Shown here one piece after another: positions 1-64,000 of a stretch of DNA of 64,000 nt. How positions within the stretch are numbered: the first letter of the stretch is position 1; every line of letters starts with the position of its first letter. Under the pieces are notes generated by a model. That model did not search any database. It was not told where the DNA came from and saw only the letters and a program-made list of their open reading frames with translations. The translations under genes and the position numbers were made by a program. Source of the stretch: Heteronotia binoei (taxonomy: Eukaryota); the NCBI RefSeq assembly GCF_032191835.1, contig NC_083239.1, positions 32,922,001 to 32,986,000 on the forward strand, in the 5' to 3' direction.

Positions 1-94
1 CATTAAGCATCTATTCATATACACTCTCCAAGTACATTAAGGCTCTTACAGCAGAGATGCCATTTCTAAGGCTCCCCACCTTCGTGATTTCTTA

Positions 95-380
95 GGGCAT
101 TTTCACACTCACCTTCAGCCGGCGCGACCCCCCTCTTCACCGCGCAGGATCTGCGCGGATTTCGCACTAAACGCCGCGGAGCAGCCGGAAGAGCCGGAAA
201 CTCCCGGCGCAAAAGCCGCGCAAACGGAAACTGCTTTTTGGCGGTTTCCGTTTGCGCCGCAAAAGCGCCGGGAGTTTCCGGCTCTTCCGGCTGCTCCGCG
301 GCGTTTAGTGTGAAATCCGCGCAGATCCTGCGCGGTGAAGAGGGGGGTCGCGCCGGCTGAAGGTGAGTGCGAAAACGCCC
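95..380. mobile_element. Foldback MITE, PIF/Harbinger-like
   Basis: 286-bp near-perfect palindrome, GGGC...GCCC termini, 3-bp TTA TSD (92-94, 381-383), CpG-rich. Confidence 0.85.
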
Positions 381-756
381 TTAGATGAGAAGGGTGAAGA
401 AATACATTTTTGGATGGAGCTTTGAACTGAACAAAATCTTCATTCTGAGTTTAAAAGGCCTTTTCTCTCTAACCAGAGAGCAGGGGAGAGACAATGGGAT
501 AGAGTCAAGTTCTCTTCGCCTACCCCGAAGCTTGATTCAGAGAACTGGAGCAATAAAGACTACAAGGGCTTAAAAAAAATATCCTGGAGACTTCAACAAA
601 GCCTGACCTAATCAGTAGGAGGGGAAAGAGATTATAGAATTCTTCATTGTATTGAGAGAGAGTTCAGGAAGAGGCAGCCATTGCAGGCCTACAATGGGGA
701 ACAGGCCTGCAGTTGATGGAACTTCTGCAGTAATTTATCACTTTCTGACCTAAGGA

Positions 757-1048
757 AAGAAGAAGAAGATGAAGAAGAAGATATTGGATTTATATCCCGC
801 CCTCCACTCCGAAGAGTCTCAGAGCGGCTCACAATCTCCTTTATCTTCCTCCCCCACAACAGACACCCTGTGAGGTGGGTGGGGCTGGAGAGGGCTCCCA
901 CAGCAGCTGCCCTTTCAAGGACAACCTCTGCCAGAGCTATGGCTGACCCAAGGCCATGCCAGCAGGTGCAAGTGGAGGAGTGGGGAATCAAACCCGGTTC
1001 TCCCAGATAAGAGTCTGCACACTTAACCACTACACCAAACTGGCTCTC
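757..1048 (-). mobile_element. tRNA-derived SINE with L2-like tail (Squam3-like)
   Basis: Reverse complement reads GAGAGCCAGTTTGGTGTAGTGGTTAAG...GGGCGGGATATAAATCCAATATC(TTC)n; several other copies in the window; family name from memory. Confidence 0.8.
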
Positions 1049-1051
1049 CAG

Positions 1052-1345
1052 GAAAGGTCCCCTGTGCAAGCACCAGTCATTTCCAACTCTGGGGTGACGT
1101 TGCTTTCACAATGTTTTCACGGCAGACTTTTTAACAGGGTGGTTTGCCATTGCCTTCCCGTCATCTACACTTTCCCCCCAGCAAGCTGGGTACTCATTTT
1201 ACCGACCTCAGAAGGATGGAAGGCTGAGTTAACCTTGAGCTGGCTACCTGAAAACCCAGCTTCTGCCGGGGATAAAACTCAAGTCATGAGCAGAGCTTAG
1301 GACTGCAGTACTGCAGCTTCAACACTCTGCGCCACGGGGCTCTTG
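1052..1345 (-). mobile_element. Sauria-type SINE
   Basis: tRNA-like head AAGAGCCCCGTGGCGCAGAG, BovB-like GCAATGGCAAACCACC tail; TCTGACCTAAGGA duplicated at 744-756 and 1348-1360. Confidence 0.8.
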
Positions 1346-1549
1346 TGTCTGACCTAAGGAGCCTGCCTTATATTGAACAACTGAGAAGGCATGTTTAGAG
1401 AGAGAGAGGGACAGAAGAATTGTATTTTACCCATTTCTTGTGAATCCCTTGCTCAATCTGGTATTGTGCTAAGAGTACGTTTGTAAACATTTTATTGTTA
1501 ATAAGTTATAACTTTTGATCTTGGTAGTGATTCTCTGTACCACATAGAC

Positions 1550-1988
1550 TAGGGGTGTTGAACTCATTTGTTATGAGGGTCAGAACCGATGGTTCTGGCC
1601 AGGCCACATGTGTCATGAATTGTAATGCCAGGTAGCAGAGATAGACATTTATAAAAGATGCAAACACAATTAAATGTTTTTTAAAACTTAAACATGCTTA
1701 AATTATTAGCACTCTTGTAATATTTTGTTTATTTAGCACTCTGACAACTGACACCTCTTGCTCTAAATTATTGCATCAATCACTCTGTGCTGTAGCAATC
1801 TTGAGTATGCTGCTCAGGTATTGTTCAGGTGTGTATCTGTAAGTTGTAAACCTAGCAAAGCAAGCTGTGATGCAGAAGGATGGAATAGAGAAAGAGAAGG
1901 AAGCAGACAACAGCCAGTTGCTCAGGGGCCTGATACGTGCTCTCTAGGGGGCTGATTCGGTTGCCAGGCCACACATTTGACACCCTTG
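1550..1988. mobile_element. Non-autonomous hAT transposon
   Basis: TAGGGGTGTTGAA...TTTGACACCCTTG termini, 8-bp TSD ACATAGAC (1542-1549, 1989-1996); empty site in the gene C paralog near 42280. Confidence 0.85.
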
Positions 1989-2689
1989 ACATAGACCTCC
2001 ATCATGCTTTTTTAAAAGGAGCCCCAGAGGTCTACAAGGCAGGAAACTGTCCCCATGGTAACCAAGAGTTGGTTAGCAGGAGACACAGAGGCAAGGCTTC
2101 AGAACTTGGAAGGGAAGCTGGGAGTATTGACACTCTCAGTGGGCAATTCCTACAAAGGTCAGATAGTGGCGGTGGTTGACAAGACAGCGAAAAACATCTC
2201 TCCAGGTTCTGTGCAAACCTTAGAGGGCAGGGTGGAAGAGGACCTGCAGGCTGAGGCAGGACTGTTCCACCACTTGAAGGAAGGATTGTTTTCTGACTGA
2301 ACCTGTTTCTGCACTCCAAGCAATTATCAGTTTCTCCCTTAAGGGAACTGGCATCTGTGAAATATCATTCATTCTCTGACTGAAGGTCTTTGCAAAGGAC
2401 ACACTATCATTTCCCTTTCCCCTAGAGCAGGGGTGGCCAACGGTAGTTCTCCAGATGTTTTTTGCCTACAACTCCCATCAGCCCCAGCCAGCATGGCCAA
2501 TGGCTGGGCTGATGGGAGTTGTAGGCAAAAGACATCTGGAGAACTACCGTTGGCCACCCCTTCCCTAGAGTGGATTCTCTGGCTCACACACAGGCCTTTC
2601 CCCCCTTCTTTTTTTGATTGACCTTTCTTGGAGAGGGGGTTTCAAGGGACTCTCCTCCTAGCAAGGAATGGGCTTCTCCCACTTCTTAC

Positions 2690-5330
<2,641 letters not shown>

Positions 5331-5557
5331 ATCCTTCGCCTTCTCTTGGGTTGCCTCTGACTTTGGAAAGATACCTTCACTCACGTGGCTATGAAGAGGA
5401 AGATGAAAGGAAATCAGAAAGACAGAAAGAGAACAAAAGAGAACAGAGCTACATCACTAACCCTGGTCAAGAAACACTGAAGGATTGGACTGATGGATCA
5501 GAAGGAGCGTCACTCTTGCAATTTTTCAGATCAGGATTAATGTCATTGTGCTATATT

Positions 5558-5738
5558 CAAGGCTTTTTTTGTACCAGGAACTCCTTTGTGTATTAGGCCA
5601 CACCTCCCTTTTGCAGCCAATCCTCCAAGAGCTTACAGGGCTGTTAGTACAGGGCGTACTGTAATCTCCAGGAGAATTGGCTATATCAGGGAGGTGTGGC
5701 ATAATATGCAAAGGAGTTCCTGCTACAAAAAAGCCCTG
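5558..5738. mobile_element. Palindromic hAT MITE
   Basis: 8-bp TSD GCTATATT (5550-5557, 5739-5746); empty site in the gene C paralog near 38150. Confidence 0.9.
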
Positions 5739-6204
5739 GCTATATTACATATCAAGCTTTGTTCGATATGCCTATTTGGTCCTTCAGGAAACTGTCTTGT
5801 TCAGCTCTTTAAAAGTGTGCTGCAGATTATATGATCTTGGCTTTAATGAATTGGAAATCAGTCTGTCCTAGGGGCTACGTCTCAGTGTAAACTGGAGCCC
5901 TGGATGTTAATGGCTCCTGTATTGCCAATATCTCCTCAATAGTGTGGAAATGTTAGGCTACAGCCAGCAGACGTCAGGGCAGAGGGTCTGCCTGGGAGCA
6001 GGGGGAGGCAGTGAACTCCCAGGGAAAAGTCAGATGGGGGGAATATTGGCACAAATGCATGGCAAGTGAAGGAACCAACTGGCATGAATGTCCCCTCCCC
6101 TCCTGATCAGGCACGGGACTCCTTTCCGGGCCTCCCTAAGACCACCATGGCTGAGAATTTATTTTTATTTACAAAACTCAGATTCCACCTGTCTGTCCCC
6201 ACAA

Positions 6205-6582
6205 GGGCCACCAAGGCAACTCATATAGTTTGGGAGTACTATTGGAGCCTTCCTTAACGATGGAGGCTCAAGTAGCAGCCACTGCTAAGTCTGCATTCTT
6301 TCATCTTAGGCGGGCGAGGCAGTTGGCTCCTTTCCTGGAACATGACGATCTAGCAATGGTGATTCATGCAACGGTCACCTCGAGGTTGGACTACTACAAT
6401 GCCCTCTACATGGGGTTGCCCTTGTGCCGAACCCGGAAGCTGCAGTTAGTGCAGAATGCCGCTGCCCGGCTGTTATTAGGGCTCCCAAGATGGGAGCACA
6501 TTCGGCCGGGGCTCTGGAGTCTGCACTGGCTGCCGATAATATACCAAGTCCGATACAAGGTGCTGGTTATTACCTTTAAAGC
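6205..6582 (+). mobile_element. L2 LINE ORF2 3' fragment, left part
   Basis: IHATVTSRLDYYNALYMGLP...LQLVQNAAARLL...LHWLPI is the L2 RT C-terminus; continues in frame at 7930. Confidence 0.9.
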
Positions 6583-7111
6583 TAGGGTTGCCAAGTCCAA
6601 TTTAAGAAATATCTGGGGACTTTGGGGGTGGAGCCAGGAGACTTTGGGGGTGGAGCCAGGAGACATTGGGGCGGAGCCAAGATCAAGGCTGTGACAAGCA
6701 TCATGAACTCCAAAGGGAGTTCTGGCCATCACATTTAAAGGGACGGCGCACCTTTTCAATTCCTTCCTCCCATAGGAAGTAATGAAGGATAGGGGCACCT
6801 TCTTTTGGGGCTCATAGAATTGGACCCCCTGGTCCAATCGTTTTGAAACTTGGGGGGTATTTTGGGGAGAGGCACTAGATGCTGTACTGAACATTTGGTG
6901 CCTCTACCTCAAAAAACAGCCCCCCCCAGAGCCCCAGATACCCACGGATCAATTCTCCATTATTTCCTATGGGAATACATCTCCATAGGGAATAATAAAG
7001 TTCCCAGCAGACATTCCCCTCCCCTCCCCCCGCTTTCTGATGACCCTGAAGTGGGGGGAGGGCCTCCAAACCAGGGGATCCCCTGCCCCCACCTGGGGAT
7101 TGGCAACCTTA

Positions 7112-7870
7112 CAGTGGAAGGAGGAGGAGGACGGCCCGGACCCCCCTCGGGCGACCCCCACCCCCCGGGCAGGGCGAGGAGGGGATACCTTGCTCGCTGG
7201 GGATGTAGGTCTCGTTGTAGTCTTCCTCCAAGATGAGCTGGTCCCCGATCCGGATGGTGGCGGCGGCAGCAGGACCAGCCATGGCAGCAGCCTGCCCACC
7301 AGCGGCTCCCCCCCCCTGCCCCAAGTGGACACGGGGGGCAGGCAAGGAGCCACCCCCACCCGCCCTCCCTGGGAGCCGCGCTCCCACCCCCCAAGAGGCC
7401 AAGCCAGCAGCTGCCGGGTGGCGGGCGAGCGAGCGGGTAGCGAAGGCCTCTGCTTGGCGTTGCCCCGGAGACCGAGCAGGAAGGGGAGGCACTTCCACGC
7501 GTGGCCTGGAGTGGCCATCTCGCTTTTCCTCCCCCCCCCACCCCAGGAGGCCGCGCCAGAAGGTGGGCGGGCAGCTAAGGCGTCTGACTTGGGTTGCCCC
7601 GGAGACCAAGTAGGAAGAGGAGGAGGCACTTCCCAGCGCAGCCTAGAGCGGCACACTCTCTCTCCCACCCCACTCCCCACCACGCTCCTGGCCCGCCCCC
7701 TCCCCCGCCGCCGCCCCCCTCCCCGCCCCCTCCCAGCTGCTCCTCCAAGATGGGCCCAGCCTGAGCCCATCTCGGAGGAGCAGCCATGGTGAAGCGGAGA
7801 AGGGGCGGCTCGCCACGCTCCTTTGCGCCGTTTTTCCCCTCGCTTCCGTTTCTTTGGGGAGCGGGGGAAG
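7112..7870 (-). promoter_or_regulatory. Captured CpG-island / promoter-like segment
   Basis: Very GC- and CpG-rich, many GC boxes, CGGAAG ETS-like motif near 7843-7848 on the minus strand; lies 5' of the CEP164-like exon. Activity not demonstrated. Confidence 0.65.
7189..7282 (-). pseudogene. CEP164: CEP164 first coding exon fragment (transposed copy)
   Basis: GCCATGG Kozak, [31 protein letters not shown], then phase-1 G|GTATC; recalled human N-terminus [28 protein letters not shown]; no further CEP164 exon seen. Confidence 0.88.
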
Positions 7871-7921
7871 AGGCTGGAAAGCCTGGGGTCCCCCGCTAGG
7901 GCGGGAGGGTTAGGAACCCTA

Positions 7922-8390
7922 TTTAAAGCCCTATATGGCCTAGGACCTGCCTACCTTAGGGACAGTCTCTCCCCGCATGTTCCCCAGAGAGTACTGAGAT
8001 CGGGCTCTCAAAATCTGCTTGCTATCCCCGGGCCAAAGGAGGCCCATCTTAAATCCACCAGGGACAGGGCCTTTTCTGTAACGGCTCCTTGCTGGTGGAA
8101 CCAGCTGCCGGAAGAGGTGAGGGCCCTGAGGGACCTTGGCCAGTTCTGCAGGGCCTGTAAGACAGCCCACTTCCGGCTGGCCTATAATTAACTGGCATTA
8201 GAAATTCTATAGAAGTTCAGTGTAGTATTTTGATAGATCGCTGTTTAAATGTTTTATTATTTTACTGTTTTAACTGTTGTAATTGATGTATTTTAAATTT
8301 AAAATTCTATGTTAGATTTTATATGTTGTGAGCCACCCTGAGCCACTTCGGTGGGAAGGGCGGGATATAAACTGAAATAAACTTAAACTT
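7922..8390 (+). mobile_element. L2 LINE 3' fragment, right part with tail
   Basis: FKALYGLGPAYLRDSLSP...LRS...RAFSVTAPCWWNQLP, then the L2 tail GCCACCCTGAGCC...GGGCGGGATATAAA. Confidence 0.9.
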
Positions 8391-8849
8391 AAACATATAC
8401 CACAGAAGATCACACTTGGAAAGTATTTAAAACCCCTGAAACTAATTAACTGAGACCTAGCTTTAAGCTTGAGAGGAGAGGGATGGGAGATAACAACAGA
8501 GTCTCATTTAGTCACCTTAGCACTGCATAATGAAGATGGATAAATGTGCCCATTCATCTCGAGTTTTGATATATGTATTTTGTTTCTCCCCTGGAATAAA
8601 ACCCAAACAAATGGTAAACATATAAACTAAGCTTCTTATTCCTGTTTGGTCCTGGAATCTGTTAAACATCTTCATTATGTTGTTGTATGCTCATTCGCTC
8701 CTCACCCTCTACTTATGTGTAGGGACTGGTGACTTCCACTTCAAGGTATCTGAAGCAGGGTGCATGCACACGAAAACTTATACCTTGAATAAAACTTCGT
8801 TAGTCTTAAAGGTGCCCCTGGACTCCAACGTTGAACATATATATGAATA

Positions 8850-9050
8850 TATGATGCTGCCTTATACTGAATCAGACCCTGGGTCCATCAAAGTCAGTAC
8901 TGTCTACTCAGACTGGCAGCGGCTCTCCAGGGTCTCAGGCTGAGGTTTTTCACCCTTATTTGCCTGGACCCTTTTTAGTTGGAGATGCCAGGGATCGAAC
9001 CTGGGACCTTCTGCTCTACTACTGAGCCACCGCCCCGGCCCCTCCCAGAC
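8850..9050 (-). mobile_element. tRNA-derived SINE (second family)
   Basis: Reverse complement of GGCGGTGGCTCAGTAGTAGAG...GGTTCGATCCCTGGCATCTCC; same family as 18674-18880. Confidence 0.75.
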
Positions 9051-9144
9051 CAACACGGCTGTCCACCTGAATCCATACATGAGAGCCAGCATCCCTCTTT
9101 CCCAAGATTTAAGAGGTTATTCCTCCCCTCGCTCAGTGTCTTAC

Positions 9145-9370
9145 CTGTGAGGAGACCTTCAGGATCCGACTGCGTGGCTCCACCCCCCCCCCACCCCTCC
9201 TTGTTACAAATCTAAAGCCCCTGGTGGTGTATTTGGCGATTCAGAAGCAACCCACACACACACACAAAAAAAAAACCCTGGAAAAGTGCCTTTCCACTTC
9301 CTCTCCCGTCCTTGCTCGGCCTCTCTAGCAGACATCTCTCTCCGTTTAACTCTTTCAGTGCTGCAGTGCA
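9145..9370 (-). promoter_or_regulatory. Putative promoter and non-coding exon 1, gene A
   Basis: Block conserved in all four paralogs, ending TCCTCACAG|GTAAG; 5' limit uncertain. Confidence 0.65.
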
Positions 9371-11194
9371 GACAGAGTAAAAATGCTTTTCATCCTTTCT
9401 TCCAGGAGCAGTACTGGCAGTGGACTTCAGTCAGGCTGCCATCCATGACGCCTTATGCAGCTCAATGGGGCTGCTCAGGAGTAACTCTGCACAGAGTTGC
9501 GCACCAAGGGTATTCTGTGCTGTTCAGCCAGCTCAGAAAATGGGGTGGTTAAATAGGAAAAAAAAGGAAATGTGAGTAAGGCTTCCCCACAGGCCAGCTG
9601 TATAGATAGAATTGAGAGATCTGGCTGCAGTGACCCCAGAGAAAGGGGGGGCGCAAGTAGTTAGCCTTCCTTAGGGTGCCAAAGGGTATAGGGCTGGCCC
9701 TGCATGGCTGACCTCTTGTGGGGCAAGTGGAAGCTGAGTGACGCATCTGGTTGTTAGGGCAGGCAGAACAAAGCCTAAAGTTCTTTGTGGGGCAGGAGGC
9801 AGCTGAACTGCACATCTGGTTGGGCAGCACACAGACCAGCACTTGGGGTGATTGTCCAGCACTCTGGACATGCTGCTTTGAATCTCCACTCATCCCATGT
9901 GATGCTGGACCAGTTATTTTCTCTCAACCTAAGGATACAAGGGAGGATGCACATAGAGCACTTTCTGTTCCGAGCAGAGAAAGAGATGAGATCAAAATGA
10001 AATTCAAATGGATTTCCAAGGGTCTGTGATGAGTCCGAGCTCCAAAAGATGTGCTTAGCCAAGAGCTCTTCCAGTCCCGAGAAGGTGCAGCTGGCTCATC
10101 ATGAGTGAATAGGCAGGGAGGCATTTGTATCCAGTTCTTCCCCCCCCCCCCCCCCCCAGTTTTTCAGTATGATTATGCTAACTGGTCTATGCAAGCAATT
10201 CACAGCAGGCAGCTTGTTAAAACTGCCAAAGGAGCCTCCCAGAAGTATGAATTAATCTCAGTTTAGGTTATCTTTTGAGGCACCTAAGTATTTCCTCCCT
10301 CCACCCCCGCACGTATTTTATCCACACACCCAGATCCATTGGCTCCCCCTGATATAACTTCTTCACAGGTTGTGACACCAAAGAATGTATCAGGTTCTTT
10401 GGGCAGGACTCCAGCATTCCAGGAGTTCTTAGACCCACAGTGGGGAGGAGAACCGGGAAGAGATGCCTGGATTCAGAGGCATTTACATAAACTTAATAGA
10501 TCCAAGTGGGATCCACCTGGGAAGGAAGCAAGACCCCTCCGGTATTTGTGCCCCAGATCTAGAAGACAGGAGGGAAGAGCATCCTCTGTTATGTGGGCCA
10601 GAAGGGAACCTGGTGATCAGAGAGAAAGAGACCAAGTCCTTGGGAATGAATTGGAGAGAAATCCTTTTTGCTCTGCCCAATCATGACCAGGGACAAGAAT
10701 CCTCCTAACAAAGCCAGGCCCAGCAGGAAGTGGGCCAGCCATGGGGGGCGCCCAACCCATGTGAACTCCAGCCCAGGCAGTGACTGTGTCCTCCTTCCCT
10801 GCTGACCTGGCGCCACCTCACCCTAGGCTTCTGGGGTGGGCCCAGCCTCTGTTGTGCCCTCGCTTCCTTGCTTGGCACCCATGGCCAGGGCTCTGTGACA
10901 CCCAAGTTTCCCCTGGGTGGAGGTGGGAGGGGTGACCAACCCCTTTCACTGCCATTGTGTGTGATGGTGGGGGGGAGAGTGTAGCATTGGATAGCAGAAC
11001 GACTGACACCCGCCCTGCACTTGGTGGCATGATACCCCATTGAGGTCCCGCCCCCAGGCTCCACCCAAATCCGCAGGAATTTCCCACCTCAGAGCTGAAA
11101 ATGCTCTGCAGGGCTTTTGGTTGAATGAAAGGCTGTTAAATAAATAGTGGGCTCAATGCATGAGAAGGCTTAGTTGTAGTTAATCACAACTCTT

Positions 11195-12399
11195 TTTGTG
11201 TTAAAACAATTTTATTTAGTAACATATGGTAACAATATCTATTTCTTGCATCATTAATAACTTCTTTTTATCTATCCCATATATTACTTTCTAACCACCC
11301 CTCCCCCCGTTACTTGTCCCCCGCCGGTGTTATTTACTTAAAATACTAATATTTAAAGTTACCCTTAACTAGTAAAAACAAATATTAATATTCTTCTTTC
11401 TTGTAAGACTTAATCATTATCAAAAATTGTCCAATGCCCTTTTATTTTCCACTCTTTTTCTAGAGATTTTACCTAAAATAGGGGCTGATCATAACCCAAT
11501 AATGTGGATTACAAAATTGTCTAAAAAGTTGAGAAGATGGAGATTAAATGAAGATTTACTACAGAATAAAGAAATAGTGACATCTCTAGAAAATGAAACT
11601 AAAGCTTTCTTCCAAATAAACGATAAAGAAGATATAGAATTTCAGACAGTGTGGGATGCTTATAAATAGGCTTCCCAATCCCCAGGTCCCAGCGGGGGAT
11701 CCCCTGGTTTTACAGGCTTCCCCCCTCCCCCAGCCAGCTGGCCGGTGGGGGAAGCTCCACCCCCATAGCTATTATGCACCTCCAGGAACAATTCCCATAG
11801 GAAATGATGGGGAATTGATCCGCGGGTGTCAGGGGCTCTGGGGGGCCTGTCTTTTGAGGTAGAGGCGCCAAATTTTCAGTATAGCATCTAGTGCCTCTCC
11901 CCAAAATACCTCCCAAGTTTCAAAAAGATTGGACCAGGGGGTCCAATTCTATGAGCCGCAAAAGAAGGTGCCCCTATCCTTCATTATTTCCTATGGAAGG
12001 AAGGCATTCTAAAAGGTGTGCTGTCCCTTTAAATGTGATGGCCAGAACTCCCTTGGAGTTCAATTATGCTTGTCACACTCTTGCTCCTGGCTCCACCCCC
12101 AGTGTCTCCTGGCTTCAACCCCAGTCTCCTGGCTCCACCCCCAGAGTCCCCAGATATTTCTTGAATTGGACTTGGCAACCCTACTTATAAAGCAGTAATG
12201 AGAGGAATATTGATTACATTGAATAATAAAGATAAGAGGGCAAAAGAAAAACAGATGTTGGACATTCAAAATGAAATAAAGAAAAAAGAAGGGGAACTGA
12301 GAAATTCCTTTCCACTTTTTAGCACTGTCCTTTAAATTTACAAGGTCCAGATTTCGCCCCTTCTCCCCTTCTTCCAAGCTTTCTAGATTTCCATTTCCC
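11195..12399. mobile_element. Rearranged L1/Tx1-like LINE fragments
   Basis: Minus-strand 3' tail (~11195-11460) joined to a plus-strand ORF2 piece (DHNPI...WRLNEDLL...VWDAYK|AVMRG) split by a hAT MITE. Confidence 0.7.
11667..12183 (-). mobile_element. Non-autonomous hAT (TAGGGTTGCCAA family)
   Basis: 8-bp TSD CTTATAAA (11659-11666, 12184-12191); interrupts L1 at WDAYK/AVMRG. Confidence 0.92.
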
Positions 12400-12474
12400 A
12401 CTGTAGTTCTTCTAATAAAGATCCTAACTTGCAACAAGTATTGGACTCTTTTGAAGTTCATCCAAGTTCTGACA
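12400..12474 (+). repeat. 5' LTR remnant
   Basis: 75/75 identical to 17919-17993; ends GTTCTGACA. Confidence 0.93.
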
Positions 12475-12476
12475 TT

Positions 12477-12487
12477 ATAACAGTAAT
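12477..12487 (+). promoter_or_regulatory. Self-priming primer-binding site
   Basis: ATAACAGTAAT is the exact reverse complement of LTR 17894-17904 (ATTACTGTTAT); no TGG tRNA-type PBS. Confidence 0.8.
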
Positions 12488-12526
12488 CCTTTTGTTTGGG
12501 CTTATCGGAACTGGCGACCTGGCCCG

Positions 12527-14110
12527 ATGGCGGCACTGGCTCCAGACAATGGAGAGCCCAATATCCCACCAGACGAGGAACCCCTCGACCCGAAGGTAAC
12601 TGGAGCGAGGAGGAAGATTAAAGTCCCCGCGCCGTTTTCCGTCGACGCCTTCCCCTCACGAACCTGGAGCCCGAGGAAGTCTACGGCCGCTATGGAGGCC
12701 GCGGAGCAACGCTACCGAATCATCGCCACGGGCGGGGGAGAAGGGGACGAGGGCGAGTCCAGAGATGAGGGGCTCGGGACTTATGGCGGAGGGGACCCGA
12801 TCCGAACACTACGCAACGAGTTGTTCGATTGGGTGAAAGAGATCCACGACGAGGTTCATGCCTCCAGGACCCTGATGGCAGAGGAGATGCAGCAGAACCT
12901 GGGAGCGGTCCACGACCAAATACGCACGCTCCAAGGGGTCGTGGCAGCAGGACAACTCCCGGGGGGGGACCGGCGGGCCCTCCGGCGGGTGCGCCGGCCG
13001 GGCCCCCGGCAGGACCTCCCGCGGGGGCGCCGGCTGGTCCGCCAGTAGGACCCCCCGCGGGGCCGCTGGCTGGCCCTCCAGCGGGACCCCCGGTTGGGCC
13101 CCCCGGCCGGTCCTCCAGTAGGTCCCCCGGCTGGACCGCCCGCGGGACCGCCGGCCGGCCCTCCGGTGGGACCCCCGGCCCCACCACCCGGTGGGCCGGT
13201 AGCTCCGGTACTCCCGGCCCCCATCGCCCCGGCCGGAGGGGACAGGGGAGGACACCGGGAGCTGAAAATCACCTTCGACGGGGACGGAGAAGCGGTGGAG
13301 TACTTTACGATCCAGTGCAACACGTTTTTCACGCACTGGGGAGCGGGGTACCCCACGGAAGCAAGCCGCATAGACCACATCGCCTCCAGACTGAGAGGAC
13401 CAGCTCAGAAATGGTACGTGGGGCTCTATACGGGGCGGAAACCCGAGCTAGCCACCTTGGCCGACTTTCTACAGGCGATGCTCTGTCAGTACGGAGACCC
13501 GCTGCGAGAGGAGAAAGCCATCGCGGCCCTACAAAGGATAGAGCAAGGCAACCGCACCACCCGAGAGTACGCTACCGAATTCATGGGCCACTGCGCGGCT
13601 GCCAGGGGATGGAATGAAGTAATGAAATACACCGCGTTCAAGAACGGCCTGAACGCGAACATCTTAGACCGGTGCTACCACCAGGGAAGACCAGACACCC
13701 TGGTAGGATGGATCCAACTAGCCGGGGAGGTAGAGACCGACCTCCAGCACGTCGGGATGCGACGCCAGCAACAAAGCAAGAAGGGAGGGAGGTCGAGCCC
13801 CTCGCCGAGCAAGACGGAAGGGAAGCGGGGCCCCGCAACCTCAACCCCCTCGACCACAGTGCGGAAGTGCTTCAGGTGTGGGGATCCGAATCACCTGGCC
13901 GCCAACTGCCCAGGGAAGCCGACACCAACTCCGACGCAGCCCAAACCGACGCCCACCGCACCGAAGAAGAAAGGCGGGCGAGCGAAGGAGCCCAGTCGGG
14001 GCACCGTCGCCACTTCCTTGGCGATTGACGAGGATATTACCACCATAGAAGAATCCAGCGAGGAGTCCTGGGATCAGGAGTCGGCGGGAAACGACAGCGA
14101 CCTGCTTTAA
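12527..14110 (+). CDS. Gag (two compensating homopolymer frameshifts)
   Basis: ORFs 12527 and 13094 are in the same frame; (GPPA)n linker, retrotransposon capsid (FDGDGEAVEYF...LRGPAQKWY), CCHC knuckle CFRCGDPNHLAANC. Confidence 0.9.
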
Positions 14111-14147
14111 CCAGTGCCGCGAAGCAGGTCGATAAAACGCCGGCACT
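14086..14147 (+). promoter_or_regulatory. -1 ribosomal frameshift signal (slippery site plus H-type pseudoknot)
   Basis: G GGA AAC at 14086-14092; stem 1 14098-14107/14122-14131; stem 2 14113-14119/14141-14147; pol is in the -1 frame and open across the site. Confidence 0.85.
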
Positions 14148-17100
14148 ACTAACGGTGAGAGTTACCGGGGGGCTATTGTTCATGGCGGTCACCCTTTTGA
14201 ACCCCAACTTGAAAAGATTTATGCACGCCCGGGCCCTAATTGACTCTGGGTGCACAAGGGACATCATCACCCCACGCTTGGTGGAAGCGCTAGGGTTAGC
14301 CACATCTCCCATTCCCCACCCCATCCAATTTGAACAAATGGACGGGTCACCCATGAGGGGGGAACCGTGCACCCTAGAGACCCAGGCCACCCCTGTGGGG
14401 ACCGAAGAACACTGGGGGGTAGAAACTTTTGTCATAGCCCCTTCCTGCTCCTTCGATGTGGTGGTGGGATCGGGATGGCTAGCAAGACACCAACCGGACA
14501 TTCGATGGGCAGAGCAGATCGTGCGGTTCCCGGACTGGCGGTGTGAACACCACCACTGGAGACCCGAGTGGGGCCCGAAAGCACCCCCGCAGAATGAGAG
14601 ACTTTGCCTCACCCTCGAGGAGATAGGATCGATCCCCAAAGAATACAGGGACTTAAGGAAAGCCTTTAGCGAGCGGGAGGCGGACGAACTCCCCCCGCAC
14701 CGCCCCACAGACTGTGCCATCGAACTCATCCCCGGGCAGACCCTACCAAAGGCAAAGTTGTATTCCATGGGTTGGGCAGAGAAAGCAGAACTGAGAAAAT
14801 TCATTGACAAAAATTTGAAACGGGGCTTTATTCGACCAGCCACGGCCCCCCATGCAGCCCCTGTACTATTCTGCAAGAAAAAGGACGGGGGGCTTAGACT
14901 TTGCACAGATTTTCGCGGGATAAACGGGATTTCTATGTCCAATGCTTACCCGATCCCGTTGATAAGGGACCTTTTGAACACAGTGGCCGAGGGCAAGATC
15001 TTCACTAAGCTCGATCTCAGAGACGCGTACTTTCGCGTGCGGATTAAGGAAGGAGACGAGTGGAAGACTGCGTTCAACACACCTATGGGACAGTTTGAGT
15101 ATCTAGTGATGCCATTCGGGCTCCAGGGAGCGCCGGGGGTTTTTATGAACTTTATAAATGAAGTGTTGAGAGAGTTTCTGTTTAAGGGGGTGGTGGTGTA
15201 CCTTGATGACATCATTATCTATTCAAAGGATCTTGAATCCCATGTGCCGCTCGTGCGAAAAGTATTGACCACCCTGTGTAAGAACAAATTGTATGCCAAA
15301 CTGTCTAAATGTGAATTCCACAAGACGGAACTAGACTACTTGGGGTTCCGAGTGTCGGGGGAGGGACTTGCAATGGATCCGGCAAAAATCCAAGCCGTTC
15401 TAGATTGGGAACCACCCCGAACCCGACGGCAGTTACAATCTTTTCTCGGGTTCGCCAATTTCTACCGCGGATTCATTAAGGGGTTCACCCGGGTGATGCT
15501 CCCCCTCACGGAGCTCCTAAAAACGAAGGGGAGGGGGGAAGCGGCAAAAAAACCCGGGGCGCGCTTGGTCTGGACGTCGGAATGCCACCGGGCTTTCCAA
15601 GAGCTTAAGCAACTCTTCACCTCTGAACCGATACTGGCTCACCCCAATGAATTAAAACCCTTTGTGGTGCAATGCGACGCCTCCGACGTCGCCGTAGGAG
15701 CCATATTGATGCAGAGGAACGAGGAAGGGGAACTACGTCCCTGCGCCTATATCTCCCACAAATTCTCAAACGAACAAAGAAACTGGTCGGTGTGGGACAA
15801 AGAGGCTTTTGCTGTAATGTTTGCCTTGAAAACTTGGAGATCCTGGTTAGAAGGAGCCCGAGTCCCCTTTGAAATTTGGACCGACCACAAAAATTTGGAA
15901 GCACTCACGGGCCGCCGCAAACTAACGGCCAAACAAATTCGGTGGGCGGGATTCTTTGCAAAATTTGACTTCGTGCTGAAACACATCCCAGGCACTAAGA
16001 ACTTTTTAGCTGACGCGCTATCGCGCATGCCCCAGCACGAGAGCCAACGAGAGGAAGTAATCGACTCTCTCATCCCCCCTTCAGCAGTCGCGGGAGGGGT
16101 CACTACTCGTTCAGGGAAAAAGACCGGGGCCCCAGAATTGCCACAAAAGGAACGCTTTGCGTCAGAGGCAGACTTAGAAGGAGCAGAGCGCCCCGACGGG
16201 CTCGAGCAGGGGGAGGGTGGACTTTGGCTCCATAAAGGGAAAATCTGTGTGCCCAGGTCTATGAGGAAGGAGGTATTAGAACAGAGCCACTCCAACCGCC
16301 TGGCCGGTCACTTTGGGTATGTGAAAACTCTCCACCTCATCACCCGACAATTTTGGTGGCCAAAACTAAAAAGGGACGTTTCTGAATTCGTGCTAGCATG
16401 CCCCACGTGCATCATGTCCAAACGCAGGGGAGGAAAACCCCCCGGCCACCTCGTCCCTCTCCCCACGGCCAACCGACCCTGGGCCGTTGTGTCGATGGAT
16501 TTTATAGTGGAACTTCCTCCATCCCAAGGGAAAACCGTGATACTGGTGGTGGTTGACACTTTTTCAAAACAAGCCCACTTCATCCCCTGCAAGAAATTAC
16601 CCACCGCCAAAAAATTAGCCCAACTTTTCTTTAATCACGTGGTCCGCCTACACTCATTCCCCGAGAAGGTCATTAGTGACCACGGGCCACAGTTCGTTGC
16701 CAACTTCTGGCGGGAGTTTTGCAAGCTAGCTGGCATCGAACAAGGTCTTAGCTCAGCCTACCACCCGCAAATGGACGGACAGACAGAGAGAGTAAACGGG
16801 CTTCTCGAGCAATACCTGAGGTGTTACATTAATTACCAACAAACCAATTGGGTGGAGCTTCTGCCATTCGCAGAATATGGATATAATAACAGCCTCCATA
16901 GCTCCACCAAAACCTCCTCTTTCCAAATAGTCAACGGCTACGAAGGGAAGCCTTTCCCAAACCTCCCCCTTCCGGCCGGACCAAAAGAGCCCACTTCTTG
17001 CCTCCAGTGGTGGGAGGGGATAAGGGAGGGATGGAAAGTGATTCAAGAAAACCTGGAAGAAGCAAAAAGGGAGTATAAGCGGTACTTTGACAAAAAGCAT

Positions 17101-17361
17101 GCCCCGCAGTGGGAAATGAAAGAGGGAGAGACAGTGTTCCTATCCACCAAAAACTTGCCCCTTCCGCAAGGGTGCTGCAAGCTTGCCCTCAAGTATCTGG
17201 GGCCATTCAAAATAAAGAAAGTTATCAACAAAGTGACTGTGGAACTGGAGTTACCTAAATCCCTAAGTAAGATCCACCCTGTTTTTCATTGCAGCCTTCT
17301 TCGCAAGGATCCTGGAGCTACGCAATTCCATCCTCGCCCCCCAGAGCCGCCTCCGACATAA
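14086..17361 (+). CDS. Pol: protease, RT, RNase H, integrase
   Basis: ALIDSGCT, YLDD, RNase H DASDVAVG, integrase HHCC and DDE, GPF motif; uninterrupted for over 1000 codons. Confidence 0.96.
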   Translation, partial: GKRQRPALTSAAKQVDKTPALLTVRVTGGLLFMAVTLLNPNLKRFMHARALIDSGCTRDIITPRLVEALGLATSPIPHPIQFEQMDGSPMRGEPCTLETQATPVGTEEHWGVETFVIAPSCSFDVVVGSGWLARHQPDIRWAEQIVRFPDWRCEHHHWRPEWGPKAPPQNERLCLTLEEIGSIPKEYRDLRKAFSEREADELPPHRPTDCAIELIPGQTLPKAKLYSMGWAEKAELRKFIDKNLKRGFIRPATAPHAAPVLFCKKKDGGLRLCTDFRGINGISMSNAYPIPLIRDLLNTVAEGKIFTKLDLRDAYFRVRIKEGDEWKTAFNTPMGQFEYLVMPFGLQGAPGVFMNFINEVLREFLFKGVVVYLDDIIIYSKDLESHVPLVRKVLTTLCKNKLYAKLSKCEFHKTELDYLGFRVSGEGLAMDPAKIQAVLDWEPPRTRRQLQSFLGFANFYRGFIKGFTRVMLPLTELLKTKGRGEAAKKPGARLVWTSECHRAFQELKQLFTSEPILAHPNELKPFVVQCDASDVAVGAILMQRNEEGELRPCAYISHKFSNEQRNWSVWDKEAFAVMFALKTWRSWLEGARVPFEIWTDHKNLEALTGRRKLTAKQIRWAGFFAKFDFVLKHIPGTKNFLADALSRMPQHESQREEVIDSLIPPSAVAGGVTTRSGKKTGAPELPQKERFASEADLEGAERPDGLEQGEGGLWLHKGKICVPRSMRKEVLEQSHSNRLAGHFGYVKTLHLITRQFWWPKLKRDVSEFVLACPTCIMSKRRGGKPPGHLVPLPTANRPWAVVSMDFIVELPPSQGKTVILVVVDTFSKQAHFIPCKKLPTAKKLAQLFFNHVVRLHSFPEKVISDHGPQFVANFWREFCKLAGIEQGLSSAYHPQMDGQTERVNGLLEQYLRCYINYQQTNWVELLPFAEYGYNNSLHSSTKTSSFQIVNGYEGKPFPNLPLPAGPKEPTSCLQWWEGIREGWKVIQENLEEAKREYKRYFDKKHAPQWEMKEGETVFLSTKNLPLPQGCCKLALKYLGPFKIKKVINKVTVELELPKSLSKIHPVFHCSLLRKDPGATQFHPRPPEPPPT

Positions 17362-17586
17362 GTGAAGGGTCAGAGTCACCATGAGGTGTTAGATATTCTA
17401 GACTCTAAGGTCCGAAGGGGGGTGCTGTACTATCTGATAAGGTGGAAGTACTTTCCCCCTAGCTGTGATGAATGGGTAAAAGCTACTGATGTATCTGCGC
17501 CGCAATTACTCAGAAAGTTTCACCTACTGTACCCACACAAGCCCAAGCCGAAGAGCTTAGGGGGGGCAGTATGTCAGAACTTGTAA
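17362..17586 (+). CDS. Integrase chromodomain, separated from Pol by an in-frame TAA
   Basis: HEVLDILDSKVRRGVLYYLIRWKYFPPSCDEWVKATDVSAPQLLRKFH, in the Pol frame. Confidence 0.85.
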   Translation: MKGQSHHEVLDILDSKVRRGVLYYLIRWKYFPPSCDEWVKATDVSAPQLLRKFHLLYPHKPKPKSLGGAVCQNL

Positions 17587-17993
17587 CTTTGATTTCTTTG
17601 CTTTAGCCAAACTGACTCCATGTTGTAACTTAGAAAGCTTGACAGCGGTCATTGACCCGGGCCTCTCTGCTATGCCAAATATTTAGGGCAGTAAGGCAGG
17701 CGGCAGAGAGTCTCTGCTTAACATCCACAGGTGCCCTTTGAAGCCAGGCCGTTTGGCCTTCGCAATAGGGGGGCATCCTCCTTTGCTGATAACGAAGGCT
17801 GGGAAGAAGAGACGACCGTTTGAGACCGTGTGAATTATTGTTTTATTATGCTTTGCTGTGGGCATAAAATGTAACCAACTGCCCAGAATCGCCATTACTG
17901 TTATTTCGTTACTATAGTACTGTAGTTCTTCTAATAAAGATCCTAACTTGCAACAAGTATTGGACTCTTTTGAAGTTCATCCAAGTTCTGACA
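17572..17993 (+). repeat. 3' LTR (422 bp)
   Basis: TGTCAGAAC...GTTCTGACA termini, preceded by purine tract AGGGGGGG; CATAAAA near 17863; AATAAA near 17933. Confidence 0.95.
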
Positions 17994-18491
17994 CACAGAG
18001 TCATACATACACAACAAAGGCAAAGCACTGGTTCTCCAGTTTACAGGTTGATCTAAGCATGAGGGAAGTAGGGAGTGGAACTGTCAAACTCTAAAGAACA
18101 GGGATTGGTGGGAGGGGGGAGGCTGCCAGGTCCATCCCATCACAGCACTGTGTGTTTCTTGTCTTTATACCCCGCTTCTTCTCTCCTCAGTGGTGACCCA
18201 AAAGACTTATGACCTGGTTCTTCCCTCCTCTCTTTGATTTGGGGATAGAGCCTGCAAACACAGACTTCAGTGGGGTACAATGCCAGAGAGCCCACCCTCC
18301 AGAGCATCCATGCTCTCCAAGGAGAAACTGATCTCTGTAATTGTAATCTGTTCTTTTACTTTCTGTACCTTATCCCTGATCCTTCCCTCAATTCCCTAAC
18401 CTTCCCTGTAAAAACTTAATAAAACTTGTTTACAGAGAAACTGATCTCTGTACTTTGGAGACAAACTGTAATTCTCAGGGATCTCCAGGAC

Positions 18492-18672
18492 ACAGTGTTC
18501 CCTCTAAGCTGAGTTAGCGTGAGCCAGCTCACAGATTTTAAGCCTCCAGCTCACACACATTTTTGTCTTAGCTCAGGGAGGATGATCCCAGAGCACATAA
18601 TTTATGCAGTAGCTCACAACTTTAATGCCAGTAGCTACCTCACAAAGTAGAATTTTTGCTCACAAGATTCTG
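18492..18672 (+). mobile_element. Truncated hAT MITE (CAGTGTTCCCTCTAAG family)
   Basis: Matches the full copy at 21191-21404. Confidence 0.7.
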
Positions 18673-18673
18673 G

Positions 18674-18880
18674 GGGAAGGGACGGTGGCTCAGTGGTAGA
18701 GTATCTGCTCGGGAAGCAGACGGTCCCAGGTTCAATCCCTGGCATCTCCAAAAAAGGGTCCAGGCAAAGAGGTGTGAAAAACCTCAGCTTGAGACCCTGG
18801 AGAGCCGCTGCCAGTCTGAGAAGACAATACTGACTTTGATGGACCAAAGGTCTGATTCAGTATAAGGCAGCTTCATATGT
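18674..18880 (+). mobile_element. tRNA-derived SINE (second family)
   Basis: A box GGTGGCTCAGTGGTAGAG, B box GGTTCAATCCC. Confidence 0.8.
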
Positions 18881-19309
18881 TCTGCAGCGTAGAAGGAACA
18901 TTGCTCCAGGTCCCGCCTGGAGGCTGGCATCCTTAAAACTTGGCAGTGCTGAAGTCCTCTGGAGCCTGTATCCAAATCAGTACTGCAGTGCAGTTTTGGT
19001 GCATCTGAGAAGCTGCAGGTAGTACACGATGAGGGGAGAAAAGAAAAAAAAATGCAAACACACATACACAGCTGGCGTATGGGGGAGCCTTATTCACATT
19101 TCCTTATTTTCTGTTCAACCATCCCATTTTCTGAGTTGGCTGAACAGTTACAGCACAGAATACCCAGGGTGTGCAACCCTGTGCAGAGTTACTCCCGAGC
19201 AGCCCCACTGAACTGCATACGTCGTCACAGTTGGCATCCTGGCTGAAGTCCACTCTGTCAGTGCTGCTTCTGAGAGAAAAGCACGAGACGCATTTTAATT
19301 CTGTCTGCA

Positions 19310-19493
19310 GTACTGAAAGAGTTGAACCGAGAGAGCTGTTTGCTAGAGAGGCCGAGCAAGGAGGAGGGCGGAAGTAGAAAAGCTGTTTTTCTGTACGGAT
19401 GGAGGAGGAGAAAGGTTTGTTTCTGAAGGGGCTTCAGATGTGTAACAGCTGGCGGAAAGCCGCCCAGTCCCGATCCTGAAGGTCTCCTCACAG
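19310..19493 (+). promoter_or_regulatory. Putative promoter and non-coding exon 1, gene B
   Basis: Paralog-conserved block, GGCGGAAGT ETS-like motif, donor CACAG|GTAAG. Confidence 0.7.
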
Positions 19494-21190
19494 GTAAGAC
19501 ATGGAGCGGGCGGAGGGATAAGCTCTTAACTCTTGGAAAAGAGGAATGCTGGCTGTCATTGGAAGAATCGCACTATGCCCTCAATCAATGAATGGAGAAT
19601 ACGCTCTGGGACTGTTTTATTATACTTGGAAAAATATCCTCGTGCAGTTCTACAGCACCCCCCCCCCCCCGCAAATCCAAGGAAGCCTTCCTGAAGCTAT
19701 GGTTTCCTATTCTTACATACCACTTTGACCTTGACATTTTGCCAAAAAAACCCAACAAATGTTATCATAATCTGATATTTTTCTAAAAGCAGTGACACTA
19801 CTATTGCATTTTGGCTTTATTGTGTATATGGGTTTTTATTTGTTTGTTTGTTTTCCCCCTCCCCCCTCCTTTTCTAGGAAGTCAGTTCACCCTGTACATT
19901 CCGTGCATTCTATAAGCTGAGCTTCTTTGAATTCTGTCAGTGTGTATTCTCTGTGTATGGAGTTTATTATGCAGCTTTTTATTTTGATCATATTGTCTTG
20001 TTGCATCTACTTCTTGAACTTTGTCTGATTCTGATTCTAGGATAATGGTATAGATGTGTTATTATAGGTTTTTGTCTGGGGGGAGGGGGATTTAAAAGGT
20101 TAAGTATTTTGTGAATATTTCACTACTCCTATATCAGTTTTAGAAGTTTAAAATAAGAGAATGCAAAAAAAAAATTTAAAAGAATGGATTCAGGTCTTAG
20201 TGTTGGTCTGAAGCAGCAAAATGACGTTTGAGTCCTGGGGCACCTTTAAGACACTAATGACATTTTATCCAAGAGATTTTTTCCCAAGAGTTTTTGTTTG
20301 CACGCACCCTGCTTCAGATACATTGAAGTGGAAGTCACCAGCCCCTACGCATAGAGGATGAGCAACAAATTAGCATACAACATAATGAAGATGTTTAACA
20401 GATTCCAGGATCAAACAGGAATAAGAAGCTTAGTTTATATCTATATCCAATATCTATGTTTACCATTTGTTTGGGTTTAATTCCAGGGGGAAAAAAGAGA
20501 TGTCAAAATTGGAGCTTGATGAGCAGATTTATCCTTATTCATTACGCAGGGCTAACATAGCTAACTGAAACCCTGTTGTTATCTCCCGTCTGTTTCCTCT
20601 CAAGTTTAACACAGGGTCTCAGTTACTCTTGGGAGTTTTAAGTACTTTCAAAGTGTATTTTTGTGATGTATGTTTTCATCTGTGAGCTGCCTTGGTGGCC
20701 TTTGTGGGGACGGAGAGTTTTGTAAATAAAAATCAATTCTCAGCCATGGAGGTCTCAAGGAAGTCCAGAAAGGAGTCCGAAGCCTGATCAGAAGAGGAGG
20801 GGTTATTCATGCCAACAGGCTCCTTCACAGGCAGAGGTCATTTTGTAGAACTCATTTGCATAGCTCATTTGCATATGCCACACACCCCTGACATCACGGG
20901 AATGTGTACTAAATTATATCAGCTCAGCATCTTCCTTAAAATGCTTTTTAATTACGATTGTCATCATAAAACCTTACTCCTTACAATTGTCAAAATAAAA
21001 CCTTACTTTTAAATTACTTTCTCTTATGTGGCCACAGTGGCATGATGAAGACTTCCATCTGTCTGCTTCGGTTGTTTTGCTTGTTTTCCCATTTTTTGTG
21101 TGTGGGGGGAAAACATTTCTGCCTAATGTTTCCACACTTTTGAGGAGAGTTTGCGAAATCTTATAGTTGAGCAACATTCTCACAGAGGGG

Positions 21191-21404
21191 CATTGTTCCC
21201 TCTATGCTGTTAGCGTGAGCTAGCTCACAGATTTTTAGCCTCCAGCTTACACATTTTTGTCTTAGCTCAAGAAGAATGACTCCAGAGCACACTAATTTCT
21301 GCAGCAGCTCACAACTTTAATGCCAGTAGCTCACAACTTTAATATCAGTAGCTCACAAAGTAGAATTTTTGCTCACAAGACTCCGCAGCTTAGAGGGAGC
21401 ATTG
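21191..21404. mobile_element. hAT MITE
   Basis: CATTGTTCCCTCTA...TAGAGGGAGCATTG, 8-bp TSD CAGAGGGG. Confidence 0.85.
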
Positions 21405-21990
21405 CAGAGGGGTTGAACAATGGAGCCCAGAAGCAAACAAAATTGGGGGGGGGGTAAGAAAGAAAGAGCAAATACAATTTAGAGGTTCTGGAGCCCCCTC
21501 CTGTGAGTTCCTGCCCAAGATGAGACCTGTCAGGCCATGCATATGGGCTCCTTCATTTGCCATGCATTTACCCCCTCCACCTGACCTTTCCCTGGGGGTT
21601 CACTGTCTCCCCTTGCTCCCATTCATCTAGGAAGCCCGTCTGCCCTGACCGGGAGAGGCTGGATAACCCCCAGCCCATCCCCTCTGCTGGCTGTGTTGAC
21701 AGAGCTATCACCTAATGTTTCCACATTATTGAGGAGATATTGGCAATACAAAATAGGCATATCTAACAAAGCTTGATATGTAATATAGCCCAATATGACA
21801 TTAATCCTGATCTGCAACAGTGATGCTCCTTTTGATCCACCAAGCCCATCCTTCAGTGTCTCTTGATCAGGGTTCGTGATGTAGCTCCATTCTCTTTTGT
21901 TTTCTTTCTGTCTTTTTGATTTCCTTTTTTCTTCAAAGCCACGTGAGTGCAGGTATCTTTCCACAGTCAGAGGCGACCCAAGAGGTGGGG

Positions 21991-29620
<7,630 letters not shown>

Positions 29621-29629
29621 TGACTACTT

Positions 29630-29950
29630 AGCCCAGAGTTGTCAAACACGTTTGTTTTGAGGGCTAGATCAGGCAAAAATGTCACTTTGTCAGGCTATGG
29701 CATGTTATCATAAAATGTACGGCTAGTCCAGAGTTATAAACTTCAAAAGGGACAGAGGCAGATCCAATTATCATTTTCTTTATAAACAGCGTTACAGTAT
29801 TGCCCTTATTTAACAGTCCTTTAAATGACATATATTGCTCTGAATTATTGCATCAAAATTTGGAATTAACATCTGTGCTTATAGCAGTCTTCAGTATGCT
29901 GTTTAGTTGTGAATCTTTATGCTAAGAATGTGCTTTTGATTTATGGACAT
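29630..29950 (+). mobile_element. hAT fragment at the end of the ZF array (shared by B, C, D)
   Basis: Similar to the 1550-1988 element; paralogs at 44310-44640 and 59628-59950. Confidence 0.7.
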
Positions 29951-30943
29951 TTATTACAGAAAAGAGCTGCTCACAGACATACCTTGTCCCAAACGTTTTT
30001 ATTGATTTATCCTCGAACAAAGTTGCACACTAGTAGCATATAATGATGTAAAATACATAACCATACATGCTTCACCATGGTATTTATTAATCTGCTCTGC
30101 TGTGACTATCACAAGCTCAAATGCTGTTTTCAGGATGCCGATGATAATTTGCGTAATCTCCCAAGACAGAGTTAAGTGGAATGTTAGCAATGCATTATTA
30201 CATTCCGCAGCCAAATGAAATCATGGGCAGCCATTTTCTACCATGTAAGATGAAGGACAGGAATGTTTTACCCTCCTGTGTGAGGCATGCCCAAAGCCTG
30301 ATGGTAATACACAGGTTGGAAAGCCAGTCATTTCCAGGCTGTGGGAAGAGAGGATGTTCCCATGGAAGGGGGTGGGGGATCCAAATCTGTAAATGGAGCA
30401 TCTTTCTCTGCATTTTGACCCTGGTTTTCCTCCAAAGAGATCAGGGAAGCAAAGATTGTCTCCCTCTTCCACCACCATTTTGGCTTCACAACAACCCTGT
30501 CTAGTAGTTTAGCCTGAGATGGTGGGACTGGCTCTGAGTCACCCAGTGAGGTTCATGGAGGTGGGGATTTGGACCAGGGTCAACTAAGTTCTGCTTTGAC
30601 ATTTTAACCACCATTGTTGTGTTTCATGGCCAGTATATTAATCTTGCAGAAAGTCGTTTCTGTTAAAATGCAAGCAGTGAGTATTGACTGATGGTAAGAA
30701 GGTGCCTTTGAGTCAGCAATGCAAGAATTGAACGTATTCTCTCCGGAGCCCCTTTTCCTATTCTATGCATAGTACCAGGAAGTTGAGCTGATATAGTATG
30801 CAGTAGACATGCCCGTGGGCTTTGTTTTCATTAGTGACCATTTGGTTTCCCAGATAGAATTCATCGTTTAACAAGGATGTACTGGAAAGATAGAGAAAGT
30901 CTAGGTTTCCCAACAGTTCCTTGAGCCTCCATGGAGTACAATG

Positions 30944-31429
30944 TAGGGTTGCCAAGTCGAATTCAAGAAATATCTGGGGACTTTGGGGGTGGAGCCAAGA
31001 TCAAGGCTGTGACAAGCATAATTGAACTCCAAAGGGAGTTCTGGCCATCACATTTAAAGGGACGGCACACCTTTTCAATGCCTTCCTTCCATAGGAAATA
31101 ATGAAGGATAGGGGTACCTTCTTTTGGGGCTCATAGAATTGGACACACTGGTCCAATATTTTTGAAACTTGGGGGGTATTTTGGGGAGAGGCACTAGATG
31201 CTATACTGAAAATTTGGTGCATCTACCCCAAAAAACAGCTCCCCCAGAGCCCCAGATACCCGCGGATCAATTCTCCATGATTTTCTATGGGAATAAATCT
31301 CTATAGGGAATAACAGAGTTCCCAGCAGACATTTCCCTCCCCTCCCCCCGCTTTCTGACGACCCTGAAGCGGGGGGAGGGTCTCCAAATCGGGGGATCCC
31401 CTGCCCCCACCTGGGGATTGGCAACCCTA
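30944..31429 (+). mobile_element. Non-autonomous hAT (TAGGGTTGCCAA family)
   Basis: TAGGGTTGCCAA...TTGGCAACCCTA, perfect 8-bp TSD GTACAATG. Confidence 0.93.
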
Positions 31430-33072
31430 GTACAATGCCATAGATTCCACTCTCCATTTTATCCAGAGGAAATTATCTCTTTAGTGTGGAGATCAATTTT
31501 AATTCCAGGAGAATAATCCAAGCCCAACTGGAGGTTGGGAAAATCCTTAACAAAACCTATCTTTTTTCTATTCCCCCCCCCCACCCCATTTCCCTGGTTG
31601 TGGCCACCTCCTCTAAGGGATGTGTTTGTTCACTGCCCGTTCACTCAACAACTCCACCCCCACCTCTCAAACACTCCCTGGGTCAGCAAAGTCTATGAGT
31701 TCTGGATGATGTTCCAAGAAGAAGGCCTCAAACTTTCTCCCAACTGATGAGTAGAGACCAGAAGGACCACAGTCTTGGTTGCTCATCTAAAGCTGGTTCA
31801 AGGGTGTCATTATCTGAGGCCTAGTGCGGCCTAGGGAAAAGCCTGCCTAGGTGTTGCTAGTGGGCCTACATCTCCCAGGATCCCTTCTGTCCCTCTGATT
31901 GAGTGGCAGAGTTTTTGGAGGGAAAACTAGCCCAAAAGGGGCGGAACCTGCCACAGACAGAGCGTGTTCTCTCTGCTGATGGTGGACTGGAGGAGGTTGC
32001 AGCTGTAGAGAGATTCCTCACTCGAGGGTGAGTGAATTGAATTAGAGAAAGGGAATGTATGTCTACTCAGACACATCAGGGCTTGTATTTGTTTACACCA
32101 ACTTTTTATTACCCGCCTATTGTTTGAGCACCTGTAATAAACTAAGGATAAGGCCTGTTGTGGGGGGAAATACAACAGGTTCTACAAAGAGGCTCTGGGT
32201 GAGTGCCCTTGCTGTCTTGCCACCAGCCTAACTGAAGGCATTAACTCCTCCCCACCTCCAGGGGAGCTGATGTCTGTCGTCTGGAGAGCAAGTCTAATTC
32301 TGAGTGATCTCCAGCCCTCACCTGGAGATTGGCAACAGTGGTTCCTCATGAGGAAATGGCTGGTGTGGAGGGTGGAGTCTATGGCATTGAACCTGTCTGA
32401 GGTCCCATCCCTCCTTAAACCCATCCTCTCCAGGCGCCATCCCTCAAATCTCCAGGAATTTCCCAGCCTGGAGTTGGCAACTACTAAGTCACAATGGCTA
32501 TCATTCAGGGGCTACTGCTGAACAGGAGCAAACGTCCAGGCCTAATTAAGTCATGCCAGTCAGAAGAATAATTGGGGGGGAGGGGCATGACGATGGTCAC
32601 ACAGATGCTGAAGCTCAGTATTCCTTTGCAGCGTGTTGTTACTGCCTTTTCCTGTCATAGATATTCAGCCTTGCGGCTGTTAGCATCAGCATGAGCTTGT
32701 GGCTTGATCTGTGTTTTTTGGCCTGGCATAGTTGTTTTACGGTATACTATTGAGTAGGGGAATTGATCTGACTTCAGGGAAACAATCCCTGTAAAACATT
32801 ATTGGGAGATCTCCTACTTACCCCCTCTCTAATTCTCTAATTATGCTAATCCCTCCAATTAATTGGGAGACATCCCATAGAGGGCCTGAGGAAGCCTTCC
32901 TCAATGGGCTTACATCTTCTCTCGCTCTGATTGGGTGAAAGCAGTTTTGGAGGAAAACTGACCCAAGAAGAGGATGGGACCTGGGAAGAGAGGATAAATA
33001 GGCCTGAGCTGGAGGGAGCTTCAGCAAGAGTTTTTCTCCTCACCTGGAATTGGGATGAGTTAAAATAATGTT

Positions 33073-33372
33073 AAGAGCCCCATGGCGCAGAATGGTAAAG
33101 CTGCAGTACTGCAGTTGGAGCCCTCTGCTCACAACCTTGAGTTCAATCCCCTGTGGAAGCTGGGTTTTCAGGTAGCTGGCTCCAGGTTGACTCAGCCTTC
33201 CATCCTTCTGAGGTTGGTAAAATGAGTACCCAGTTTGCTGGGGGGGAGGGTAGATGACTGGGGAAGACAATGGCAAACCACCTCGTAAAAAAGTCTGCAG
33301 TGAAAACATGAAAGCAACGTCACCCCAGAGTCAAAAACAACTGGTGCTTGCACAGGGGATTACCTTCTTTTT
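33073..33372 (+). mobile_element. Sauria-type SINE
   Basis: Same family as 1052-1345. Confidence 0.8.
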
Positions 33373-33499
33373 TTTACCTTTAATATAATGTTAGTTGAAG
33401 TAGGGAATGCTAAGATGAATGTTAAGATAGTTGTGTTAGGGCTGTTTATTTGATTTCTATCACCTGTACTTTTTTTCACCTTTCACTATCACACCAAAA

Positions 33500-33710
33500 T
33501 TATTGTTTATAACCCACTATTTGTGTGAGAGGACATTTTCAAAGCTAAACATAATAAAGACAAGGCTAAGAACTTCACTGTCTGAGAACTTGGAATCATA
33601 TATGTTGCTATCCATTGAAAAGGAATTGTTAGATGAATTAGATGCAGAAGCAATTATTGACAGATTCACACAATCATCTAGTGAATTCAAACAATTGCTC
33701 TTAATATAGT
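33500..33710 (+). mobile_element. hAT transposase C-terminal dimerization-domain remnant
   Basis: CERTFSKLNIIKTRLRTSLSENLESYMLLSIEKELLDELDAEAIIDRF. Confidence 0.8.
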
Positions 33711-35379
33711 GGACTGCATGAAATATGCCTTTGAACTACCTGTTAATGTGTAAAATGTTCAGAATAAGCAAAGTATTGAAAAATATCCACCATTTATTTA
33801 AAAATAAAAAAAAAATAAAAACTGAATTATGAAAATCTGTATTTACATTTAGTATCTACTGTATAATGCCAGTAATATGTACAATAGATGTACACTGTAA
33901 TTACTAAAAGATATACATTGATTTTGCAAAAAGTTTTAATTGTACCTTTTTCCCACTTATGTATTTTTTGAAAATTTTATTTCTTATAAAAATTAAATGG
34001 TAGCCTTATAGTTGTGGGTGGGCCCCCTTTGCCTCCTGCCTTGGGAGAACCATGAAAAATGTTTTCCATATCTTGAATAAACTTTTGTTGGTCTTAAGGG
34101 TGCCACTGGACTCAAAATTGATTCTACTGCTTCAGACTAACATGGATACATCTCTATGCAGACATTTATAAATGCCATTCATTGTACATGTGAAATATAT
34201 GCAGTGGGCGATTCAACTGAAATCTCCCTGGCTGGCATTTAATCAAATGTATTCTAGCCTCAGTTTTATTTATTTATCAGATTTATATCCCGCCCTCCCC
34301 AATGAAGCTAGTGAAAGTTTTTGGTTGGAAGAATTTAAAGAAATCTTATGAGCCTTTAAGGAGCTGCTGAACTTCCGTTATAGGGTTGCCATCCTCCTGG
34401 AATTACAGTGCAGCTTCAGAATACCAAGATCAGTTCCTTTGGAGAAAAGAGTTGCTTTGGAAGGTAGACTTCATTTGTTGTTTGTCTACCTTCCATCTGC
34501 CTTTCCCTGAGAGGGACCCAAGGCAGGTTACACAAAGCAAGTCAGTACAATCCCCAAAATGGGACATTCAGTAACCAATGCATTAGGATTATAGAAGTCT
34601 GGAACAACCAGGGGATGGGGGGAACCCTCGAGCATAGCATAAGTCTCTGCTGAGGTCCTTCTCCTCCCCAAACCCTGCCCACCTCAAGTTCCACACCCAA
34701 ATCTCCACACATTTCCCAGCCTGGAGCTGGCAACACTACGTTCTGTGTGGCAGGAATGCAGCGCCCCAAAGATGCCCACCTTCTCTGCTTTTTCTGTGCT
34801 TTGGAGTTGACAGGAAGCTCTCTCCCACCACACCCACTTTTAGGGCTTCTCCTTTCCCATTCATCTCCAAACTGACTGGCTCACTTGAGCAGCCCTTCTT
34901 TTGTGGCCCACAGCTGGCTTGGAACAGTTGGCTGCAGTTAATGCAGTTGTGTTCTTCCATCTGCGATGGGACAGAGGGAAGAACATCTCCTGGCAGCCCA
35001 CCTTGGGCTGGCAGGTGGAGCTCAGCACCTTGAGTGACAGTTTGTCATTCAAAAGTTTGCAAAGCAAACTGTCTCGATCAACAAAACAAACAGCAAAGGT
35101 ACACGAGGAGGGGAGAAAAGTGGTGGTGGTGGGGGGGAGACTACAAACACAGACATACACAGGTGGGCTATGTGAGAGCCTTATTCACATTTCCTTTTTT
35201 TTTTTTTCTGTCCAACCATCCCATTTTCTGAGTTGGCTGAACAGCGTAGGGTAGGCTGGGAGCTGTCAACCCTGTGCAGAGTTACTCCCGAACAGCCCCA
35301 TGGAGGTGCAGCCTGGCTGAACTCCACTGTCAGTACTGCTCCTGGGGGAAAGGGCGAAAAGCATTTTCATTCTGTCTGC

Positions 35380-35568
35380 ACTGCAGCATTGAAGGAGTTA
35401 ACCCAAGAGAGCTGTTTGCTAGAGAGGCCGAGCAAGGAGGGGGGCGGAAGCAGGAATGGCCCTTTCCCTTTGGGAGGGGGGGGTTGCTTCTGAAATCCCA
35501 GGAGGGGCTTCAGATGTGTAACAGCGGGCGGGAAGCCGCGCAGTCCGATCCTGAATGACTCCTCACAG
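35380..35568 (+). promoter_or_regulatory. Putative promoter and non-coding exon 1, gene C
   Basis: Paralog-conserved block, GGCGGAAG, donor CACAG|GTAAG. Confidence 0.7.
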
Positions 35569-36019
35569 GTAAGACACAGGGCAGGGGGGAATAAGCTCTT
35601 AACTCTTGGGAAAGAGGGATGCTGGCTGTCATGAATGGATTCAGATGGGCGGCGGTGTTGGTCTGGAGCCCAGAACAACGTTGGAGTCCAGGGGCACCTT
35701 TAAAACACTAACGAAGTTTTATTCAAGGTATAAGTTTTCTCGTGCACGCACCCTGCTTCAGATACGTTGAAGTGGAAGTCACCAGTCCCTACACATAAGT
35801 AGAGAGTGAGGAGCAACACAGGGCTTTTCTTGTAGAAAAAGCCCAGCAGGAACTCATTTGCATATTAGGCCACACCCCTGATGTCAGTATTATTTTACAG
35901 ACGGGTTTTTTTAAGAAAAAGCCCAGCAGGAACTCATTTGCATATTTTCTTCAGGGTGGTTGAGAACCAGAGAGGATTGTGAGGCACTCCAAAGGGATCT
36001 GTTGAGGCTGAGTGAGTAG

Positions 36020-37980
36020 GCGTCAACATGGCAGATGAGGTTCAATGTGCAAAGTAATGCACATTGGGGCCAAAAATCCTAGCTATAAATACAAGATGAT
36101 GGGGTGTGAACTGGCAGAGACTGACCAAGAGAGAGCTCTTGGGGTCATGGTAGATAACTCACTGAAAATGTCAAGACAGTGTGCGATTGCAATAAAAAAA
36201 GGCCAACGCCATACTGGAAATTATTAGGAAGGGAATTGAAAACAAATCAGCCAGTATCATAATGCTCCTGTATAAATCGATGGTGTGGCCTCATTTGGAG
36301 TACTGTGTACAATTCTGGTCATCGCACCTCAAAAAAGATATAGCATTGGAAAAAGTGCAGAAAAGGGCAACTAGAATGATTAAAGGGTTGGAACACCTTC
36401 CCTATGAAGGAAGATTAAAATGCCTGGGGCTCTTTAGCTTGGAGAAACGACTGTGGGGTGTCATGATAGAGGTTTACAAAATTATGCATGGGATAGAGAA
36501 GGTAGAGAAAAAAGTACCATACTTTTCTCCCTTTCTCACAATATGAGAACTTGTGGACATACAATGAAATTGCTGGGCAGTTGAGTTAGAACTGATAAAA
36601 GGAAGTACTTCTTCACCCAATGGGTGATTAACACGTAGAATTCACTGCCACAGGAAGTGGTGGTAGCCTTTTCACCACTTCCTGTGGCAGTGAATGTTAG
36701 ATGAAAAGGATAATTTAAGAAAGAAGGAAGATTTGGAGTCAGCAGGGATAAATCTAGACTCGTGGACAATGACCCAGATTATGAGTAAGTATAATAAAGA
36801 TAAATTATTAGGTTTTACAAAAAGCAATTTTGATTTTGATAAGATACTGTCCACAAGGGAAGATAAAGTAATCAAAAAAGTCTATAATTATATCATTCAA
36901 ATAAAGTTAGAGGACGAAACAGTAAAAGAATCGATGATAAAATGGTCTAAGAATTTGGAAAAAAGTATTAATTTAGAACAATGGTCTCTTTTTTGGAAAC
37001 TTAATTACAAGATTATCAAACCCGTCAATTTTAGAGAAATTTTTTTTTAACTTTTTCATAGATGGTATATTAATCCAGTGCAACTTAATAAAATTAACCA
37101 AGCGATATCACCCAAGTGTTGGAAATGTGGAACATCGCCAGGCACCTTTTACCACTTATGGTGGAGGTGTAAAATATCTAAAAAAATTTGGATAAAAATT
37201 CACAGAATGTTAAAGGAGATATTAAATATAGATCTACAACTTAAACCTGAGATGATGTTATTGTCACTAGTTAGAAACAAAATTCCGCAAGAAGATGAAT
37301 ATTTAACAGTATATATTCTCATGGCGGCAAGAATCATATTTGCCAGACATTGGAGACAAGAGAGATGCCCGGAACAGGTAGAGGTGGTGGATAAGATTTT
37401 ACAAGCCGCAGAAATGGATATCTTATCCAATTTAATGAAAGAGGTGTCGAAAACGGATGTTGACAAAAGATGGGGAAAAATTTATATTTGGTTAAATAAA
37501 AACTAACTGGTGGGTGTAGAAGAATATATATATATACTACTGTTGAAATAGAATGTTAAAATTTTTATACTTTAAGTAGAAGGATTGTTCTAAGTTTTAG
37601 TTTAGCCATAATCTACCTCTTCCAGTATGAATTTCAAGATAACTATTGATGTATCTTTTTTTTTATTATCTCTCTTGCTTTAATGATGTAAATAGTTGGA
37701 AAATTTAATTGAAGTAATAAAATATATATAAAAAGAAAAGGGGAAAAAAAGGAAGTGGTGGCAGCTACAAGCATAGCCAGCTTTAAGAGGGGATTGTATA
37801 AGCATATAGAGCAGAGGTCCATCAGTGACTACTAGCCACAGCATATTGTTGGAACTCTCTGTCCGGGGCAGTGATGCTCTGTATTCTTGGTGCTTGAGGG
37901 GGGCGGGGGGGAGGCACAGGTGGAGGGCTTCTAGCTCCACTGGTGGACCTCCTGATGGCACTTGGGTTTTTTGGCCACTG
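36020..37980 (+). mobile_element. CR1 LINE 3' fragment (36020-36667 and 37750-37980), split by an L1
   Basis: CKVMHIG, LYKSMVWPHLEYCVQFWS, LEKVQKRATRMIKGLE motifs. Confidence 0.9.
36668..37749 (+). mobile_element. 5'-truncated L1/Tx1-like LINE
   Basis: ORF2 C-terminus with CWKC...FYHLWWRC zinc motif, A-rich tail, ~16-bp TSD AGGAAGTGGTGGYAGC. Confidence 0.88.
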
Positions 37981-38359
37981 AAGCTATTAATACAGGGCTC
38001 CAGTTTACACTGAGACACAGCCCCTAGGACAGACTGATTTCCAGTTCATTAAAGCCAAGATCATATAATCTGCAGCACACTTTTAAAGAGCTGAATAAGA
38101 CAGTTTCCTGAAGGACCAAACAGGCATATCGAACAAAGCTTGATATGTAATATAGCACAATGACATTAATCCTGATTTGCAAATTGCAACAGTGATTCTT
38201 CTTTTGATCCACCAGACCAATCCTTTGGTGTCTCTTAACCAGGGTTAGTGATGTAGCTCTCTCTTTTGGTTTCTTTCTGCCTTTTTGATTTTTTTTCCTC
38301 TTCATAGCCATGTGAGTAATAGTACCTTTTCAGAGTTCGAGGCGTCCCAGGGGAAGGAG

Positions 38360-43981
<5,622 letters not shown>

Positions 43982-46130
43982 GAGTGCGTAAAGAGATTCA
44001 GTCAGCGAGGCACTCTTCAATAGCATCTACAAACCCACATGGGGGAGAAGCCCTTTGAATGCTCAGAGTGTGGGAAGAGGTTCCATTACAGTAAGGCTCT
44101 TCAACAAATCAGCGAAACCATACAAGGACAGAAGCCCTTTGAATGCTCAGAGTGTGGGAAGAGACTCAGAGTGGCATTGTTCAGCAGTATTAATGAAACC
44201 ACACAGGAGAAACCCTTTCAATGTTCAGAGTGTGGGAAGTGATTCTTTCATAATAGTGCTCTTCAGAAGTATCTTAGAACCCACATAAAAAGAAACCATA
44301 TGACTACTTAGCCCAGAGTTATCAAACTTGTTTGTTATGAGGGCTGGATCAGACATAGATGTCATTTTGTCAGGCTGGGACATGTATACCATAAGATGTA
44401 CTGTCAAAAACCAGAAATAGAAACTTCAGAAAGGACAGAGACAAATCCAATTATCATTTTGTATACAAACAGCCCAACAATACTTCCTTTATTTAACATT
44501 CTTTTGACAACCGATATCTATCGCTTTGAATTATTGCATCAGAATTTGGAGTTAACATCTGAGGTATAGCAATCCTGAGTATACTGTTTTGTTTTTAATC
44601 TTTAAGCTAAGAATGTACTTTTGATTTATGGATATAAATTATGGATATAAATCACAGACGTATGTTGTCTCAAACATTTTTATTGCGTTATCACCTGGCA
44701 GAGTTACACATAGGAAGCAGGTAATAATGTAAAATACATAACCATATGTGCTTCACCATGATTTGTTCTGCCATGACTGTCACATGCCCAAATGCTGTTC
44801 TCAGGATGCAGATGACAATTTGTGTGATTTGCCGAGACAGTCAAATGGAATGTTAGCAATGCATTATTACATTCTGCAGCCAAATCAAGTTAAGGACCAC
44901 CATTTTCTGTCATGTAAGGTGAAGGACAGGAATGCTGTATTGTCATGTATAAGGCATGCCCAAGAACTGACAGTAATACACAGATTGGAAGCTAGTTGTT
45001 TCCAGGCGGTGGGAAGAGAGGGTGTTTCCATGGGAGGGGGATCCAAACGAAGCATCTTTCTCTGCATTTTGATCCTGCTTTTCCTCCAAGGAGATCAGGG
45101 ACGCATAGTGCAGTTTTGGCTCCTAGCAGAAAGGGGGAGATCAAAATGAAATTCAAATGGATTTCCAAGGACCTGTGATGGGCCCAAGCCCCAAAAGATG
45201 TGCTCAGCTCTTCCAGTCCTGAGAGGGCATAGCTGGCTCAAACTCACTCATGTTAATAAGCAGGGAGACATTTGATTCCAGTTCCCTCTCCACAGTCAGT
45301 ATAACACCAACTGTTCTATGCAAGCGATTCATAGCAGGCAACTTTTAAAAGTTGCCGAAGGAGCCTCCCAGAAACATCCATTTCGGTCATCTTTTGAGGC
45401 ACGCTAAGTATTCCCTTCCCCCTACTCTATCCTCACCCCCAGAGCCATTAGCTTCCCCTGATACAACTTCACTGGTTGCGACACCAATGAATGTATCAGG
45501 TTCTTTGGGTAGGACTCTGCCCAATCATGACCAGGGACGAGAATTCTCCTGGCAAAGCCGGGCATAGCAGGAAGCAAGCCAGCCATGGGGGACGCCCAAC
45601 CCACATGGCCCCAGGCAACTGGAGCATCCTCCTTCCCTACTGGCACCACCTTCTCTACCCTCGGCTTCTGGGGTGGGCCCAGCCTCTGTAGTGCCCTTGC
45701 TCCCTTGGCACCCACGGCTGAGGCTCTGCTTTCCCGAAGTTTCCCCTGGGTGGAGCTGGGAGGGGCAACCAAACCAACCCCTTTCACTGCCATGTGTGTG
45801 AGTGGGTGGGAGGAAGGGTGGAATTGTAGCATTAGATGGCAGAACGACTGACACCTGCTGTCCCGGACTCTGTGGCATGATACCTCATTAAAGTCCCTGC
45901 CGCGCTACCGCCCCCAGGCCTGAGTGCAATATCAGTCAAGAACATACAGGACTAACAACAATCACTCATTGAGTTGCATCGCATGGATCTGTTCCAGTAA
46001 TGGTAAACATTTTCTCACTCTTGTGGTAAAAGAAGCCCAGCTCCAGTGGAAGAGGCCTGTTTAGCTGGAGCAGCAAACATGCACTGGAGGAAGACATCCC
46101 CATTAATGGAATAGAGCTGTGAGAATATCT

Positions 46131-46364
46131 TTTTTTTCATCAAATTTTTATTCACAAAGAGTGTAAAAAAAAATAACATTACAGACAATACAAACAGACC
46201 GAAACATACAATAACATGTAACTTAACAAGAGTGAAGAGAACAGTGCTACCTTGCTGTGCACTCTCTTATATACAACCTCATATTGAGTATAAACAACAA
46301 TATTATCAAAAATGCTACAGCATCATCCCAATAGCATGCTAATCATTTGCTCATTTTCTGGTGG
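46131..46364 (-). mobile_element. Short poly(A)-tailed retroposon fragment (probable L1 3' end)
   Basis: Poly-T at the left end, 17-bp TSD GAGCTGTGAGAATATCT (46114-46130, 46365-46381). Confidence 0.75.
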
Positions 46365-46959
46365 GAGCTGTGAGAATATCTAACCCCTTTAGTTCCAAAT
46401 ATATTTAGTTTTTTCTGTTAGGATTCATTATAATATTAACCAATAGTGGCTGTTCCAGTCACCTTTGGATAACTTATGTTCCTAAGGTATACCACATATT
46501 TTCCGCCTGTGGTAGCATCAGCAGCAGCGCGGGGGGTGGGGACACTGAAGATACATTCACACCTCCCTTTCTTGCCAAACATCACTAATGTGGGGTGGAG
46601 GACTGATAGGGAGTGTTAACCTTTCCTCCCTCAATTCTGTACTATAGGTTTTTCCTACCTAGTTAAAAACTTGCCTTTAGTGAACTCCCCCCCCCCCAAA
46701 AAAAAACCCAAACACTAATCCCTGCTGGGTGGAGGAGGGGACTAACCTACATGAATTCCCTCATGTGAATTCTTCCTTGGGGGTTTTCACTGGACCAGTT
46801 CCTGGCCCCTGTGTTATCTTGGTGAATGTGGGTTTAGGAAATGTTCAACATGGACCCTATGAGTCCAAAGAACCAAGGAAATATGCCCGGTGGTCTTATT
46901 GTGTGGGGTATTTGGTGGTGGGGAATAGAGAAAGACTATCTATTTAGTGGGGGAAGGTG

Positions 46960-47145
46960 CTGATCAAGTTATAGCTGACATGGCAATCCCATAGGTCAGA
47001 CAGACAAACAGGTGGCTTACTATTACCTGCTTTTGCATAGCAACCATGGACTTCCTTGGTGATCTCCTGCCCAAGTACTAACAGGACTTGATCCTGCTTA
47101 GCATTTGAGATCTGATGAGATCGGGCCAGCATGAGCCAACTAGAT
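46960..47145 (-). mobile_element. 5S rRNA-derived SINE
   Basis: Reverse complement of the 5S-like head seen at 23080 and 54215. Confidence 0.65.
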
Positions 47146-48152
47146 CAGGGCTGTATAAAGTTTCTTAAAGAGTATCCTATCCACAGGTGCTATATGGTGC
47201 CCACCAATGTCTTTCCCAATGCCTACTTGTTTCTTCCCAAAATAAATAACTGATTCAGGCTTTCTTCCACATCATTGGATTAGGAAGTGCTTTAGAAGAG
47301 CCTAGAGGTTCTGAACCTCCCAATGGAAAATACAAGTAAAATTAAAGCAAGAATTAGAAGCATTCATGATATTAGACACTGCACATATGATTAGAACCAA
47401 GCTAGCCAAGACACGTGTGGGATGGGTTTAGATGCTGGACTTCCCCATCACAGATTTTTCAGTGATCCAGAAGAGAGAATACGATAACTGGTGACAGCCA
47501 GGAAGGTATCTACATTTTCAGGAGGCCAACTGGATGTAATACACCGGCACAACATAAAAGTGAAGTTTGGAAATAGAAACCCCAATAACAGCAAGGAAGA
47601 GAGAATATGCTGCTTATTTTTTAAAAACAGTGAATGTGTTGGTTTACTGAAAATATTTAACAAATAAAAAGAAATGCAGGTCTTGTTTTCCTACAGAACA
47701 CTCCACTGGGAAAGTGATAAAAGAAAACAGCCACTTGTGGTACCTCATCCTCCTTTACCTAGATTGGGAGGGCTGAAGCAAGAGCAGCCCACCCCCCCCT
47801 CCCACCCCCGGCTGTGCTCTGGAAAATCACTGTGGTCTGAAAGAAGGACGGGAAGACCTTACATGGGACAAGAGATAAGGCCAAGCTGACAGCTCCTTTG
47901 GTCTATACACTTTGCTATTATGATATGTGGAGTGGCTTGATTCCTTTGAGGCACGCTAAGGTTCCCCACAAACTGCACTCATCCCAAAAGCTATCTTCTG
48001 CCTCCTATTCAGCATCTTCATTGGTTATGATGATGATGATTACTATTATTATTACAATTATGATTGTATGGAATTGTGTGTGGAATAGCCAAGAGATCCT
48101 ATGACTGTCTGGCAGCCAAAAGTTCTAGGTCTTTTAGTGTTATCCACTAATA

Positions 48153-48683
48153 CAAGGGTGGGAAACGTCAGGCCTGAGGGCTGTTTACGGCCCTGGAGAT
48201 CACTAGGTCTGGCCCTTGGGGCTTGCTGGGCCGAGCCCCCGCTCTCTCATGGACATTGCGAAGGACTGCTGCTGGGATATGTGGGTGCCTTTAAAGGTCT
48301 GCTGGGAGCAGCCGAAGGGAGGGAGAGGTGGCAGGGGTGGGAGTCAGCTACCACCAGTTCAATTTGCATGTGATTATCCCAGAGGGTGTGGCCTAACATG
48401 TTAATGAGTGTGTGACCTAATATGCTAATATTAGGGGATGTGGTCTAATATGCCTGGACCTAGGCATTTGCCTAGGGTGGTGGGTCAGGGTGTATGTGTG
48501 TGTGCTGAATTAGGCTCTCCGCATGTACTTCAAATAGAAATACAATTATTTGCATTAATTTTGCCGGCCTGAATGGTTCTCCCTTGGCGGAGCACTTTTT
48601 TAAGTTGATAATTTTGTATGGCCTGCGAATGATGTTATAAATATCCAAATGGCCCTTGGAAGAAAAAAGGTTCCCCACCCCTG
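48153..48683. mobile_element. Non-autonomous hAT (Charlie-like)
   Basis: CAAGGGTGGGAAAC...GGTTCCCCACCCCTG, 8-bp TSD CACTAATA. Confidence 0.88.
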
Positions 48684-49083
48684 CACTAATAGGTGGTAAC
48701 TTAAGACATGCTTTTAAGGCAAGAGACATTTTAGAGGTGGCTTGCTATTGCCTGCCTCTGTATCATGAGTCACAGCCCTGGTTTTCCTTCAAGGTCACCA
48801 TTCCAAATAACAAGCTTAGTTTATATGGTTACCGATTGTTTGGGTTTAATTCCGGGTGGGGGTGGGGAGAGAACATAAAAAATTGGAGATTGATGGGCAG
48901 ATGTCTCCTTTTAATTGTCGAATGCTGAAGTAATTAACTAAGACCCTGTTGCCACATGTGGTGGACCAGTCCTGAGTCTGCTAGCTGGCCCCAGCCCTCC
49001 CCAGTATACTGACCTGAAAGGGCTGTTCCACTTTGCTGCCTCAGGATATTCGCTGCCACCACTGTCCCTGTCCGGGGCTCTAG

Positions 49084-49630
49084 TAGGGTTGCCAAGTCCA
49101 ATTCAAGAAATATCTGGGGACTTTGGGGGTGGAGCCAGGAGACTTTAGGGGTGAAGCCACGAGACATTGGGGGTGGAGCCAGGAACAAGAGTGTGACAAG
49201 CACAACTGAACTCCAAGGGAGTTCTGGCCATCACATTTAAATGGACAGCACACCTTTTTAAATGCCTTCCTTCCATAAGAAATAATGAAGGATAGGGGCA
49301 CCTTCTTTTGGGGCTCATAAAATTGGACCTCCTGGTCCAATCCTTTTGAAACTTGGGGGGGGGGGTAATTTGGGGAGTTCCTGCACAACTTTACTTCCTC
49401 TGAAAACAAAAGCAAAACAAAGGGAGGAGCTATTCTCTGACAAAACTGTTACTGACCCTTTCCCATGAAGCGCTTCCTGTTTCCTGCTCAGCTTTAAAGG
49501 CACACATTTCAAAAACGGACCTGTTTGCAGGTTTCTAAACCTGCTGGAGCTCTAAAGGTACATGGTGACTGTGGGGGAAGCCTGTAAAAATGGGGGATCC
49601 TCTGCTGGGACCTGGGTATTGAGAAGCCTA
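49084..49630 (+). mobile_element. Non-autonomous hAT (TAGGGTTGCCAA family, alternative right arm)
   Basis: TSD GGCTCTAG/GGCTCTGG; ends GAGAAGCCTA like the 11667 copy. Confidence 0.85.
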
Positions 49631-51199
49631 GGCTCTGGTTAGGCCAGACAGCCTCCTAACCTCCCTCTGGATTCACTAGGAACCCTGCTCAGGGCTTCCT
49701 ATGGAATTTTGGGGCTCCTCTGAAGAGTTGGCAACCAGCTTTTTCTCCACTTCTCTCCACCCTATGGATTCGCCAACCCACTCTTAGCATTCCAAGCGGT
49801 TGGGGAAACTATGTGATACAAAGGGACTACACTTTAATTTACAGTATTTATTTATTTACAGTATTTATTTACAGACATTTTTAAAAAGTGAACAGAAGAA
49901 ACAAATCATAGTAGGGGGAAAACCCTCCTTCTTTCCCGATTATAATACTTGCCCTAACTAGATGACATGCAGGGCAGGCACTTTACTTGGACTGTTGCAA
50001 GCCTGACCATACCTTCTTCAGACTGTTTCCATATTAACTACCTGACTGCCAACTCTGAGACTGAACTCCAAGACTGAACTGCCCACTACTCAGGGTTTCC
50101 CACCCAAAATCTTTAATATAAATTGCAATTCCCGCCAAGGAACTGGCCTCCCGGCCCTGATTTACCATCCTGATAGCTAGGGATCGGGGTGACATTGGTG
50201 ACATTTTTGACATCCAAGGCACCTATGACATTTATGTCTTGATTTGTGAAATATGCTTCAACCAGGAAATATTGCAGCATTATGGGGGACAGGCCTGAAA
50301 GACTTCCTGTCTCTCTAGGAGACTCCCATAGAATTGTTGGTTTCAGACAGCGGGGGAGGGGGAAAAGACTAGGCCCAAAGTCTGCCTAGAGTTTAATAGA
50401 CTCCTCCAACCAACTCCCATTAAATACAGGCCTAAAATGGTGTTTCTCCACACCATGCCCCATTCATCTCTCAAACTTAACACATGGTCTGTTAATTACT
50501 CTCAGGAGCTTAAAACACTTTCAAAGTATGATGTATTTCTTAGCTGTCTTGGTAGCCCTTATGGGGACGGAGATGGGATCTAACTGGCCTCCCTGCACTG
50601 ATTTACCATCCTGATAGCTAGGGATCGGGGTGACATTGGTGACATTTTTGACATCCAAGGCACCTATGACATTTATGCCTTGATTTGTGAAATATGCTTC
50701 AACCAGGAAATATGCTTCAACTAGGAAAGATCCACACTGCCCTATTTAACTTTTATGTAATGGTTTTAATTGTTTTATCTGTTAACTGTTTTATTGTTGG
50801 ATTTTTAATTGTTCTATTATGTTGTAATCCGCCTTGAGCCTATTATGGGAAAGGGCAGACTATAAATCCACAAAATAAATAAACAAAATCGGAGTTTTGT
50901 AAACAAAAATCAGTTCTCCGCCTGGGAGGCCCAGAAAGGAGTCCCACACACCCCATCAGGAAGGGAGGCATCATTCATGCCAATCGCTCCTTCACATGCC
51001 ATGCGTTTGAGCCCCACCACTACCATCTGACCTTTCCCTGGGTTTCACTGCCTGCCCCTGCTTCTGTTCATCCAGGCGTCCCCTCTGTGCCCTGATCTAG
51101 ACAACCCCTGGCACCACAAGCAATGGCTGCCTTCAGTTCAGACCTTTCCAGTTCTGGGTGCTGCTCCTGGGGAAAACGACTAAAAGCATTTTTCATTCG

Positions 51200-51362
51200 T
51201 CTGCAGCACTGAAAGAGTTAAACCAAGCGAGCTGTTTGCTAGAGAGGTCAAGCAAGGAGGAGGGTGGAAAGGCTCTTTTCCTGTGGAGGGGGAGGGGTGG
51301 GCTTCCGCGGAAGAGAACGGGGGAAAGCCGGACAGTCGGATCCTGGGAAGGTCTCCTCACAG
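51200..51362 (+). promoter_or_regulatory. Putative promoter and non-coding exon 1, gene D
   Basis: Paralog-conserved block, donor CACAG|GTAAA. Confidence 0.68.
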
Positions 51363-52676
51363 GTAAAACGTGCGGTGGTGGAGGAGGGATAAGCTCTTAA
51401 ATCTTGCAAAAGAGGGATGCCGGCTGCCATGCATGGATTCAGGCGTTGGTCTGAACCAATAGAACAAAGTCCAACTCTAGCGGCACCTTTAAGACCAACG
51501 AATGTTTATTCAAGGAAAAAGCTTTGGTGTGCACTCCCACGCATCTCATATACGTGGGAGTTAGCTTAGCAGTCCATACCTATAGGTAGGGAGGGGGGAG
51601 TTCCAAATTAGCATATAACATAATGAAGATGTTTACCAGATTCCAGGACCAAACAGGAACCACAAGCTTAGTTTATATGTTTGGGTTTAATTCCAGAGGG
51701 GGGAACATAAATATATCAGAACTGGAGATTGATGGGGAGATGTATTCTTCTTCTGAGTAGACAATATTGAGTAGACAATACTGACTTTGATGGACTGAGG
51801 GTCTGATTCAGTATAAGGCAGCTTCATTATGGAATGCTCAGGTTGTTCTCTCCCATCTTATCTCCTCTCAAGATTAATGCAGCGTCTCTTATATTCTTAA
51901 TTACTCAGGGGCTTTAAATCCTTTCCGAGTGTGAGCTTCTGACGTATGTTAGCTGCCTTGGTGGCCCTTGTAGGGACAGAGAGGTGGGATCTGAGTTTTG
52001 TAAATGAAAATTGGTTCTTAGCTGTAGGGGTCTTAGGGAGGCCCAGAAAGGAGTCCCATGCCTGATCAGGAGGGGAGGGGTCCTTCATGCCAGCTGGCTC
52101 CTTCACATACAATGCATTTCAGCCAGTGTTCCTCTCCGCACCCCGCCCGACCTTCCCATGGGGGTTCACTGCCTCTTCCTCCTCCTGTTCACCCAGGTGG
52201 CCTCTCTGCTCTGACCTTGGGAGGCTGGACAACCACTCTGCTGGCTGCTTGGACGAGAGCTATTGCCTGTTGGGGAGATATCAGCCGATAATAGTCACTT
52301 TATCCAGGGCTCCCGTTTACACTGAGACGTAGCCCCTAGGACAGACTGATTTCTCAGTCACTTAAAGCCAAGATCCTCTACAGACCTTTAAAGAGCCAAA
52401 TGGAGAACATTTCCTTTCCTGAAGGACCAAACAGGCATATCAAACAAAACTTGATGCACAATATAGCACATTTACATTAGTCCTGGTCTGCAAACTGCAA
52501 CAGTAACACTCTTTCTGATCCCACCAGGTCAGTCCTTTGGTGCCCCTTGAGCAGGGCCAGTGATGTAGCTCTCTTCTCTTTTGGTTTCTTTCTGCATCTT
52601 TTAAATTTCCTTTCCTCCTCTTAGCCATTTGAGTAAAGGTATCTTTCCACAAGGCAACCCAAGAGAAGGGAAGGAG

Positions 52677-59625
<6,949 letters not shown>

Positions 59626-61404
59626 CCCAGAGTAGTGAAACTCATTTGTTATGAGGGCCGGGTGGGACATAAATGTCACTTTGTCTGACTGAGCCATGTG
59701 TGCCATAAAACGTAATACCAGTACCAGAGATATAAACTTCAGAAGGGACACGGGAAAATCCCATTTACGGTATTATTTTTTTACGCAGAATATTAAAAAG
59801 CTTACAATATTTCCTTTATTTAACTGTTTTTGAAAACTAGCATATCTTGTTCTGAATTTCTGCTTGAAAATTTGGAGACAGCATCTGTGCTGTAGCAATC
59901 TTTAGTATGTTCAGTTTTGTATCTTTAAGCTAAGAATGCCCTTTTGATTTCTGGACATGTATTACAGAAAAAAAAATCTGTGCTGTGGCAAACACATTGG
60001 AGGCTCTGGAGGTAGGACAGAAGGAAGAATATCTCCCTGGCAGCTGAGCCCACCTCTAGCAACCTTGGGTCGCAGGCAGAGCTCAGCTCCTTGACTGATA
60101 GTTTGTCATTCAGCCTGCAAAGCAAACTGGCTCAGCAAACAAAACAGACAAGCTGTTCAGCCAGTGGGACTGGGTTGAAGCAAGACCCAACCTTGCAGGC
60201 AACTGGCCTCAGAGGAGACAACCTTTCTCTGGAAAAAAGATCTGTCCCCTTCACACACAATCCTGTCCCATAATACTTTTAAAAATAGCATTTCAATTTA
60301 TACACTTTTTACAACATTAGGCATGTAGATCAACTTTAATGACATATTTTCAGTGTCATACAATTGATCTTTTGTGACTTGTATAGATTTTCTAGTCTTT
60401 CAGATTTCTAACATAACAACTTTGTTTCCTCTTCAAGTTAAACCCTACACTAATAAACCTCTATGTTTGAAGTGCATTTTTTTTACTCAGAGATAATCTT
60501 ATTATCTTGTCTTTACTTTTTCTTGCCTAATGGATAAAGAGGAAAAAAAGCTCGGAATCTCAGTATAATTTGAGGGTGGGGGGATGCTGCTGTTGAATTA
60601 TTCTGAAACATTATTCTCAAACAAAAACCCTAAAGGCTGTAAGCTGCCCTGAGCCAACTTGCGGGATAGGGTAGGATATACTGTAAATCTAAAAATTAAA
60701 TTAAATAAAACTTCAGTATGAATGTTCTCAGGTGAGCAGTTTTCTGCTCACACAGAGATTATCTTCTCCCTCCTCAACACATATCTCACATCCACTCTCA
60801 TTTGGCGTGTCTTTACTGTTTTGTCAGGTGAAGTCTTAGCATCTAATTCTGCTCACTCTCTTCTCGGGCTGTGAAGCCAGCAAAGTTACTCCTGGAAGAC
60901 TGAAAAGCTCCCAGCAATTTCTCTAGTAAACACCCCCGCCCCTCCAAAAAGAAAGAAAAACTCTAATCCCTGCTGGGAGGAGGTGGGGACTAACCTACAG
61001 GTTTGCTCCCTAATGTGAATTCTTCCTTGGGGGTTTTCACTAGGCCAACTCCTGGCCCCTGTGTTATCTTGCTGAATGTGGATTTAGGAAATGTTCACCA
61101 TAGTTTTCCCTATGGGTCCAAAGAACCAAGGAAATATGCCCGATGGTCTTATTGTGCGGGGTATTTAGTGTTGGGGTATAGAGAAAGACTATATGTTTAG
61201 TGGGGGAAGGTGCTGTCAAGTTACAGCAGACATGGCAGTCCCATAAGTAAGAGACAGACAGGGCTGTATAAAGTTTCTTAAAGAGTATCATATCCATAGG
61301 TGCTATGGTGCCCTCCAGTGTCTTTCCTGATGCCCACCTGTTTCTTCCCAAAATAACTAATCCAGCCTTTCTTCCACATCATTGGATTAGGAAGTGCTTT
61401 AGAA

Positions 61405-61560
61405 CAGTGGTTCCCAACCTTTTTGGCACCAGGGACCGGTTTTGTGGAAGACAATTTTTCCACGGACCAGTGTGTGTGTGTGGGGGTGGGCTGTGGTTTT
61501 TGTCACCCCAGGCCGACACCGCCCCCCTGGCCATGCTCCCCCATGGGGATCTTTAAATGA
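61405..61560 (+). mobile_element. hAT-Charlie terminal fragment (MER1/Charlie3-like)
   Basis: CAGTGGTTCCCAACCTTTTTGGCACCAGGGACCGGTTTTGTGGAAGACAATTTTTCCACGGAC after CTTTAGAA; absent from the paralogous site near 47297; right limit uncertain. Confidence 0.75.
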
Positions 61561-63076
61561 GAGGTAGGCGAAGGTCACTACTGTACTGCCCCTACTGCCT
61601 GCTCAGAACCTGGGCGGATGAAAGAGGTGGTGTTTCAGAGTGAGGCTGCAGTTAGTACGTTTCCTTTAAATGTTTGTTAGTATGTTTCCTTTAAGAACCT
61701 TTCTTGCAGCAGCTGAAGTTATTTAAGGGCTGGATTTGGTGTTCTTTCATTAGAGAACCGCTATTGCCATTGGAAGTAATTTACTAGCGCGTACACTTTC
61801 TGAGTATTGGGTGAGTTGCGTGTTGTAAATAATGTTTTTGTAATGATTTTCGTTTGTCAAAAACACTGAAGCACAGGGTTTTTTTTACCTAGGAAACGTT
61901 ATTACTGCTTCATCGTAAGTTCTTCATTCATATACTTCAAGTCTTCACTTTGTTCTATAGCAGTATCATCTTTGTACAACTACATTGCTACTGCTTCAGA
62001 GAGGTCTCCGCACCTGCAAGGATATTTCATTTTCAAAAAAATTTCATCCTTGATGGGACTCTCTTAGTGATTCATATATAATATTGACCCATTGTTTCTT
62101 TGCCTAGCCAGCGTGAGCATTTGTATTCCTTTGAATGAATGCGTGCTTATTGCTTTGAACTGTATGTTTTCTGTAAATTGTGCAATTCATTAATTTGTAT
62201 TGAATTTGTGAATACTAAATAAATGGACTTTCAGAAGCATTAAGTTGTGGGATTTTCGTAATGTTGATTAGTTTCAGGAATTGTGACTAATTGTTAAGTT
62301 GTGGGATTTTTGTAATGTTGATGAGTTTCAGGAATTGTGACTAATTGTTAAGACATATTAGTGAACATGGGTTTCTCCAGGCTTCCAATCTAGCTGTGTT
62401 CTTTCCCGTTTGGTTGGCCCACCTGGGGATTGGCAGCCCTAGATGGGTCACTGGCCTGATCCAACATGGCTTCTCTTATGTTCTTAACCCACGCCCCTCC
62501 CTCCCAGTTATTCTATTTGGAATTTGCTCCAATGAAGTGCTTGAGACATGATTGTCTTTTTGGAATGTGACAGAGTTGTGATGATGCCTCTTCGGCAAAG
62601 ACAGAAGGAGAACTAAACATCATCTCCTTTCTAGAATAGTCTTTATTGAATATTGGGATTGTACAGCACTTTATAGAAAGAATTTGTGAGAACTGGAAAC
62701 ACAGTTTACGGACCTTCTTACTGGACCTGACAGAATAAAGTATACTGCAGAATTGATGAACTTTTGTATGAACTTTGCTGAAGGTGAATTTTGATACAAG
62801 CTGTATTTCTACTAATAGAGTTGCTAATTGCATAAGTTCATTACTTAGTTACTGTCACAGCTTTTGTCTTTACCTACCTGGAGGCTAGCAACCCGATGGA
62901 TGTTAGAATGACTGATGCCCGCCCCAGACTCTACAGCATTATACTCCATTGAGGTGCCCCCCCCAATTATCCCTAAGCCCCCCCACTTCCAATCTCCAGG
63001 AATTTCCCACCCCAGAGCTGAAAATCCTCTGCAGAGCTTTTGACTGAGCAAAGGCAATGTGCTGAATAGCTCTGGG

Positions 63077-63244
63077 CAGGGGTGGAATTCTAGCAGGAGC
63101 TCCTTTGCATATTAGGCCACACACCCCTGATGTAGCCAATCCTCCAAGAGCTTACAAAAAGCCTTGTAAGCTCTTGGAGGATTGCCTACATCAGGGGTAT
63201 GTGGCCTAATATGCAAAGGGGCTCCTGCTAGAATTCCACCCCTG
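63077..63244. mobile_element. Palindromic hAT MITE
   Basis: CAGGGGTGGAATTCTAGCAGGAG...CTCCTGCTAGAATTCCACCCCTG, perfect TSD GCTCTGGG. Confidence 0.9.
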
Positions 63245-64000
63245 GCTCTGGGGTTCACAAAGTTGATTTGAGCATGTGGGGTAGAAGGTTGAGACTGTTG
63301 GACTCCCAGGAGCAGGGATTGGGGGGAGGCTGCCTTGTCATCATGTGGCAGCCTCTTGCACACATTTAATTTCTTTATCTCTCTGCTTCTTCTTTCCCCA
63401 TTGGTGATCCAAAGCGACTTATGACGTGGCTCTCCCCTCCTCCTTTCTTTTATCTGGGGATGGAGCCTGGAGAGGACAGGGACCTCAGTGGGGTACAATG
63501 CCAGAGAGCATCCATTTTCTCCAAGCGGATAATGATCTCTGCAGTTTGGAGATAAACTGTAATTCTTGGGGATCTCCAGAGACGCTTTGGTGCTTTGGTG
63601 GGTGGGCTCTGGCACTGAACCCTACTGAGGTCCCTGTCCTGCCCAGGCTCCAGCCCCAAATAAAAGGGAGGAGGAGAAGGGGAGAACCAGGTTTTTGGCT
63701 GTCATTCCACTTTGCACCCTGCCATCCCAACGCTTCTACTAACCCCAGTCGAGAAGAGGAGAGTGCTGTAAGCTGCTTTGGATCCCCACTGGAGAGAAAG
63801 GAGGGGGTATAAGTGGATTAAATATCGTTTCTTAACATGTCTCATATGCTACGACCTTTTCGTGATGTCAATTTAATGTTTTCATGCTTTAGTCTTCTTC
63901 CTTCATTAGTTTTTTATTGTACTTTTGTTTCTCTTCTCCACAAGAGAGAGCAGAGAGGCCTCTGCTTTCTCTGGGCATTCCTGCTGTGTAACAACCTAAG

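What the first reader, a model, noticed from the sequence alone, without database searches (positions are those of the whole stretch)
6583..7921. Composite hAT transposon that captured the CEP164 promoter region and first exon and carried it into a KRAB-ZNF intron
Seen: (1) An L2 is split mid-codon and rejoins perfectly (TFKA|LYG). (2) The 1339-bp insert has an 8-bp TSD TTTAAAGC and termini TAGGGTTGCCAA / TTAGGAACCCTA. (3) Its first 529 bp are a complete MITE of a family whose other copies also have 8-bp TSDs (11667, 30944, 49084). (4) After the inner end at 7111 come ~760 bp of CpG island containing the CEP164 exon, then a second hAT-type end. Established: 8-bp TSDs mark hAT elements; Pack-MULE-type gene capture is well known in plants and rarely described in vertebrates. 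Inference: the transposase bypassed the inner end and used a second end on the far side of the CEP164 promoter, mobilising a host promoter plus exon as a composite transposon. This is a candidate promoter/exon-shuffling system feeding KZFP clusters.
Basis: partly seen in the sequence, partly recalled or inferred. Interest (0 to 1): 0.9.

Follow-up and report, generated by a model that had tools for sequence, protein, structure and literature searches.

The report
hAT transposon family carrying CEP164 promoter
The 1.3-kb insert is one of about 90 copies of a cut-and-paste (hAT-type) transposon family in this genome that once picked up the promoter and first exon of the CEP164 gene; this is real gene-fragment capture in a vertebrate, but this copy showed no transcription in the RNA sampled.

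Summary
A 1339-bp insert (6583-7921) splits a LINE reading frame cleanly, has the 8-bp duplication TTTAAAGC and hAT-type ends, and carries a true CEP164 first exon (PDB CEP164, E 6e-9).

1. It is not a one-off local event. The whole unit is a repeat family of about 70-95 copies, most with their own 8-bp duplications.
2. The real CEP164 gene lies on another contig (C12:1.2474 Mb), with exon 2 about 100 bp after exon 1. The cargo matches it at 92-97%.
3. The second end is not a cryptic end in the CEP164 promoter. The last ~240 bp (286 bp in the family consensus) are the right end of an abundant sibling hAT family "B" (5,272 pattern hits) that shares the same left end.
4. The parental locus has no matching ends. 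Intron 1 holds no MITE, and an old MITE without a duplication abuts the promoter within about 8 bp of the capture boundary.

A tree shows a single origin. All copies checked keep the ATG and the GT donor. RNA-seq shows essentially no reads over this copy's cargo, and about a quarter of its CpGs have decayed. No link to KZFP clusters is shown.

Other readers of this scan noted further copies and similar cargo-carrying hAT units in this genome. Verdict: a vertebrate "Pack-hAT", a new member of a known kind.

The parts
6575..6582 (.). Left copy of the 8-bp target-site duplication TTTAAAGC
   Evidence: Present once in the paralogous uninterrupted LINE copy in L023.
6583..7111 (+). Module 1: a complete 529-bp hAT MITE ('MITE-A'). 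Left end TAGGGTTGCCAA at 6583-6594; inner right end TTGGCAACCTTA at 7100-7111 (family consensus TTGGCAACCCTA, a perfect inverted repeat of the left end).
   Evidence: The MITE parts of 40 composites form one clade (100/98) nested among older solo MITE-A copies.
7112..7188 (-). Captured 5' part of CEP164 intron 1, including the GT donor at 7188-7187. The capture begins at CAGYGGRAGG, about 30 bp short of exon 2 in the parental gene.
   Evidence: Alignment to C12:1247475-1247545.
7189..7282 (-). Captured CEP164 first coding exon ([31 protein letters not shown] plus 1 nt, phase 1).
   Evidence: PDB CEP164 chains 7nwj/7o3b, E 6e-9. The parental exon is at C12:1247378-1247474. ATG and GT are kept in all ~38 distinct copies examined.
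7289..7428 (-). 140-bp GC-rich segment between the ATG and the promoter repeats. It is present in all composite copies and absent from the present parental locus.
   Evidence: Its pattern is found 71 times, all at composite copies.
7429..7669 (-). Captured CEP164 promoter region: two ~115-bp tandem units (7433-7542 and 7567-7681).
   Evidence: 88.8% identity to C12:1247141-1247376. 8.1% substitutions against the family consensus, 5.1% at non-CpG sites.
7670..7679 (.). About 10 bp of junction or filler sequence between the CEP164-derived and B-derived parts (boundary approximate).
7680..7921 (+). Module 3: right end of the sibling non-autonomous hAT family 'B-long' (consensus positions 1073-1358). 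It includes the palindrome 7736-7784 and the terminal TTAGGAACCCTA (7910-7921). It is not CEP164 sequence.
   Evidence: 92-95% identity of the consensus to B-long elements L065 and L074, up to their right ends. A 30-mer from it occurs 5,272 times in the genome, against ~90 composites.
7922..7929 (.). Right copy of the target-site duplication TTTAAAGC
6230..6582 (+). Left half of the interrupted LINE (L2/CR1-type) ORF2 3' region. The right half is 7930-8190.
   Evidence: The joined flanks translate as one 205-aa ORF.
4776..5381 (-). SCAN-domain exon of the neighbouring minus-strand SCAN-KRAB-ZNF gene (KRAB A-box near 3719). The captured exon lies ~1.8 kb upstream in the same orientation.
   Evidence: Pfam SCAN, E 7.5e-37. 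KRAB motif scan. RNA depth here is 0.7 or less.

Best explanation
Window 6583-7921 is one insertion of a non-autonomous hAT-type DNA transposon family of about 1.36 kb and roughly 70-95 copies.

The family is a three-part chimera:
(i) a complete 527-bp MITE ('MITE-A') with both of its own ends;
(ii) about 540 bp transduplicated from the 5' end of the host CEP164 gene on contig C12 (two promoter repeat units, the 5' leader, the first coding exon with ATG and GT donor, and 77 bp of intron 1);
(iii) the right-hand 286 bp of a much more abundant sibling family ('B-long'), whose left ~130-160 bp match those of MITE-A.

Shown: the capture happened once. The unit then moved in trans as a whole, using the MITE-A left end and the B-type right end and making 8-bp duplications, while the intact inner MITE-A right end was skipped. 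This copy landed in a LINE fragment about 1.2 kb 5' of the SCAN exon of a SCAN-KRAB-ZNF gene.

Inferred:
- The transposase comes from one of the many hAT copies with ~940-aa open frames in the genome.
- The alternative origin is filler-DNA capture during abortive gap repair (about 35%).
- The cargo in this copy is passenger DNA. It has lost about a fifth of the CpGs of the consensus cargo and showed no transcription in the RNA-seq sampled.

The confidence given applies to the identity, structure, source and amplification of the element, not to the way the chimera was born.
For: - Family and unit: 7112-7921 gave 40 scored hits at 82-93% identity. 18 of 19 fetched loci, and all 18 further ones, hold the entire unit or deletion derivatives of it.
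- Copy number: the MITE|CEP164 junction 28-mer occurs 94 times (81 with two mismatches or fewer; reversed control 0).
- Transposition: 15 of 23 copies have perfect and 3 have 7/8 8-bp TSDs, all different from one another.
- Single origin: 40 composite MITE parts form one clade (100/98) inside older solo copies.
- Source gene: C12 holds exon 1, a ~100-bp intron, exon 2 (PDB CEP164, E 8e-15) and the WW exon.
- Similarity to source: the consensus cargo differs from the parent by 3.2% in intron plus exon and 8.1% in the promoter (1.5% and 5.1% at non-CpG sites).
- Right module: the consensus matches B-long elements at 92-95% up to their ends. B elements have the same termini and 8-bp TSDs. The right-end 30-mer occurs 5,272 times.
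- Age: median non-CpG divergence from the consensus is 1.2-2.0%.
- Silence: RNA depth over 7128-7915 is 0.6 or less in three RNA-seq runs, and no splice joint leaves the donor. The window copy keeps 54 of the 67 consensus CpGs; the median across copies is 51.
- hAT transposases: at least 150 Dimer_Tnp_hAT hits, many within ~940-aa open frames.
- Precedent for the fusion model: Gisby & Catoni 2022 (PMC8903248). Precedent for recombining, cargo-taking lizard hAT families: Novick et al. 2010 (PMC3014272).
Against: - The parental locus in this assembly does not show the predicted intermediate. Intron 1 holds no MITE-A.
- The element abutting the promoter is an old A-type MITE (85% to the consensus, no TSD, a 670-bp internal insert), not a B-long element.
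- The 140-bp segment 7289-7428 has no counterpart at the parental locus or anywhere outside the composites, so its CEP164 origin is inferred, not shown.
- The RNA test read only about 6% of three runs of unknown tissue and used a 97% likeness filter, so weak or tissue-specific promoter use is not excluded.
- Copy count and age come from copies chosen for similarity to this one.
Confidence: 0.88

Rival explanations
1. First reader's model taken literally. A MITE in CEP164 intron 1 and a cryptic hAT-like end native to the CEP164 promoter were used once as a composite transposon, which jumped directly from CEP164 into this KZFP gene.
For: The cargo is truly CEP164-derived and is flanked by hAT-type ends and a TSD.
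Against: About 90 copies exist. The right 286 bp, including the end, belong to family B, with 5,272 pattern hits and an independent element structure and TSDs. That segment is absent from 60 kb around the parental gene.
Confidence: 0.03
2. Same family and same source gene, but a different birth. The CEP164 fragment was copied in as filler DNA during abortive gap repair or template switching, after excision of a B-type element (or of a MITE-A/B chimera). It did not arise by fusion of neighbouring insertions at the CEP164 locus.
For: - Intron 1 of the parental gene holds no MITE, and no B element lies upstream of it.
- About 10 bp of unassigned filler sits at the cargo|B junction.
- MITE-A and B share 130-160 bp at the left end, which could guide template switching.
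- Interrupted gap repair and inter-element recombination are the accepted sources of non-autonomous hAT variants (PMC3014272).
Against: The promoter-side capture boundary lies within about 8 bp of the left end of a hAT MITE at the parental locus. Random filler copying does not predict this (rough chance about 3%). The MITE-side junction falls exactly at the MITE's terminal nucleotide, as expected for a true flanking insertion.
Confidence: 0.35
3. The captured CpG-rich promoter plus ATG exon plus splice donor is functional here. It would act as an alternative promoter and first exon for the downstream SCAN-KRAB-ZNF gene, and the family would act as a promoter- and exon-shuffling system.
For: The cargo has the same orientation as the SCAN exon 1.8 kb downstream. 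ATG and GT are kept in every copy checked. Helitron-borne NUBPL promoter/exon copies do enter host transcripts in bats (PMC4224331).
Against: Read depth over the cargo is near zero and no joint leaves 7188/7189 in three RNA-seq runs. The CpG decay is typical of methylated repeats. The exon accumulates non-synonymous and in-frame indel changes freely. Retention of ATG and GT is expected by chance at 1-4% divergence.
Confidence: 0.07
4. Reverse direction or artefact. Either CEP164 took its 5' end from the transposon, or the copies are segmental duplications or mis-assemblies.
For: None beyond the shared sequence.
Against: The exon 1 peptide is conserved with human CEP164. The composite clade is young and nested within the MITE family. 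Each copy has its own TSD and precise ends. The empty site is shown by paralogous LINE copies.
Confidence: 0.01

Closest known systems
Pack-TYPE transposons of plants, in particular Pack-hAT and the 'neighbouring insertions fuse' model (Catoni 2019; Gisby & Catoni 2022, PMC8903248)
   Same: A non-autonomous TIR element with an 8-bp TSD carries a host gene fragment internally and has amplified after the capture. Its architecture is two same-orientation transposon modules around host DNA, with the inner end of one module deleted.
   Different: The host is a vertebrate. The left module keeps a perfect inner end that is nevertheless skipped. The two modules belong to different sibling families. 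The parental locus does not show the intermediate state.
[quoted passage not shown] 2014, PMC4224331)
   Same: The cargo is of the same kind (promoter, first exon and the start of intron 1 of a housekeeping gene), amplified in a vertebrate genome.
   Different: Helitrons move by a rolling-circle mechanism and capture by read-through, with no TIRs or TSD. Their copies number about 1000, against about 90 here. Some Helibat cargos are shown in transcripts; none is shown here.
Non-autonomous hobo_AC/hAT families of Anolis carolinensis (Novick et al. 2010, PMC3014272)
   Same: These are squamate hAT families that take up extraneous DNA and swap 5' and 3' parts by inter-element recombination, giving young chimeric families of 1.3-3.4 kb.
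   Different: The extraneous DNA reported there is other repeats (Penelope, SINE, CR1, Chapaev). The words 'exon' and 'host gene' do not occur in that paper. Here the cargo is a host promoter and coding exon with an identified source locus.
Ac/Ds macrotransposons and alternative transposition in maize
   Same: Ends of two separate hAT elements are used as one transposon that carries the DNA between them.
   Different: Those are individual rearrangements, not an amplified family.

Membership tests
hAT superfamily, non-autonomous element | 8-bp target-site duplication | tested here: met
   TTTAAAGC flanks this copy. 15 of 23 composites have perfect and 3 have 7/8 TSDs. 6 of 6 B elements and two solo MITEs in the window also have them.
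hAT superfamily, non-autonomous element | Short terminal inverted repeats starting YARNG | tested here: met
   TAGGGTTGCCAA against the reverse complement TAGGG(T/G)TCCCAA matches at 10-11 of 12 positions in the family consensus. The YARNG rule is from my own knowledge.
hAT superfamily, non-autonomous element | A hAT transposase source in the same genome with matching termini | tested here: inconclusive
   PF05699 gave at least 150 hits, many within ~940-aa open frames.
hAT superfamily, non-autonomous element | No coding capacity of its own | tested here: met
   The unit is fully accounted for by a MITE, the CEP164 fragment and the B right end. The open frames on it are GC-rich artefacts.
Pack-TYPE / transduplicating TIR transposon | The internal segment derives from a host gene that still exists at a separate locus | tested here: met
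   CEP164 on C12, with exon 2 (E 8e-15 to PDB CEP164) and the WW exon downstream. The cargo is 92-97% identical to it.
Pack-TYPE / transduplicating TIR transposon | The captured segment was mobilised with the element after capture | tested here: met
   94 junction hits on many contigs, different TSDs and a single clade.
Pack-TYPE / transduplicating TIR transposon | Transcription or chimeric transcripts of the cargo (frequent, not strictly defining) | tested here: not met
   Depth over 7128-7915 is 0.6 or less and no joint leaves the donor in runs X5-X7. This covers this copy and these samples only.
Composite (macro)transposon born from neighbouring insertions | Two transposon modules in the same orientation flank the host DNA, with an inner end lost or mutated | tested here: met
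   MITE-A (left to right), then the cargo, then the B-long right 286 bp. The inner left end of B is absent. The inner right end of MITE-A is intact.
Composite (macro)transposon born from neighbouring insertions | The source locus carries the two flanking insertions | tested here: not met
   Intron 1 holds no MITE. At the promoter boundary there is an A-type MITE left end about 8 bp beyond the end of homology, without a TSD, and not a B element. That junction is unique in the genome.
MITE (module 1 alone) | Short, non-coding, with TIRs and TSD; many solo copies | tested here: met
   Solo copies with TSDs in the window. 4,753 first-look candidates. Solo copies are older than the composites.

The most novel reading that the evidence does not exclude
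The ~90-copy CEP164 cassette keeps promoter, ATG and splice donor in every copy checked. The 5,000-copy family B has a right half that also looks like a CpG island. Together they would form a dispersed reservoir from which some copies are used as alternative promoters or first exons of host genes, including SCAN/KRAB-ZNF genes.
Probability: 0.12. Interest if true: 0.75.

Novelty: new member of a known kind. Interest (0 to 1): 0.45.

Why it matters
Gene-fragment capture by cut-and-paste transposons is well documented in plants. In vertebrates the documented cases I found are essentially Helitrons.

Here a hAT family with an identified source gene, a single datable capture and about 90 descendants gives a clean vertebrate case. 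Three things can be studied with it:
- how such chimeras are born, because the source locus keeps a hAT end at the capture boundary;
- how a transposase chooses between an inner and an outer end;
- whether dispersed copies of a housekeeping promoter with an ATG exon and a splice donor ever rewire host genes.

For this window the practical message is annotation. The 'CEP164 exon' here is transposon cargo, not a gene.

Tried and rejected
- A search for the 7680-7921 segment and the 140-bp segment in 60 kb around the real CEP164 gene found nothing. The only signal was a weak end-to-end match (66%, E 0.002) of the last 67 bp to a MITE right end.
- L006 looked like a possible parental locus because it lacks the MITE. 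It was rejected: the MITE lies 3.9 kb away, so it is a composite with a nested insertion.
- Horizontal transfer of an already loaded element was considered unlikely. The cargo differs from the host's own intron plus exon by only 1.5% at non-CpG sites.
- A macrotransposon that still carries the promoter|MITE-left-end junction was sought. Only the parental locus has that junction.
- A hAT excision footprint in parental intron 1 was looked for by eye. There is only a spaced CAGCGGG repeat, which is not convincing.
- The autonomous partner was sought with PF05699. Hits were listed but their flanks could not be cut out.
- The first literature search was wasted, because 'hAT' matched 'hatchling'.
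- Local alignment of the window copy to B-long gave unreliable boundaries in low-complexity sequence. The boundary from the consensus was used instead.
Its single strong hit was then confirmed from the genome sequence against PDB.

Full report
**What is in the window**

The sequence at 6575-7929 reads TTTAAAGC | TAGGGTTGCCAAG ... GGTTAGGAACCCTA | TTTAAAGC. Removing 6583-7921 and one copy of the octamer restores a 205-aa LINE ORF (...VLVITFKALYGLGPAYL...). A paralogous LINE copy (L023) has the octamer once at the same place. RNA reads from such paralogues also bridge 6574 to 7922 with 8 shared letters. The insert is therefore a clean hAT-style insertion.

Its first 529 bp are a complete MITE with its own right end at 7100-7111. 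Solo relatives in the window at 30944-31429 and 11667-12183 have perfect 8-bp TSDs.

From 7112 the GC content rises to 68-75%. The minus strand then carries an ATG exon (7282-7189) ending at a GT donor. Its 31 residues match human CEP164 in PDB entries 7nwj and 7o3b at E 6e-9.

**It is a family, not an event**

Searching 7112-7921 against the window's own genome gave 40 scored hits (of 2,599 first-look candidates) at 82-93% identity on many contigs. In 18 of the 19 loci fetched, the match extends over the whole 1339-bp unit and stops at its two ends. The twelve best hits to the MITE part alone are also all composites, as are 18 further, more diverged copies.

- TSDs: of 23 full-length copies, 15 have perfect and 3 have 7/8 matching 8-bp TSDs, each different.
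- Copy number: the 28-mer across the MITE|cargo junction occurs 94 times with three mismatches or fewer (81 with two or fewer; reversed-pattern control 0). A 34-mer from the cargo occurs 71 times, always at composite copies. The family therefore has roughly 70-95 copies.
- Age: against a majority consensus built in script, median divergence is 1.6% in the MITE part and 3.8% in the cargo, or 1.2% and 2.0% without CpG sites. Other copies are 89-95% identical to the consensus.
- Single origin: a maximum-likelihood tree of the MITE parts puts all 40 composites in one clade (100/98). That clade is nested among solo MITE-A copies with longer branches. There was one origin from within an older MITE family.

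**The source gene**

I fetched 60 kb around it. The region contains, on the plus strand:
- exon 1 ([32 protein letters not shown], from 1247378);
- an intron of about 100 bp;
- exon 2 ([35 protein letters not shown]), which matches PDB CEP164 residues 34-68 at E 8e-15;
- the WW exon.

This is the real gene. The window copy has no exon 2. The refuting condition 'only CEP164 exon 1 in the genome' is not met.

The family consensus aligns to this locus in two blocks. The first starts in intron 1, about 30 bp short of exon 2, and runs through exon 1 (3.2% substitutions, 1.5% at non-CpG sites). The second covers two ~115-bp promoter repeat units (8.1% and 5.1%). Such similarity in intron and promoter points to capture within this lineage, not import of a loaded element.

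Two differences remain. The 140 bp at 7289-7428 are missing from the parental locus and occur nowhere outside the composites. This is probably a later deletion in the gene's leader between short TGGC repeats, but that is an inference. Homology also ends at window ~7669.

**The second end is borrowed from a sibling family**

A 30-mer from the last 60 bp of the unit occurs 5,272 times in the genome, about 55 times more often than the composite. Twelve such places were fetched.

They hold elements of 1.0-1.5 kb that begin TAGGGTTGCCAAGTCC and share the first ~130-160 bp with MITE-A. They then differ inside, end ...GGGTTGGGACCCCTA, and have 8-bp TSDs in 6 of 6 cases examined. Two 'B-long' elements (L065, L074) match consensus positions 1073-1358 of the composite at 92-95%, right up to the terminus. 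Only about 10 bp lie between the end of CEP164 homology and the start of B homology.

The unit is thus MITE-A, then the CEP164 5' fragment, then the B-long right end. The 'second hAT-type end' is a genuine transposon end of a very successful family, not a cryptic end of the CEP164 promoter. Because MITE-A and B share the left end, the composite can equally be described as a B-type element. Its interior was replaced by the remainder of a MITE-A plus host DNA.

The inner MITE-A right end is a perfect inverted repeat in the consensus (TTGGCAACCCTA). All ~90 insertions nevertheless used the outer B-type end. The solo MITE-A copies are older than the composites. An inferred explanation is that the transposase active during the burst preferred the B-type right end.

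**How the chimera arose is unresolved**

Intron 1 holds no MITE. On the promoter side, an old A-type MITE abuts the promoter with its left end only about 8 bp beyond the last homologous base. It is 85% identical to the composite's MITE, carries a 670-bp internal insert and has no matching TSD. That junction is unique in the genome.

The near-coincidence of the capture boundary with a hAT cleavage site would arise by chance in roughly 3% of cases, by my rough estimate. The MITE-side junction also lies exactly at the MITE's last base. Both favour a locus-bound origin, in which hAT insertions in the same orientation on both sides of the 5' end were used as one element and the inner left end was lost. 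This is the model proposed for Pack-TYPE elements in plants (PMC8903248). An exchange of the 3' part with a B element would also be needed, of the kind documented for lizard hAT families (PMC3014272).

The alternative is abortive gap repair with template switching, helped by the shared left end. It fits the absence of intermediates and the filler bases. I put these two models at about 50% and 35%.

**What it does here**

The insert lies about 1.2 kb 5' of a SCAN-domain exon (4776-5381, minus strand; Pfam E 7.5e-37). That exon is followed by a KRAB A-box near 3719. The captured promoter and exon point the same way.

All ~38 distinct copies examined keep the ATG and the GT donor and have only in-frame indels. 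They also carry many amino-acid changes, which gives no sign of constraint.

Three raw RNA-seq runs labelled with the same species were laid on 2400-8300 at 97% likeness or more, with about 6% of each run read. They give depth of 0.6 or less over 7128-7915 and no joint from the donor. The MITE part is covered by reads whose loose ends show that they come from other copies.

The cargo plus right end has lost about a quarter of its consensus CpGs (median 51 of 67; 54 in this copy), as expected for methylated repeats. I therefore read the cargo as a silent passenger in this copy. The sampling is thin, so exaptation elsewhere is not excluded. Nothing links the family to KZFP clusters in particular, since the copies lie on at least 17 contigs.

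**Comparison and novelty**

In mechanism and structure this is a Pack-TYPE (Pack-hAT) element. Pack-hATs are described in maize and rice (PMC8903248). The same kind of cargo (promoter, first exon, start of intron 1) has been amplified in a vertebrate by Helitrons (NUBPL in Myotis, ~1000 copies; PMC4224331). Squamate hAT families are known to take up extraneous DNA and to recombine, but the paper read reports only repeat cargo.

My searches of the held library found no vertebrate hAT with a captured host promoter and exon. That is not proof of absence, and the family may already sit unnoticed in repeat libraries.

Other readers of this scan noted another copy ('CEP164 promoter ... inside the RNase cluster', s1-333661). 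They also noted several cargo-carrying or composite hAT units in the same genome, which one follow-up note calls a gecko. I did not test those notes. I noticed independently that the right half of family B is itself CpG-island-like (GC 65-80%, CpG o/e 0.7-0.95), which fits that picture.

Verdict: a real and tidy case, a new member of a known kind, and of moderate interest.

Noticed in passing
L065 (element at 1051-2607 of the locus, minus strand), L074:671-2136, L063:1071-2088; window 7680-7921: Family B (5,272 hits of a 30-mer) has a right half of 700-800 bp that is 65-80% GC with CpG o/e 0.7-0.95, and contains a TGCGCATGCG motif. It looks like a CpG-island promoter and may be an earlier host capture. 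B-long also holds a ~270-bp internal inverted repeat.
   Followed up: partly
L042:6990-8140 (= C12:1245990-1247140): An old A-type hAT MITE abuts the real CEP164 promoter with its left end. Its flanks (CCGCTTGC versus ATTGTCTG or AATGGAAA) show no TSD, and it has a 670-bp internal insert. This suggests a transposon-associated rearrangement or adjacent deletion at the gene's promoter. The gene's leader also lacks 140 bp that all transposon copies have.
   Followed up: partly
window 11667-12183: A 517-bp element with the MITE-A-type left end (at 12183, minus strand) but a B-type right end (TTGGGAAGCCTA) and a perfect TSD CTTATAAA. The two kinds of right end are interchangeable on the same left end.
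   Followed up: no
L004 and L011 (C5:39315844 and C5:39322083); L026 and L027 (C1:229671574 and C1:229714146): Two composite copies 6 kb apart on C5 both lack matching TSDs, which may reflect a local rearrangement or alternative transposition. Two copies 42 kb apart on C1 are identical, including the TSD CCTCTAAC, so they are a segmental duplication rather than two insertions.
   Followed up: no
window 13094-17358 (+): A Ty3/gypsy-type LTR retroelement with a gag ORF (338 aa) and an uninterrupted 1068-aa pol ORF (RT, RNase H, integrase, SH3_Tf2-1). Described only.
   Followed up: no
window 27570-29381, 42629-43978, 58225-59622 (+); KRAB boxes near 39827 and 55700 (+) and 3719 (-): A cluster of KRAB/SCAN C2H2 zinc-finger genes. 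There are three long zinc-finger exons on the plus strand, two of them preceded by KRAB A-box exons, and a SCAN-KRAB gene on the minus strand at the left edge of the window.
   Followed up: partly
genome-wide, e.g. C10:48526048, C1:35329283, C8:81710164: At least 150 hAT dimerisation-domain hits, dozens of them inside open frames of ~940 aa. The genome seems to hold a recently active autonomous hAT family.
   Followed up: no
composite copies L018, L024, L025, L031, L048-L051, L053, L054, L061, L062 and others: One subfamily of the composite carries a 9-bp in-frame deletion in the captured exon ([13 protein letters not shown] becomes EEDYDIPSEQ). Another lacks consensus positions 1173-1228. Both are useful markers for ordering the amplification.
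   Followed up: no
window 2400-2596, 3385-3581, 5552-5748 and 6537-7127: RNA-seq depth peaks of 8-180x coincide with repeats. Loose ends with low agreement show that the reads come from many other copies. MITE-A sequences are common inside transcripts of this species.
   Followed up: no
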